In this document: piece after piece, positions 1 to 64,000 of the stretch | How the letters are laid out: each line of letters starts with the position of its first letter | Numbering within the stretch: position 1 is the stretch's first letter | DNA from: Spirochaetota bacterium | GTDB lineage: Bacteria > Spirochaetota > UBA4802 > UBA5550 | Length of the DNA stretch: 64,000 nucleotides | Assembly: GCA_963664815.2 (NCBI GenBank) | Contig: CAXXHB010000003.1 | Coordinates: forward strand, 192,001-256,000 | Direction: 5' to 3' | The notes under the pieces: model-generated | Databases searched by the model: none | What the model saw: the letters and a program-made list of their open reading frames with translations, nothing else | What the model was told of the DNA's origin: nothing | Program-made: the position numbers and the translations under genes

Positions 1-1
1 A

Positions 2-523
2 GCTGTAATCAATGTTGGTGCAGCAACTGAAGTTGAACTTAAAGAGAAAAAAGCAAGAGTTGAAGATGCTCTCTCTGCAACAAGGTCAGCAGTTGAGGAA
101 GGTATTGTTCCTGGTGGAGGATTAACTCTTATACATGCACAGAAATCAGTTAGGGAAACTGCTGCTAAGCTTTTAGGTGATGAAAGAATTGGTGCGGAGA
201 TTATTGCAAAAGCTATTGAAACTCCAATGAAGCAAATTGCTTCTAATGCAGGGCTGGAAGGTTCTGTAATAGTTGAAAAAGCGAAAGAGGAAAAACCTGG
301 AATTGGTTTTAACGCGTATTCATTAACATGGGTGAATATGATTGATGCTGGTATTATTGATCCAGCAAAGGTTGTTCGTTCAGCTCTTCAGAATGCTGCA
401 TCTGTTGCAGGAATGCTTTGTACAACAGAAGTTCTTATCTCTGATAAAAAGGAAGAAGAAAAAATGGGTGGCATGCCTGGCGGCGGAATGGGCGGTATGG
501 GCGGTATGGGCGGTATGTATTAA
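2..523 (+). CDS. groL: Chaperonin GroEL, 3' part (5'-truncated by window edge)
   Basis: Frame open from base 2: [24 protein letters not shown]...EEGIVPGGG...[20 protein letters not shown], ending in the GGM-repeat tail. Confidence 0.98.
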
Positions 524-551
524 AACCGGAATATTTAACACCGGAAAATAT

Positions 552-588
552 AAAAAAAGAGGGTGGTCAATGATCGCCCTCTTTTTTT
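552..588. terminator. Bidirectional rho-independent terminator
   Basis: A7-GAGGGTGGTCA-A-TGATCGCCCTC-T7 hairpin between convergent groEL and the 607..2892 gene. Confidence 0.85.
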
Positions 589-606
589 ATAAATTTATAA
601 AATCAA

Positions 607-2892
607 TTATTCATTTGTAAGGATAGTTGTATTAATTGGAGAAGATATACTCATGTCTTCAAAATTTTCAATAATGTTATTTCCGTAGTAATAATCTGAA
701 AATATTAAAGTTGAATAAGCAAAATTCATTTTAAAAAGAAAAGAATTGTTAACCATAAAAGATTGGAAAGACGTTGATGAAACTGTTGAATATCTTGAGT
801 TTTGAATAACATTCTCTATAGTATCAGGACCACCGGATAGATGACAATATTCAATTTTAAAAAGTCTTGATAGGAAATTTAGTTTTTCATCAGGAATTTT
901 ATATTTTGATTTAGTCAGAAGTCCCCATCTCCAGTTTTCCATATATGGTCCATCTTTTCTATTTAAAAACCTCATGGCGTCCATAAAAGCTGTGTCGAAA
1001 ATCATTTCTCTGCTTTCTACATTTGGTGTATCAGGATTGTCAAAAATAGTGGTTAAATTTTTTTGACTTTGTTTAAAGAAGTCTGAATAAAGTAAATAAG
1101 CGCTGTTTAAATTAAATTCAGAATCTTTTCCGAAATCATCCTTGTATGCTTCAGTTATATAATGCCCAAGTATAGTATAAAAAATAGTTGGAGATTGCAA
1201 TCCTGATTTAGCTGTAAAATCCCAATCGTTGAAATAAATCATCGATAGCTTTGAAGAAGTAAGAGGCGTGTTCCTGAGAATTGAACTGAAAAGAGGGAAA
1301 AATTTTTCTGCAGCCATTGAATGAGTGTCAGTGATAATATTTTTTACAAGATCATTATCATAAATTTTTTTTTGTACAAGAAGAGAATTAAATCTTTCAA
1401 TTTTAAAATCATTAGTAATAATATTATTATAGTTATCAGGAATATCTTTTATGGTTATCAGATCGCTTCCAGCATAATCAATCCCTGTAATTTTTTTAGA
1501 GATTGAAATTTTAGTATAAGGTGATTTATTGAAGTAAAGATTGGAAGAATTTGAACCATCTATAAATATTTTATTATTATTATCAGATTTAATAATCATT
1601 CCTGTGAATACTTTATAAGCATTTATATAATCTGATAAAATAAAACATTTTAAAGAAGAATCATTTGCAAGTAGCATTTGTTTTATTTTTTCAATATCGT
1701 TTTCGAATGGTATTTGTAACATCATATTTACATATTCAGTTTCTTCTTGAGCTGATTCAATGACTAGTATTTTTGTATCAGTTTTTTTTGAACTTATAAG
1801 TTCGCTGAATACAGGTCCTTTTTCAGTAATCCATTTAATTTGTGAAGCCTTTTCATTTTCATTAAATACTGGAATTCGCGTAGATAGATATTCTTTCCAT
1901 ACACCAGCTGATTTGTATTTTGGAATGTTTTCAATAGTATTCGTTTCGAAGAGGTAAAAGTTTTGAGAATCAGCATTAATATTAATTTGGGTTAATGAAA
2001 TAGAATCACTTTTGAATGACAGAATGAAAGGTAATCCATTGTAAGTAATAGCACAGATTTTTTTACCTTTTAAAACTAATGTTACGGGATACCATCCGGG
2101 ATAAATATTTGCTGAATCTTCAAAATTGAGAGTTGTATAAGGGCTTTTTCCGGTAGTTGAAAATTCAGGGGCTATGTATATAGAATTGCCACGGGCAAAT
2201 GTACAGATGTATTTTTCAATTATTTCTTTAATTCTTCTCAGTGTGTATAAATGCCTTATGTCATCATCGCTATAAAAAGAGACATATCTGGTATCATCAA
2301 ATATATTTTTAGCAGATGATATTTTTGTGTCTGAAAGATTAAATATTAATTCTTTATTATTAAGAAAAGAATTAGCCCACTCTTTCATGAGTAAAACTGC
2401 TAGAACATCTTCTATGGTCCATTCACGACTAAGAAAATTTCGTACAGAATTTTTATTTCGTACATGATTGATACCATTTACATAACATTTCAATGAAGCA
2501 ATATCTGCTTCTTGGAGTGTGGCAACAATATCACCGGCTTTTTTTGTAAAACCTGCAGTATTACAAAGATCATTGAGAAGAACTTTGTCATTCAGAGCAA
2601 AACGGCCTGAATCACCTGTTGCAATTGATCTCTGATATTCGATAATATTAATTCTATCTTTTGCATGAAGATAACCAAGCGCAAAATAAAAATCATTTAT
2701 TGATTCGGCTTCAATTGTAGGTGTACCACTATCATTTCTTGTGATTATTACTTTAGAATCTACATTATCCTTTTCAATTGTATTATATGAAATTTTAAAA
2801 ACATTAAAAATAATATAAAGTGTTACAGGTATAATAATGATAATGGATGCTATAATAATAACGGTAATTTTAAATTTCTTTTTTAAAATCAT
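607..2892 (-). CDS. Penicillin acylase (Ntn-hydrolase S45) family protein, N-terminal membrane anchor, probably inactive
   Basis: Alpha-chain motif ITRNDSGTPTIEAES..DFYFALGYLHAKDR and C-terminal WRWG; the expected GSNxW nucleophile site reads RGNSIYIAP. Confidence 0.75.
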   Translation of the reverse strand: MILKKKFKITVIIIASIIIIIPVTLYIIFNVFKISYNTIEKDNVDSKVIITRNDSGTPTIEAESINDFYFALGYLHAKDRINIIEYQRSIATGDSGRFALNDKVLLNDLCNTAGFTKKAGDIVATLQEADIASLKCYVNGINHVRNKNSVRNFLSREWTIEDVLAVLLMKEWANSFLNNKELIFNLSDTKISSAKNIFDDTRYVSFYSDDDIRHLYTLRRIKEIIEKYICTFARGNSIYIAPEFSTTGKSPYTTLNFEDSANIYPGWYPVTLVLKGKKICAITYNGLPFILSFKSDSISLTQININADSQNFYLFETNTIENIPKYKSAGVWKEYLSTRIPVFNENEKASQIKWITEKGPVFSELISSKKTDTKILVIESAQEETEYVNMMLQIPFENDIEKIKQMLLANDSSLKCFILSDYINAYKVFTGMIIKSDNNNKIFIDGSNSSNLYFNKSPYTKISISKKITGIDYAGSDLITIKDIPDNYNNIITNDFKIERFNSLLVQKKIYDNDLVKNIITDTHSMAAEKFFPLFSSILRNTPLTSSKLSMIYFNDWDFTAKSGLQSPTIFYTILGHYITEAYKDDFGKDSEFNLNSAYLLYSDFFKQSQKNLTTIFDNPDTPNVESREMIFDTAFMDAMRFLNRKDGPYMENWRWGLLTKSKYKIPDEKLNFLSRLFKIEYCHLSGGPDTIENVIQNSRYSTVSSTSFQSFMVNNSFLFKMNFAYSTLIFSDYYYGNNIIENFEDMSISSPINTTILTNE

Positions 2893-2897
2893 ATTCT

Positions 2898-3344
2898 TTA
2901 TTCTTTAATAACTGTAATATTTGAATTAGTAATTTCGATCTTTGTATAATAATTGTCAAGAGTTGAAAAATATCTTTTAAATTCACCTTTTACGTTTATA
3001 ATGGATATTCCTTTTTTCAGCTGTGATACTCTTTTAAGATTTTTTGTATAAATAAAACATTCAATATTTCCTTTTTCTGATTGTATATCAGCCAGAACAC
3101 AGAAATCATAATCAACATTTGTTGAATTTATTATATCTTTGACTTTAACTTCATTCAATATAAGAATTTTCTCGGAAAGGTTATTTTTTAAAAGCAGTAT
3201 TTCGGCGGGATTTTTAGAATTATCTATATTCTCCTTTGTAGTTAAAAGATCTTTAATGGTTATTTTTTCTCTGAATACAGAAACACTACCGCATGACAGC
3301 AGAGAAATTGTCAGAATTACGGAGCAGATAATCGTTGATTTCAT
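2898..3344 (-). CDS. Hypothetical lipoprotein (possible OB-fold)
   Basis: Likely start MKSTIICS at 3344; hydrophobic stretch then lipobox LLSC; abuts the downstream gene. Confidence 0.6.
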   Translation of the reverse strand: MKSTIICSVILTISLLSCGSVSVFREKITIKDLLTTKENIDNSKNPAEILLLKNNLSEKILILNEVKVKDIINSTNVDYDFCVLADIQSEKGNIECFIYTKNLKRVSQLKKGISIINVKGEFKRYFSTLDNYYTKIEITNSNITVIKE

Positions 3345-3659
3345 TGAGCTTGAACTCCTGACTGATAAATAATATTTTTTAAATTTAATATTTGTATCTG
3401 ACTGTAAAAATAATTTATTAATAAATTCTGTCAACTTATTATAAAAATCATTTTGTATTAAAGTATATAATCAAATAAGCATGAAATAGTGTTTTTAACT
3501 ATATATTTTTCAATGGTTGATTTCAATTTTTTGTTATTGTTTTGATTTACTGATGGTGTATATAAACAATAAAGGTTCCATAATCGGAATAGGTGAAAAA
3601 TATGCTTGAAATCAATTCAAGGATGTGAATTATGTCGGATATATATAATCAAATGAGAT

Positions 3660-4025
3660 ATGCAAATGACAAAATTAAACAGAATAGATGAAGATAATAT
3701 TGTAAACAGTATCATTGGTACCGGTTCTGAATTTAAAGGTGAGTTTAAGATAAATGGCCTGCTCAGAATAGATGGTAAATTTCAGGGAACTATTGATACT
3801 CACGGGAAAGTTCTTGTCGGCCAGACCGGTGATGCAGTAACCGACATAAAGGCGAAGCTTGTTGTTGTAGGAGGAAAAGTTTCTGGTAACATTTATGCTA
3901 CAGAGAGAGTAATTCTATTATCAACCGGTGACATCAGGGGAAATATCATAACTCCAAGTCTTGTGATGGAGGAGGGTGTTAAATTTGATGGTAACTGCGT
4001 TATAAATAAAAGGGCTGAAGAGTAG
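3660..4025 (+). CDS. Bactofilin (polymer-forming cytoskeletal protein)
   Basis: SIIGTGSEFKGEF..GLLRIDGKFQG..VVGGKVSGNI..L.MEEGVKFDGNC beta-helix signature. Confidence 0.92.
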   Translation: MQMTKLNRIDEDNIVNSIIGTGSEFKGEFKINGLLRIDGKFQGTIDTHGKVLVGQTGDAVTDIKAKLVVVGGKVSGNIYATERVILLSTGDIRGNIITPSLVMEEGVKFDGNCVINKRAEE

Positions 4026-4026
4026 G

Positions 4027-4485
4027 ATGATAGAAATTCCCAGAACTGATTCAAGGCAACAGGCAAGGGAAGGTGTTAGGTCCAAAACAAGGGCTTCTTC
4101 CGGCGGAGCTAAAATTTCTAAATTTACTTCAGAACTCGATAACAGAATTATTCTTGAATTCAATGGAACAATTGAAGAGCTTATGACTGATCTTAAAGAC
4201 CAGGAAAGGAAATTTCTTGATTCTCAATCTCTCTATGAATTAGAAAAATATAAAGCCATGATTAAAAAAATATTAAAAATGATTCTTGAAAACGGTTTTG
4301 AATCGCGAAAGCTTGAACTTACCGGTCGTGAGAAAAGAATGGGAAGGGCGGAAAAAACCATAGTTGATAAAATTGATGAAAATCTTGTTAAACTTTCTCA
4401 GATGATAACTAAATCAAGTGATGCATTTGATCTGCTTAAAACAATTGAAGAAATAAGAGGACTGATACTTGATCTTGTTTATTAG
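4027..4485 (+). CDS. YaaR/DUF327 family protein
   Basis: C-terminal IDENL..L....IEEIRGLILDL motif; position upstream of holB. Confidence 0.8.
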   Translation: MIEIPRTDSRQQAREGVRSKTRASSGGAKISKFTSELDNRIILEFNGTIEELMTDLKDQERKFLDSQSLYELEKYKAMIKKILKMILENGFESRKLELTGREKRMGRAEKTIVDKIDENLVKLSQMITKSSDAFDLLKTIEEIRGLILDLVY

Positions 4486-4520
4486 ACTCTTATCTTTACA
4501 AAAAAAATAAAGAATCATAA

Positions 4521-5522
4521 ATGAACCAGAATGGAATAATCGGACATACTCGTGAATTGAACTATCTTTTATTGTTAAATAAGATTGAGCATATGCCTCA
4601 TTCGGTATTATTCACAGGTCAGAAAGGTATAGGTAAAAGGCTTATAGCTGAAAGATTTTTAAGTTCATTTTTATGCAGAGAAAATGAATCTCCCTGTGGT
4701 TCATGTAATATTTGCAGGCAGATAGCAGCAGGAACTTTTCCTGATCTCATTATACTTGAAAAAGATGAGAAGGGCAAAATACCTGTAGGGAACAAAGAAA
4801 AGCTGATGCCAGGTTCTGTAAGATGGCTTATCGAAAAACTCACTAAAGCTTCAACAACGGGATACTATTCGGTAATTATAGATGGTGTTGATACTATATC
4901 AGAATCAGGACAGAATGCACTTTTAAAAACTATTGAGGAACCTTATTCAAAAACTTATTTCATTCTGATCGCCAGTAATAGAACGGGAATTCTTCCTACA
5001 ATAATTTCAAGATGTATTGAAGTACCATTTCAGCCGTTGAAAAATGAGGAAATTCTCAGTATTATAAAAAATAAAGGGAAGTATTCTTCTGAAACTGGAG
5101 TTAATATAGCAATATCAGGAGGTTCCGCTTATACAGCTCTTAAACTTCATGATGAATCTGTTTATAATGAAATTATGAATATAAGCGTAGCAATTTCAAC
5201 ATTTATAAAGAGTGGTAACAATGAGATGTTTAAATATACAGATGTTAAAGCTGTTCAGGACAGTGAATTTTTATTGACTGTGCTTATTAATATTTACAGT
5301 TTTATTGTCAGGAATGGATTTACAAATGAGTTAAGTCTGTTTTCAGAGGATGTAATTGTTGAACATGAAGATGCTGTTAAAATCATCAAAATACTGCTTA
5401 CATTAAAAATGGGCCTTGGCAACAATCTAAATGTAAAGAATTTTCTGAAAGGATTCATTTATTCTTATAATGCGATTGAAACTACAGGTTTTCCGGAACC
5501 TGATTTTTCGTGGTTAATATGA
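4521..5522 (+). CDS. holB: DNA polymerase III delta' subunit
   Basis: HSVLFTGQKGIGK, zinc motif C..PCGSCNIC, QNALLKTIEEP, ILPTIISRC. Confidence 0.9.
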   Translation: MNQNGIIGHTRELNYLLLLNKIEHMPHSVLFTGQKGIGKRLIAERFLSSFLCRENESPCGSCNICRQIAAGTFPDLIILEKDEKGKIPVGNKEKLMPGSVRWLIEKLTKASTTGYYSVIIDGVDTISESGQNALLKTIEEPYSKTYFILIASNRTGILPTIISRCIEVPFQPLKNEEILSIIKNKGKYSSETGVNIAISGGSAYTALKLHDESVYNEIMNISVAISTFIKSGNNEMFKYTDVKAVQDSEFLLTVLINIYSFIVRNGFTNELSLFSEDVIVEHEDAVKIIKILLTLKMGLGNNLNVKNFLKGFIYSYNAIETTGFPEPDFSWLI

Positions 5523-5654
5523 AATTTATATGTGAGTTTGATAATTATAATTCATTTGCGCTTGAAGTGTAAATAGTTGTTAAAAAATAAGAATGGAATT
5601 TCTTAAGTAGTAAAACGATGTTTTGTTGCCCAATATAATTTAATTGAGGATGAT

Positions 5655-6512
5655 ATGGAAGTTTCAGCAGTAAAATTGAGAAATAGCTATCAGATATATT
5701 TTGTTGATACTGATAATTATTTTTTAAAACAGAATTCTGAGTGTGTTGTGGAAATTGAACATGGGATAGATATGGGGCGAGTTGTAAAAATTAAGGGTTA
5801 TCAGAATAATCCGGCAATTTCAGTTACAGGTAAAATTTTGAGGAAGGCAACTCCAGAGGACCTGGAAAAGATACCTGAACTTGAATCTATAGAGGAAAAG
5901 GCTTTTACAGTGTGTCGGGAAAAATCGAAGGCAAAAAATCTTGATATGAAGCTTGTTTCGGTGAAGTGCCTTTTTGACAAAACAAAGATAATTTTTTATT
6001 TTGTAGCTGAAAACAGGATAGATTTCAGGGAACTGGTAAGGGAACTTGCGGCTGTTTTTCGAACTCGCATTGAGATGAGACAAATCGGAGTAAGAGATGA
6101 AGCAAGGATTATAGGTGGGTACGGACCATGTGGTAAACCTATGTGCTGTCTCTACCAGAGAGAGGAGTTTGAACCGGTATCAATTAAAATGGCGAAAGAA
6201 CAAAATCTTAATCTGAATTCTATGAAAATATCCGGTATGTGTGGAAGGCTTTTATGTTGCCTTGGTTTTGAGTATAATACATACAGGGAACTTAATGAAA
6301 CTATGCCGGAAATTGATTCAGTAGTTCTGGCAAGAGATAAAACATTTAAAGTGGTTTCCGTGAATACTCTTAAAGAGACAGTTATGATTAAAGAGGGTGA
6401 CAGGTTTCTTAATATCAGGACAAGAGATATGGAACTTAAAGATGGTAAATACAGGATAAAAGACGAACTGGTGGAAGAATTATTTAAAGTTGATGACGAA
6501 CATGATAAATAG
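5655..6512 (+). CDS. yaaT: PSP1/YaaT (RicT) family protein
   Basis: RIDFRELVRELA..FRTRIEMRQIGVRDEA, GPCG..CC, KISGMCGRLLCCL. Confidence 0.93.
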   Translation: MEVSAVKLRNSYQIYFVDTDNYFLKQNSECVVEIEHGIDMGRVVKIKGYQNNPAISVTGKILRKATPEDLEKIPELESIEEKAFTVCREKSKAKNLDMKLVSVKCLFDKTKIIFYFVAENRIDFRELVRELAAVFRTRIEMRQIGVRDEARIIGGYGPCGKPMCCLYQREEFEPVSIKMAKEQNLNLNSMKISGMCGRLLCCLGFEYNTYRELNETMPEIDSVVLARDKTFKVVSVNTLKETVMIKEGDRFLNIRTRDMELKDGKYRIKDELVEELFKVDDEHDK

Positions 6513-6530
6513 ATATTGTTGAGGCGGAAA

Positions 6531-8441
6531 ATGGAAAAAGTTTTTTATGTTACAACTCCGATATATTACGTTAATGCGGAACCGCATATAGGGCATGCAT
6601 ATACTACGATTCTTGCGGATTTTGTTTACAGACTTCATTCTGTGCTGGGATATGACTCATATTTTTTGACTGGTACCGACGAACACGGGGATAAAATTTT
6701 TACTGCAGCAGAGTCGAAGGGAATGACTCCACAGGATTATGCTGATGATATCAGCGGAAAGTTCAGGACAGCATGGGATGACATTGATATTAAGTATTCC
6801 GATTTTATCAGAACCACAGAGCCAAGACATAAGAAAGTTGTTCAGGAGATCTTACAGAAGATTTATGATAAGGGTGATATCTATTTTGGTAGTTATGGTG
6901 GGAACTATTGTGTCGGTTGTGAGAGGTTTCTCACTGATAAAGAGATTGTTGACGGTAAATGTCCCGAACATAACAAAATCCCGCAATTTATTGAAGAAAA
7001 GAATTACTTTTTTAAAATGAGCAAATATCAGGGATGGCTCCTTGATCATATAAATAAGAATCCGGATTTTATAAGGCCGGAGCGCTACAGGAACGAGGTG
7101 GTTTCAATGCTGAAAGGAGATGCTCTTGAAGATCTCTGTATCTCACGTCCGTCTTCAAGGCTAACCTGGGGTATTACATTGCCATTTGATGACAAGTTTG
7201 TTATTTATGTCTGGGTTGACGCTCTTATAAATTATATCAGCGCCCTCGGTTATCCGGATGATATGAAGTATAAGAAATATTGGCCTGCGGTTCAACATAT
7301 TACAGCAAAGGATATTCTTAAGCCTCATGGCGTTTTCTGGCCTGCAATACTGAAGGCCGCAGATATAGAACCTTTTGTAAACCTCAACATTCACGGGTAC
7401 TGGAACATGGATGAAACCAAGATGTCGAAAAGCCTTGGTAATGTTGTTACACCTAATGACCTGGTGAGCAGGTATGGGAATGATCAGATAAGGTATTTTT
7501 TTCTCAGAGAAATGACATTTGGGCTAGATGCAAGATTCAATGAAGATGTTATTATTGACAGAATTAATTATGATCTTGCAAACGATCTTGGAAATCTGAT
7601 CAACCGTACATTCAACATGGCAGGTAAATATTTTGAAGGTAAAATTCCTGAATCCGGCAATGATAAAGCAGGAATAGATGATTTGATAGCGGGATTTAAA
7701 AAAGCATCAGAGAGTTATATAGAGCATTGCTGCAGGTTTCAGACAAGCATTGGTTTGGAGAAGCTCTGGGAGTTTATCCGCTCGCTCAATAAATATGTTG
7801 ATGATACCAAACCTTGGCAGCTTGCAAAAGAAAATAATGTCGACAAACTCTCATCAGTTATACGAAATCTTCTCGAAGCTATATACAGCGTTGCGGTACT
7901 TCTTTCACCCGTACTTATTACAATTTCTCCGGAGATTATTTCTTCACTTAATGCGGATAAAGCGTTAACTGATATTAATTTACTGAGTAGAATGCAAAAC
8001 CTTAAAACCGGTGAGTCACTAAAAAAACTTGGAATACTCTTTCCGAAACTGGAGAAGCTGAAACAGGAAGCAATGCCTGAACTGATTAAAGAGAAAAAGT
8101 CAGAATCAGAAGGTTTAATAGAAATAAGCGATTTTGGAAAAGTTGATATTCGAGTTGCGCAGGTAGTTGATGCAGAAAAAGTTGAGGGATCTGATAAGCT
8201 GTTGTATCTGACTATTGATTCAGGTCTGGATAGACGGCAAATTGTAGCAGGAATTGCTCAGGTTTATTCACCTGAAGAAATGAAAGGGAAAAAAATATTG
8301 ATTGTAGCAAATCTGAAACCGGCAGTGATATTTGGTAAAGAATCGAAGGGAATGCTGCTTGCCGCAAAAAAAAGCAGCAAGGACAAACCGCAGGTAATTT
8401 TTGCAGATGCAAGCATGCCTGTTGGAGCACGGCTTGGTTGA
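6531..8441 (+). CDS. metG: Methionine--tRNA ligase with C-terminal tRNA-binding domain
   Basis: YVTTPIYYVN, HIGH, GTDEHG, KMSKS, single Zn knuckle, C-terminal OB domain; ATG 6531 follows RBS-like GAGG. Confidence 0.97.
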   Translation: MEKVFYVTTPIYYVNAEPHIGHAYTTILADFVYRLHSVLGYDSYFLTGTDEHGDKIFTAAESKGMTPQDYADDISGKFRTAWDDIDIKYSDFIRTTEPRHKKVVQEILQKIYDKGDIYFGSYGGNYCVGCERFLTDKEIVDGKCPEHNKIPQFIEEKNYFFKMSKYQGWLLDHINKNPDFIRPERYRNEVVSMLKGDALEDLCISRPSSRLTWGITLPFDDKFVIYVWVDALINYISALGYPDDMKYKKYWPAVQHITAKDILKPHGVFWPAILKAADIEPFVNLNIHGYWNMDETKMSKSLGNVVTPNDLVSRYGNDQIRYFFLREMTFGLDARFNEDVIIDRINYDLANDLGNLINRTFNMAGKYFEGKIPESGNDKAGIDDLIAGFKKASESYIEHCCRFQTSIGLEKLWEFIRSLNKYVDDTKPWQLAKENNVDKLSSVIRNLLEAIYSVAVLLSPVLITISPEIISSLNADKALTDINLLSRMQNLKTGESLKKLGILFPKLEKLKQEAMPELIKEKKSESEGLIEISDFGKVDIRVAQVVDAEKVEGSDKLLYLTIDSGLDRRQIVAGIAQVYSPEEMKGKKILIVANLKPAVIFGKESKGMLLAAKKSSKDKPQVIFADASMPVGARLG

Positions 8442-8447
8442 TATTTT

Positions 8448-8942
8448 ATGTTAATAGGAATAATGGCAGACACACACAATGATGTTGAGGCTATGAAAAG
8501 AGCCATATCAATATTTAATGGAAGGAACATAAAAATAATAGTTCATGCGGGAGATATTACCTCTCCCCGTATGCTTAATTATCTTAAAGGTTTCGATTGT
8601 TATATTGTTCTGGGAAATGGAGATATAATTGACAGTGAAGAAATTGATATGAAAGTTCAATCGCTAGGAATGAGATCTGTCGATACCAGCGTTGAATTTG
8701 TATGCGATGGCAAAAATTTTATGGTATTTCATGGAGATAACGTTCCGATGTATCGGGCAGCTGTTGCATCAGGAAAGTATAATTATATAATAAAAGGGCA
8801 TACTCACCATTTCGAAAATTATATATCGAATGAATGCAGGATTATTAATCCGGGTGCTGTGTATGGTCACGATGAATCTTCAATAGCAATTCTGGACACT
8901 GATTCGGATAAAGTTGAAAAGATAAGTTTAGAGGAGATATAG
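8448..8942 (+). CDS. YfcE-like metallophosphoesterase
   Basis: DTH, HAGD, GNGD, FHG, GHTH, INPG motifs. Confidence 0.9.
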   Translation: MLIGIMADTHNDVEAMKRAISIFNGRNIKIIVHAGDITSPRMLNYLKGFDCYIVLGNGDIIDSEEIDMKVQSLGMRSVDTSVEFVCDGKNFMVFHGDNVPMYRAAVASGKYNYIIKGHTHHFENYISNECRIINPGAVYGHDESSIAILDTDSDKVEKISLEEI

Positions 8943-8943
8943 G

Positions 8944-8986
8944 TTTTTCTTTAAGAAGTACAGGATTTGAACCTCTTAAAGAAAAA
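8944..8986. terminator. AU-rich inverted repeat between convergent genes
   Basis: TTTTTCTTTAAGA (8944-8956) / TCTTAAAGAAAAA (8974-8986), perfect 13-bp arms. Confidence 0.5.
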
Positions 8987-8988
8987 AT

Positions 8989-9873
8989 TTATTTTATTTT
9001 TTCCATAATCCGTTCAAAATCATCTAGAGAATAATAACTGATTTCAATTCTACCCCTGGTTCCCGAATGTTTTATTTCTACCTTGGTTCCGAGTCTGGTA
9101 ATCAGATCCTCCTCCATCTTTTTTATCTGAGGGTTCTTCACCTGTACTGATTTCTGTTCATAGTTTTTATTATTCTTTCCATTATCATCATTGACCGGTT
9201 CTATTATTGATTCCAGAGATCTGACGGAAAGTCCCTGTTCTATTATTTCGTTGAAAAGACGAATCTGCTTATCCGGATCTTCAATAGAAAGAAGAACCTT
9301 CGCATGACCGGCACTGATCCTTTTATCGATGATACCCTCCTGTATTTCCTCAGGAAGGTTAAGAAGACGCAATGTATTTGTTACTGTAGTTCTGTCTTTA
9401 CCTACTTTTTTTGCCACATCCTGCTGTTTAAGCTTAAACCTGTGTATCATCAGTTTATATGCTTTAGCCTCTTCAATGGCATTGAGATTTTCACGCTGAA
9501 TATTTTCTATAAGTGCCATGGTAAAGTTCTGTTCATCATCAGCTTCTATAACAATACCTTTAATCTTTTTCATTCCGATGAGTTTACAGGCCCTGAATCT
9601 TCGCTCTCCGGCAACAATTATAAATTCTCCATTGTTTTCCCTGACGATAATAGGTTGTATTAATCCAACAGAGTTGATCGACTCAGCTAAACCGGCAATT
9701 TCATTTTCATCAAAAATAGTTCGCGGTTGATCGGGGTTGGGAACTATTTTTAAAATATCAATTTCCCTGATTCTGTTTTTATCATGAATGACACTGTTTT
9801 CAATATCTTCAACGGATGCGGGTGAAGTGGAAATAATCGCACCGAGTCCTTTTCCTAATGCTTTTTTAGTCAT
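8989..9873 (-). CDS. parB: Chromosome partitioning protein ParB/Spo0J
   Basis: KALGKGLGAII, PNPDQPR, IVAGERRFRA, ALIENIQRENLNAIEEA, HTH. Confidence 0.96.
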   Translation of the reverse strand: MTKKALGKGLGAIISTSPASVEDIENSVIHDKNRIREIDILKIVPNPDQPRTIFDENEIAGLAESINSVGLIQPIIVRENNGEFIIVAGERRFRACKLIGMKKIKGIVIEADDEQNFTMALIENIQRENLNAIEEAKAYKLMIHRFKLKQQDVAKKVGKDRTTVTNTLRLLNLPEEIQEGIIDKRISAGHAKVLLSIEDPDKQIRLFNEIIEQGLSVRSLESIIEPVNDDNGKNNKNYEQKSVQVKNPQIKKMEEDLITRLGTKVEIKHSGTRGRIEISYYSLDDFERIMEKIK

Positions 9874-10627
9874 TGTTAATTACCTCTTCAGCAAGTTTTT
9901 CATAAGCGATACTTCCTGGACAGGTTTTGTCGTAATGTCCTATAGGTTTTCCGAATGAAGGAGCCTCTGAAAGCTTGACATTACGTGGTATTATTGTCTG
10001 AAAAACTTTATCCTTGAAATACTCTTTCACGTCATTGACAACCTGCTGAGCAAGATTTGTCCTGGGATCATACATGGTCAGTACAACACCTTCGATCCTC
10101 AGTGATTTGTTAAGATTTTCCTGAACCATTATTATAATGCGAAGCAGCTGGTTTATACCTTCAAGAGCATAATATTCGCATTGAAGAGGTATAAGCACAG
10201 TATCAGCAGCAACAAGGCTGTTCAGTGTTAATACTCCAAGTGATGGAGGGCAGTCTATGAAAATATAATCATAATGATTTTTTATCGCAGCAAGTTTCTT
10301 CTTAAGAATAAATTCATTGCCTTCAATGTCAAGAAGGTCTACCTGTGCACCGGATAGATGTATATTCGCAGGAATAATAGACAGTCCTTCAATATCAGAT
10401 TTAAATATTGCTTCATCAATAGGAATTTCGTCGATCATTACTTCATAGATTGTTGTTTCCATTTCCTCAGCATTAACTCCAATACCATAACCTGCATTAC
10501 CCTGAGGATCTATATCTATTATAAGAACCTTCTTACCTTTATCTGCAAGAAAGGCTGCTACATTTACTGTTGTTGTGGTTTTTGCTACACCACCTTTCTG
10601 ATTGGAAACAGAAATTATTCTTCCCAT
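9866..10627 (-). CDS. parA: Chromosome partitioning ATPase ParA/Soj
   Basis: NQKGGVAKTTT deviant Walker A, DIDPQGN, IDCPPSLG, IPRNVKLSEAPS; overlaps the parB start. Confidence 0.96.
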   Translation of the reverse strand: MGRIISVSNQKGGVAKTTTTVNVAAFLADKGKKVLIIDIDPQGNAGYGIGVNAEEMETTIYEVMIDEIPIDEAIFKSDIEGLSIIPANIHLSGAQVDLLDIEGNEFILKKKLAAIKNHYDYIFIDCPPSLGVLTLNSLVAADTVLIPLQCEYYALEGINQLLRIIIMVQENLNKSLRIEGVVLTMYDPRTNLAQQVVNDVKEYFKDKVFQTIIPRNVKLSEAPSFGKPIGHYDKTCPGSIAYEKLAEEVINND

Positions 10628-11049
10628 CTGAAAATACTCCTCTTATTGCAGGATTTTTAAAATTATTAGGTGTATTGAGTTATGTTATCTGATAATAGAC
10701 TAACCGGTTTTGCGTATAAAAATATTTTATAAAACAAAGTGAAAACCATTATAATTAATTTGCTGGTTTAATCCAATCATTACATGTCGTAAAATTATAA
10801 TTATTAAAAAACAGGGGTCCGACAAATTTTTTAATACTCCTACAGGCATTTTTTAAAATAAAACTGTCCCTCCTGTATTAACTAATAGATGAAAACTAAT
10901 GTCTATTATGTAAATAAAAAAATAGCAGTTAAATGAAATATTTTATTATAGAATTATAATATGAATTTAAACATATTTTAACGTCAACAATGAAATAATT
11001 ATATTATTTAATATATTTTGAGCTAATGTATTTGCAGTTGGTTGAAATA

Positions 11050-12228
11050 TTACCTTAGTCTGGAAATTGTCACCTTGAGGAAAGCAGCAACGAATACAGC
11101 TCCAAGTATTGAGAGTAATATTTTTACAGTGTAAGTCACTTCCGGGGGTATTACTGCACCATAAGCTGAAATAATGGAATGTAATATAAACCTTTCTTTT
11201 CCGGATGGATATATTTTCACAAAGCAATAATCTTCTTTAAGGGAAATTATATTATAACTCTGGGCTTTTTCCTGAAAATCTTTTGCAACAATTAAAGACA
11301 TATTCCTGTCATAAATTTCAAACATATAAAGAGCATTTTCTGAAAGAAAATGAATTGTATTGTTACCTTCCTTAAGGTTAAAGTAATATGTTCTGTTTGA
11401 CTCACCGCTTAAAAATGAATCCACAATAATTCCTGTAGGCTCCTGAGAGCGGGCTTTAACTCGGTCAATGGCTTCTTCACGAAGATGGCTTCCGGCTATT
11501 CGGTATATATTGAATCTTTTAAATTCACTGTAAACAGTGCTATAATAACTTGTATAAAGTATTTCTCCTCCATCATGAATGATGGCACTTATTGGTCCGG
11601 ACTTTTGCCCACGAGGAGTGGCAAAATCCGCTTCGGCAAGAATTTCAGCTCCGGAAACATCTTTTAAAGCGATCCATCCCGGATATTCCATATAAAGTGC
11701 AACTTTTCTTTTAAGGCTGAATTTAGCAAGATCACCTTTTACATCGGCTTCGATACGTCCCGGAATTCCCATGTAAGGAAAATTGTCAAAGAAATCAAAG
11801 TTATCATAGGCAATAACAAGTTGTTTATAGGCATAACCTGAAAAATAGGAGGATCCTCCATTTTTTGTGTATTTACGGAAATTTTTTTTAAAATCATCGT
11901 GATCGAGTTCGAAGAAATTTTTTGATAATTTTACAGATGTAAAATCCTTTCCCTGCCAGTTTACATCAAGATTGTCTTCATATTCAGAGGAAATGCCGGA
12001 TGGGAAAAAAATAGAATCATATTTTTCGAATGTTGCGTTATCGCCAAGATCCCTGAATTCAATAAGATCGTAGGGTAAATGATATGTATCGAGAACAAGT
12101 TCAATATTATCAAATCTGCTTTTTACAACGGCTATTCTGTTCGCTGCGGATCCGCTGGATACTGAGTATAGTATTAATACGAACGTGGTAAAGATTGCAT
12201 ATATTTTATAAGGTTTATTTATTATCAT
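11050..12228 (-). CDS. Exported protein of unknown function with C-terminal membrane anchor
   Basis: Signal peptide, alpha/beta N-terminal domain (YDSIFFPSG, possibly GATase-like), C-terminal hydrophobic helix followed by basic residues. Confidence 0.6.
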   Translation of the reverse strand: MIINKPYKIYAIFTTFVLILYSVSSGSAANRIAVVKSRFDNIELVLDTYHLPYDLIEFRDLGDNATFEKYDSIFFPSGISSEYEDNLDVNWQGKDFTSVKLSKNFFELDHDDFKKNFRKYTKNGGSSYFSGYAYKQLVIAYDNFDFFDNFPYMGIPGRIEADVKGDLAKFSLKRKVALYMEYPGWIALKDVSGAEILAEADFATPRGQKSGPISAIIHDGGEILYTSYYSTVYSEFKRFNIYRIAGSHLREEAIDRVKARSQEPTGIIVDSFLSGESNRTYYFNLKEGNNTIHFLSENALYMFEIYDRNMSLIVAKDFQEKAQSYNIISLKEDYCFVKIYPSGKERFILHSIISAYGAVIPPEVTYTVKILLSILGAVFVAAFLKVTISRLR

Positions 12229-12292
12229 CTAAATCTCCGTGAAGATAATTTCAGTTTTATTCCATGAGTCAATAAAAAAAAGTTGAATATTG

Positions 12293-12326
12293 CATGAACA
12301 TATTATTATTGGTTCATATGTTCATG
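12293..12326. promoter_or_regulatory. Probable ArsR/SmtB operator
   Basis: Perfect 11-bp inverted repeat CATGAACATAT (12293-12303) / ATATGTTCATG (12316-12326) with TGAA/TTCA half-sites, directly upstream of the repressor gene. Confidence 0.65.
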
Positions 12327-12342
12327 TGTGAGGGTTATGTAT

Positions 12343-12648
12343 ATGAAGAACTTTGCGGCTAAACTCGATGATGTTAAAATGATAGATCTTGCCGAGTTTT
12401 ATAAAATTTTCGGAGATCCCACAAGGCTTAAGATTCTTCTTTCGCTGAAAGATGGTGAAGCCAGCGTGACAGATCTTGTAAACAGGTTAAGTATAAATCA
12501 GTCAGCTGTGTCTCACCAGCTGAGGATACTGAAACAGGCAAGGCTTGCAAAGGTCAGAAGAGAAGGGAAAAACGCTTTTTATTCATTTGACGATGAACAT
12601 ATTAATTTAATTTTAAAGTTTGGAATTGAGCATATACTTGAGGTCTAG
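12343..12648 (+). CDS. ArsR/SmtB metal-sensing repressor, alpha5-site (CzrA-like)
   Basis: GDPTRLKIL, QSAVSHQLRIL HTH, alpha5 ligands D-E-H...H-x2-E (DDEHINLILKFGIEHILE). Confidence 0.9.
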   Translation: MKNFAAKLDDVKMIDLAEFYKIFGDPTRLKILLSLKDGEASVTDLVNRLSINQSAVSHQLRILKQARLAKVRREGKNAFYSFDDEHINLILKFGIEHILEV

Positions 12649-12674
12649 TTTTAAAATTATAAAGGAGAAACGGA

Positions 12675-13637
12675 ATGTACAGTCATCATGAAATCGAGGA
12701 TCATCCTCATCATATCAGTCTTAACAGCCATAATCATCAACACGGACATTCACAGAATTCCGGTAACGGCTTCAGATTTATGGCGGTTATTTTACTTAAT
12801 GTAATTATTACTCTGGCGGAGTATATTGGAGGAGTTCTTTCAGGAAGCCTTGCTCTTATTTCTGATGCCGGGCATAATTTCTCTGATGTTCTTTCACTGC
12901 TGCTGGGATATACCGGTGAAAGAGTATCAGAGAAAAATAAAAGCGATTCTTATACTTTCGGGCTGAAACGGTTTGAAGTGCTTATAGCGTTAATTAACGC
13001 GTTGACACTTGTGGCTATAGGATTATATATATTCTATGAGGCCGTTGAACGGTTCAGGAATCCGGTATCGGTAAAGCTTGGTATAATGCTTCCTGTATCA
13101 GTAATTGGTCTGATGGGAAATCTGATATCAATGTTTGTTCTGGGGCATGGCGGGGGTAAGAGTCTGAATGTTCGTGCGGCATTTCTTCATCTTTTCTTTG
13201 ATGCACTCTCATCTATGGCTGTTATTGTTGCGGCTATTGTAATATATTTCACATCGAATTACTGGATGGATATTATTATCAGTTTTTTTATAGCGGTGAT
13301 GATTATCTGGAGTTCTTTCAGTATTATAAAGGAATCGATCAGAATTTTTCTTCAGGGTGTTCCTGAACATATTGATACATCAGAAGTTTACAAAGCTATT
13401 CTTGAGATTGAAAGGGTAGGGAGCATTCATGGACTTCATATATGGTCTATAAACTCCAAAGAAGTATTCCTTTCCTGTCACGTTTGTCTGAATTCTGATT
13501 CGGGGAATTTTTCTGACAGTGTTATAATAGATATTAATTCTATGCTTCAGAAAAAGTTTAATATAGAACATACTACAATACAATCTGAGTTAAGCGATTT
13601 TTGCGGAGGTAATACCGGAGAATGCTGCAGCCGCTGA
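12675..13637 (+). CDS. czcD: Cation diffusion facilitator Zn/Co/Cd exporter
   Basis: His-rich N-terminus, SLALISDAGHNFSD, AFLHLFFD, LHIWS, HTTIQ. Confidence 0.92.
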   Translation: MYSHHEIEDHPHHISLNSHNHQHGHSQNSGNGFRFMAVILLNVIITLAEYIGGVLSGSLALISDAGHNFSDVLSLLLGYTGERVSEKNKSDSYTFGLKRFEVLIALINALTLVAIGLYIFYEAVERFRNPVSVKLGIMLPVSVIGLMGNLISMFVLGHGGGKSLNVRAAFLHLFFDALSSMAVIVAAIVIYFTSNYWMDIIISFFIAVMIIWSSFSIIKESIRIFLQGVPEHIDTSEVYKAILEIERVGSIHGLHIWSINSKEVFLSCHVCLNSDSGNFSDSVIIDINSMLQKKFNIEHTTIQSELSDFCGGNTGECCSR

Positions 13638-13644
13638 TTTTAAT

Positions 13645-13689
13645 GGTTCAGAGCTGCTTTTATAAAAAAATCAATATCAGCTCTGAACC
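13645..13689. terminator. Inverted repeat between convergent genes
   Basis: GGTTCAGAGCTG / CAGCTCTGAACC, perfect 12-bp arms. Confidence 0.55.
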
Positions 13690-13707
13690 GGCAAATATTA
13701 TTATTCT

Positions 13708-13944
13708 TTATTCGTTTTTTGCTGCTTCTGAGCATCCACAATTGCAGCTGGAGCTTGTGCATACACCAAGCGGTTTATACGCAGGGCAATACTGTATCCA
13801 TGCTGTTGCGATAAAGAGTGCACCAAGCAGGAAAAGAATTATTCCACCTAAAATGGTGGGCTCAAGTATGATAATGTTAACTAAAAATGATATGCCGATC
13901 AGTGTTCTGATGAAACTGTCAGCGCTTCCCATATTCTTCTGCAT
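13708..13944 (-). CDS. DUF2892 (YgaP-like) membrane protein
   Basis: MQKNMGSADSFIR, two TM helices, CPAYKPLGVCT. Confidence 0.85.
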   Translation of the reverse strand: MQKNMGSADSFIRTLIGISFLVNIIILEPTILGGIILFLLGALFIATAWIQYCPAYKPLGVCTSSSCNCGCSEAAKNE

Positions 13945-14006
13945 CTAATTCCTCCGGAATCTGTAAATTGTATAAATAAAACGGTTTATGATAAATCTTA
14001 ATTTTC

Positions 14007-14075
14007 TGTCATTTCGATTCCGCTTCAATTTATCGGGCTGGAAATCTTTGAGTAATGAATAAGATTTCCCGGTCG
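14007..14075. repeat. REP-like palindromic element
   Basis: TCATTTCGATTCCGCTTCAAT resembles the reverse complement of the 24369-24394 repeat; followed by hairpin CGGGCTGGAAATCTT/AAGATTTCCCGGTCG. Confidence 0.5.
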
Positions 14076-14354
14076 CAATAAGTTTATAAATATAACGTAT
14101 TCACAGCTTCTTCAAAACGGCAGCTAATGCCAATTAAAAATGTATCATTATAAATAATGATATTCAAAAACAGATTGATTAGTAAAGGAAAATTTTATTA
14201 TTGACATCAAAAATTACTGCTATTTTTTACTTAACATTGAGTGATTTTTGTGAATATTTTTAAAGAACCAGGAATAACAGACAGAGATGCAGTGAAGCTT
14301 TCTGTTTAGTTCCATATCCCTGGAATATAATTTACTGCCGCAAGTGAGGTTTTT

Positions 14355-15323
14355 ATGGCGAGAGTTTTATCGGGCATACAGCCTTCAGGTTCCCTTCATA
14401 TCGGTAATTATTTTGCAATGATGAAGCCGATGATAGAGTTACAGAATAGCAGTGAACTTTTCTGTTTTATTGTTAATTTCCATGCGATGACCTCGCTCCA
14501 TGATGGAACTGAACTACGGAAGAATACAATTGAAGCTGCGATAGATTTTCTTGCACTTGGACTTGATCCTGAAAAATGCTTCTTCTGGGTTCAGTCAGAT
14601 GTCCCCGAAGTGACTGAACTTTCATGGATTCTTTCATGCCACACGTCAATGGGGCTTCTTGAGAGAAGTCACAGTTTTAAGGATAAGGTTTCGCGGGGGC
14701 TTGTTCCAAATGCCGGGTTATATACATATCCGATACTTATGGCAGCTGATATACTTCTTTATGATGCAGACATTGTACCTGTAGGGAAAGATCAGAAGCA
14801 GCACATTGAAATTACCAGAGATATCGCCGGTAGCTTCAACAATACATATGGCGACATCTTTGTTGTTCCTGAAGGTAAAATTGAAGAGGATGTTGCAACG
14901 ATCCCCGGCATAGATGGTCAGAAAATGTCGAAAAGTTATGGTAATTCTCTGGAAATATTTGAGGATGAAAAATCTCTGAAGAAAAAGGTTATGAAGATTG
15001 TAACAGATTCAACTCCCGTAGAAGATCCTAAAGATCCTGATAAATGCACGGTTTTTGCCTTATATAAATTATTTGCATCAGAGAGTCAATTAAAAGATAT
15101 GAGGGATATTTATACAAAAGGCGGTACAGGATATGGGCAGGTTAAGAAAGATCTGCTTGAAATTCTGATTGAGTACTTCCGACCCTATCGTGAGAATCGC
15201 AAAAGATTTGAAAATGACAAAGCTGAAGTTTATAATATACTCAGGAAAGGTGCGGACAAAACCCGGAATGTCGCGGCAGTTACACTGAAGAGAGTGAAGG
15301 ATGCAGTGGGGATTAATTACTAA
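14355..15323 (+). CDS. trpS: Tryptophan--tRNA ligase
   Basis: SGIQPSG.LHIGNY, YPILMAADIL, VPVGKDQKQH, KMSKS. Confidence 0.97.
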   Translation: MARVLSGIQPSGSLHIGNYFAMMKPMIELQNSSELFCFIVNFHAMTSLHDGTELRKNTIEAAIDFLALGLDPEKCFFWVQSDVPEVTELSWILSCHTSMGLLERSHSFKDKVSRGLVPNAGLYTYPILMAADILLYDADIVPVGKDQKQHIEITRDIAGSFNNTYGDIFVVPEGKIEEDVATIPGIDGQKMSKSYGNSLEIFEDEKSLKKKVMKIVTDSTPVEDPKDPDKCTVFALYKLFASESQLKDMRDIYTKGGTGYGQVKKDLLEILIEYFRPYRENRKRFENDKAEVYNILRKGADKTRNVAAVTLKRVKDAVGINY

Positions 15324-15469
15324 GCATGGGATATTATTTACGCAATATGCAGAGAGGAAAGTAATAACAGATAAATATTTATCCGGATTTGAAAACTGAA
15401 TTAAAAATAATATCTCAGTATTCAGAAATATTTATCATCACCGATGCTGTTTGTACAATACAGAGTGTC

Positions 15470-16414
15470 TTACTGGGATTGGGCAATTGTTGCTTCCAGT
15501 TTCCCGATATATTCTTTCATGTGAGGGGGAAGCTCCGCAGAGAAGGATAACTCTATGCCTGTGACCGGATGTTTAAACTTCAGAAAGGTAGATGCCAGTA
15601 AAAGGTATGGTACCCTGTACTTTTCCCACTTCTTTGAATATATCTGGTCTCCTATAACCGGATTTCCTGTTGAAGAAAGATGAACTCTTATCTGGTGAGT
15701 TCTTCCCGTATGTATTCTAACATCGAGCATTGAGAAGGTTCCATTAGGAGTATGCCATATTCGTGAGATTGTATATTCAGTTACGGCTTCACGCCCATCT
15801 TCGTCAATTGTCATTTTCTGGCGATATTTTTTATGGCGGGCTATAGGTCTGTTTATTACTGCATGATCTTTTACCGGCTTTCCGATTATTATTGCCGAGT
15901 ATCTTTTTTCCACGGTTCTTTCCTGAAACTGTTTAATCAGTCCTTCATATGCTTCATTTGTTTTTGCGATGACCATTAAGCCTGATGTATCTCTGTCGAG
16001 CCTGTGAACAATACCCGGTCTGTGATGATCGCCGGCGGAGGAGAGAATCTTTATATGATAGAGAAGGGCACTTACAAGGGTACTTCCGTAATTCCCCGGC
16101 CCTGGATGCACTACAAGTCCAGGCTGTTTATTTATTACAACGATATGTTCATCCTGATAGGTTATGTCCAGTGGAATGTTTTCGGGAACAGGATCTTTAA
16201 ACTCCTCTTCGTGTATGACAATTTCTATCTCATCATCGGTTTTTGATTTATAGTTAGGGCGGGTGGGTAATCCATTTACTGTAATTTGTTCGTTTCTTAT
16301 AAGTTTTTGTATCTGGCTTCTTGAAATTTCAGTTTCAAGCAATGATGGTATAACGCGATCGATTCGTTCCAGATCAAATTCTTCCGGAACAATAATTGTG
16401 TATTTTTCTTCCAA
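15470..16414 (-). CDS. rluD: RluA/RluD pseudouridine synthase with S4 domain
   Basis: N-terminal S4 domain, NKQPGLVVHPG, HRLDRDTSGL, GRTHQIRVH; TTG start after GGGGA. Confidence 0.9.
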   Translation of the reverse strand: MEEKYTIIVPEEFDLERIDRVIPSLLETEISRSQIQKLIRNEQITVNGLPTRPNYKSKTDDEIEIVIHEEEFKDPVPENIPLDITYQDEHIVVINKQPGLVVHPGPGNYGSTLVSALLYHIKILSSAGDHHRPGIVHRLDRDTSGLMVIAKTNEAYEGLIKQFQERTVEKRYSAIIIGKPVKDHAVINRPIARHKKYRQKMTIDEDGREAVTEYTISRIWHTPNGTFSMLDVRIHTGRTHQIRVHLSSTGNPVIGDQIYSKKWEKYRVPYLLLASTFLKFKHPVTGIELSFSAELPPHMKEYIGKLEATIAQSQ

Positions 16415-16590
16415 TAGTATCCCCTTATCGAGTAAATTTAATATATTGCTTTATGATATAACATTTACTATTTTAGTCATGATATATAATATACAATTGT
16501 TGACAATAATTTTATTGTATCAAAAAATAAGATAATATTTCTTACATTAAAACCATCCAGAATCTAAAATACCGGATTGAGTAAATAAAA

Positions 16591-16992
16591 GTGAAGTTTG
16601 AAAAAATCAATATCCAGGAAAGAATAAAGTCTTTCGTGCCATATCTTGCCACATTTTATTATGTGGAGATTATTTACCTGATGATTTTTATGAACTTTTT
16701 GTACGGTAAAATCGTTGCGGCAGGCACAGGGATATTTCTATCACTATTTTTAACATTTCATGTGCTTCGTTTATTCAACAGGAAAGATATTAACAGAAAA
16801 ATACAGATTTATTGTATGGACATCCATTTTGCTTATTCACTGGCTTATGCCTTCAACAGGTTTTTTTCAGCCGGAAGTTTGAGTATTGTAGAATATGGAA
16901 TGATAACCTTCCGGTTAATAACGGCCGTTTTAGAAATTATATTTGTAATAATTCTTACTGATGTAATAATCAGAAGTGAATATGTCGACTGA
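16591..16992 (+). CDS. Hypothetical membrane protein
   Basis: About four hydrophobic segments; fills the gap between flanking genes. Confidence 0.6.
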   Translation: MKFEKINIQERIKSFVPYLATFYYVEIIYLMIFMNFLYGKIVAAGTGIFLSLFLTFHVLRLFNRKDINRKIQIYCMDIHFAYSLAYAFNRFFSAGSLSIVEYGMITFRLITAVLEIIFVIILTDVIIRSEYVD

Positions 16993-17013
16993 TCGTCAGT
17001 TATTGAGTTAATT

Positions 17014-19074
17014 TCAGTTTGCTTTTGCCTCATCAACTGACAGCTTTTCGTATAGTCTGTAATCAATGAAAAGATCCACAAGATCAGAATCGAGTTTCTG
17101 GTTTTCAGCTTCTTCTTTAAGTATCTTAATTACTTTGTCTATCGGGACAGATTTTTTATATGGCCTGTCCTGAGCTGTGAGAGCATCATAGATATCTGCA
17201 ATTGACATCATCCTTGACTGAAGTGATGTTGATTCTTTGCCCTTTAAGCCGTCAGGGTAGCCTGTTCCATCGAGCTTCTCATGATGCCTCATTGCAATCT
17301 CCGGTATTCTTCTGTATTCCGGAGGCCATGGTATTTTACTTACGAATTTATACGTTTCAATTACGTGGCTTTCTATCTCGAGACGTTCATCGTTGTTAAG
17401 GCTCCCTCTCTTTATTCTGAGATTTATTTTATCGTTGTCTGTGAGTATGTCGACTTTCTGGCCGGTTATATCCATGCACTCAATGGTTTCAATCTCCTGA
17501 AGAATATTTCCGAGTAAAACTTCAGGATCGATATCTGTAACTGAGGGTTCATTCAGCCTTATAAGCTCCTCTTTGATTTCGATTATGCGTGTGAGTTTTG
17601 TTGTTTTTTCTGCTCTGATCTTCGTGAGATCTTCTTCATACGGTTTGTTAAGGCCCAGACCTTCGCGGATGAGTTCCATCTCTTTTGCAAAATAAGCAAG
17701 TTCAAGATAGCGGTAGAGATAATCAAGGCGGAGTTTAAGATTTTCAAGGTCTTTCGGGTAGAGTTTTTTTGCTTTCTTGAATATATTAAGGTCTATGTAT
17801 ACCTTTCCGAAGTCATGGAGAAGTGCGGCAAATTCAAGTTCCTTTATATCGTTCTCGGTAAAGTTAAAATCTTTTAAATATCCTGTCTTTACCTCATTAA
17901 CTGCCGCAGCCATTTCCTTGCATATCTGCGCGACTCTGAAAGAGTGACCGGAAGTGGCAGGGTCCCGCGATTCTATTGCGGTAACTGAAGCCTTTACAAA
18001 CTCCTCGAATTGTCTCTGTATCTGGGTTATAAGCCTGTTATTTTCAATGGATATGGCGGCCTGTCCGGCAATAGCCTCAAGCAGGCTGTTATACCTTTCA
18101 TCAAATGTTACAACATAACGGTCAAAATCATCATTGGTTTCGAGCTTTATTTCAAATGCCTCATTCTCATATTTCTTGGTGCCGGTATTATCCTCTTTGC
18201 TGTTAATCAGCTGTATAACGCCTATTATTTCGTCCAGATGATTTTTCATGGGAACAACAAGTTGTGATCTGCTTATATAGCTGTGCTGTCTGTCAAAGAA
18301 AGGATTAAAGGAATATGGGGCCAGCTCCGGAATTTTATATGCGTCAGGAAGATTAATAACCTCTCCGGTAACTGCAACATAACCCGAGATAGATTTTTTG
18401 TTCATGTCCATTACGAATTCCTCAAGGGGAATTTCGCGGGAGAATGTATGTGAGTATTTGAATCTGAGGCGTTTTTTGCCTGTTTCATCCTCTTCGACAA
18501 GATATATACTCCCCGCGTCGGCACCTGTAATTTTTTTGCTGAGGTAGAGGATGAGACGCAGTAGTTTCTCCATGTCTTTCTCACCGGAGAGAGACCGGCC
18601 TATATTTATAAGATCCTCCTGGTCTCTCTGTGCGTCGGTAAGCTTGTTGTAGTACCAGTTTTTTTTCTGCTCGTTCTGGAAATGTTTTTCTATTATGGAT
18701 AATGACTTGTTAACAACGAATCTCAGCTTTTTCTCCGAAGTCGTTTCAGTGAGGAAGTCGCTTATGTGGTAGAGACGGTCAAGATTCTGATCTTCAAGAT
18801 CCTCTTCAGAGCCGATAATCAGCATCTGGTAGAAGACCCTGGAATAGTCGATTACATTGAGATGTTTATATATACTTTTATACCTGTTCAGCGGGATTAT
18901 AATTACAGTGAGCAGGATACTTGATTCCGATTCAAGCAAAATTGAATCTATTGTTTTTTCTATATCACCGGTATAGATTACCGGGTAATTCATGGTGGTA
19001 AGAGGTACTATGCTGTTTTTCAGCTCTTCGGCAATAACTATATTTTTAATTACACTCTGTCTTTCCTGACGCAT
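17014..19074 (-). CDS. GAF + HD-GYP cyclic-dinucleotide phosphodiesterase
   Basis: GAF (ADAGSIYL..VPMKN..GVIQLIN), RDPATSGHS.RV, LLHDFGK, HHEKLDGTGYP, IADIYDALT..RPYK. Confidence 0.92.
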   Translation of the reverse strand: MRQERQSVIKNIVIAEELKNSIVPLTTMNYPVIYTGDIEKTIDSILLESESSILLTVIIIPLNRYKSIYKHLNVIDYSRVFYQMLIIGSEEDLEDQNLDRLYHISDFLTETTSEKKLRFVVNKSLSIIEKHFQNEQKKNWYYNKLTDAQRDQEDLINIGRSLSGEKDMEKLLRLILYLSKKITGADAGSIYLVEEDETGKKRLRFKYSHTFSREIPLEEFVMDMNKKSISGYVAVTGEVINLPDAYKIPELAPYSFNPFFDRQHSYISRSQLVVPMKNHLDEIIGVIQLINSKEDNTGTKKYENEAFEIKLETNDDFDRYVVTFDERYNSLLEAIAGQAAISIENNRLITQIQRQFEEFVKASVTAIESRDPATSGHSFRVAQICKEMAAAVNEVKTGYLKDFNFTENDIKELEFAALLHDFGKVYIDLNIFKKAKKLYPKDLENLKLRLDYLYRYLELAYFAKEMELIREGLGLNKPYEEDLTKIRAEKTTKLTRIIEIKEELIRLNEPSVTDIDPEVLLGNILQEIETIECMDITGQKVDILTDNDKINLRIKRGSLNNDERLEIESHVIETYKFVSKIPWPPEYRRIPEIAMRHHEKLDGTGYPDGLKGKESTSLQSRMMSIADIYDALTAQDRPYKKSVPIDKVIKILKEEAENQKLDSDLVDLFIDYRLYEKLSVDEAKAN

Positions 19075-19171
19075 TTATGTTTTTCCATTTAAGTTTAATT
19101 GCTGATATATTATAATTTTAATTTAACTCAAATAAATTGCAAGTATTTATTAAAGATTTATAATTAAATAA

Positions 19172-19200
19172 GCTCAACAACGGTTCTGCCATTGTTGAGC
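19172..19200 (-). terminator. Terminator-like hairpin after ilvB
   Basis: Minus strand GCTCAACAATGG-CAGAA-CCGTTGTTGAGC followed by TTATTT. Confidence 0.6.
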
Positions 19201-19319
19201 CGGGAATGTCCATGGCTCTGTGTATGTAAGTCATTTAAATAAATTTCAACACAATCGGGCTTTTATATAATGGATGAGTTGAATTTAAATAATATTGAAC
19301 AGTATTAAGAAACGGGAGT

Positions 19320-21005
19320 CTAAGCTCCCTGTTCCAGCGGCTGATTATCATCTCCCTTGATCATTACGGTATTTGATTCACCCGGTGGAACCATGGGGTA
19401 TACATTGTATTCCTCTGTGACCGGTACATTTATAAGTACCGGTCCTGGGATTCTCATACACTCCTCAATGGTTGGAGATGAGGAGCTGAACGGATTTATA
19501 CTTCTTCCGGTTATGTTGAATGCTTTTGCAATCTGCGGGAAGTCCGGAGAACTGCTGAATATTGAGGCTATATAGTTTCTGTTATAAAAAAGTTCCTGCT
19601 GCTGGCGTACAAGCCCAAGCTGGCCGTTATTCAGAAGTATTATTTTAATGTTAAGATTAAGATCTGAAAGAGTTGCCAGTTCCTGTATGTTCATAAGTAT
19701 CGAACCGTCGCCGCTGAAACATATTACCTGCTTATCCGGGTTGGCCAGAGCTGCGCCTATTGCGGCGGGGAGTCCGAAACCCATAGTTCCGAGACCTCCC
19801 GAGGTAAGGAAATTTCTCCCGGTGGTAAACTGGTAGTTTCTTGCAACCCACATCTGGTGTTGTCCAACATCTGTTGTTATAATTGCGTTATCCGCTGCAG
19901 CGGCTTTTACCTCCTTTATTACAGATTCGGGGTGAGAGGCAGCGCAGTAGTGAAATTTATCGTAACGTGTTTTCTTCTCTTCACATTTGTCTATCCATGC
20001 GTTTCTTTCTTTCTTATCAATCATCGGGATAATATGTTCAAGTGCGCTTTTTGCATCTGAAGCGAGAGAGATGGATGTTTTCTTTATTTTATTGATTTCT
20101 GAAGGGTCTATATCAATGTGGATAATAGACGCCTTTTTCCCGAAATGTGAAGCAACGCCGGTTGTCCTGTCTCCGAAACGGCTCCCTATGCAGACAATTA
20201 AATCTGACTCATCGAAGATAATGTTTGTGCTGTGATTGCCATGCATCCCCACAAGACCGAGGTAGAGTCTGTTATCACAGGGGAAAGAGCCAAGTCCCAT
20301 GAGCGAAACAGCAGTGGGGATTGAACTTCTTTCAGACATGGTTATAAGTTCGCTGAATGCGCCTGAAGCAATGATTCCTCCGCCGGCGCAGATTACCGGT
20401 CGTTCAGATGAGTTTATTCTATCCGCTATTGACCGGCAGATATCATGAGATGGAATTGTTTGATTTGAAACTTCGGCAGGTTCCGGAATAGCTTCTATTT
20501 CTATTATCTGGCTTTGAATGTCTTTGGGGACATCAATTACAATGGGACCGGGCCGCCCGCTTTGTGCTATGCGGAATGCATCGTTCATTATCATCGGGAG
20601 TTCAGCAGCGTTTTTTACCAGGAATGAATGCTTTGTAATGGAAAGAGTGAGACCGTACATATCAACCTCCTGGAAGGCATCTGTTCCGATAAGGGGGAGT
20701 GACACCTGTGCAGTTATGGCTATGATTGGAACGGAATCCAGCTTGGCATCGGCTATAGCCGTGATCAGGTTGGTTGCTCCGGGACCTGATGTGGCGATGC
20801 ATACGGCCGGTTTACCCGTTGAGCGTGCCATCCCCTGCGCAATAAAACCCGCACCCTGTTCATGGCGCGCCAGGACATGCCTGATGTTGCTGGCATAAAG
20901 CGCATTGTAAAGCGGCAGCGCGGCGCCGCCCGGGATACCAGTTACGGTTTCTATTCCATGTTTCTCAAGTGATTTAACTATTATTTCCGCACCTGACATT
21001 TTCAT
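19320..21005 (-). CDS. ilvB: Acetolactate synthase large subunit (AHAS I-like)
   Basis: VTGIPGG, ARHEQGAGFIAQGMAR, GTDAFQE, TDVGQHQMW, GDGSILMN ThDP motif. Confidence 0.93.
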   Translation of the reverse strand: MKMSGAEIIVKSLEKHGIETVTGIPGGAALPLYNALYASNIRHVLARHEQGAGFIAQGMARSTGKPAVCIATSGPGATNLITAIADAKLDSVPIIAITAQVSLPLIGTDAFQEVDMYGLTLSITKHSFLVKNAAELPMIMNDAFRIAQSGRPGPIVIDVPKDIQSQIIEIEAIPEPAEVSNQTIPSHDICRSIADRINSSERPVICAGGGIIASGAFSELITMSERSSIPTAVSLMGLGSFPCDNRLYLGLVGMHGNHSTNIIFDESDLIVCIGSRFGDRTTGVASHFGKKASIIHIDIDPSEINKIKKTSISLASDAKSALEHIIPMIDKKERNAWIDKCEEKKTRYDKFHYCAASHPESVIKEVKAAAADNAIITTDVGQHQMWVARNYQFTTGRNFLTSGGLGTMGFGLPAAIGAALANPDKQVICFSGDGSILMNIQELATLSDLNLNIKIILLNNGQLGLVRQQQELFYNRNYIASIFSSSPDFPQIAKAFNITGRSINPFSSSSPTIEECMRIPGPVLINVPVTEEYNVYPMVPPGESNTVMIKGDDNQPLEQGA

Positions 21006-21028
21006 AAAGGGCTCCTTTAGTTTTAAAT

Positions 21029-21066
21029 AAAAAAGCCCCCGTCGGTTTATACCGCGGGGGCTTTTT
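21029..21066 (-). terminator. Attenuator terminator upstream of ilvB
   Basis: Minus strand AAAAGCCCCCGCGGTATAAACCGACGGGGGCTTTTTT. Confidence 0.9.
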
Positions 21067-21088
21067 CTGTATTGTATAATAACTTACC

Positions 21089-21178
21089 CTACGGTATAAA
21101 CCGGTATGTATATGAGCTGACGACCACGAGTACGAGGTTAAGTAACAGAATGGTTGATGGGCTCAGAACGGGTTTCAT
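21089..21178 (-). CDS. ilv leader peptide (29 aa, not in the ORF track)
   Basis: Manual translation MKPVLSPSTILLLNLVLVVVSSYTYRFIP*; run of Ile/Leu/Val codons; 3' end complementary to the terminator. Confidence 0.85.
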   Translation of the reverse strand: MKPVLSPSTILLLNLVLVVVSSYTYRFIP

Positions 21179-21390
21179 TTATTATTTATTCCTTTTGATT
21201 TAAGATAAGAAATAAATAAGATAGAAAATTGTCAACTTTTTTGTGAGAAAAAATAGATAATATCGCTGCCCATACAGAGTGGGAAAATTGGTTCATATGT
21301 AAAACAATGGCAGATTTATGACAAATATCACAATCTGTTTAAAGAGTATTCAGTTTCGCTTCAATTACGCCTCAAACACCTTACTGACAG

Positions 21391-21930
21391 TTATAAATGC
21401 GCGTTTTTCTCTGTCGGCAACGGTATTGAAACGGTATTGAAACGGTTTTTAACAGGGTCTTCATACTGCTGAAACACACTCTTAACTGATTTGCCTCTGT
21501 TTTTGTCCGCATTAATATCATTCTGTTCATATCCTGTTCTGTTGTTTCCGGAATATGTGATTGTGTAATAAGTAGCGTCACAGGGAGCGGATGCAGCCAC
21601 TGCATCTTCTGTTACACTGCTTCCAGATGGAGTTACAGGTGAACCGGGTGCAATACCACGAAGGTATTCAGACATAAACAGGTTGTACCCTGACTTTTTC
21701 TTTCTCTTTGCCCTCACTCTGTAAAGGTTTTTCTCCTCTTCCGGAAGAACCTGCCAAGCCTTTACGCTGCCGCTGAAGTTACCTCTGCACTTCACCTGTG
21801 GTTCTGTGCGGGGATTAAAGGGGATTGTGCGTCTTTTGATGCAGGTTTTGCCGTAGCGTCTGTAAAGAACTAGCCCGTCCAGACCGCCATGTGCAGTTCT
21901 GAGAAAGGGATGAAGCTTTGTTATTGCCAT
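21391..21930 (-). CDS. Basic hypothetical protein with HMG-box-like motifs and low-complexity tail
   Basis: RBS AAGGAG; GGLDGLVLYRRYGK..NPRTEPQ..W..LPEEEK..Y...A....SGYNLFMSEY. Confidence 0.7.
   Translation of the reverse strand: MAITKLHPFLRTAHGGLDGLVLYRRYGKTCIKRRTIPFNPRTEPQVKCRGNFSGSVKAWQVLPEEEKNLYRVRAKRKKKSGYNLFMSEYLRGIAPGSPVTPSGSSVTEDAVAASAPCDATYYTITYSGNNRTGYEQNDINADKNRGKSVKSVFQQYEDPVKNRFNTVSIPLPTEKNAHL
21419..21446. repeat. 11-bp tandem repeat, 2.5 copies
   Basis: AACGGTATTGA AACGGTATTGA AACGGT. Confidence 0.8.
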
Positions 21931-22651
21931 GATGTTACTCTCCTTTTGATGTTATATTAAGATTTATGTCACTTATAACAAGTCCGGAAAAACAAATGAC
22001 ATGGGGCAAGCAGAATTTTTAAAAAATTTATCAGACTGGATTGTGAACATGTTGCCTTGCCGTCTCCGGGGGCGCCGACTGAATCTGCTGAAGGTATACC
22101 TCGGGTTTTGCGAGATAAACGGGAAATGTATCGAGGGGAACATTGGCCACTTAAAAGACATTGTACTATAGGTTTTGATGCAAGCTTGTTTACCAACGGG
22201 GATTTTCTGTTAATAAATATAATACACTTTTAATATGTAAATATTGTTTATGGAACTATTTTTAAACAAATCGGGTCTAAAAAGAGTTCAAATAACGGAT
22301 GGGTGATGTGCAAAGCGAATAATATTAATGGTTATTTAGCAGATGAGCTTTTAATTAAGTCATCCCTCAAACTGAATAATTCATTGTAAATCACTCATTG
22401 ATAAAAATAAAATATACTTTTTTAACCGACATAAGAAGTGAAAAGATATAATAAAACCAGAAGTATCATAACCGGATATATGAACTGCTGAAAAACTGAA
22501 AGCCACATAATCCCCGGTAAGTAGAAGGAACCGTAATTTATTGAATTATATATTGACTTTTAATTTCCTGAAATTAATTTCGCTTTAAAGCGGTTAGATA
22601 GAGTTTACGGTCTGATGTTATATAAATATGGCGTTTTTACAGGAGCAGAAA

Positions 22652-24235
22652 ATGTTATTCGGAAAAACTGAAAAATATAAAAACAGGATGGCAGCATCTC
22701 TTTACATTCTGTTGCTGCTTGCAGTGAGCGCCTGCGGAGGGGGCGGAAGCAGTGACAGTGAACCTGCTGCAGGGACTAAATGGACTATAATGTATTACGG
22801 AGATGCTGACAATAACCTTGAAAGTGAACTGCTAAGTGATGTAGCTGAAATGAAGACCGGTATTGTAGATGGTCAGGGCGTTAATGTCATTGTACTGTTT
22901 GACAGAATTTCCGGAGAGAGCAGCGATTCAACCGTCTTTGGAAGTAATTTTACAGATACAAGGATATACAGAATTACGCATGGCAATACCTGGCGAAAAA
23001 GCGGCGCCACACAGTTCCCTGAAATAACTGAGAGTTCTTCATACGAGGCGAATATGGGGGATGCAAAAACTTTAAAGAAATTCATACAGTACTGCAAGGC
23101 GAATTACCCGGCAGATAATTATGCCCTTATACTCTCCAATCATGGAGGGGGACCAAAGAAGAAATCAGCATCATTATCCTCTTCAACAACTGACAGCAAT
23201 TCAGCAACTACAAAGAGCATCTGCTGGGATACAACAAGCTCCGACGATTTTCTTTATACGGCGGAGATAAGCGATACCCTTACATCGTCTGAATCTGTTC
23301 AGTTATTCGGCCTGGATGCATGCTTTATGTCTTCAGTTGAGTTTGCCTACCAGTTCCGCAATGATACAAGCAATACTGGATTTAAAGCGGAGATTATGGT
23401 TGCCTCTGCTCCCACTGAAACGGGATACGGCTGGGATTACGATGCCATACTTGACAGGCTTCAGAGCGGCGGAGGCAACAACGGTGAAACAGATATAACT
23501 CTCGGCGGTTATGAACAATATTACGATCCGGCTACACTTACTGCAACCCAGCTTGGCGCCATAATAATTGAGGAACAGAGAGATTCAACTGCAAGTGATT
23601 CGAGCCAGTCGCTTACATGTCTTGATTTATCAAAGGTTAAGGCAGTGAAAGATGCAGTTGATGCAATGGCGGTGGCGCTTACAGCAGGGACATCATCAAC
23701 AGACAAGACTAATCTTGAAGCGTTAAGAGGAAATGCGATGACTGCTAAACTGCTTCATTATTTTGATGAGACTGATGTAGATGAATGGATTGCTTATCCG
23801 TTTTTCGATCTATATAATCTTGCAGTGGCAATATATGGGAGTTCAAGTTTTAGCACTACTGTTAAAGATGATGCGAATGCGATAAAAACTGCAGTTGACG
23901 ACTTCGTTCTCTATTCATTTGCCAATTCAGATTTTACTACTGGGGCAGGTTCATATTACGGAGCCGATCCATTTATTGAAGGTAAAAGTGGTGTTCATAT
24001 ATTTTTCCCTGACGGTGATTATACATTGGGGAGTTATACATGCTGGGCTTACCAGTGGTGGTATAATGCCGCTGATCTTACAGCTTATACAGCAACAAAA
24101 TCTGTATATGGAAAACTTGCATGGTGCATTGATAACAAAACTACAACGACTTCAAATGTCGGCAACTGGTTTGAGCTTCTTGACAGCTGGTTCGATGTAA
24201 GCACCGGGACTGGCGTTAATTTATACCAGTGGTAG
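22652..24235 (+). CDS. Clostripain-family (C11) cysteine peptidase lipoprotein
   Basis: RBS AGGAG, lipobox VSAC, WTIMYYGDADNNLE, EANMGD, catalytic NHGGG and LDACFM. Confidence 0.92.
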   Translation: MLFGKTEKYKNRMAASLYILLLLAVSACGGGGSSDSEPAAGTKWTIMYYGDADNNLESELLSDVAEMKTGIVDGQGVNVIVLFDRISGESSDSTVFGSNFTDTRIYRITHGNTWRKSGATQFPEITESSSYEANMGDAKTLKKFIQYCKANYPADNYALILSNHGGGPKKKSASLSSSTTDSNSATTKSICWDTTSSDDFLYTAEISDTLTSSESVQLFGLDACFMSSVEFAYQFRNDTSNTGFKAEIMVASAPTETGYGWDYDAILDRLQSGGGNNGETDITLGGYEQYYDPATLTATQLGAIIIEEQRDSTASDSSQSLTCLDLSKVKAVKDAVDAMAVALTAGTSSTDKTNLEALRGNAMTAKLLHYFDETDVDEWIAYPFFDLYNLAVAIYGSSSFSTTVKDDANAIKTAVDDFVLYSFANSDFTTGAGSYYGADPFIEGKSGVHIFFPDGDYTLGSYTCWAYQWWYNAADLTAYTATKSVYGKLAWCIDNKTTTTSNVGNWFELLDSWFDVSTGTGVNLYQW

Positions 24236-24241
24236 TGAACA

Positions 24242-24510
24242 TGCATGCTTCGACTCCACGGCTGGTGAGCCTGTCAAACCACGGGGAGCGTGTGAGTAGT
24301 GGATGTGCATGCTTCGACTCCGCTCAGCAAGCGTGTGGGTAGTGGATTTTTGAGTTCGTGTTCAGGACGCTCATTGAGCGGAGTCGAAATGAGCTGTTTT
24401 GGGCACGATGTGCGAGTAGTAGACGTGCATGCTTCGACTCCACGGCTGGTGAGCCTGTCGAACCACAGCAAGCATGTGGGTAGTGGATTTTTAAGTTTAT
24501 GCTCAGGACG
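24242..24510. repeat. REP-like hairpin array, left of the nuclease
   Basis: TGCATGCTTCGACTCC at 24242, 24306 and 24426; TTCGACTCCGCTCA (24313) inverted with TGAGCGGAGTCGAA (24375). Confidence 0.9.
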
Positions 24511-24570
24511 TTTAATGTGCTGTTATTAAAAAAAATTACTTTATTACTTAATCCTGTTCGTATCTATAAT

Positions 24571-24873
24571 ATGCCATATATGTACATACTGAGATGTATT
24601 GATGATACTTATTATACAGGCAGTACCTGGGATTTGGATAGAAGATTGGAACAACATAATGCCGGAGAGGGTGCTAATTATACTTCAAAAAGAATCCCTG
24701 TAGCATTAGTATATTATGAATACTATGATTCAATAAGCACAGCGTATGAACGTGAAAAGCAGATTCAGGGATGGAATCGTGCTAAAAAGAAGGCATTGAT
24801 TAATGGCAATAAAGAAGAACTTCACCTTAGCTCAGAATGTAGTAATGAAACTCATTTCAGTAATAAAAAGTAA
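24571..24873 (+). CDS. Small stand-alone GIY-YIG nuclease (UPF0213/YhbQ-like)
   Basis: YMYILRC.D.TYYTGST.DL.RRL.QHN.G.GA.YT..R, catalytic-type E in AYEREKQI, W.RAKK.ALI. Confidence 0.92.
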   Translation: MPYMYILRCIDDTYYTGSTWDLDRRLEQHNAGEGANYTSKRIPVALVYYEYYDSISTAYEREKQIQGWNRAKKKALINGNKEELHLSSECSNETHFSNKK

Positions 24874-24882
24874 TAGAAAACT

Positions 24883-25134
24883 TGCATGCTTTGACTCCAA
24901 GGTTGGTGAGCCTGTCGAACCACAGCAAGCGTGTGGGTAGTTGACTTTTGAGTTCGTGTTCAGGACGCTCATTGAGCGGAGTCGAAATGAGCAATTTATG
25001 AATATGACTAATACCGATCGGCTTGTACTGAGCGTAGCCGGAGTAAGCCGAATGAGCAATTTATGAATACGACTAATACCGATTGGCTTGTGCTGGTCAC
25101 AGCCGGAGTAAGTCGAAATGAGCAATTTATGAAT
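24883..25134. repeat. REP-like array right of the nuclease plus 65/66-bp tandem repeat
   Basis: 24883-24967 is a near copy of 24426-24510; AATGAGCAATTTATGAAT recurs at 24986, 25051 and 25117. Confidence 0.9.
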
Positions 25135-25172
25135 GAAACCTTTTCAAAATGTGAACAAAACGAGGTTAACAG

Positions 25173-25694
25173 ATGAAAAAAACAGATATTATATTTATGC
25201 TTATTATTGCATCAGCCTTGTTTTGCGGATGCACTACTTTTTTCTCAAAAGCCGGTAATGCAGAAAGAGTATTAACTCATGAAATCAGATACAGTCACAA
25301 GGGGTCGAAGTCCGAGGGTCGAAGCGGTTATCTGAATTTTAAAAATGTTCTGCTTCCTGACTGTTTCAGTACGGTTGTTGATGGCGGTATGGTTTACATT
25401 TTTAAGTCAAAGAATACAACATGGGGTGATGACGGCTATTTCCCCTCTGATGGCGAACCTGCAGAGAGGGTTTATCCATCGGTAAACAACAGGATTTCTG
25501 ATGAAGATATTTCCCGTGGATGGTGTGAAGTAACCGGACATTATATTAATGCCCCTGCCGGATGGATCTTCGTTAAATGGTCAAACGGCAGTGCTGTGTT
25601 ATCTCCCGTTAAAGTTGATGAATTTGTAAAAGTAAAATCTATCAGACTTATTCCAAGAAATACAATGTTCTCCGGGAAGACGCTTTTAAGATAG
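25173..25694 (+). CDS. Hypothetical lipoprotein
   Basis: RBS GAGG, MKK start, hydrophobic stretch, FCGC lipobox-like. Confidence 0.7.
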   Translation: MKKTDIIFMLIIASALFCGCTTFFSKAGNAERVLTHEIRYSHKGSKSEGRSGYLNFKNVLLPDCFSTVVDGGMVYIFKSKNTTWGDDGYFPSDGEPAERVYPSVNNRISDEDISRGWCEVTGHYINAPAGWIFVKWSNGSAVLSPVKVDEFVKVKSIRLIPRNTMFSGKTLLR

Positions 25695-25993
25695 CATACA
25701 TGATTACAACAGCAGTCTCGTGGTGTTTGATTTGTACTGCTTCATTCTTAAATATAATATAAAATTGCAAAAAAACTGCATCTTAATGTTTATTACTTCC
25801 TGTTTTTTCAGTATTATTTTTTACAAAAAGATTAAAATGTTTATATTATTATCCACAATCTTAATTATTAAAAAAAAATAATCAATTAATCGCTCTATTA
25901 TTTGTTTATTTTTGAATATAAATGTTAAAAATACGTTGACATAGCGTCATATTGTGAATTTATACCCTTTAATATCGATAAAGGAGATGTTAT

Positions 25994-26272
25994 ATGAAAA
26001 AGATTTTTGCTCATTTATTTATTGTTGCGTTGCTGATTTCGGCAATTGGGTGTACTTCTTATCATCCGATTTCAGCAACATCAAATCCTCTTGGATCTAA
26101 AACTGGAGAATCCAGCAGACTTTACATTTTGGGTCTCATTCCTACCGGAGGAGAAAACACCATTTCTGCTGCTGCAAAAGAGGGGAAGATTACAAAAATA
26201 TCTACCGTTGATTTCAAGTGGTCCTGGTATGTCTTTGCAATTCAGCATACAACAATTGTTACTGGTGAATAA
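25994..26272 (+). CDS. TRL-like family lipoprotein
   Basis: RBS AAGGAG, lipobox AIGC, ATSNPLGSKTGES..ILGL...ISAAAKEGKITKISTVD...TIVTGE. Confidence 0.8.
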   Translation: MKKIFAHLFIVALLISAIGCTSYHPISATSNPLGSKTGESSRLYILGLIPTGGENTISAAAKEGKITKISTVDFKWSWYVFAIQHTTIVTGE

Positions 26273-26277
26273 AACTA

Positions 26278-26309
26278 TCCGGGAGGGGGGTATATGTCCC
26301 CCTCCTGAT
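26278..26309 (+). terminator. GC-rich hairpin after the TRL-like gene
   Basis: GGAGGGGG-GTATATGT-CCCCCTCC stem; no T-tail on the + strand. Confidence 0.5.
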
Positions 26310-26468
26310 AAAAATCAACAGTAAAATTCAGGATAAGCTTTATAATAAATTTAATAATACGTTTACATTTTCAATTACTACATCATCCTGGTTTTCACAA
26401 AATTAAAGCCTGTTATAATTTATAATTTAAAATTTAAAAAAATCTAATATATCTGAATGAAATAAACT

Positions 26469-27011
26469 ATGACCAAAAAATTTTTAATAATTCTTCTTAT
26501 ACAACTACAACTTATCTTTACCTTCGGATGTTCGAATAATGAAAAGAAAGAAGACTACCTGGAAGCTGGTATATTCTCCTTTTCAAAACCTGATAATAAT
26601 ATCTGGAACCTGGATTCTCCGGATATACTTTCAAAGTTTTATCCAAAATATAAAGAGGATAATTTAACCATCATCCCTGTTACCTCGTTTTCCACTAAAA
26701 AAAACAATGGTGTTATAATCATATCAAAAATTATAACTGATGGATTATTATCTTCATCATTAAAGGAATCGCAGGAAAAATTTAAAAATAAAAATAAACA
26801 GGTAAGGAAGACATTTGAAGATTCGTATATAATAAATGGTCTTAATTTCAAACATTATTTATTTGATACAAAAGTTACATTTACAAGGATCTATGTGACA
26901 AATAATATAAAAAACCCGACGGATGCTTTGATTATTGATTTTATATGCCAGCCGGATCAATATCAGATATTATCTTCTTCTTTTAAAAGCTTTATTTTAT
27001 CTTTTAAGTAG
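26469..27011 (+). CDS. Hypothetical lipoprotein, very AT-rich
   Basis: Signal peptide with TFGC lipobox. Confidence 0.65.
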   Translation: MTKKFLIILLIQLQLIFTFGCSNNEKKEDYLEAGIFSFSKPDNNIWNLDSPDILSKFYPKYKEDNLTIIPVTSFSTKKNNGVIIISKIITDGLLSSSLKESQEKFKNKNKQVRKTFEDSYIINGLNFKHYLFDTKVTFTRIYVTNNIKNPTDALIIDFICQPDQYQILSSSFKSFILSFK

Positions 27012-27217
27012 TGACGATTGATGAAAGATAATTGTGAATTTAAATAAATTTCTTCAGTAGGGAAATTCTGATTTTATCCGGTTTCTGGTGGTAGTTCCCC
27101 AAGGTTCACCCCCCCGATTTATTATGCAACTTTTTAAGCAGCAGATCTGTTATTACAAACATAAAGTGTAATAAAAAAAAAGCGTAATAAAATTCCGTTC
27201 AGGGGAGTTGTAAATAA

Positions 27218-28960
27218 ATGAAAAAGAGAATACTTCTGGTTTATCCGGAAAATCCTTTGACCTACTGGAGCTTTAAATATGCGCTGAAATTTGTTAATAA
27301 AAAGGCTGCCATGCCGCCGCTTGGCCTCATGACAGTTGCGGCAATACTGCCGCAGGAATATGATATCAGGCTGATTGATCTCAACGTGAAACAGCTTCAC
27401 GATAAGGATATAGAATGGGCCGACATTGTATTTCTCTCTGCCATGATTGTACAGAAAGATTCATTCAGCGAAGTAGTGAAGCGATGCAACAATGCAGGTG
27501 TGCCGGTAGCTGCAGGCGGTCCATACCCATCGTCCTCTTATGAAATTATCAGCGGTGTTGATTATTTTATACTGGATGAGGGTGAGATAACAATCCCCCG
27601 CTTTGTTCAGGACTGGGAAAACGGAAATCCGGCGCATATTTACCGTGCCGATGAAAAACCGGACCTGTCACTTTCACCCGCTCCAAGGTATGACATTATT
27701 GACGTGAACAATTACACATCAATGGCAATACAGAATTCACGCGGTTGCCCGTTTTCATGCGAGTTCTGCGATATAATCAAGATGTTCGGCCGTAAGCCAA
27801 GGTTGAAAACTCCGGGGCAGTTTATAGCGGAGATGGATACTGTTTACAATACAGGATTCCGCGGATCGGTCTTTATAGTAGATGACAATTTTATAGGGAA
27901 CACACGTGAAGTGAAAATCCTTCTGAAGGAGATAGCGCTGTGGCAGACAAAGCATTTCTATCCCTTTACGTTTTATACAGAGTCGAGCATTAATCTTGCG
28001 GCAGAGGAAGAGATTCTGGATCTTATGGTTCAATGCTGCTTCACCATGGTCTTTCTTGGAGTGGAGACTCCGGATGAAAATACTCTTACGGCAATCAACA
28101 AGGGTCAGAATGTCCGCTTTAATGTTTTTGAAAGCATAAAGAAGATCCAGTCGAAAGGTATAGAGGTGACCTCCGGATTTATTGTAGGCTTTGATACGGA
28201 TACGGATGATATATTTCAGAGGCAGATAGATTTTATCCAGCGTGCCGGAATACCGATGGCTATGATCGGTATCCTTATGGCCCTGCCGGGAACGGAATTA
28301 TACCGCAGACTGGAGAGAGAGGGGAGACTGCTCGATGAATCGAGCGGAAACAATACCAACAACCTGGAACTGAATTTTATACCGGTAATGGAAGCATCAA
28401 AGCTTGTTGCCGGATATAAAAAAGTACTGGGAGAAATTTACAACCCGAAGAAATATTTTGAAAGAACGCTGACATTCCTGTCGCGGGTGCCGGCAGATAA
28501 ACATATTGTGCATCGGGTTGAAAAGGGGGATCTTGCTGCATTCGGCAGATCGTTCCTAACACAGACATTCTCACGGTATGGTTTCAGATATCTGTCTTTT
28601 CTTTTTAAGGCAGCGCTGTTTTATACAGATAATTTCGCACTTGCAGTCAACATCGCCGTAAAGGGGCATCATTTTTTTACCATTACACGGTTAACCCTGG
28701 CGACGGATGAGTTTAATTCATATGCGGCCAGAGTTACTGCCAGGTTTGAATCCAGGCTGATGAAAAAAACAGAGCGGGGAAGGATTATTCCTGCGTACAT
28801 TAATTTATGTTCTGAACTGGCAAAAAAACAGATAATGAGAAAATACAGGAGTATGACAATAATTGTACACGATCTCTCATGGTATGAATACCAGGAATTT
28901 ATAAGAAAGATTGATGCCGTTGCTGAAGCGTACAGGTTAATGGTGGCATTCCCGGTATAA
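27218..28960 (+). CDS. B12-binding radical SAM protein (DUF4070-type C-terminus)
   Basis: PPLGL.TVAA..P, AGGPY cobalamin-binding region, SRGCPFSCEFC, VDDNFIGN, GFIVGFD. Confidence 0.9.
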   Translation: MKKRILLVYPENPLTYWSFKYALKFVNKKAAMPPLGLMTVAAILPQEYDIRLIDLNVKQLHDKDIEWADIVFLSAMIVQKDSFSEVVKRCNNAGVPVAAGGPYPSSSYEIISGVDYFILDEGEITIPRFVQDWENGNPAHIYRADEKPDLSLSPAPRYDIIDVNNYTSMAIQNSRGCPFSCEFCDIIKMFGRKPRLKTPGQFIAEMDTVYNTGFRGSVFIVDDNFIGNTREVKILLKEIALWQTKHFYPFTFYTESSINLAAEEEILDLMVQCCFTMVFLGVETPDENTLTAINKGQNVRFNVFESIKKIQSKGIEVTSGFIVGFDTDTDDIFQRQIDFIQRAGIPMAMIGILMALPGTELYRRLEREGRLLDESSGNNTNNLELNFIPVMEASKLVAGYKKVLGEIYNPKKYFERTLTFLSRVPADKHIVHRVEKGDLAAFGRSFLTQTFSRYGFRYLSFLFKAALFYTDNFALAVNIAVKGHHFFTITRLTLATDEFNSYAARVTARFESRLMKKTERGRIIPAYINLCSELAKKQIMRKYRSMTIIVHDLSWYEYQEFIRKIDAVAEAYRLMVAFPV

Positions 28961-29071
28961 TAATTATACCGGATACACCATGCTGATTTATTTTTTTAAT
29001 TGAGGATATATATCCTGAAGATAATTTTTTAATACTCCCTTACATTCTGTTTAACAAACAATTGTTTTAAC

Positions 29072-29095
29072 AGACAATACAATAGACAATACAAT
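29072..29095. repeat. 12-bp tandem duplication
   Basis: AGACAATACAAT x2. Confidence 0.75.
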
Positions 29096-29132
29096 AAAGA
29101 AGAGAGGCATATCTGGCCTCTCTTCTTTATTG
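29092..29132. terminator. Terminator hairpin between convergent genes
   Basis: CAATAAAGAAGAGAGGC / GCCTCTCTTCTTTATTG, perfect 17-bp arms. Confidence 0.8.
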
Positions 29133-29155
29133 GTGACTTTATTGGCAAAACAACG

Positions 29156-29183
29156 ACCACCCGCCTGGCGGGTGGTACTGATT
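29156..29183. mobile_element. GC hairpin resembling an IS200/IS605 end (remnant)
   Basis: ACCACCCGC-CTG-GCGGGTGGT followed by ACTGATT; no tnpA nearby. Confidence 0.35.
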
Positions 29184-29201
29184 ATAAGAACAGTTTTTAA
29201 A

Positions 29202-30326
29202 TTACCATACTATACCGGTTGAAACATTAACAGCCGCGCCGTTGTCTATCGGATACCATGTGGCACTTAGATCTATTGGAAGTGGTCCAAGGCATATGCC
29301 GAGGCCGCCGGTTAACCTTGCATGTGCAAGCGACGGATTGCCGTCTGTTCCGGCATCGATTACAACACTGCCGGGAGTACCCGCAGTGCCATCGTTTGAT
29401 GTTGCAAGCTCTGTGTGTGAACTGTCGTAAACTTTTAAGCCTGTTGTAGAGTTCATAACGACTTCCGACTGTCCGAACATAAAATCAACTCCTGCACCGA
29501 GTGTCAGGTTGAATATCCAGAGTAATCTTATGGATGTAGATATATCAAGCGGAATGGTATAGCTGGTTACATCGATGCCGAAGGTTGCTTTCGGTTCAAG
29601 TCCAATATAGTATGGACCCCCTGTCGCGGTAATAGCTTCAGTATATTCACGGTCAAGAGTGAGAGTCATATCTATTTTGTTTGAGTTGTACAGAAGGCCT
29701 GATCCAACGGATATCCCTGTCCATTTAAATGCTTTAAATCTGTCCCCGCCCCTGTCAACAAGCTGGTAGTTTAAGCCGAAACCGAAGGTTGTTGCATCAA
29801 AGGAGTAATCACCTGCATCCACCGAGTATGTAAAGTACTTAACATTGAAGTATATGCGGTTTCCATTTAAACCGAGCAGTTTTGACATATTTAACCCGAG
29901 GTTAAATGCTGATCCAACCCCGGCGCCTGCATCTGTATCTTTATCTTTTTTTATATCATTGCTCATCTGGTCAATAGCGTCTGCAGAGAGTGATGGAAGC
30001 TCTATAGCGATAGATCCGCCAGCCATAAAGGCAAAAAGATCATACCCCTGGTAGCCGTCCAGAGAAGCAGCCCGTGATGCAAATCCAACAGAATTGCCGA
30101 AACCCTTTGCAAGTTTATCCTGGGTACCAAGGGACAGGTCGGATATAATATCAGTGTTCAAACTACCTGAAGTATTGTAAGTTGAAAGTGCAGTGTTTAT
30201 TGCATTATAACCAGAAACTGATGAATTAACTTGCGGTACAGTTATTGTTACCGTTACCTTGGCAGAAAGACTCCCCGCTGATACGAGCAAAAGCAGTATC
30301 AGAAAAATGCCTGTTATTTTTTTCAT
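29202..30326 (-). CDS. Outer-membrane beta-barrel-type protein, Lsa36-like
   Basis: Signal peptide MKKITG..SLSA, FKWTGISVGSGL and SYTIPLDISTSIRLLWIFNL.LGAGVD strands, C-terminal aromatic residue (GIVW). Confidence 0.7.
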   Translation of the reverse strand: MKKITGIFLILLLLVSAGSLSAKVTVTITVPQVNSSVSGYNAINTALSTYNTSGSLNTDIISDLSLGTQDKLAKGFGNSVGFASRAASLDGYQGYDLFAFMAGGSIAIELPSLSADAIDQMSNDIKKDKDTDAGAGVGSAFNLGLNMSKLLGLNGNRIYFNVKYFTYSVDAGDYSFDATTFGFGLNYQLVDRGGDRFKAFKWTGISVGSGLLYNSNKIDMTLTLDREYTEAITATGGPYYIGLEPKATFGIDVTSYTIPLDISTSIRLLWIFNLTLGAGVDFMFGQSEVVMNSTTGLKVYDSSHTELATSNDGTAGTPGSVVIDAGTDGNPSLAHARLTGGLGICLGPLPIDLSATWYPIDNGAAVNVSTGIVW

Positions 30327-30515
30327 TGTAAACCTCATATTTGTTTTTTTATATATATTTAAATGATAATAATTCACTATTTTAAATTCGTCAATAATTT
30401 ATTTAAAATACACTTTATTGGTTATACACTTTGTCGGAGATGTGATGATTAATCGGTATTTTTATAAATTCAGTTTAAATAGATCCATGTTATGAATGAA
30501 GAGGGTGTTTTAGAA

Positions 30516-30545
30516 TTGACATTTTAGAAGTATAGCCGCTATAAT
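30516..30545 (+). promoter_or_regulatory. Consensus sigma70-type promoter at the head of the signalling island
   Basis: TTGACA (30516-30521), 18-bp spacer, TATAAT (30540-30545). Confidence 0.75.
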
Positions 30546-30753
30546 AAGTAGTTCCGGTTAATTACAGGCAATAATTCGGAAGTGTTCAATTACAGTTGAA
30601 TTCTTCCTTCGCCTGGATGTGGAGATCCTCTGTTTTTTTATGGTCATTTTCTGTTATAACAGCGGGTGTCTTTTTTTTATCACCGGTAATTAAAATAATG
30701 TTTTGGAGTATTTTCTCTGTCAGAAATGAATCTGTGTACAGCAGGTAATAAAA

Positions 30754-33700
30754 ATGTCTGATATTATAAATAAAAAAAGACTTACTATTGAGGAAGAGAG
30801 ATTTACCTTTTTTGACAGGTATGCAATTCAGCAGGAAACAATATCGGAAATATCAAATTCCCCCATTTTTGTTTCAGGAGAAATTAATCAGCTGGCTTTA
30901 CTGATAACCGTGAAAGCATCAAAAGCCCTGGGTGTAGACAGGGCTGCAATCTCTCTTTTTGATGAATCCGGCGATAATCTCAGATGTATTGACCTCTTTG
31001 ATTCATCAACGGGGAAACATTCTTCAGGCGAGGTTATATTAAGGGATGTATATGAGAAAAGATTCAGAGATCTTGGCACGTCAAGGTACATTATAATTGA
31101 TGATATTCCGAATGACCGTGAGCATACGGAGTATATCGGGTATTATCTCAAACCGCGCAGTATAGAATCAATACTTATATCAACAATTAAAATTGCCGGG
31201 AAGACAGCCGGAGTGTTATCGCTCGGTTATGTGAACAGGAAACATAAATGGCATAATGATGAAATTATTTTTTCCTGCCAGCTTGCCGACCAGATGTCAA
31301 TTGGAATACTTAACAGCGGGTGTATAACATCAGAGAGCATTCTCCGGGAGAAGGAGAATACCCTTAACAGTATTTTCAAAGCATCGCCTGCCGGCATCGG
31401 CCTGGTTCGGGACAGGATGCTTCTTGAGGTAAATGATGCGGTATGCAGAATGACCGGTTATACCAGGGATGAGATTCTTAATCATACATCGAGAAAGCTA
31501 TATTCAACCGGCGAAGAGTATAAACGTGTCTTGTCTCTTGTTGCCGGCCAGTTAACGGATAAAGGGTCGTCTGATCTGGAGACTGAGTGGCGCTGTAAAG
31601 ACGGGAGAAGCCTTAACGTTCTCTTAAGTTCAGTTCCGATTGATATTAAAGATCTTTCAAGAGGATTTACATTTATTGCCCTTGATATAACCGAAAGAAA
31701 GCTGCTGGAAAACAGCCTGAAACAGCGCAATGGCGAGCTTGAAGATCTTAACCGCAGGCTTTTATCGGCATATGATGAACTTGGAACAACCAACAATGAA
31801 CTTAAGTCGGCATATTACGAGCTTGAAGCAACGAACGAAGAGCTCCAGGCAACTCTTGAAGAGCTTGAATCTTCAAACGAGGAGCTTGTTGAGGCCAATG
31901 ACCTGCTTGTTACAAGCGAGGAGCGGTACAGGTCTATTGTCGAAAATACCCATGGCGGAATAATGATTATCAATGACAGCTCTGTTATTACATTTGTAAA
32001 TGACGGATTGTGCAGTGTTATCGGGTATTCTACGGAGGAGATGATCAACTCCAGGTTTAACAGATTCATAAGAGTTGAAGAGCGTGAAGAGGTGACAGAA
32101 AGGTTTTTTTCCCGGCTGAGGGGTGAAGATGAATCATCTGTTAACGAGCTTACTTTCATAAGAAAAGACGGAGTCCCGAGGATAGCCGAGACGAGAATAT
32201 CCACCTATGCCGATTCTCTGGGAAGGATTTATACCGTAGTCCATATTCTGGATATAACAGCCAGGAAAGAGGCTGAGAGGGAGCTTCGCGAGAGCGAACT
32301 GCGCTACAGGAAGATGTTTGATGATCACAGGGCCATTATGCTCCTTATTGATCCGGATAACGGGATGATTATGTCAGCAAACGATTCAGCTGTTGAATTT
32401 TACAGATACACCCGCCATGAACTGCTTAATATGAATGTCTCTGATATTAATACACTCCCCTACAGTGAGATTATTCATGATATCCGCCATGCCCTGACAA
32501 AAGAGAGGAATTTTTTTACTTTTACTCACAGACTTTCAAACGGTGAAGTTCGTGAAATAGAGGATTTCTGTTCCGGTATAACAATCGGGAACAAAAAAAT
32601 GCTGTTTTCAATTATACATGATATTACAGAGAAAAAAGCTCTTGAGGCAAAGATTAATGAGGGGGAGGAGATCTTAAGGAATCTTATTGATGCATCACCT
32701 GCTGCGATTATTATTTATCAGGGGGAGAGGCTGGTTTTTGTAACACGCTCCGGAGAAGAGCTGACCGGCTACTCGAAAGATGAATTATACGGGATGAACT
32801 TCATTGATATGGTAGCTCCCGAGTTCAGGGCGGATGTAATGAAGAAATCTGTCAGGCGTCAGATGCGCAAAAGCCAGTCAGTTCCCTATGAAATCAGGAT
32901 AATTTCAAAAAATGGAGTTTTAAAGTGGGTATCGGTCAAAGGGGCGCCGGTACAGTATAACGGCCTGCCCTCTGTGATTATTTCGGTAATGGAGATAACA
33001 AAACGGAAAAAAACAGAGGAATCCCTGATCAAGACAATAAGGCAGCTTGAAGAATCGGTGCAGAGAGCAAACACCCTTGCGGTTCAGGCTGAATCGGCGA
33101 ACATGGCTAAAAGCCAGTTTCTGGCCAATATGAGCCATGAGATAAGGACACCGATAAACGGCGTAATTGGAATGCTCGGCCTCCTGCTTGATACCAGCCT
33201 TAACCCGATGCAGAGAAAATATGTGGAGGTAGCGGAGTCCAGCAGTGATATGCTGCTGACCATAATTAATGAAATTCTTGACCTTTCAAAGATTGAGTCT
33301 GAAAAATTCAGGCTTGAAAAACATGACTTCAATCTGAAGAACCTTGTGGAGAGCGTTACTGAAATGCTTTCCGTCAGGGCTGATGTAAAATCTCTCTCCC
33401 TGGTGTCATCCATAGACTCTGATGTGCCTCTCCTGCTCAATGGCGATTCTGACCGCATTAAACAGGTGCTGATAAATCTTACGCATAACGCGGTCAAGTT
33501 TACAGAGAGGGGCGGTGTTTCTGTGAATGTTTCACTTGAAAAGGAGACAAAAGCGAATGCCAGGCTTCTCATCTCTGTGCGGGATACGGGAATAGGCATT
33601 CCGGCAGAGAGTGTAAAGGATATCTTCAACCCTTTTACACAGGGTGACGGCGCCATGTCGAGGAAATACGGCGGGACAGGGCTTGGACTTGCCATTTCAA

Positions 33701-34263
33701 AAAAAATAGCTGAAAACATGGGCGGGGATATTGATGTTGAGAGTGTTCCCGGAGAGGGGTCTCTGTTCCGCTTCAGGGTGACTCTTGAGAAGCAGAAGCG
33801 ATCAGAGCAGGTTAAATACAGTATTGATCAGCCGGGCAATGCACACTTTGACAGGGAGAATGTAAAAATACTCCTTACCGAGGATAATGAAATAAACCGC
33901 CATGTTGCTATGGCAATGCTGACCAGGCTTGGATACAGACCGGATTATGCGGTTAACGGCTCCGAGTGCATAGAGGCTTTGAAAAAGAATGATTATCATA
34001 TTGTATTTATGGACTGCCAGATGCCTGATATGGACGGGTGCGAGGCTACAAGAATTATCAGGGGGGGGGGATCGGGGGCATTGAATCCTGATATAGTCAT
34101 TATCGCGCTGACCGCTCATGCAATGGACGGGTATCGGGATATATGTGTATCAGCGGGGATGAACGATTATCTTTCAAAGCCTGTAAAACGTAAGGATCTT
34201 GATGATATGATAAAGAGGTGGGTGCCTGAACTCTCAGGAGACCGGTTTAAGGGGGCAGAGTAG
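30754..34263 (+). CDS. Hybrid histidine kinase: GAF-PAS-coiled coil-3xPAS-HisKA-HATPase-REC
   Basis: [47 protein letters not shown]. Confidence 0.93.
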   Translation: MSDIINKKRLTIEEERFTFFDRYAIQQETISEISNSPIFVSGEINQLALLITVKASKALGVDRAAISLFDESGDNLRCIDLFDSSTGKHSSGEVILRDVYEKRFRDLGTSRYIIIDDIPNDREHTEYIGYYLKPRSIESILISTIKIAGKTAGVLSLGYVNRKHKWHNDEIIFSCQLADQMSIGILNSGCITSESILREKENTLNSIFKASPAGIGLVRDRMLLEVNDAVCRMTGYTRDEILNHTSRKLYSTGEEYKRVLSLVAGQLTDKGSSDLETEWRCKDGRSLNVLLSSVPIDIKDLSRGFTFIALDITERKLLENSLKQRNGELEDLNRRLLSAYDELGTTNNELKSAYYELEATNEELQATLEELESSNEELVEANDLLVTSEERYRSIVENTHGGIMIINDSSVITFVNDGLCSVIGYSTEEMINSRFNRFIRVEEREEVTERFFSRLRGEDESSVNELTFIRKDGVPRIAETRISTYADSLGRIYTVVHILDITARKEAERELRESELRYRKMFDDHRAIMLLIDPDNGMIMSANDSAVEFYRYTRHELLNMNVSDINTLPYSEIIHDIRHALTKERNFFTFTHRLSNGEVREIEDFCSGITIGNKKMLFSIIHDITEKKALEAKINEGEEILRNLIDASPAAIIIYQGERLVFVTRSGEELTGYSKDELYGMNFIDMVAPEFRADVMKKSVRRQMRKSQSVPYEIRIISKNGVLKWVSVKGAPVQYNGLPSVIISVMEITKRKKTEESLIKTIRQLEESVQRANTLAVQAESANMAKSQFLANMSHEIRTPINGVIGMLGLLLDTSLNPMQRKYVEVAESSSDMLLTIINEILDLSKIESEKFRLEKHDFNLKNLVESVTEMLSVRADVKSLSLVSSIDSDVPLLLNGDSDRIKQVLINLTHNAVKFTERGGVSVNVSLEKETKANARLLISVRDTGIGIPAESVKDIFNPFTQGDGAMSRKYGGTGLGLAISKKIAENMGGDIDVESVPGEGSLFRFRVTLEKQKRSEQVKYSIDQPGNAHFDRENVKILLTEDNEINRHVAMAMLTRLGYRPDYAVNGSECIEALKKNDYHIVFMDCQMPDMDGCEATRIIRGGGSGALNPDIVIIALTAHAMDGYRDICVSAGMNDYLSKPVKRKDLDDMIKRWVPELSGDRFKGAE
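34061..34070 (+). repeat. G10 homopolymer inside the receiver coding region
   Basis: Ten consecutive G, in frame (RGGG). Confidence 0.9.
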
Positions 34264-34447
34264 TGAACACTGCTGCATCCTGAACAGATTAAAGGCTCTG
34301 TATTACACATCACTGCCCGCAGGAAGCCGGCGGGCGGGGAAACTTTCATGCCTGTTTTTGCATGTTTCACTTTAAATTTGACTGATCTGCATTTTATAGC
34401 TATTTTACCCTTCAGGACAGTTCTATGATTATTCGCGGAGTAACTGA

Positions 34448-37400
34448 ATGAGCATTGATAGGGAAAAAACGCTCCTTCTTGTGGAGGATGAGCCTGTTAT
34501 AGCCATGGTAACCGCTAAAATGCTGAAACGGAGCGGATATGAAGTTATTATTGCTTATAACGGCAGTATGGCTGCCGATATGGCTTTATCCGATCTTTCT
34601 ATTGATCTTATTCTTATGGATATAGATCTGGGGGGGGGAATAAACGGTCCCGAAGCAGCGCGAAGAATTCTCGGGAAACGGAATATTCCTATTGTTTTTC
34701 TTACCTCTCACTCTGAACAGGAAATAGTTGAAATGGTAAGAGAAATCACCCGTTACGGGTATGTAATAAAAAACTCAGGGGACTTTGTACTTCTCTCTTC
34801 AATAGAGATGGCCTTTGAGCTTTTTGATTCCCACGAAAGATTAAAGGCTTCAGCAGATACTCTCAGGATAAGCGAGGAAAAAGTCAGATCCAAGCTTGAC
34901 AGCATTCTGTCTCCCGAAGGAGATATCGGGGATCTTGATCTGGCCGATATAGTTGATATTAAAATGCTCCAGTCAATAATTGATGACTTCCATTCCCTGT
35001 TTGAGATCGGCGTTGCCATTGCAGACCTTAAGGGGAATATTGTTGCTTCGTCTGGATGGCAGGATATCTGCCGCAAATTTCACAGGACAAATCCGGAAAC
35101 ATTGAGAAACTGTATAGAAAGCGATAACGCCGCGGCTGTAAAGACGGAAGCGGGCAAGTACTATCTCTACAAATGTAAAAACAACATATGGGACATGACT
35201 ACCCCTATTGAGGTAGGGGGAAAACATATAGGAAATCTTTTCCTCGGCCAGTTTCTTTTCATGAATGAAGAGATAGATTTTAACCTCTATCGTTCACAGG
35301 CAAAGAGATACGGATTTAACGAGAGTGAATATATAAAAGCGCTGGAACGTGTTCCAAGGTTCAACGAGGAAGTAATCCATATAGCGATGACATTTTATAT
35401 TAAATTTGCCGGTATTATTTCCAGGCTCAGTTACAGCAATATCAAGCTTGCAAAAACTCTGGCGGAAAGGGATCATTTTTCATCTCTTCATAAAGAGGTT
35501 GAAACGCAGTTGAGTAATGTCACCGAGCACATGGTTGACCTTGTGGCAAGGCTTGACAGTGAAGGTTTTTTCAAATATGCATCCCCATCTTTTAAAAAAG
35601 TTTTAGGTTTCAGACCGGAGGAACTGGCAGGGACCTGGGCGCCTGAAATTTTTCATCCATCCAGCAGGGAAAAAAATATAAAGGAAATTACTGCAATATG
35701 TAAAGCAGGCAAGGGATTTGCTGAGTTCAGGCAGAGATGCAGGGATGGTACATACCGCTGGTTTGAGGCGACAGGGGTGTACATATATAATGAAAAGGGG
35801 CAGATCACTGGTTCGGTACTGGGGGCAAGGGATATCACCGAAAAGAAGATAGCGGAGAGGAGATTAAGAAAAAAAGACAAGCAGTATGGTGAACTTTTTG
35901 AAAGGATGATAGACGGCTTTGCCCTGCATGAAATTGTCGTTGATGACTGGGGTAATCCGGTGGATTATATTTTTCTTGAAGTGAACCCGGCTTTTGAAAA
36001 ATATACCGGGCTGAATGCGGCAGAAATAACCGGGAAAAGAGTAAGGGAGGTAATACCGGGTATTGAATTTTACTGGATTGAAACGTATGGACGGGTGGCG
36101 CTTAAAGGGGAACAGATTACATTTGAGAATTACACCAGCCCTCTTAACAGATGGTATAAAGTAACCGCCTACTCTCCGGAAAGAGGAATCTTCGCAACAA
36201 TATTTGAGGACATTACTGACCGTAAAAGGGGTGAAGAACTTTTACGGGAGAGGGATGAACGGTATAAACGGATCTTCGAATCAGTAGTGGGGTATGTCTA
36301 CACGGTATATATTGAAAACAAAATTCCTGTCAGGACGGTACATGGCCCTGGATGCGAGGTTATAACGGGTTATGCTCCTGATGATTTTATCAGGGACCCG
36401 GAATTATGGTATAAAGTCATATATCCTGACGACAGGGGGCGAGTGATTTTATTTGCTTCGGATATTATTCATAAAGGAATTTTTTCTCCGATAGAACATC
36501 GCATTATATGCCGTGACGGAACTGTCCAGTGGGTAAGGAACACCCCTGTTCCGCATTATAACGAAAATAATGAGCTCATTGAGTACGACAGCGTTATTGC
36601 GGAGATTACTGATTACAGAAATGTTGTGGAATCGCTGAAGAAGAGTGAAGAGATGTTATGGAATATTATAAATTCATCCCCGGACTTTGTGTATGTCAAG
36701 GATACCGATCTTAAACTTGTCATGTGTAATGAAGCCTATGCCTCATCCCTGAATAAAAAAGCGCATGAACTTGCCGGAAAAACCGATGCCGAATGCGGCT
36801 GGAGTGAAGATTATGTTAAAGGCAATATACAGAAGGGAATCAGGGGATTTGAACCGGATGATCTTCGCGTGCTTAACGGGGAGAAGATCACTGCACAGAT
36901 CGGACCTGTTTTAATAAAAGGGAGAACCCGTTATTTTGAGACAATAAAAGTTCCTGTATATACAGAGGGTAAAGTTGCCCACCTGCTTGGAATAAGCAGG
37001 GATATCACCGACCATATGGCTGCCAGCCACGAAAAGCATGCGGTGATTGATCTTTTCCGTATTATAAACTCAAGCGGTGATACTCATAGTCTGATGAAAT
37101 CGGTTTTATATTTTCTTAAAAAGTGGTCAGGGTGTGAGGCCGTGGGGATACGTCTGCGCGAAGGGGATGATTATCCATATTTTGAAACGGAGGGTTTCCC
37201 GGGGGAGTTTATCAGACTGGAAAATAACCTCTGCGCGCGCGATTCCAGTGGAAGCCTGATGCATGACGATAAGGGGGATCCCTTTCTTGAGTGCATGTGC
37301 GGAAACATTATCTGCGGCAGGTTTGATCCTTCAAAATCCTTTTTTACAGAACACGGGAGTTTCTGGTCAAATTGTACAACAGACCTGCTCAGTTCTACAA

Positions 37401-38623
37401 CCGATGCCGACAGACAGACCCGCACCAGGAACAGGTGCAACAGCATGGGTTATGAATCGGTTGCTTTGATTCCTCTCAGGGCAGGTTCTGAAACTTTTGG
37501 TCTGATTCAGCTTAATGATAAAAGAAAAGGGATGTTCACAGGCGGGATAATGGAATTATTTGAACGACTCGGGGATAACATTGCCATTGCCCTGTCAGAG
37601 AAGATGATTCGCCGGAAGCTGTCAGAGAGAGTTGAACAGTACAGAACTGTGGCTGATTTTACCTATGACTGGGAATTCTGGATTGCTCCGGACGGAAGAA
37701 TGCTTTACTGTTCCCCTTCATGTGAAAGAATTACCGGATACAGGGATGATGAATTTCTTGATAATCCGAAACTTTTACGCAGCATTGTCATTGATGAGGA
37801 TCTGAAAAGCCCCTGCATAAGTGATGCTGTTGTGTTTGAATTTCCTGAAACAAATGAAATGGAATTCAGAATTATTCATAAGGATGGAAGAATAATTTGG
37901 ATAGGTCATACCTGCCGGTCGGTATATGACAGTAAAGGAAATTTTACAGGCAGACGGGGGAGCAACAGAGACATTACAGAGAGTAAAGAATCTTTTAAAA
38001 GAATAAATTCACTTCTGAAAGAGAAAGAAATTCTGTTGAGTGAGGTACACCACAGGATTAAAAATAACATGAATACAATATCAGGACTTTTAATGCTGCA
38101 GGCAGCATCGATGGACAACACTGCTGCAGTTACAGCTCTGGATGACGCACGCAGCCGCGTTCAGAGCATGATGATCATGTATGATAAACTCTACCGGTCA
38201 GAAGATTACCGAAAAATGCCGGTGAGAGAGTATTTTGAAAAATTTATTGATGAGATACTGATTATTTTTGAAAACCGGGGACTGGTCAGTATTGAAAAGG
38301 ATATTGATAATTTTGTCCTGGATACAAAGATACTGTTTCCTCTCAGCATTATTATAAACGAGCTTGTTACCAATGTATTTAAATATGCATTTCCGGACGG
38401 ACGGACTGGCTTTATCAGCCTCTCTGTCAAAAAATGCGGTAATGTGATAAAAGTTTTAATCAGGGATGACGGAGTTGGCGTTCCGGATAAAGTAACAGAA
38501 TCCCAGTCCGGAGGGTTTGGACTGAGTCTTATTTCAGCCCTTGCCGGGCAGATAGGGGGTGAGTTCAGGATAAAAAACGATAATGGAACAGTTGCGGAAG
38601 TTTTATTTAAAAATGAAGATTGA
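34448..38623 (+). CDS. REC-PocR-4xPAS-GAF-PAS-HisKA_2 histidine kinase
   Basis: N-terminal REC (LMDIDLG), PocR-like WQDICRKFHR..CIESD..YKCKN, Cys-rich GAF, EVHHRIKNNM, NELVTN, DDGVG. Confidence 0.92.
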   Translation: MSIDREKTLLLVEDEPVIAMVTAKMLKRSGYEVIIAYNGSMAADMALSDLSIDLILMDIDLGGGINGPEAARRILGKRNIPIVFLTSHSEQEIVEMVREITRYGYVIKNSGDFVLLSSIEMAFELFDSHERLKASADTLRISEEKVRSKLDSILSPEGDIGDLDLADIVDIKMLQSIIDDFHSLFEIGVAIADLKGNIVASSGWQDICRKFHRTNPETLRNCIESDNAAAVKTEAGKYYLYKCKNNIWDMTTPIEVGGKHIGNLFLGQFLFMNEEIDFNLYRSQAKRYGFNESEYIKALERVPRFNEEVIHIAMTFYIKFAGIISRLSYSNIKLAKTLAERDHFSSLHKEVETQLSNVTEHMVDLVARLDSEGFFKYASPSFKKVLGFRPEELAGTWAPEIFHPSSREKNIKEITAICKAGKGFAEFRQRCRDGTYRWFEATGVYIYNEKGQITGSVLGARDITEKKIAERRLRKKDKQYGELFERMIDGFALHEIVVDDWGNPVDYIFLEVNPAFEKYTGLNAAEITGKRVREVIPGIEFYWIETYGRVALKGEQITFENYTSPLNRWYKVTAYSPERGIFATIFEDITDRKRGEELLRERDERYKRIFESVVGYVYTVYIENKIPVRTVHGPGCEVITGYAPDDFIRDPELWYKVIYPDDRGRVILFASDIIHKGIFSPIEHRIICRDGTVQWVRNTPVPHYNENNELIEYDSVIAEITDYRNVVESLKKSEEMLWNIINSSPDFVYVKDTDLKLVMCNEAYASSLNKKAHELAGKTDAECGWSEDYVKGNIQKGIRGFEPDDLRVLNGEKITAQIGPVLIKGRTRYFETIKVPVYTEGKVAHLLGISRDITDHMAASHEKHAVIDLFRIINSSGDTHSLMKSVLYFLKKWSGCEAVGIRLREGDDYPYFETEGFPGEFIRLENNLCARDSSGSLMHDDKGDPFLECMCGNIICGRFDPSKSFFTEHGSFWSNCTTDLLSSTTDADRQTRTRNRCNSMGYESVALIPLRAGSETFGLIQLNDKRKGMFTGGIMELFERLGDNIAIALSEKMIRRKLSERVEQYRTVADFTYDWEFWIAPDGRMLYCSPSCERITGYRDDEFLDNPKLLRSIVIDEDLKSPCISDAVVFEFPETNEMEFRIIHKDGRIIWIGHTCRSVYDSKGNFTGRRGSNRDITESKESFKRINSLLKEKEILLSEVHHRIKNNMNTISGLLMLQAASMDNTAAVTALDDARSRVQSMMIMYDKLYRSEDYRKMPVREYFEKFIDEILIIFENRGLVSIEKDIDNFVLDTKILFPLSIIINELVTNVFKYAFPDGRTGFISLSVKKCGNVIKVLIRDDGVGVPDKVTESQSGGFGLSLISALAGQIGGEFRIKNDNGTVAEVLFKNED
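34630..34638 (+). repeat. G9 homopolymer near the 5' end of the kinase gene
   Basis: Nine consecutive G in the DLGGGI codons. Confidence 0.9.
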
Positions 38624-38880
38624 AAAAGCCTGAATACATATTAAATTATATGGTTCCGTTTTAACCGCCCTTTACAGCTGTATCCTGCAGAATAAATATA
38701 AAACCGGGTTTTCGGCATGTGCTGAGATCAGCCGGCATTCTTCAGTTAAACATCATTTTAACACAAATTAAAAGTAATTATAAAACGATACCTGACAATA
38801 AAAATAATCCGGTTACTTGAAAAAAATAAATAATATATTATATTAAAAAATGTATATCAGTGAAATTTTACAGGATTTTT

Positions 38881-41178
38881 ATGAGCCGGGAAGATACCGC
38901 CAGAACCATTCTCATTGTTGAAGATGAGGCTATTATATCGATTATAACAGCTAAAACGCTGCGAAGATTCGGATATGAAACTTTCACTGTAAATTCCGGA
39001 GAGAAGGCTGTTGATATGATGTCTTCAGGTGTGAATATATCTCTTATCCTTATGGATATAGATCTTGGAAGCGGAATTGACGGAACTGAGGCAGCCCGGC
39101 AGATATTATCAATGCGGGATATCCCTATTGTTTTTCATACTGCTCATTCAGAAAGGGAGATGGTAGAGAAGGTAAAGGGCATCACTCGTTACGGATATGT
39201 CATTAAAAGCTCAGGAGATTTTGTTCTTAACTCCTCCATAGAGATGGCTTTTGAGCTTTTTGAGGCAAACCGCAATATTGAAAACAGCATGAATGCGCTC
39301 AAAGAGAGCGAGGAGAAATACCGCGCCGCATTTATGACAAGTCCCGACGCTGTGAACATAAATACCATGGAGGGGAGGTATGTCGATATAAATGAAGGTT
39401 TTACAAGATTAACAGGTTTTACCAGGGATGATGTAACAGGAGTTTCTTCAAAGGAGATTGATATCTGGTCAATACCGGCTGACCGGGAGAAGCTTATAGA
39501 AGGCCTGAAAAAATCGGGGTATGTTGAAAACCTTGAAACTGTTTTTCGCTTCAAGGACGGTTCATTAAAAACAGGCCTGATGTCAGCAAGAATTATAAAG
39601 ATTAAAAATGAGCCTCATATTCTGTCAATAACCAAGGATATATCCCAGAGAAAGCAGTATGAAAAGGAGATAAATATCAAGAATGATGAACTCTCTGCTC
39701 TTAACGAAGAGCTTATGGCAACGGTTGAAGAGCTGGAGGCGACCAATGAAGAGTTTGAAGCGATAAACTCCGAGCTGACTATAACCAATGATGAGCTTCA
39801 CCGTAAAGAGGGGATTATAAAAGATGAACAGCAGTTTACTGAGAGAATATTAGACAGCCTTCCCGGAATCTTTTATGTCTATTCATATCCGGAACTAAGA
39901 TTGAAGCGATGGAACAGAAACCACGAAATTCTTCTCGGATATGAACCGGGGGAGATAAAAGACCGTCATATTACACAATGGCATATACCTGAAGCTAAAG
40001 ATGCGCTCCAGGCTGCCATTGAATCTGTAATGAAAGACGGGTATGGCATAATTGAATCCCCGCTTAAAACCAAAAGCGGCAGTTTAATACCGTTTCTTAT
40101 GACAGGAGTTAAATTTGAGGAGCGGGGGCGGACTTACCTGATGGGTGTGGGTATTGATGTTACTGAACGGAAAAAAATTGAAGAGGCGCTGAGCGAGAGC
40201 GAAGAACGGTACAGAACACTTGTCCGGATACTTCCGGATGGCGTTGTAATTCATACTGACGGCGTTATTGTTTATGCCAATGAAGCGGCTCATAGGATAG
40301 TTCACGCCGATAAGCCGGACCAGCTTATCGGCATTCATGTAATTGATTTTGTACACCCCGACTACAGGGAGATGGTGTCAAAGAGAATAAAAAACGGAAT
40401 ATCCATGAAGTTGAAGGGGGAACCGGCCGAAGAGATCTTTAAGACGTTTGATGGAACCTTCATAACAGTGAGCGTTACAGCCATCCCCTTTACATATTCC
40501 GGCAACCCGGCTATGCTTATTATATTCAATGATATTACCGGGCGCAAACAGGCTGAAGAGAAAATACATGCCTTGTTTGCTGAAAAGGAATTACTTCTGA
40601 GGGAAGTCCATCACCGCATAAAAAACAACATGAATACCATTAAGGGGCTGCTGGCTCTTCAATCATATACGCTCAAAGATTCACCGGCGGTCACAGCGCT
40701 GCAGGATGCGGAAAACCGGCTGCAGAGCATGATGGTGCTATATGACAAACTCTATCGTTCAGACGATTTCGGCGAGCTGTCAATGCAGGAATACCTCCCC
40801 TCTCTTGTGGATGAAATTGCCGATAATTTTTTAATTCATGAATATGTAAATATCGAGAAGAGGATAGATGATTTCAACGTTAATACCAAGGTACTTTTCC
40901 CTATTGGAATAATTGTAAACGAAATTATCACAAATGCGATGAAATATGCTTTCACCGGACGAAGCAGCGGATTGATCACAGTAACTGCATCCAGAGAGGG
41001 GAACCGGGCTTTTATCACTATATCGGATAACGGGATTGGCATACCGGAGCCGGTAAGTATGGAACATTCGGCTGGTTTCGGCCTGAGCCTTGTGAGTATG
41101 CTGACAGAACAGATCGGCGGTGAGCTTAAGCTGGAACGGGGGAACGGAACAAGGTTTATTCTTGAGTTTAACCTGTAG
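38881..41178 (+). CDS. REC-PAS-coiled coil-2xPAS-HisKA_2 histidine kinase
   Basis: REC paralogous to 34448, NEELMATVEELEATNEE, EVHHRIKNNM, DNGIG. Confidence 0.92.
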   Translation: MSREDTARTILIVEDEAIISIITAKTLRRFGYETFTVNSGEKAVDMMSSGVNISLILMDIDLGSGIDGTEAARQILSMRDIPIVFHTAHSEREMVEKVKGITRYGYVIKSSGDFVLNSSIEMAFELFEANRNIENSMNALKESEEKYRAAFMTSPDAVNINTMEGRYVDINEGFTRLTGFTRDDVTGVSSKEIDIWSIPADREKLIEGLKKSGYVENLETVFRFKDGSLKTGLMSARIIKIKNEPHILSITKDISQRKQYEKEINIKNDELSALNEELMATVEELEATNEEFEAINSELTITNDELHRKEGIIKDEQQFTERILDSLPGIFYVYSYPELRLKRWNRNHEILLGYEPGEIKDRHITQWHIPEAKDALQAAIESVMKDGYGIIESPLKTKSGSLIPFLMTGVKFEERGRTYLMGVGIDVTERKKIEEALSESEERYRTLVRILPDGVVIHTDGVIVYANEAAHRIVHADKPDQLIGIHVIDFVHPDYREMVSKRIKNGISMKLKGEPAEEIFKTFDGTFITVSVTAIPFTYSGNPAMLIIFNDITGRKQAEEKIHALFAEKELLLREVHHRIKNNMNTIKGLLALQSYTLKDSPAVTALQDAENRLQSMMVLYDKLYRSDDFGELSMQEYLPSLVDEIADNFLIHEYVNIEKRIDDFNVNTKVLFPIGIIVNEIITNAMKYAFTGRSSGLITVTASREGNRAFITISDNGIGIPEPVSMEHSAGFGLSLVSMLTEQIGGELKLERGNGTRFILEFNL

Positions 41179-41286
41179 CACTTCCGGAAGTATTTTTAAA
41201 ACAGAACATGCCGGTTATAATGCCGGATTTAAAAACATCAGGCAGGTAACAGAGATTATTCTTCATCATAAAAGACAGAGGTGAAA

Positions 41287-42531
41287 ATGAAAGAGAAAAG
41301 AATTTTAATAGCTGAAGATGACATCAGTACCGGAATTATGCTTTTTGAATACCTTACTTCAAAAGGTTATATTGCAGAGGTTGTTAAAGACGGCAGTGAA
41401 GCGCTTGTTAAATATAAAGAGAATCCCACACAGGTTGTTATTACTGATATTGATATGCCGGTTATGGATGGCAATGAACTGATTGGACATCTTAAATCAT
41501 TTGATATATCACCGGTAATCTTTGTAACCACAAGCCATAAAGATCCTGAAATGATAATAGATATTATGAAAAAGGGGATATATGATTACCTGCTTAAACC
41601 CCTTTACATGGGGGATCTTTTATTAAAGCTTGACCGCGCATTTGAATCGTTTGATCTGCGCAGGGCTTTTGAAATTTCAAAGCGGGAAAAGATAATACGG
41701 CTTGAGAACAGTCTTGAGTGGTACAGGTTCGAGGAAAAAATCCAGACCCGCGATATACAGTCTATGGGTAAAAATATTTTTGAAAGCCTTCTTACAAGCT
41801 TTAACCAGGGATCGGGATTCGGTGGTCTGGTCACACTTGCCGGTCTGATGAAATCAACAGCGGTTAAAGAGGGAGAATACTATAAGATTAAAGATGATCT
41901 TTTTGAAATGATAATGGGTAATGTAGTATCAGCAGAGAAGGCGCTTCAGACTTTCGGGGATATATCTAAAATAGGATCAGGGCTTCATGAACCGGAGAGA
42001 GTTTCAATAATGAATCTTTACGATATAATTTCAGAAAGGATCAAGTTGCTTAATTCGCAGATAAGTTTAAGAAATCATCATGTAGTGGTATGTGATAAAA
42101 ATGACTTCTTCAACGACCTGTTTATTGAGATAAATACCGATTATTTTATAAAGGCGTTTGAGGAGATTATTATAAATTCTTTGAAATTCTCAGCTGCAGG
42201 CTCTGATATTCTGGTTCTGTTTTTTAAACAGAATGAAATAATTTCTATATCAGTAATCAATGATCTCCCGGCAAATCAGAAAGATGGAAAAGGTGTCCCC
42301 ATCGGTTATGAAAACCTTGTACTTGAGCCATTTTTCAGACTAACAAAGGCTGTATATTCAGATTATCAGACCCTTGATTACGGACTTGGTCTTACTCTTG
42401 TTGATAAAATAGTCACAAAATACGGGGGGAAGGTTTCCATAGGTAATATTAATGATTATTCAGATTTAAAAAACGGAGCCAGAGTAAAGGTGGAATGTAC
42501 TATAACCTTTACTATAATGTCTGAGGAATAA
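41287..42531 (+). CDS. REC + atypical HATPase protein with no recognisable H-box
   Basis: REC ITDIDMP..LKP; INSLKFS, EPFFR and GLGL boxes; DHp-equivalent FESLLTSFNQGSGFG contains no His. Confidence 0.8.
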   Translation: MKEKRILIAEDDISTGIMLFEYLTSKGYIAEVVKDGSEALVKYKENPTQVVITDIDMPVMDGNELIGHLKSFDISPVIFVTTSHKDPEMIIDIMKKGIYDYLLKPLYMGDLLLKLDRAFESFDLRRAFEISKREKIIRLENSLEWYRFEEKIQTRDIQSMGKNIFESLLTSFNQGSGFGGLVTLAGLMKSTAVKEGEYYKIKDDLFEMIMGNVVSAEKALQTFGDISKIGSGLHEPERVSIMNLYDIISERIKLLNSQISLRNHHVVVCDKNDFFNDLFIEINTDYFIKAFEEIIINSLKFSAAGSDILVLFFKQNEIISISVINDLPANQKDGKGVPIGYENLVLEPFFRLTKAVYSDYQTLDYGLGLTLVDKIVTKYGGKVSIGNINDYSDLKNGARVKVECTITFTIMSEE

Positions 42532-42548
42532 TCAGAAAGGGGAAACGG

Positions 42549-45062
42549 ATGAATGAATCAATAATTATAATACTGTTGTATTTAATTATATTTATTTTCT
42601 GCCTGCTGGTAGCTGCATTATATGTTTTTATCCGTAAAAACATTTCGCTTAAGGAAGAGATAATTCTTAAAGACAGGGCATTCAGGGCGCTCTTTGCAAG
42701 AGAAATGCGATTAAGGAATATGTTTGATAACCATTCATCCATCATGTCAGTAGTTGATCCCGGAACCGGGAATATAATAACCGCAAATCCGGCTGCAGGT
42801 AAATTTTATGGATATAAAGTCGATCAGATGAAAGGTATGAAAATATCTGAAATTGTTTTACTTGATGAGGATCAAATAATGTCTTTAATGCAGCGGGCAG
42901 CCGGGCGTGAATCAGATTTTTTAATAATTCAGAACCGGCTGGCAACCGGAGATATCCGTACTGTTGAGATCCATTCATCCCCGATAATAGTTGATGAAAA
43001 ACCTCTCCTTTTTCTGATAATTCACGACATCACCGACCGCGAACTCGCCGAGAATGCGCTTCGCGAAAGTGAAACGCTGCAGAGTGTCCTGCTTGAAAAT
43101 CTTCCCGCGGGTGTGGTCATAGTTGATCCGGATACCCGTGTTTTGGAACGGGTAAATAATTATGCAGCTGAACTGTTTGGCGCTTCAATGGCTGATATAA
43201 CAGGCCATCAGTGCCACACTTTCCTCTGCCCGGCATGTGAAGGCGCCTGTCCGGTTCTTGATTTAGGTAAAACAGTTGATAACGCTGAACGGGAAATGCT
43301 CAGAGCAGATGGAGTTCTTATACCTATTCTTAAGACTATAAAAAAAATACAGATTAATGGCAGGGATAAGCTTCTGGAATGTTTTGTTGATATATCTGAG
43401 CTGAAAAAAGCTGAATCAGATGCTGAAATAATGCGTGAAAAGGCTGAAGCTGCGAACAGGGCAAAATCTGAATTTCTTGCGAGTATGAGCCATGAAATAC
43501 GTACGCCAATGAATGGTGTAATCAGCATGACAAACCTGCTTCTTGAAACTGAACTTGACAAGAAGCAGAACCATTATGCCCGTATAATCCGCTCAAGCGG
43601 TGAGGCGCTTCTTTCGCTTATCAACGATATTCTTGATTTTTCAAAAATCGAAGCTTACAAGCTTGATCTGGAAATTCTCGATTTTCATTTAACAAGGACC
43701 ATGTATGATACCGTTGAGCTGATGAGGGTAAGGGCTGAAGAGAAGGGCCTGACTCTTAAATCCAGTGTGGATCCGGGAATCCCCCAGTATTTAAGGGGTG
43801 ATCCCGGCCGGCTGAGGCAGATAGTATTGAATCTGTTAAGCAACGCTGTCAAGTTTACCGTTAAAGGGGAGATTGAACTGCAGGTAGTGATGGAAAAAGA
43901 GATAGAACAGTGGGTTCGTCTGCGTTTCAGCGTTATAGATACCGGCATAGGTATTCCCGATGATAAAAAGGAAAATATCTTTCTGCCGTTTACTCAGGCG
44001 GACAGCTCGGTTACGCGTAAATATGGGGGTACAGGGCTGGGGCTGACAATTTCAAAACAGCTTGCCGAGATGATGGGTGGAGCTATCGGTGTAACCGGTG
44101 AAGCTGGTAAGGGGTCAACATTCTGGTTCACTGCAATTTTTGAAAAACAGGGGGAAGGTCAGATTCTGCCTGCAGCAGAACCTGTAACGGATATCCGGGG
44201 ATATGCCGCAATGACGGCGAGTAAGAATGCGCATATTCTGCTGGCAGAGGATAATTATACCAACCAGATAGTCACCTCGGAAATGTTGAAACAGATGGGG
44301 TATAATAAAGTGGATATTGCCGCTGACGGACTTGAAGTACTCTCCGCACTGGAGAGTATAAACTACGATCTTGTTCTGATGGATTGTCATATGCCGGAGA
44401 TGGATGGTTTTGAAACAACACGCCGGATTCGCAGTACGGATTCGGGAGTATTAAATCACGAAATACCTGTTGTAGCAATGACTGCCCTTGCAATGAAGAG
44501 GGACAGAGACGAGGCTGCTGATTCCGGCATGAATGATTATATCTGCAAACCTGTTGAATTATATGACCTTGTGAAGATGATCGAAAAATGGCTTCCAGGG
44601 AAAGCTGATGATTTAACGAAGACTGATGGAATAAATAATACCGTAAATAATAACATGCCGGATGAAACCGGCAAACCGGAATTTTACAGGCGGGTGTTTA
44701 ACAGGGATTCATTTCTTTCCCGTTTGATGAATAATAAACAACTGGCAGAAAATATAAGCCGTGCTTTTCTTATAGATATGCCTGCCCAGATTGAAAGACT
44801 TTCTGCATTGATTGAATCGGGAGACTGCTCAGGCGCAGGGCATCAGGCTCACAGGATGAGAGGTGCATCTGCAAATGTCAGTGGTGAGGTGATGAGCGAT
44901 GTTGCCTCCAGAATGGAGGAGTATGGCTTTGCCGGAAATTTTGAAGCTTTGAAAGACCTTTTTCCCGTGTTTCTTATGGAATTTAATCTGCTGAAAGAGG
45001 CCATAAATAAAAATGTTTTATCAGGAGAACAGGCGGCAGATGAGAGTAATATTCAGCAGTGA
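42549..45062 (+). CDS. Hybrid kinase TM-2xPAS-HisKA-HATPase-REC-Hpt
   Basis: N-terminal [21 protein letters not shown], Hpt [10 protein letters not shown]. Confidence 0.93.
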
Positions 45063-45121
45063 GGAGTTAATCTCCCGCCATGTTAATGATACGGCAATTG
45101 CCGGGTCAAGGAGATGTCTGT

Positions 45122-48100
45122 ATGGCAAATGATAATAAAAAAACGCTGCTCCTTGTGGAGGATGAAGCTATTATTGCTCTGGCTCAGAAGATGTCACTGG
45201 AGAAATACGGTTATGCTGTTATCACAGCGAATTCAGGCGAGAAGGCATTTGATATATTTAAATCCAGTAACATTGATCTTGTTCTTATGGACATTGATCT
45301 TGGCAGAGGCATCGACGGGACTGAAACAGCAAAAATGATACTAAGGGAATGTCAGGTTCCGATAGTGTTTTTATCAAGTCATACAGAACCATATATTGTG
45401 GAGAAAACAGAAAAAATTACATCGTACGGCTACATTGTAAAAAACTCCGGGATAACGGTTCTTGACGCATCGATCAAGATGGCATTTAAACTTTTTGATG
45501 CGAACAGGCAGCTCCTTGAAAGTGAAATAAAACAAAAAGCGATGATAGCCAATATATCTGATGTTATCTCAGTAATAGCAAAAGACGGCACTTTAAAATA
45601 TAACAGCCCCAATATTGAAAAATGGTTCGGCTGGCATCCTGACAAGATTCAGGGATGTAACGGATGGGCTGTGGTTCATCCGGAAGACCTGGATCGCATC
45701 CATGAACTGTTTTCAAAGATTACCGAAAAGGATAATTTTACGCAGACATCTGAATTCAGGTATAAATGCAGTGACGGAAGTTATAAACCGGTAGAGTTTA
45801 CCGCTATCAATCTTGCAGATGATCCGGTTATAGGCGGAGTGCTGGTGAATTATCATGATATCACAGAACGCAGAAAGGCCGGGGAGGCATTACGAGAGAG
45901 TGAAGAGCGTTTCCGGAAAATATTTGATGAGGGGCATTCCGGTATAGTAATTGTTAATAAAAATTTTAATTTTGAAACCGTAAACAGGGCATTCTGCACT
46001 TTTACAGGATATTCATCTTCAGAGCTTGCAACAATGACTTTCAAAGATATTACACACCCTGATCATGTTAAACAGGATTCTGAGAATATAATAAAACTGA
46101 TGAATGGTGAGATAGCGTTTTATCAGACTGAAAAAAGATACATCAGGAAGAATGGCGAAGTTTTATGGGGGGACCTTGTAGTATCGGCAATCCATAACAA
46201 TGAAGGGGAGTTTTTATACTTTCTTTCAATAGTTGAAGACATTTCCGAACGGAAACTCGCTGAGAGCATTTTAAAAGAAAGCGAAAGTTTAAAGTCTGAA
46301 CTGTTTGAGAAGCTGAATACGGCCCAGAAAATCGCACAGATAGGAAGCTGGGAATGGGATTTAAAAACAGATAAAGTCTGGTGGTCGGATGAGAGCTACC
46401 GGATTTTCGGCGTAACAAAGGGGGAGTACACGCCAAGCTTTGAAGGTAACGGGAAGTTCATTCATCCCGATGATATTGAGCAATACGGGGTACAGTTTGA
46501 TAACTGTTTTAAATACGGCACGCCGCTTGATTACGAGTTCAGGCTTTTAGCGGGGGATGGTTTGATGAAATACTGCAATGCCAGGGGGGAGATAGTTTAT
46601 GACAATAACGGAAATCCTGTCCGTTTTAACGGTACAGTGCATGATATAACCATGCGCAGACTGGCAGAAGATGAGATTAAAACGAAGAAAGAAGAACTTG
46701 AGGCATTGAATGAGGAGCTTAATGCAACTCTCGAAGAGATGGAAGCGTCAAATGATGAACTTATCGAGTCAAACCGTGTTCTTATTGAAATGGACAGTAA
46801 ACTGGCTGATGCAATGGCGGTTCTTCGCAATAATGAGCTTCATCTGCGTACGCTGCTGCGGACTATCCCCGACCTGGTCTGGTTAAAGGATAAAGACGGA
46901 AGATATCTGCTGTGCAACGCTGTGTTTGAACGTTTTTTCGGCGCAAAGGAACAGGATATAGCCGGGAAAACTGATTATGATTTTATGAGCAGCGAACTCG
47001 CAGAATTTTTTCTTGAAAATGACCGCAAGGCAATAGAGGGGGGAAAGCCGACAGCCAATGAGGAGTGGGTCACCTTTGCAGATGATAATCACCGCGCCAT
47101 GCTGGAAACAATTAAAACACCGGTGTATGATGAAAACAGAAATCTTTTAGGAGTGCTTGGCATAGGCCGTGATATTACCGATCGGAAACGCATTGAGGAG
47201 GAACTGAATTATAACCGCAATCTGCTGAAGACAGTTTTTGACAGCGCTTCCGAGGCTATATATGCCAAGGATATTAAAGGGCAATACCATGTTGTCAATA
47301 ATGCCTGTTTACAGCTGTTAGGCTTTACCTCTTCAGAAATTCTCGGGCGGAGAGACATAGATATACTCCCTGCTGATCTGGCTGACGAATTCATAAAGAC
47401 TGATGAAGCTGTTATAAAAAACGGGCAGGTTGAGGAGCGTGAGGAATCGGGAATAATACAGGGGAGGATGTGCACATTTCTTTCACATAAAGCCCCATGG
47501 AGGGACAGTTCAGGAAACATTATAGGGATAATAGGTGTGTCAACAGACATCACAGACAGGAAGAAAGCTGAAACTGAACTGAAGGAAAAAAGTGAAAAGC
47601 TTGAATCGCTTAACGAAGAGCTTAACGCAACATTAGAAGAGCTGGAATCTTTAAATGGAGATCTTGCCGGAAATTATGAGGAACTTCAGGGGAAAGAGAG
47701 AGCACTTCTTGATGAAAAAATATTTACTGAAGCCCTTTTTGAAAGCATACCGGGTCATCTGTATGTTTATGATGAAAATCTGCAGCTTATCAGGTGGAAC
47801 AGAAAACATGAAACTGTGACCGGATATTCAGCAGAAGAACTGTCACATATGCATATCTCCCGTTTTTTTGAGGGTGATGATATTGCAAGAGTGGAGAAGA
47901 CTGCTAATGAAGTTTTCACAACGGGTTATGGGGAGATTGAAGCTCATATTGTATTAAAAAACGGCGGAAAGATACTTGTGCATTTATCAGGCGTGCGGAT
48001 GTTGCTTGAAGGAAAAATATACCTTACCGGAGTTGGAATAGATATAACAGAAAGTAAACGTATAGAAAATGAACTCAGGGAGAGTGAAAAAAAATACCGC

Positions 48101-49093
48101 ATATTAACTGAAAATATCAAAGACGTGGTATGGATACTCGATACGAAGACAATGTATTTTCTTTATGTCAGTCCCTCAGTAAGGCATCTGAGAGGTTACA
48201 CAGCCGAAGAGATACTTGCTCTGCCCGTTGATGCCGCCATGGCGCCCGGAGCCTCGGAGTTTCTTTTAAATCTGATACAACGGCGGTCGGATGAAATATT
48301 ATCCGGTGAAAAAGAGTCCGGGGAATTTTATATCAATGAAGTTGAGCAGCCCTGTAAGAATGGTTCAACGGTCTGGACCGAAGTTATTACAAGCTACTAT
48401 ATAAATGATAAAACAGGGCACGTGGAAGTGCGTGGCGTTACCCGTGATATTACAGAACGCAGGAAGGCGGAGGAAAGGATAAGAACTCTTCTTGCAGAGA
48501 AGGAGCTTCTTCTTAAAGAGGTTCATCACCGAATAAGGAATTTCATGAATACAATAAACAGTCTTCTGATTTTACAGGCTTCAACGCTGAAAGACCCTGC
48601 AGTTATAAGAGTTCTTGAAGAGGCGGGAAACCGGCTTCAGTGCATGATGCTGCTGTATGACAAGCTTTATCATTCTGCGGATTTTAAAAAGGTATCTGTT
48701 ATGGATTATATCACTTCACTTGTGAATGAAATTCTTGCCGGCTTTCCCGACAGTAATCTGGTGAAGACTGATATAAAAATTGATGATTTTGTATTAGACG
48801 CAAAGAGGCTTCAGTCTCTCGGCATAATAATAAACGAACTGTTAACAAACATAATGAAGTATGCATTTAACAGTACCGGCGGCATGCTGATTTCAATTTA
48901 CCTGGCGCTTTCAGGCAGCAGAGTGACATTTATTATTCATGACAATGGTATAGGCATGCCTGAATCTATTGATTTTGGCAATTCAACCGGTTTTGGCCTT
49001 ATACTGGTTGATATGCTGGCAAAGCAGCTTAAGGGGGCTATCCGCCTTGAACGATGCGAAGGAACAAGGTTTATTCTGGAGTTTGATATATAG
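45122..49093 (+). CDS. REC-7xPAS-HisKA_2 kinase with two EELNAT coiled coils
   Basis: ATG 45122 after GGAG; LMDIDLG; repeated D(I/V)(T/S)xR PAS ends; EVHHRIRNFM. Confidence 0.92.
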   Translation: MANDNKKTLLLVEDEAIIALAQKMSLEKYGYAVITANSGEKAFDIFKSSNIDLVLMDIDLGRGIDGTETAKMILRECQVPIVFLSSHTEPYIVEKTEKITSYGYIVKNSGITVLDASIKMAFKLFDANRQLLESEIKQKAMIANISDVISVIAKDGTLKYNSPNIEKWFGWHPDKIQGCNGWAVVHPEDLDRIHELFSKITEKDNFTQTSEFRYKCSDGSYKPVEFTAINLADDPVIGGVLVNYHDITERRKAGEALRESEERFRKIFDEGHSGIVIVNKNFNFETVNRAFCTFTGYSSSELATMTFKDITHPDHVKQDSENIIKLMNGEIAFYQTEKRYIRKNGEVLWGDLVVSAIHNNEGEFLYFLSIVEDISERKLAESILKESESLKSELFEKLNTAQKIAQIGSWEWDLKTDKVWWSDESYRIFGVTKGEYTPSFEGNGKFIHPDDIEQYGVQFDNCFKYGTPLDYEFRLLAGDGLMKYCNARGEIVYDNNGNPVRFNGTVHDITMRRLAEDEIKTKKEELEALNEELNATLEEMEASNDELIESNRVLIEMDSKLADAMAVLRNNELHLRTLLRTIPDLVWLKDKDGRYLLCNAVFERFFGAKEQDIAGKTDYDFMSSELAEFFLENDRKAIEGGKPTANEEWVTFADDNHRAMLETIKTPVYDENRNLLGVLGIGRDITDRKRIEEELNYNRNLLKTVFDSASEAIYAKDIKGQYHVVNNACLQLLGFTSSEILGRRDIDILPADLADEFIKTDEAVIKNGQVEEREESGIIQGRMCTFLSHKAPWRDSSGNIIGIIGVSTDITDRKKAETELKEKSEKLESLNEELNATLEELESLNGDLAGNYEELQGKERALLDEKIFTEALFESIPGHLYVYDENLQLIRWNRKHETVTGYSAEELSHMHISRFFEGDDIARVEKTANEVFTTGYGEIEAHIVLKNGGKILVHLSGVRMLLEGKIYLTGVGIDITESKRIENELRESEKKYRILTENIKDVVWILDTKTMYFLYVSPSVRHLRGYTAEEILALPVDAAMAPGASEFLLNLIQRRSDEILSGEKESGEFYINEVEQPCKNGSTVWTEVITSYYINDKTGHVEVRGVTRDITERRKAEERIRTLLAEKELLLKEVHHRIRNFMNTINSLLILQASTLKDPAVIRVLEEAGNRLQCMMLLYDKLYHSADFKKVSVMDYITSLVNEILAGFPDSNLVKTDIKIDDFVLDAKRLQSLGIIINELLTNIMKYAFNSTGGMLISIYLALSGSRVTFIIHDNGIGMPESIDFGNSTGFGLILVDMLAKQLKGAIRLERCEGTRFILEFDI

Positions 49094-49139
49094 AATCCCC
49101 CGAAGTTTTACTGTTCAGACGGGATTTTTTCTTTTTTTT
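49094..49139 (+). terminator. Possible terminator
   Basis: AATCCC..CG / CGGGATT stem followed by a long T tract. Confidence 0.45.
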
Positions 49140-49148
49140 AATATATAT

Positions 49149-49261
49149 TAGACTTGTTTCCTTTCTCAATTTTTTACCGGGCCTCTAAGGGGCGAAGCCC
49201 CTTAGAAAAGCCGCATCAAGGCTTCTTTAGTGCTTCAAATGCCGGTTTGGAAACAACTCTA
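49149..49261. mobile_element. Putative MITE (109 bp) flanked by TA
   Basis: TA-GACTTGTTTCC...GGAAACAACTC-TA (11-bp TIR, 1 mismatch); internal perfect hairpin TCTAAGGGGC-GAA-GCCCCTTAGA. Confidence 0.55.
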
Positions 49262-49280
49262 TTTTAAAAGGGGATTAGTT

Positions 49281-50861
49281 ATGAAGAGATGCTCTTTATT
49301 GAAAAATTCTTTTGTTTTTCTGATGGCATTTCTTTTTTTTATGTATTTAACTAAAAACGGAGCAGCTGAAAGTTACGGAGATATAAATGCTTCATTTAAA
49401 TACCTTGATACCTTGAGCAGAGGTGAAATCTTATGGCTCAGGGATCATCCGGTTATTACCGTGGTAACAGATCCTTACTGGCCGCCGGTTGAATTCACAG
49501 ACGAGAATGGCGATCCTACCGGAATGAGCATGGATTATCTTAAACTTGTCGAGCAGAGACTTGGCATTAAATTCAAACGGCTCGAAAAGATGAATTGGCA
49601 GGATGCATACAGTAAGCTGAAGAGTCACAAAATAGATATGACCACATGTGTGGCAGAAACTCCGGAACGGAAGGAATTCTGGGCTTTTACAAAACCTTAC
49701 ATGAAAATTCCAGTTGTTATTGCCACACAGCTTGATGTCCCGTATATCTCTGGGCTGCATGAACTTGCCGCCAGGAAGGTTGCTGTTGTTGACGGGTATG
49801 CTGTAGATGACTGGATAAGAACCGGATATCCTGAAATTAATATAGTCAGGGTTCGTAATGCACTTGATGGACTGCATCTGCTTCAGCAGGGAGAAGTATA
49901 TGCATATGTGGATAATCTGCTTATTATAGGGGATTATCAGGCAAAAATGCAGATAACGAATATAAAAATAGCCGGACAGACCCCTTATGTAAATGCGCAA
50001 TGTATTGCCGTGAGGAAAGACTGGGCAATCCTCGCAGGGATTATTCAGAAGGCGCTTAATACTATTACTGAAACTGAACAGAAGGAGATATACAGAAGAT
50101 GGCTGCCGGTCCGTTATGAATACGGTTTTAACTACAGCCTCTTCCGGAAAGCGCTGGCGGGTTTTGTAATTATCGTTTTTCTTCTTGCTCTCTGGGTATG
50201 GAAACTTGCAGCGGAGATAAAGTCGCGCAAAATTGCCGAAGAGAAAATCAGGGCGCTTCTTGCAGAAAAGGAACTCCTTTTAAGTGAAGTTCACCACCGT
50301 ATAAAAAACAATATGAATACTGTTAAAGGGCTTCTTACGCTTCAGCTTTCAGCCGAGCATAATCCGCAGACTGTTAATTCACTCAGGGATGCTGAAAGCC
50401 GGGTTCAGAGCATGATTATGCTGTATGACAGACTGTATTGTACGGAGAACTTCAGGGAGATGCCCATTAAAGATTACTTACAGTCGCTCGCTGAAGAAAT
50501 AATAGGGAGTTACCCCAACAGGGGCATTGTTAATATCAATAATAAGATTGAAGATTTTATATTAAACATACAGCTGCTCACTCCTGTCGGAATAATAATC
50601 AATGAACTTCTTTCAAACATTATGGAACATGCATTTAGCGGCAGAGAGAGTGGCGAGATAACTGTGTCTGCGGTGAAAAATGGTAAACATGTGATCATAA
50701 TTATTCAGGATGATGGAATAGGTCTTCCGGAGACAATTATTCATACAGAATCTTCAGGCTTTGGCCTTGATCTTGTGGATATGCTGATTGAACAGATCGG
50801 CGGGAAATTAAGTATTGAGAGAAGTGATGGAACAAAGTTTTCTCTTGAGTTTAATGTGTAG
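49281..50861 (+). CDS. Periplasmic binding domain (PBPb, BvgS-like)-TM-HisKA_2 kinase
   Basis: Signal peptide, DPYWPPVEF..G.SMDYL, FTKPY, TM helix, EVHHRIKNNM. Confidence 0.9.
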   Translation: MKRCSLLKNSFVFLMAFLFFMYLTKNGAAESYGDINASFKYLDTLSRGEILWLRDHPVITVVTDPYWPPVEFTDENGDPTGMSMDYLKLVEQRLGIKFKRLEKMNWQDAYSKLKSHKIDMTTCVAETPERKEFWAFTKPYMKIPVVIATQLDVPYISGLHELAARKVAVVDGYAVDDWIRTGYPEINIVRVRNALDGLHLLQQGEVYAYVDNLLIIGDYQAKMQITNIKIAGQTPYVNAQCIAVRKDWAILAGIIQKALNTITETEQKEIYRRWLPVRYEYGFNYSLFRKALAGFVIIVFLLALWVWKLAAEIKSRKIAEEKIRALLAEKELLLSEVHHRIKNNMNTVKGLLTLQLSAEHNPQTVNSLRDAESRVQSMIMLYDRLYCTENFREMPIKDYLQSLAEEIIGSYPNRGIVNINNKIEDFILNIQLLTPVGIIINELLSNIMEHAFSGRESGEITVSAVKNGKHVIIIIQDDGIGLPETIIHTESSGFGLDLVDMLIEQIGGKLSIERSDGTKFSLEFNV

Positions 50862-50906
50862 CCGGTATATCCAGGCTCATATGTCTGATGAATATGGGGG
50901 TTTTTA

Positions 50907-53900
50907 ATGAAAATAGATATTTTCACTCTTGTTATTATCGTCAGCATTGCCAATCTCCTTGAAGTAACAGCATTTCTGCTTCAATACAGGCTGAACAGAA
51001 ATTATAATGGTATTGGGTTCTGGATGTTATGCTTTTTGTCCAATTTTCTAGGTATGGTATTAATTTTTTTACGTCCCGCAATTCCGGTTAATTTAATAAC
51101 AATAATCCTGGCTAATACCCTGCTGTTGTCGGGTTCGATTTTTAGTTATACAGGCGTTGTGCGGTTTTTCGACAGGGAAGAGAATCGTGTGTTTATTATA
51201 TCGGTTTTTACACTGTTTATTGTTCCCTTTTTATACTTTACTTATGCTGATAATAATATTTCTGCAAGGACTGTAATTATATATTCGGCAATTGCAGTTA
51301 ATCAGTTTGCAACGGCAAAGAATCTTTTCTCCTATAAAACGCAGTCCGTTAAGGTGCTGGCATGCTTTAATTCTATTCTGTTTTTCACAGGCGGGTGCTT
51401 TTTTTCATTCCGGGCGCTTGATACATTTATATACAATCCTGTAAGCACCTTTTTCTCACCTTCACTTATGCAGGCGGCTTCCATTATGTTTATATTTGTC
51501 TTCGGCTTACTTTTAACCATCGGTTTGATCAGTATGGTGAACCAGCGGCTGTTAGCTGAAAACAGTGAGGATAAAAAAAACCTTGAGCTTATATTCAATA
51601 CCAGCCCCGATGCTGTAGCTATAACACGTCTGCACGATGGTCTCATTGTTAATGTCAATGACCGTTTTAAAGTTTTAAGCGGTTATTCCGGAGATGAAAT
51701 TATAGGAAAATTTATTAAGGATACGGATGTCTGGTGCATTCCTGAAGATCGAAAAAGGCTGGTGCATATACTTCTCACAAAAGGTTTATGTGAAAATATG
51801 GAATCGGTTTTTCAGCGGAAGGATGGGAGCAGGTTCATCGGCATGATATCCGCCCAGTTTATTAATCTGAATGATACACCGCATGTTATAAATGTAACCA
51901 GGGATATCACAGACCGTAAAAGAGTCGAAAATGCCTTGCGTGAAAGTGAGTTGAAATACCGCTCACTTATTGAGAACACAAACGATGTCGTTTTTTGTGT
52001 TAATGACAAAGGAGAGTACCAGTTTACAAATAATGTCTTCGCTTCAACGTTCGGGAAAACGCCTGATTATTTTAACGGGAAGACATTATGGGATATTTAT
52101 TCGAAAGAAGAAGCGGATTTCCGGCAGAATGTGTTTAAACGGGTGTTTGAAACGGGAGAACCTCAATCAACTGAGGTCACTGTACAATTAACAGATACAA
52201 CCCTGTATTTTCTTGCAAAGGTCAACCCGATAAGAGATGAAACAGGTAAAATAATTCTGGTTCTCACTACCTCGACAAACATTACCGACCGTAAACTGGC
52301 CGAAGAGGCTCTGCGGAAAAGCGAAGAGAAGTACCGGCTGCTTATTGAAAACAGCCATGATATAATTTATACCCTTACATCTGATGGATATTTTACATTT
52401 GCTTCACCTTCCTGGACTACAATATTGGGACATCCGGTCAGCCAGGTGGTAGGACAGTCATTCAAACTTTTTGTACATCCGGATGATCTTCCCGTATGTA
52501 TTGCCTTTTTACAGAAGGTGCTTGAAACCGGAAAGAGGCAGGATGGTGTGGAGTATCGGGTTAAACATACAAACGGTTTATGGTACTGGCATACCTCGAG
52601 CGCAGTTCCCTTTAAGGATGATACTGGTAAGGTCATTGGTTTTGAAGGGACTGCCCGTGATATAACCGACCGCAAACTGGCGGAGGAGGCATTCCGGGTA
52701 AAGAGTGAGGAGCTGGAACGTTATTTCAAAACAAGTCTTGATCTGTTATGTATTGCCAATATCGACGGGTACTTTATCAGGCTTAATCCTGAGTGGGAAA
52801 AAGTACTGGGATATAGCCTTCAGGATCTTGAAGGAAAGTCTTTTCTGGATTTTGTACATCCGGATGATATGGAAGGTACGCTTGGGGCATTATCCACGCT
52901 TGATGCCCAGATGGAGGTGTTCAGTTTCGAAAACCGGTATCGCAGTAAAGATGGTTCCTACAGGTGGATTGAATGGCGCTCCAGACCCCAGGGAAAGATG
53001 ATTTATGCAGCTGCACGTGATATAACCGGACGCAAGCAGACGGAACAGGCTTTGAGAGAGAGCGAAAAGAAGTATCGCCTTTTAACTGAGTTTTCCTCGG
53101 ATGTTATCTGGGTTTTAAACCTCAGCCGGAATATGTATTCCTTTGTCAGTCCCGGAATTTACAGCCTCAGAGGATTGACAGTTGAGGAGGCAATGACTGA
53201 AAAACTGGAGGATTCTTTAACTGAAGAGTCCCTGAGAGAGACAAAAAATGCGATAGAAATATATTTAAAGGAATTTCTGAATAATCCAGATATTCCTGTT
53301 TCATATATTGCTGAGATAAGGCAGCCCTGTAAAGATGGTTCGGTTATATGGGTTGAAATATCATGCAAGCTGAGATATAGTGAAAACGGGGAGATTGAAG
53401 TTGTCGGCGTAAGCCGCAATATTGAAAAACGGAAAAAAATTGAGAATGAACTCCGGGAGAGTGAAGAAAAACTCAGTACCCTGTTTGAATCAATGACTGA
53501 GATGGTGGTAGTTCATGAACTGGTATTTAATGAAAAGAACAACGTGACAGATTACCGTATAACTGACTGTAATAATGCGTTTATTGAGGTGACAGGAGTA
53601 GAAAGAGAAAAGGCTGTGGGCAGACTTGCTTCAGAAGTATATAATACACGGCCTGCCCCCTACCTTGAAGAGTACAGCCGTGTCGGGTTGACAGGAAAAC
53701 CTTATAAGTATACTACATATTTTGAGCCCATGGATAAATATTTTTCCATATCGGTGGTTTCCCCTAAAAAAAACAGTTTTGCAACAATAACGACAGATAT
53801 TACAGGTATCAGGAAAATTCAGGAGGTAGTATCCGCCAAAAATAAAGAGCTGGAAAATTATCTTTATATAGCATCACATGATTTACGCTCTCCGCTTGTT

Positions 53901-54584
53901 AATATCCAGGGATTCAGCCGCCGGCTTCAGAAACATGTTGAATCAATTAAAACAACACTTTTCGAATCTCCTGTTCCGCCTGAAATAAAACCGGCATTAT
54001 ATGAAGTTGTTGAAAAGGAAATCCCCAAAACCCTTGATTATATTTTTTCCAGTATAACTAAAATTGATACCCTGTTGAACGGTTTACTTTATGTGTCACG
54101 TACTGGCCGTGCCCGTATGATTATTAAAGAGGTTGATGTCAGGGTGTTGTTGAAAACAGTTATAGATAATTATAATTTCCAGTTAACCGAGATTGATGCA
54201 TCGGTTTTTATTGACGAAATACCTCATTGCTATGGAGATGAGATTCTGCTGAACCAGCTGTTCTCAAACCTTATAGGTAATTCCATAAAATATTGTGATA
54301 AAAACAGGAAACCGGTAATAGAGATAACCGGTTATAAGGAATTCAGGAAGGCTGTCTATTCCATCAGGGACAATGGTATAGGAATAGACAAAAGGCATCA
54401 GGAAAAAATATGGGACATTTTTTACCGGATAGATTCAAAGAACGGGGATGCCGGTGAAGGAATTGGCTTGAGTATTGTCTGGAGAATTGCTGAAAAGCAT
54501 GGAGGCAGGGTCTGGGTTGAATCTGAACCTGGCACGGGCAGTACATTTTATGTAGAATTGCAGACGAACAGTTTTTCCGAATAA
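50907..54584 (+). CDS. Multi-TM, 6xPAS, Cph1/BphP-class HisKA histidine kinase
   Basis: About 7 N-terminal TM helices, ASHDLRSPL, QLFSNLIGNSIKY, RDNGIGI, GIGL. Confidence 0.92.
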   Translation: MKIDIFTLVIIVSIANLLEVTAFLLQYRLNRNYNGIGFWMLCFLSNFLGMVLIFLRPAIPVNLITIILANTLLLSGSIFSYTGVVRFFDREENRVFIISVFTLFIVPFLYFTYADNNISARTVIIYSAIAVNQFATAKNLFSYKTQSVKVLACFNSILFFTGGCFFSFRALDTFIYNPVSTFFSPSLMQAASIMFIFVFGLLLTIGLISMVNQRLLAENSEDKKNLELIFNTSPDAVAITRLHDGLIVNVNDRFKVLSGYSGDEIIGKFIKDTDVWCIPEDRKRLVHILLTKGLCENMESVFQRKDGSRFIGMISAQFINLNDTPHVINVTRDITDRKRVENALRESELKYRSLIENTNDVVFCVNDKGEYQFTNNVFASTFGKTPDYFNGKTLWDIYSKEEADFRQNVFKRVFETGEPQSTEVTVQLTDTTLYFLAKVNPIRDETGKIILVLTTSTNITDRKLAEEALRKSEEKYRLLIENSHDIIYTLTSDGYFTFASPSWTTILGHPVSQVVGQSFKLFVHPDDLPVCIAFLQKVLETGKRQDGVEYRVKHTNGLWYWHTSSAVPFKDDTGKVIGFEGTARDITDRKLAEEAFRVKSEELERYFKTSLDLLCIANIDGYFIRLNPEWEKVLGYSLQDLEGKSFLDFVHPDDMEGTLGALSTLDAQMEVFSFENRYRSKDGSYRWIEWRSRPQGKMIYAAARDITGRKQTEQALRESEKKYRLLTEFSSDVIWVLNLSRNMYSFVSPGIYSLRGLTVEEAMTEKLEDSLTEESLRETKNAIEIYLKEFLNNPDIPVSYIAEIRQPCKDGSVIWVEISCKLRYSENGEIEVVGVSRNIEKRKKIENELRESEEKLSTLFESMTEMVVVHELVFNEKNNVTDYRITDCNNAFIEVTGVEREKAVGRLASEVYNTRPAPYLEEYSRVGLTGKPYKYTTYFEPMDKYFSISVVSPKKNSFATITTDITGIRKIQEVVSAKNKELENYLYIASHDLRSPLVNIQGFSRRLQKHVESIKTTLFESPVPPEIKPALYEVVEKEIPKTLDYIFSSITKIDTLLNGLLYVSRTGRARMIIKEVDVRVLLKTVIDNYNFQLTEIDASVFIDEIPHCYGDEILLNQLFSNLIGNSIKYCDKNRKPVIEITGYKEFRKAVYSIRDNGIGIDKRHQEKIWDIFYRIDSKNGDAGEGIGLSIVWRIAEKHGGRVWVESEPGTGSTFYVELQTNSFSE

Positions 54585-54596
54585 CTCATACCGGAG

Positions 54597-55037
54597 ATGT
54601 TTAAAATGAAAGATTACAAAGAAATGATAATTTTGATTGCTGAGGATGATGATGGTCACGCCGAGCTGATCAGGGACGGACTTGATGAAAGCGGAGTCTG
54701 CAATAAAACCATACGGTTTTCAAACGGTGAAGAGGTTTGGGAATTTATATCCGGGACTGGAGAGAATGAAGGGAGAGATAAAAATAAGGGGTACCTTTTG
54801 CTGCTTGATATCAATCTGCCGAAAATGGATGGATTTGAAGTCCTGAAAAGATTGAAAGGGAATGCTGAACTGAAAGAGATTCCGGTTATTATGCTTACAA
54901 CAACTGATGATCCCCGGGAAGTGGAGGAGTGTTATAAACTGGGATGTAATATGTATATAACCAAGCCGGTTGATTTTAATAAATTTGCGGAAACGTTAAA
55001 ACGGCTGGGACTTTTTATCCAGATTGTAAGCATATAG
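54597..55037 (+). CDS. Single-domain response regulator, Rcp1-like
   Basis: AEDDDGHA, LLDINLPKMDG, IMLTTT, YITKPVDF. Confidence 0.92.
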   Translation: MFKMKDYKEMIILIAEDDDGHAELIRDGLDESGVCNKTIRFSNGEEVWEFISGTGENEGRDKNKGYLLLLDINLPKMDGFEVLKRLKGNAELKEIPVIMLTTTDDPREVEECYKLGCNMYITKPVDFNKFAETLKRLGLFIQIVSI

Positions 55038-55078
55038 ACTTAAAAATTAAGTTCAGGTGTTTTTTTAAGGAGATTCGG

Positions 55079-57109
55079 ATGGTTATTCTTGTTATAGAAG
55101 ACGATGAGGCCCTCGCAGAGCTGATTAAAGAAAAAATTAAGGAAAAGATTAAAGGCAGCGGTCGTAATATTATCTCTGTGGGTTCAGCAAATGATGCTGT
55201 TTTATGGCTTTCGGATCATATTCCGGATATTATGCTGATAGACTACACGCTTCCTGATATGAACGCGAAGGAATTTATCTTTGAATTGCGGAAAAAAGAG
55301 ACACCTCTGCCCCCTTTTGTTGTTTCCACGGGACAGGGGGATGAGCGTATAGCAGTAGATATGATGAAGCTTGGAGCCAGGGATTATATTTTAAAGGACA
55401 GCAACTTTCTGGATATGATCCCTGAGGTTATAGGTAATATAATCAGGGAAGTTGAAAATGAAAACAGGCGAAAAGAAGCTGAATATTTACTGGAGGAGAC
55501 CCGCCGGAATTATGAAACATTTTTTAACACAATAGACGATTTCCTTTTTGTACTGGATGAACAGGGTATAATAATCCATACAAATATGACAGTTATAAAT
55601 CGTCTTGGGTATAGCGCAGAAGAACTTTCGGGGGAGTCGATTCTTATGCTTCATCCCCCGGAACGCCGCAGTGAAGCGGAGAGAATTACAGGTGAGATGT
55701 CAAGGGGGGAAACTGAATTCTGCCTTGTCCCTGTCATTACAAAATCCGGAATCCAGATTCCGGTGGAAACAAGAATAACCCACGGGATATGGGATGGCAA
55801 GCCGGTCATTTTCGGTGTGACCAAGGATATCTCCAAACTTAAATTATCTGAGGAGAGGTTCTCAAAATTGTTCCATATTAATCCATCCGCATGCGGTTTA
55901 AGCAGTTTTGATGATCATAAATATATTGAAGTAAATGAGGCATTTCAAAATCTGCTTGGATTTGATAAAAGTGAGGTTATCGGAAAAACAGCATCCGAAC
56001 TGGGTGTTGTGACTGATGAAATGTTTAATGCTATATTACTGAAAGCCGATAGCAACGGAAGCACGGTTAATCAGGAGATTGAATTAAAGGCGAAGAATGG
56101 AGAGATAAAGCATGTGCTGTTGTCTGCGGAGAATATCTATGTGCAGGATAAAAAATACCGTTTTACTGTTATTCATGATATAACAGAACGTAAGAAGACC
56201 GAGGAGGCCCTGCGGGAGAGTGAATACCGATGGAAATTTGCCATTGAAGGTTCAGGCAGCGGGGCATGGGAATGGAATGTTCAGAGCGATGAAATAATTC
56301 TTAACGAAAGGCTGGCTGAAATTATAGGTTATACAGTTGATGAATTGAAGCCGGTTCGTGCTGCAACATGGGTAAAATACGCTCACCCTGATGATCTGAA
56401 AAAATCATATGAACAGTTAAGGAAGCATTTTGAAGGTAAATCGGATTACTACGAGTTTGAGAGCCGTCTGAAGCATAAAAAAGGAACATGGGTCTGGGTT
56501 TCAAACCGGGGAAAAGTCATTGAATGGAGTTCCGAGAAGCAGCCTGCAAGAATGTTCGGAATTCTTCTGGATATAACTGAAAAAAAAGAGATGTATCAGA
56601 AGATTGAAGAGCTTTCTATAAGGGACCCTCTTACTAATAGTTATAACAGAAGGTATATTTTTGAAAGACTTGAAATAATTGTATCTGAGTTTCTCCGGGA
56701 GCGCAAGAACTTTACTGTTTCAATTATTGATATTGATCATTTTAAAAAGGTGAATGATAAATATGGACACCAGGCGGGTGATTTAATTCTTCATGAATTT
56801 GCTGAAATTATAAGCAGTAATCTGCGTCCATATGACATGTCAGGGAGGTATGGCGGAGAGGAGTTTATTGTTGTTTCATTGAATATTGGTAAAGAGCAGG
56901 CTAAACTCAGAATGGAACGTATCCTTGATATTATAAGAGAAAAGATCTTTATTTATTGCGGGAATGAAATCAGGATCACATTCAGCGGCGGAATTTCAGA
57001 AGGCCTGGAGCTTGACATTGTTTCAGCAGGTAATCTTGTTGAAACTGCAGATAAACGACTATACGAGGCAAAAAGAACAGGAAGAGATAAAATTATTATC
57101 AGCCATTGA
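55079..57109 (+). CDS. REC-3xPAS-GGDEF diguanylate cyclase
   Basis: DIDHFKKVNDKYGH, I-site RPYD five residues before GGEEF. Confidence 0.93.
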   Translation: MVILVIEDDEALAELIKEKIKEKIKGSGRNIISVGSANDAVLWLSDHIPDIMLIDYTLPDMNAKEFIFELRKKETPLPPFVVSTGQGDERIAVDMMKLGARDYILKDSNFLDMIPEVIGNIIREVENENRRKEAEYLLEETRRNYETFFNTIDDFLFVLDEQGIIIHTNMTVINRLGYSAEELSGESILMLHPPERRSEAERITGEMSRGETEFCLVPVITKSGIQIPVETRITHGIWDGKPVIFGVTKDISKLKLSEERFSKLFHINPSACGLSSFDDHKYIEVNEAFQNLLGFDKSEVIGKTASELGVVTDEMFNAILLKADSNGSTVNQEIELKAKNGEIKHVLLSAENIYVQDKKYRFTVIHDITERKKTEEALRESEYRWKFAIEGSGSGAWEWNVQSDEIILNERLAEIIGYTVDELKPVRAATWVKYAHPDDLKKSYEQLRKHFEGKSDYYEFESRLKHKKGTWVWVSNRGKVIEWSSEKQPARMFGILLDITEKKEMYQKIEELSIRDPLTNSYNRRYIFERLEIIVSEFLRERKNFTVSIIDIDHFKKVNDKYGHQAGDLILHEFAEIISSNLRPYDMSGRYGGEEFIVVSLNIGKEQAKLRMERILDIIREKIFIYCGNEIRITFSGGISEGLELDIVSAGNLVETADKRLYEAKRTGRDKIIISH

Positions 57110-57215
57110 AATATAAATTAAAAATGGATATAATTAATACCTCCGGGATATAAATTGAAGGTCCAGGCAGTATTAAGTTAATTCAACAGAAGCAGGATAT
57201 CTGCAGGGAAAAGTA

Positions 57216-57647
57216 ATGGGATATTACAGGGAGATGATAATTCTGATTGCAGGAGATTATGAGGGTCATGCAGGATTGATACAGCAGTGGCTGTTAAATT
57301 CCGGTATCAGCAATAAAATTATCCGGCTTTCAGATGGTAAAGAGGTTTTTGATTTTATATCAGGTTCCGGGAGAGATGAATCGAGAGATAGAGGTAAAAG
57401 TTATCTTTTACTCCTTGATATCAATTTGCCTGAATTGAACGGGATTGAAGTATTAAAAAAAATTAAGGGGAATGAGGAGCTGCAGAGTATTCCTGTAATT
57501 ATCTTTGCTCCGGTTAATTATCCGGAAGAAGTTATGGAATATTATAAGGCAGGGTGTAATATATATATAAATAAACCTTCAGAGATCACAGAGCTTGAGG
57601 AGACAGTAAAGCGCCTTGGTCTTTTTATACAGATTGTGAAGATATGA
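57216..57647 (+). CDS. Atypical single-domain receiver, paralog of 54597
   Basis: Same LLLDINLP and KRLGLFIQIV; acidic pocket EDD>GDY and MLTTT>IFAPV. Confidence 0.85.
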   Translation: MGYYREMIILIAGDYEGHAGLIQQWLLNSGISNKIIRLSDGKEVFDFISGSGRDESRDRGKSYLLLLDINLPELNGIEVLKKIKGNEELQSIPVIIFAPVNYPEEVMEYYKAGCNIYINKPSEITELEETVKRLGLFIQIVKI

Positions 57648-57855
57648 GAATGTTACGGAGAGAATTATATTATATTATTCCGCTTTTAATTTGTAAAATT
57701 AAAACATTTTATGCTGGGGAATTCTTTTCTGTAAAAACAGTTACAACAGCGTTGTTGAGACTATCAGCTGTTCCCGGAATTAGATGGTCTCCTGAGCAGA
57801 GAACCGGTGAAATAATAGATTCTCAAGGCAGTTTTAAAATGCTGAGAGGTCAATC

Positions 57856-59265
57856 ATGACAATTCTTATTGTTGAAGATGACAGGGATCTTGCTGAATTA
57901 ATTAAAGAAAAAATAGAAGAGTGCGGTTATGAATCTTTTTGCGCTGACTCTTCAGAGGCTGCTCTTGAATGGTTTTCAGGTAATACTCCTGAGATTATGC
58001 TGCTTGATTACACTCTATCAGATATCAACGCAAAAGAATTTATTATCGAGCTGCAGAGAAGGGGGTATCTGCTGCCGCCGTTTATTATCTCCACAGGTCA
58101 GGGGGATGAACGGATCGCAGTTGATATGATGAAACTCGGAGCCAGAGATTATATAATTAAAGATGGTAATTTTCTGGATTTGCTTCCGGGAATTTTGAGA
58201 AGGGTGGACAGGGAGATTGAAAATGAGACCAGGCGCAGACTGGCCGAAGAAGCTCTGCGCAAGAACGAGGAAAAGATCCATCTTATACTGAACTCCACGG
58301 CTGAAGCGATATATGGGATTGATTTGAACGGCAACTGCACATTCTGCAACAATTCCTGCCTTAATATGCTGGGGTATAGACATCCCGACGATCTGCTGGG
58401 AAAGAACATGCACTGGCAGATACATTCAAAACATCCGGACGGCTCACATTTTCCCGTTGAAGAATGCCGTATCTTCCAGGCATTCAGACAGGGAGCTGGA
58501 ACACATGTGGATGATGAAGTGCTCTGGCGTTCTGATGGTACATCTTTCCCCGCCGAATACTGGTCGTTTCCCCAGATAGTTGACGGTTCTGTAACAGGAG
58601 CTGTTGTGACATTTCTCGATATCACCGAACGCAAACTTTCTGAAGAAAAAATAAGATATCTTCTCTCAGAAAAAGAACTGATCCTGAAGGAGGTTCATCA
58701 CAGGATTAAAAATAACATGAATACCATCAGAAATCTTCTTTTTCTCCAGGCGGATGAGCTTACAGATTCTTCCGCCGTGGCGGCACTTAAGGATGCTGAA
58801 AGCCGTGTGGAGAGTATGATGGTTCTGTATGACAGGCTTTACCGTTCTCCGGATTTTAAAGAGATGTCTATAAAAGAATATCTTACTGCGCTGGTGGATG
58901 AAATTATAGGAAATTTTCCGAATAACAGAATAGTAAAAGTAGAAAAGCGTATTGATGATTTTATACTTGATGCGGGAATTCTTTTTTCTCTCGGGATTCT
59001 TGTCAATGAACTGCTTACAAACATAATGAAGTATGCTTTTGACGGCAGGGGAAGAGGTATAATAACGGTATCCGCAGTTTTAAAGGATAAACATGCAGTG
59101 ATAATAATTCAGGACGACGGAAAAGGAATCCCTGAATCTGTAAATTTAAATAAATCAACCGGTTTCGGCCTTGACCTGGTAGTTATGCTGACAGAACAGA
59201 TCGGCGGGGATATAAGAATTGAAAGGGATAATGGTACAAAGTTTATTCTGGAATTTGATATATAG
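57856..59265 (+). CDS. REC-PAS-HisKA_2 kinase
   Basis: REC near-identical to that of 55079 (STGQGDERIAVDMMKLGARDY); EVHHRIKNNM. Confidence 0.92.
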   Translation: MTILIVEDDRDLAELIKEKIEECGYESFCADSSEAALEWFSGNTPEIMLLDYTLSDINAKEFIIELQRRGYLLPPFIISTGQGDERIAVDMMKLGARDYIIKDGNFLDLLPGILRRVDREIENETRRRLAEEALRKNEEKIHLILNSTAEAIYGIDLNGNCTFCNNSCLNMLGYRHPDDLLGKNMHWQIHSKHPDGSHFPVEECRIFQAFRQGAGTHVDDEVLWRSDGTSFPAEYWSFPQIVDGSVTGAVVTFLDITERKLSEEKIRYLLSEKELILKEVHHRIKNNMNTIRNLLFLQADELTDSSAVAALKDAESRVESMMVLYDRLYRSPDFKEMSIKEYLTALVDEIIGNFPNNRIVKVEKRIDDFILDAGILFSLGILVNELLTNIMKYAFDGRGRGIITVSAVLKDKHAVIIIQDDGKGIPESVNLNKSTGFGLDLVVMLTEQIGGDIRIERDNGTKFILEFDI

Positions 59266-59555
59266 CATTACATTTGTGGATTATTTTTTTAAATCATGTG
59301 GTTCCAATTATCGCTTATTACTTAAAATGTATGATTGTTGCATTTACGATTGAATAAAAGCATTTATCGGACTCAGTTAATTATTATAAATACAAATAAT
59401 TTTTATTGAAATTGAATTATAAAATCATTATAGTATTATTTGATAATGTAATATCCATATGATTTGAGTGAATATGCAGGGTTAATCCATAATAGAAATC
59501 CGGCAGAATGTATAAAATTCAGATTAGCAGGTATTCCGAGAATGGGGTAAAATGT

Positions 59556-61217
59556 ATGAGTGAAGAAATTAACAGAAAATATAATAAGCAGGATGAACAA
59601 TATTCGCATAACAAAGAAATTGAAAAATCTGAATTGTCGGAAAAAAAATATGAATCCCTCCCTGTTGAGGAATTATGCAGAATTATACATGAGCTTGAGA
59701 TGTCGCGGGACAGATACCTTGATTTTTATGACCTTGCACCTGTAGGATATATAACATTGAATATTGATGGGTTTATTGAGGAGGCTAATCCTGCGGCAGC
59801 AGCCATGCTGGGTGTCAGCCGGGATTTTATGTCTGGTAAGGCATTTGCCGGTTTTATTGAACCGGATGATCAGGAGATCTTTTCCCGGTACCAGAAAGAA
59901 CTTTTTGAAGTGAAAGATAACCAGTTATATTTCCTGCGTGTAAAGGGGAATGATGACTCCGAATCATGGATACAGGTAGAGTCAATTTACTTCCTTGATA
60001 ATGACCGGCCGGTGTGCCGTATTATAATAACGGATATTAATGAACGCCGAAGAATGGAGGGGGAGATAAGCCGGTATAAGGAGCAGGCTTTGCAGAATCA
60101 GAGACTGGAATCACTTGGAATACTTGCCGGGGGGATTGCACATAACTTCAATAATCTTCTGACCGGGATTTTCGGGTATATTGAACTTGCTGATAAAAAA
60201 GCGAATGATCCGGGCATATCCAGATATCTCTCGGAGGCTCTTAAAATGAGCGACAGGGCTAAGGGTTTGACCGGGCAGCTTCTTACATTCTCAAGGGGCG
60301 GGGATACGGTGAGGCAAAACGGCTATCTTTATCCTCTCATTAAGGATTCTGTGAAGTTTGCATTAAGCGGTTCGGATATTGCATCACGTTTTGATATTGA
60401 AGAAAACCTTTATCCGTGCAATTTTGATACAAATCAGATTAATCAGGTAATTGAAGACATTATCCTTAACGCCAGGCAGGCCATGCCGCACGGAGGAGCG
60501 GTCGATGTGGCGGCAGGTAACATTTATCTGAAAAAAAATGAGGTAAATTCTCTTCCAGAAGGGAAATATGTCAGAATTTCCATAAAGGATTATGGTTTTG
60601 GAATGTCTCCTGAAGTACTCTCCAGGATTTTTGATCCGTTTTTTACAACCAGAACATCATCGCACGGACTGGGCCTTTCAGCGAGTTATTCAATTATCAG
60701 CAGGCATGATGGTGCTATGACTGTTGAATCCGAGCCGGAGAAAGGGAGCACTGTAAACATTTATCTCCCCGCTGTAACGGAAAAGGTTTACCATAGAGAG
60801 AGTGAGGCTGATTCGGAACACAGCGGATATGGAACTATTATTCTTATGGATGACGAGGAGTGTATCAGGGATTCACTATCATCGATGCTGATGTCTATGG
60901 GTTATGATGTTCTTCATATGGAGCAGGGGGACGATGTTATCTCATTTTTCAGACATAGAAATGAAATTGAAAAAATTTCGGCAATTATTCTTGATCTTGT
61001 TATACCGGGGGGTATGGGGGGAAAATCGACCGTTACCGAGATTCGTAAAATAAATCCCGATATTCCGGTTTTTGCCATCAGCGGGAATACCGATGATCCT
61101 GTTATGGTAAAGCCGCAGAATTACGGTTTTACAGCGAGTATAAGCAAACCGTTTCTCATGAAAGAACTGGCAGAGATGCTAAATAGAAATATCAATATAA
61201 AGTTAAACAGCATGTAA
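59556..61217 (+). CDS. PAS-HisKA (NtrB/CckA class)-HATPase-REC hybrid kinase
   Basis: LGILAGGIAHNFNNLL, NARQAM, DPFFTT, GLGL, REC ILDLVIP. Confidence 0.9.
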   Translation: MSEEINRKYNKQDEQYSHNKEIEKSELSEKKYESLPVEELCRIIHELEMSRDRYLDFYDLAPVGYITLNIDGFIEEANPAAAAMLGVSRDFMSGKAFAGFIEPDDQEIFSRYQKELFEVKDNQLYFLRVKGNDDSESWIQVESIYFLDNDRPVCRIIITDINERRRMEGEISRYKEQALQNQRLESLGILAGGIAHNFNNLLTGIFGYIELADKKANDPGISRYLSEALKMSDRAKGLTGQLLTFSRGGDTVRQNGYLYPLIKDSVKFALSGSDIASRFDIEENLYPCNFDTNQINQVIEDIILNARQAMPHGGAVDVAAGNIYLKKNEVNSLPEGKYVRISIKDYGFGMSPEVLSRIFDPFFTTRTSSHGLGLSASYSIISRHDGAMTVESEPEKGSTVNIYLPAVTEKVYHRESEADSEHSGYGTIILMDDEECIRDSLSSMLMSMGYDVLHMEQGDDVISFFRHRNEIEKISAIILDLVIPGGMGGKSTVTEIRKINPDIPVFAISGNTDDPVMVKPQNYGFTASISKPFLMKELAEMLNRNINIKLNSM

Positions 61218-61348
61218 GTGTATCCAGCGCCCTGTTAGATACTTTTTATCCATTTACTGCTCATGCCTATATTCTTCTTGACATCTGTATAAATATGGTT
61301 AATGTAAGAGAGTTGCCGAAATCTTATAATATAAAAGAGAGATATAAG

Positions 61349-62155
61349 ATGCCTCTTAGCAGAGATGAAGTAAACGATCTTGTTAAAAAACTCCGTGAGA
61401 GATACAAAGAGTTCTCAGATAAGCACAACCCCAAATGGTTTGATCTTAATGCTTTCGACGAAAGGCTGTCAGTCGCTTTAAAACGTGGAATGAATATGGA
61501 AGGCTTCATTCTTGCGGAAATTTCAAATTTTGAAAAACTTAAAGAGCGTTACGAAGCCAGAAAGAAGCAGAAGGAGAATTCATTTTCAAATGAGGTTGAT
61601 AAAATCATTGAACAGAACCTGGCGAGAATAAAAAAATACCCGCAGATTTTATTTCATCCCAAATGCGGCCTGGAGATTTCATATCTGTATGGTGCTCTTA
61701 CCCTGTATTCAACTGAATACTATCCTATATTACGCGTTGTGATTTCCGACAGCAGACTTAAAAACAATGTCAATACGCTTGAAGACCGGCTTTTATATCT
61801 GGCAGAACCGAGAGGCAATATTCATCCTAAACGTATAGCTGATCATATTTTACTATTGAACAGAAATGGAGTAAGAGATATTGAAATTGAAAAGGATAAC
61901 AACGATTATCTGAAAGAGAGTGCTTTTCTGCTCCATGATATTATTGATTTTTGTGACATCATAGTTGATACAGGGAGAGATGAGTGGAACTACCCTGTTG
62001 TCTTCCAGAAACTTTTCATTGAAGAGGAAAAAAAGAAAAGAGTAATAGATATTTTTAAGGATCTTACCGGATATGGAGCGGTTTTTAAGGTTAAGGAATA
62101 TGCCTCAGGAATTATTGATGATTTCAGACTTGGAGCTTTTAAAAAGAATAATTAG
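61349..62155 (+). CDS. Hypothetical helical protein
   Basis: Long charged ORF; likely start MPLSRDE; no motif recognised. Confidence 0.7.
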   Translation: MPLSRDEVNDLVKKLRERYKEFSDKHNPKWFDLNAFDERLSVALKRGMNMEGFILAEISNFEKLKERYEARKKQKENSFSNEVDKIIEQNLARIKKYPQILFHPKCGLEISYLYGALTLYSTEYYPILRVVISDSRLKNNVNTLEDRLLYLAEPRGNIHPKRIADHILLLNRNGVRDIEIEKDNNDYLKESAFLLHDIIDFCDIIVDTGRDEWNYPVVFQKLFIEEEKKKRVIDIFKDLTGYGAVFKVKEYASGIIDDFRLGAFKKNN

Positions 62156-63780
62156 ATTTTTTTTATGCATATAAGCGTGATATCGTCATTTTGTGGCCGA
62201 TATCCATTGAATTCATAAAAGTCACCCAGACTGTGATGAACAATTTCAGTTGAAGTCATACCCCCTGTGTTTTTAAGGCTGTCTATAACCCTGTTTAAAC
62301 CGTACATATTCATGTAATCCTGCGATTGTTCTTCGATAAGTCCGTCTGTATAAAGAAAAAGCATGTCACCCTGGTCCATATTAATAATCTCATCTTTATA
62401 GACCTCATTTTCAAAAAGCCCTATTACCGGGTTCCTGCTTTTTGTTACCGATATCTCCGCACCGTTTTTTTTCCGCATTATAGCTTCGGGATGACCGGCA
62501 GAGAGGAATATGATAGTATTTGAATCGAAATATATCTGTACAATCTGGGCTGTACAGTAAAAACGTAGTTCTCTCAGATCAACAGCAAGCTGAGCATTTA
62601 TCTCTTTTACTATTTCTGAGGGCTTTTTACCCGGAGCTGATTTCTCTCTGAACATTGTGCGGATCTGGTTGCCAACATAGGAAGACGATATTCCGTGGCC
62701 TGAAACATCGCATAAAACAATCTGGTAGAGGTCATCATCCAGAAAAAAACCGTCAAAAAAATCACCAGAAAGCTCCTGGGCGGGCATAAAAGCAAATGCC
62801 GTGTCATATCCCTGTACAAGCTTGAAATCCGGGAGTTTGGATACCTCCAGTTTTCTTATTATATCTATCTCCTTTTTGTATTCATCATTTTTACGTGAGA
62901 GTTCACCCTGTGATGAAATCCTTTCATTGAGGAGATTTGTATAATCAAGATAAAGAGATATGATCTCCTTGTCATTCTGGGAATAGGGGTCCGAACGCTG
63001 AAGGAGAATATACCCGTAAATATCATTATTATATATTACTGAGAATAAAGCATTGTAAATATCATGGGCGCTTTTTTTAATTTTAAAGTATTTAATGTCA
63101 TTTTTTATATTATTAAAAACACTCGGTTCTTTTTCGATATCTTTAAAAACGATTATCGGTATATTTTTTGTAATTTTCTTCTGCATTATGCTGAGAGGAA
63201 TTCCGCTTTTAACCTTAACTATTTCAATATATGTCAGGTCTATCATTGACAGCAGTATATCCGCATTTCTCAGGGTCTCTTCTTTATCCCTGGCCATAAT
63301 TCCATTTTTAACGAAGTTACTCAGTTTATATAACTGAACATTGTGATCAAGCTGCGTCTGGTAGGCGTTGCGGAGATTATCCCTTACTTTGATTATATCC
63401 CCTATTATGTGAATTTTTGAGACGAGTTCATATTGAATGAATGGCTTACGTATATACTCATCAGCCCCCGATGAGTATGCTTTTTCTATTGTTTCCTTGT
63501 CTGTCCTTGATGTTAGTATTATAAAAAAAGAGTCTCTTAAGCTGGAGTTCTGTTTCAGCTCGCTGCACAGGTCTATCCCGTTGCCATCCGGAAGTGTTAC
63601 ATCAAGAAGAAAAATATCAGGAATGTTGTTGTTCAGAAGCTGGAAGAATTCCTGCTTATTTCCGGCAATAAACAACTCCCCGTGATCTTTAAGAGTTATC
63701 TTAATATATTCCCGGGATACAGGGTCATCATCAAGTGCAAGTATTTTCAGGTTTTTACTATAAATAGAATTCATTGGCAA
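62152..63780 (-). CDS. REC + SpoIIE/RsbU-type PP2C phosphatase
   Basis: REC LLDVTLP..RKP; ELSGDFFD, CDVSGHG, SAGH, YTDGLIE, DDIT. Confidence 0.92.
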   Translation of the reverse strand: MPMNSIYSKNLKILALDDDPVSREYIKITLKDHGELFIAGNKQEFFQLLNNNIPDIFLLDVTLPDGNGIDLCSELKQNSSLRDSFFIILTSRTDKETIEKAYSSGADEYIRKPFIQYELVSKIHIIGDIIKVRDNLRNAYQTQLDHNVQLYKLSNFVKNGIMARDKEETLRNADILLSMIDLTYIEIVKVKSGIPLSIMQKKITKNIPIIVFKDIEKEPSVFNNIKNDIKYFKIKKSAHDIYNALFSVIYNNDIYGYILLQRSDPYSQNDKEIISLYLDYTNLLNERISSQGELSRKNDEYKKEIDIIRKLEVSKLPDFKLVQGYDTAFAFMPAQELSGDFFDGFFLDDDLYQIVLCDVSGHGISSSYVGNQIRTMFREKSAPGKKPSEIVKEINAQLAVDLRELRFYCTAQIVQIYFDSNTIIFLSAGHPEAIMRKKNGAEISVTKSRNPVIGLFENEVYKDEIINMDQGDMLFLYTDGLIEEQSQDYMNMYGLNRVIDSLKNTGGMTSTEIVHHSLGDFYEFNGYRPQNDDITLICIKKI

Positions 63781-64000
63781 TATAGCTGCAATTATAATAT
63801 ATTAAAATTCAGGTAATAAAACTATAATAAATAAATATTGTTTTTACAAACTTTATTTCTGTCAGTTATAAAAATATAACAACATATACTAAATAGATCG
63901 GCTATAGGCCGGATAAAGAAGATTTAAAAAAAACAGATTATATTTGTTAAAAATTAAAAAAAATTTCCGGAAATAGTAAATTATTGACAGGGAAGAGATT

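Follow-up and report, generated by a model that had tools for sequence, protein, structure and literature searches.

Within the window, by which we mean the whole 64-kb stretch of Spirochaetota DNA that was analysed, positions 24571–24873 of the forward strand encode a 100-aa, single-domain GIY-YIG protein, delimited from the list of open reading frames and the choice of ATG. The sequence-only reading had already recognised this stand-alone gene. The start codon (ATG 24571) agrees with the MPYMYIL N-terminus of most homologues. Pfam PF01541 (GIY-YIG) matched residues 1–73 (E=1.9e-19) and was the sole Pfam domain of the protein, while no NCBIfam family matched it. Residues Y5, Y15, G17, R25, H29, and E62 were invariant in an alignment of 34 homologues. 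The AlphaFold2 model had a mean pLDDT of 90.7, and the solved folds closest to it were those of UPF0213 (1zg2 and 1ywl), followed by HIGLE, Slx1, I-TevI, and UvrC. The gene is intact, its catalytic residues are kept, and the model shows a GIY-YIG fold; the two Tyr, the Arg, and the Glu that are conserved in the superfamily are present, as is its alpha/beta fold. The window contained no second GIY-YIG gene.

Related hairpin units make up approximately 290 bp of the upstream flank and 260 bp of the downstream flank of the gene and are absent from the rest of the 64 kb. On either side of the cassette lie genes for a clostripain (22628–24235) and a lipoprotein (25173–25694). The features are as follows, where an R hairpin is an F hairpin on the opposite strand:

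24233–24305, + strand: unit A, a split F-type hairpin head with a nested hairpin inside (alignment; composite pattern match at 24249); half loop TTCGACTCC at 24249–24257, nested hairpin loop TGAGCCTGTCAAA at 24266–24278
24305–24334, + strand: intact F hairpin (covariance model, 36.5 bits, E=1.6e-8); arms GTGCATGC / GCAAGCGT, loop TTCGACTCCGCTCA at 24313–24326
24367–24396, − strand: intact R hairpin (covariance model, 39.7 bits, E=1.7e-9); loop on the + strand TGAGCGGAGTCGAA at 24375–24388
24417–24520, + strand: unit C, the upstream bracketing direct repeat and reference copy of family D1 (composite match at 24433); split F head at 24433–24441, nested hairpin loop at 24450–24462, then a decayed R half
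24571–24873, + strand: GIY-YIG nuclease gene
24874–24977, + strand: unit D, the downstream bracketing direct repeat, a D1 copy 84% identical to 24417–24520 (composite match at 24890); split F head TTTGACTCC at 24890–24898, nested hairpin loop at 24907–24919
24965–24994, − strand: intact R hairpin closing unit D, the top covariance-model match (41.0 bits, E=6.4e-10) and part of inverted repeat I2; loop at 24973–24986 on the + strand
24986–25115, + strand: two tandem 65-bp units (family D4, 88% identity), each with a degenerate R-type hairpin

The sequence-only reading had described related palindromic units on both flanks, including bracketing direct repeats of ~85 bp, a REPIN-like inverted doublet, and a 65-bp tandem, and all of these proved to be real. 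The direct repeats extend to 104 nt, with D1 copies at 24233–24336 (74%), 24417–24520 (reference), and 24874–24977 (84%). The doublet is formed by the hairpins at 24305–24334 (+) and 24367–24396 (−), and its inverted repeat I1 (24313–24334 / 24367–24388) is 22 nt long and 86% complementary; the tandem copies lie at 24986–25050 and 25051–25115. The earlier description required correction in its detail, in that units A, C, and D are composites, with a second hairpin of 13-nt loop (TGAGCCTGTC[GA]AA) lying within the loop of the first. In unit C, an A/T-rich sequence takes the place of the R half in the alignment, and the start-codon-proximal hairpin of the window is decayed. Nested insertion as a general habit was considered and rejected: besides the three related copies in the window, just one palindromic site fits it, in locus L003, which is the sole other composite-like site in the 80 homologous loci described below. 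As all three nested composites are copies of the same unit, a single event may account for them.

The repeats were well in excess of chance. There were 4 copies of TGCATGCTTCGACTCC against a mean of 0.36 in 100 shuffles, and 3 and 2 copies of GGTGAGCCTGTCGAACCAC and ATTGAGCGGAGTCGAAATGAGC, respectively, against a mean of 0 for each, with every copy of the three falling inside 24242–24992. When a covariance model of the hairpin was scanned over the whole 64 kb with filters off, strong matches (E<=1.6e-8) were obtained solely at 24305–24334 (+), 24367–24396 (−), and 24965–24994 (−). Weak matches were located in the tandem units, at 25021–25050 (16.9 bits, E=0.017) and 25093–25125 (13.6 bits, E=0.18). 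Among 8 further listed matches (E of 0.41–9.3), two corresponded to the split heads (24241–24276 and 24425–24460), and the six outside the locus were non-significant. As single-stranded DNA, the segment 24297–24400 folded with −19.9 kcal/mol (z=−4.4), and 0 of 200 shuffles were equally good.

The element consists of a 5–8 bp stem of free sequence and a conserved 14-nt loop, TTCG[AG]CT-N-CGCTCA. The arms of the hairpin are variable but kept complementary; it is the loop, not the stem, that is conserved. At least 4 contiguous Watson–Crick pairs abutted the loop in 248 of 329 gene-proximal instances, compared with ~25 of 436 when the arms were permuted. Among 150 distinct instances, 74.3% of the cells were paired (51.4% in shuffles), and the covariation score was 0.598 against 0.209, a value reached in 0 of 500 shuffles. 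All 8 stem pairs vary on both sides, and shifting the partner lowers pairing to 28–44%. The R and F loops complement each other exactly, and an R/F pair co-folds in the doublet of the window. Loop position 5 (A or G) clustered on a protein tree that was poorly resolved (3 of 78 branches starred), with 12 changes against 20 in shuffles, and host relatedness could be the source of this clustering.

The homologue set comprised 80 loci from 11 phyla. The motif TTCG[AG]C-N2-4-GCTCA was present within 600 bp of the gene in 77 of them (upstream in 64, downstream in 68, and on both sides in 55), so that the link between gene and repeat, for which the sequence-only reading had proposed a survey of homologue flanks, was borne out. 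The motif was absent from L025, L075, and L079, where the downstream flank of L025 was just 130 bp. The CTTCGACTCCGCTCAG 8-mers and their complement were enriched 20–110 fold within 400–450 bp of the gene across the 80 loci. The read-through tails of longer homologues (FDSAQ...SLSEVEG) are the motif and its complement in translation.

Could the hairpins be ordinary elements of the host, either REP-like or regulatory (terminators, mRNA stabilisers, or protein-binding sites), among which the gene lies by tendency and with no specific interaction between nuclease and hairpin? Hairpins at both ends of a gene may have effects on the transcript, and hairpins are found elsewhere without the gene. Moreover, 32 of 60 distal clusters lie inside open frames of at least 200 codons; as this amounts to about half of the distal clusters, not all of them act as extragenic elements tied to the gene. 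However, the same 14-nt loop accompanies the gene clade in 11 phyla, even though the proteins have diverged to 56–68% identity, the motif is ~30 times denser within 200 bp of the gene than at distal positions, and the hairpins are present in both orientations. The region 24100–25300 contained no intrinsic-terminator-like site (stem-loop plus T-run), and the same scan yielded one promoter-like site, which was assigned to the next gene. Neither the window nor 7 related loci contained an Rfam match that reached the gathering score; when 24100–25250 was scanned with E relaxed to 10, nothing usable emerged, with a chance-level snoRNA match (E=8.2) within the gene. We consider the host-element explanation very improbable.

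The usual layout places an R hairpin 13–40 nt before the start codon and an F hairpin 6–20 nt past the coding end, and additional F...R doublets are common. With the window counted, the nearest upstream hairpin was R-oriented in 45 of 65 loci, at a median of 35 nt from the start codon and, in 29 of those 45, at 13–40 nt, and the nearest downstream hairpin was F-oriented in 51 of 69 loci (median 13 nt past the protein match). These positions, together with the exact complementarity of the loops and their folding together in the window doublet, would suit control at the RNA level, in which the loops of the 5' R and 3' F hairpins pair and thereby govern how stable the nuclease mRNA is or how it is translated. 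Yet numerous copies, in both orientations, are distant from any gene of this type, the start-proximal R hairpin of the window has decayed while the gene is still intact, and SsnA of Neisseria, a related nuclease discussed below, was reported to show no interaction with RNA (PMC11893778). Control of this kind is hardly to be expected.

The hairpin is not confined to the neighbourhood of the gene: in the relatives' loci, 88 copies were observed more than 1 kb from the gene, against 2.4 expected, and 7 of 60 distal clusters were simple F..R doublets with spacers of 24–66 nt. Identical 6+6-nt arms were found in 9.2% of within-locus pairs and 0.62% of between-locus pairs, and 12 of 87 distal copies shared arms with a gene-flanking copy of their own locus (0.2 of 88 in the control). 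As judged from sequence, the dispersed copies and the locus-specific sharing of arms fit copying within genomes. To this extent the idea of a selfish module, advanced in the sequence-only reading, agrees with the data; the nuclease as its driver was not borne out.

One interpretation of these copies is that the R hairpin, gene, and F hairpin form an autonomous IS-like or homing-like element, with the nuclease as the mobility enzyme and the doublets as non-autonomous derivatives. The inverted hairpins that bracket the gene at tight, conserved distances would suit such an element, as would the gene-less copies with their doublets and shared arms, and the nesting of one hairpin in the loop of another three times in the window. 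The cassette also directly follows hsdM in 22 of 77 loci, which belong to several phyla, and the genes of L011 (Gemmatimonas) and L041 (Geobacter) share 82.8% DNA identity over 326 nt. Against it, an HMM search (E up to 1) detected no extra divergent GIY-YIG gene in the 80 loci beyond one per 20-kb locus, in line with the single copy in the window, and no target-site duplication was seen. The protein tree tracks the phyla closely (14 label changes against a minimum of 10, with 35.9 in shuffles), which indicates mostly vertical descent. The nested composites are copies of one unit with a single counterpart (L003) in the 80 loci. Two gene copies in one MAG (L059 and L068) are just 70% identical, and homogenisation of their hairpins was limited to short shared stretches, with differing commonest arm sets. 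The bracketing repeats of the window are just 84% alike, which also counts against the earlier suggestion of a cassette moving through its direct repeats. An autonomous element of this kind seems unlikely to us, although it is compatible with the Ssn-like reading to which we now turn.

Ssn proteins are small GIY-YIG single-strand DNA nucleases with hairpin repeats (NTS/SRM) flanking their genes (Chenal et al., Nat Commun 2025; PMC11893778). They bind their own flanking repeats and cleave single-stranded DNA at adjacent sites, as reported for four enzymes, each acting on DNA that adjoins its own flanking hairpins. The cleavage that defines the family is site-specific and does not extend to double-stranded DNA or RNA, and the authors expected many such nuclease/hairpin pairs (PMC11893778). 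The sequence-only reading had known of no established mechanism for an association of this kind, a statement that these nucleases overturn. The window clade resembles Ssn in its small (~94–100 aa) single-domain GIY-YIG protein, its distribution over many phyla, and its hairpin repeats on both gene flanks and elsewhere in the genome. Sequences >150 aa were removed from the Ssn set (PMC11893778), and the window protein has 100 aa and one Pfam domain. Aligned over 80 residues, it shares 39% identity (pairwise E=1e-14, 50 bits) with SsnA of N. gonorrhoeae, an orthologue that has 97% identity to the Nm protein and 8 NTS copies flanking its gene; in a tblastn of a 7.3-Gb plasmid collection, the comparison between the window protein and SsnA gave E=3e-6. 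A C-terminal REKQ[IL].[GK]W.R..K..LI is common to the window clade and SsnA, whereas the tail is LH.LAEC.NE.H in the former and N..W.DL in the latter.

The published study, whose tree comprised 8528 proteins, equated the Ssn clade with CDD cd10448 and used a blastp criterion of E<1e-10 with 75% cover against Nm SsnA (PMC11893778). In its per-genome flags, A. spongiae (L047, window clade) is negative for a tblastn SsnA homologue and positive for cd10448 by psiblast, while five other species with the window clade are positive for both. In the tree, the window clade (support 90/88, unstarred) was separate and stood beside the SsnA-like clade, which was on a long branch (1.8), and both were split from UPF0213 by a starred branch (99/90).

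The hairpins of the two clades differ in design: NTS has a conserved ATTCCCGC stem and a short loop, whereas the window clade has a conserved 14-nt loop and a variable stem. The published SRM pattern for 500-bp flanks, HGTCWYN(0-2)YYVSBRHN(0-5)WNVSBRGN(0-2)RNCYNB (PMC11893778), matched no site anywhere in the window or within 500 bp of the gene in the 80 loci; as a control, it recovered 8 sites near the N. gonorrhoeae gene and 4 near a Shinella gene. SRM fold-enrichment was just 0.79–2.1 in genomes with the window clade (Supplementary Data 4, PMC11893778). By comparison, ssnA is present in 81% of the genomes that have more than 200 SRMs. The SsnA-like genes L081 and L094 had SRM matches (8 and 4, respectively) without the loop motif, and the window clade had the loop motif without SRM, as did L082, whose protein shares 48% identity with that of the window. 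Co-variation of motif and nuclease clade, which the sequence-only reading had put forward as a check, was found at the level of clades; within the loop, the middle triplet (TCC, TTC, TAC) did not cluster on the protein tree (31 changes against 34.2).

The locus is probably an Ssn-like module, in which a small GIY-YIG nuclease gene is bracketed by its predicted cognate DNA hairpins. The kind of system has already been published, and from the sequence comparisons the window clade differs from it in having its own distinct hairpin. Recognition of the hairpin by the window enzyme is most likely, and we infer cleavage and any role in the spreading of repeats. By analogy with SsnA (PMC11893778), the protein would bind the hairpin in single-stranded DNA, e.g., during replication, transformation, or conjugation, and would nick at a set position within or adjacent to it; the feature that the enzyme may read is the exposed loop, as opposed to a conserved stem. 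The clade, present in at least 11 phyla, has a partner hairpin built on another principle, which the published SRM search pattern missed. If the enzyme cuts as predicted, it would represent a new specificity class in a family wanted as single-strand DNA tools, and would make it possible to study, in a second system, whether pairs of this type serve the spreading of repeats or the policing of incoming DNA.

Among other known systems, UPF0213 (E. coli YhbQ, B. subtilis YazA, and BH0048=PDB 1zg2) has the size and fold of the window protein and provided its best matches among solved structures, both by sequence (E=6e-13) and as the top fold matches. The score of the window protein against B. subtilis YazA (59 bits) was slightly above that against SsnA (50 bits). 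Membership was rejected, since 8 UPF0213-like proteins group apart with the window protein on the other side of that starred branch. Both hairpin types were absent from the 800-bp flanks of the 8 UPF0213-like loci, four of which (Bacillota, Klebsiella) had conserved housekeeping contexts.

RAYT/REP systems, too, combine one gene copy with short palindromic repeats, which flank the gene and are scattered through the genome, and the F...R inverted doublets resemble REPINs. However, the RAYT enzyme is an HUH Y1 transposase, whereas the flanked gene here encodes a GIY-YIG nuclease, and a Pfam scan of the 39 window ORFs of at least 110 aa revealed no Y1_Tnp or other transposase domain. RAYT/REP identity was rejected on these grounds, in agreement with the earlier proposal of a non-RAYT system. 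The parallel of Ssn with RAYT/IS200 has already been drawn (Discussion, PMC11893778). It is quite doubtful that the locus represents a second, independent nuclease/repeat partnership, in which the GIY-YIG enzyme would copy hairpins and the R-gene-F cassette via single-stranded DNA, as a non-HUH counterpart of RAYT/REPIN landing preferentially behind hsdM of type I restriction-modification systems.

IS200/IS605 elements are likewise short units that carry a gene and have a hairpin close to each end, with single-stranded DNA as the presumed substrate; unlike them, the present unit has no TnpA or TnpB, its flanking hairpins are opposite in orientation, and there is one gene per locus. The GIY-YIG catalytic core and possible selfish behaviour are shared with homing endonucleases of the I-TevI type, but the window protein has no DNA-binding extension and is encoded outside any intron or intein, and the fold match to I-TevI was weak (1mk0, E=0.42).

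Our literature searches did not find GIY-YIG linked to repetitive extragenic palindromic sequences, nor such a link with REPIN, RAYT, COG2827, UPF0213, or YhbQ, and strings of the 14-nt loop motif were not found. Passages of PMC8432527 and PMC1564403 contained nothing on a GIY-YIG/hairpin link. For GIY-YIG with hsdM, hsdS, or cd10448, PMC11893778 alone was relevant. As a separate observation, the cassette is frequently located between hsdM and hsdS; cleavage by the enzyme as predicted would raise the question of why it lies there so often.

The gene at 24571-24873 (+) encodes, on an ORF reading, a 100-aa protein, with the ATG at 24571 taken as the start because MPYMYIL is the N-terminus of most homologues. 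The protein is single-domain, of the GIY-YIG type (Pfam PF01541, E=1.9e-19, residues 1-73), and its AlphaFold2 model was confident (pLDDT 90.7), with best matches to UPF0213 NMR structures, followed by HIGLE, Slx1, I-TevI, and UvrC, in a PDB set without a structure of Ssn, the published family of small GIY-YIG single-stranded DNA nucleases. The window region is chromosomal and housekeeping in character, containing parAB, metG, trpS, and a long series of PAS sensor kinases at a G+C content of 38.8%. No transposase or RAYT domain was found in any of the 39 scanned window ORFs of at least 110 aa. From 30754 to 61217, all on the + strand, runs a series of roughly twelve genes encoding sensor histidine kinases with PAS domains, response regulators, and one GGDEF protein.

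Features of the GIY-YIG locus in window coordinates
22628-24235, clostripain-family lipoprotein gene, the neighbour on one side
24233-24336, partial third copy of the 104-nt repeat
24249-24282, 24433-24466, and 24890-24923, nested composites (13-nt loop within a 14-nt-loop hairpin), copies of one repeat unit
24305-24334, + strand, intact hairpin (covariance model)
24313-24334 and 24367-24388, inverted pair of 22 nt
24367-24396, - strand, intact hairpin (covariance model)
24417-24520 and 24874-24977, 104-nt direct repeat either side of the gene, 84% identity
24965-24994, - strand, intact hairpin (covariance model)
24986-25115, 65-bp tandem
25173-25694, small lipoprotein-like gene, the neighbour on the other side

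A repeat search of the window confirmed the repeats described in the sequence-only reading, their true extent being slightly larger. Three motifs derived from the repeat units occurred 4, 3, and 2 times (0.36, 0, and 0 in shuffles), with every copy at the locus. Across the 64 kb, a covariance model built from 150 hairpin instances also detected two degenerate hairpins in the tandem units; the other eight listed matches were weak (E 0.41-9.3), with no significant match outside the locus, and the motif pattern and the model together revealed no copy of the loop hairpin elsewhere in the window.

The homologue search yielded 503 proteins at E<=1e-3, with the top non-self match at 76% identity. The nearest relatives (74-76%) were metagenome-derived, and named sources included Spirochaetes, Leptospiraceae, Cyanobacteria, Chloroflexi, Gammaproteobacteria, and Bacteroidota. 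The tails of longer homologues read FDSAQG ... SLSEVEG, the translation of TTCGACTCCGCTCAGG and its reverse complement; TTCGACTCCGCTCAGG is the motif of the window repeats, and the same DNA therefore lies 3' of the gene in very distant organisms. When representative genomes were scanned with a 34-homologue alignment as the query, at least 595 stretches were matched and at least 590 confirmed, the best 80 of which were analyzed with flanks of as much as 10 kb per side, the window's own genome being absent. These loci (L001-L080) carried 11 phylum labels and one gene copy each, encoding proteins 56-68% identical to the window protein. Within 400-450 bp of the gene, 8-mers of CTTCGACTCCGCTCAG and its complement were enriched 20-110 fold over sequence at distances beyond 1.5 kb. 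Within 600 bp of the gene, 77 of the 80 loci had the pattern TTCG[AG]C-N2-4-GCTCA on either strand; it lay upstream in 64 loci, downstream in 68, and on both sides in 55. It was missing within 600 bp in L025, L075, and L079, the downstream flank of L025 being just 130 bp. Other hairpin repeats stood beside the gene in Spirochaetota, Leptospirales, and Chloroflexota relatives (flanks of L026, L075, L079, and L080); in L026, for instance, CTCGACTCCGCTCG is enclosed by the arms GCTCCC and GGGAGC, and L079 has units of the GCTTCGATACG type. The pattern misses repeats of these types, so the counts understate the breadth of the motif family.

The conserved 13-15 nt form a hairpin loop, whose arms vary between copies yet are complementary. 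At least four contiguous Watson-Crick pairs abutted the loop in 248 of 329 gene-proximal instances, compared with approximately 25 of 436 with the right arms permuted, and these instances included 47 distinct 5-bp stems. In a gap-free alignment of 150 instances, randomly drawn from 356 distinct 14-nt-loop instances, 74.3% of cells were paired (51.4% in shuffles), the covariation score was 0.598 versus 0.209 and was matched by none of 500 shuffles, all 8 pairs showed changes in both partners, and pairing fell to 28-44% when the partners were shifted. Because the instances were chosen by the loop alone, the complementarity of the arms is independent of selection. Hairpins with the loop TTCG[AG]CT-N-CGCTCA on the strand read are denoted F, and those with the complement loop R. 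With the window included, R was the nearest upstream hairpin in 45 of 65 loci (median 35 nt 5' of the start codon), and F was the nearest downstream hairpin in 51 of 69 (median 13 nt past the end of the protein match). Additional F...R doublets were frequent around the gene, and the F and R loops are mutually complementary. In the window, the R hairpin expected immediately 5' of the start codon has decayed to A/T-rich sequence, and the doublet at 24297-24400 folded as single-stranded DNA into one long hairpin (-19.9 kcal/mol, z=-4.4). Repeat units A, C, and D (24233-24305, 24417-24520, and 24874-24977) are composite, with a 13-nt-loop variant hairpin (TGAGCCTGTC[GA]AA) nested in the F hairpin loop between TTCGACTCC on one side and the closing arm on the other; the sole similar nested site in the 80 loci was at 13325 on the minus strand of L003.

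The locus represents a distinct clade with a distinct hairpin design, anticipated in kind by the published Ssn family. SsnA of N. meningitidis is a 94-aa single-domain GIY-YIG protein (CDD cd10448) that binds the hairpin repeat NTS and cleaves immediately upstream of the repeat, acting exclusively on single-stranded DNA and on just one of the two strands (Chenal et al., Nat Commun 2025, PMC11893778). The same paper reports cutting adjacent to their own repeats by three further homologues, modulation of natural transformation by SsnA, and an NTS-like motif (SRM) near 71% of SsnA homologues, on both sides in 42%. Its Discussion likens the NTS-ssnA-NTS layout to an insertion sequence and draws comparisons with IS200/IS605 and REP/BIME, so the central idea of the sequence-only reading, a selfish module in which a nuclease cuts and propagates its own hairpins, was already in print. 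That interpretation is supported in part: the gene-repeat association extends across relatives, whereas the idea and the contact mechanism had been published for Ssn, and the remark that no established mechanism was known is not borne out for this family (PMC11893778). No paper carrying the 14-nt motif was found in a literature search, subscription journals being outside its coverage.

A search with the published SRM pattern yielded no site in the window or within 500 bp of the gene on either side in the 80 loci. It located 8 sites near the SsnA orthologue of N. gonorrhoeae (L081) and 4 near a gene from Shinella (L094). In six species with this clade in the genome, the SRM fold-enrichment is only 0.79-2.1 (PMC11893778, Supplementary Data 4); for A. 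spongiae, the same data set, with flags per genome, records a cd10448 psiblast hit and no tblastn SsnA homologue. The window protein showed 39% identity (50 bits) to the N. gonorrhoeae orthologue, 36% (59 bits) to B. subtilis YazA (UPF0213), and 48% (74 bits) to a Sphingomonas parapaucimobilis protein (L082), whose gene likewise has the 14-nt loop motif in its flanks. An IQ-TREE protein tree (42 proteins, 101 columns; pseudogene L095 omitted) contained a UPF0213-like group (8 rows, support 99/90, starred), an SsnA-like group (11 rows, 100/99, starred, stem branch 1.8), and the window protein's clade (21 rows, 90/88), with the alphaproteobacterial L082 and L083 branching at the base of the latter two. 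The tree thus places the window protein nearer Ssn than UPF0213, yet outside the characterised SsnA-like clade. Among the loci, a Bacteroidetes MAG (L014) carried a textbook NTS-like SRM at 17134-17166 (TGTCATTCCCGC...GCGGGAATCC), near which no GIY-YIG gene was detected in the 20-kb locus. The L081 record (NZ_CP119140.1, 2.17 Mb, Neisseria gonorrhoeae) is filed as a plasmid and appears chromosomal.

At distances above 1 kb from the gene, the 80 loci contained 88 loop motifs, compared with 2.4 in first-order Markov simulations. They formed 60 clusters, comprising 43 single hairpins (30 R and 13 F), 7 F..R doublets with spacers of 24-66 nt, and 10 other patterns, and 32 of the 60 lay within open frames of at least 200 codons. 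Identical 6+6-nt arms were found in 9.2% of same-locus pairs versus 0.62% of between-locus pairs, and 12 of 87 distal copies had arms matching a gene-flanking copy of the same locus (0.2 of 88 in the control). This arm sharing is compatible with within-genome copying, the copying agent being left unspecified by these data. Phylum labels changed 14 times on the protein tree (minimum 10; shuffles 35.9); the tree tracks phyla closely, which favours long residence over frequent transfer, with a counter-case in the genes of L011 (Gemmatimonas) and L041 (Geobacter), which are 82.8% identical at the DNA level over 326 nt.

A working model can build on four findings: the GIY-YIG nuclease gene is intact, its conserved partner hairpin combines a constrained stem with an invariant loop, the layout is conserved, and copies are dispersed. 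By analogy with SsnA, the enzyme would bind the hairpin in single-stranded DNA and nick at a set position; the loop is the likely reading surface, because the loop, not the stem, is conserved here. The predicted cuts may restrain incoming single-stranded DNA, the role proposed in Neisseria (PMC11893778), spread the hairpins, or move the cassette of gene and hairpins.

Of 77 loci, 22 had the type I methylase HsdM as the largest ORF within 1.5 kb upstream (same strand in 21), and the cassette lay directly downstream of hsdM in these 22, e.g., L011 (8987-9994 and downstream flank), L032, L041, L051, and L056. HsdS was the largest downstream ORF in 13 of the 22, placing the cassette between hsdM and hsdS. 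By eye, the hsdM frame in L011 and L032 (~9950-10000, 10440-10500) enters the first hairpin directly past its ...LEGML ending, and in L032 a second ...ALEGMLT* ending stands 3' of the cassette, immediately 5' of hsdS; this hints at entry of the cassette into the final codons of hsdM. The window locus has no hsdM-type context. Further neighbours among the loci were HsdR, Shedu SduA, Schlafen-like, Cas3, a Cas9-like protein, and RhuM. On Planktothrix agardhii plasmid p1 (L084, 789-1073), a GIY-YIG gene of the SsnA-like type lacks both kinds of hairpin and has a restriction-modification gene of the MmeI type on one side and drmA, the gene for the DISARM helicase, on the other.
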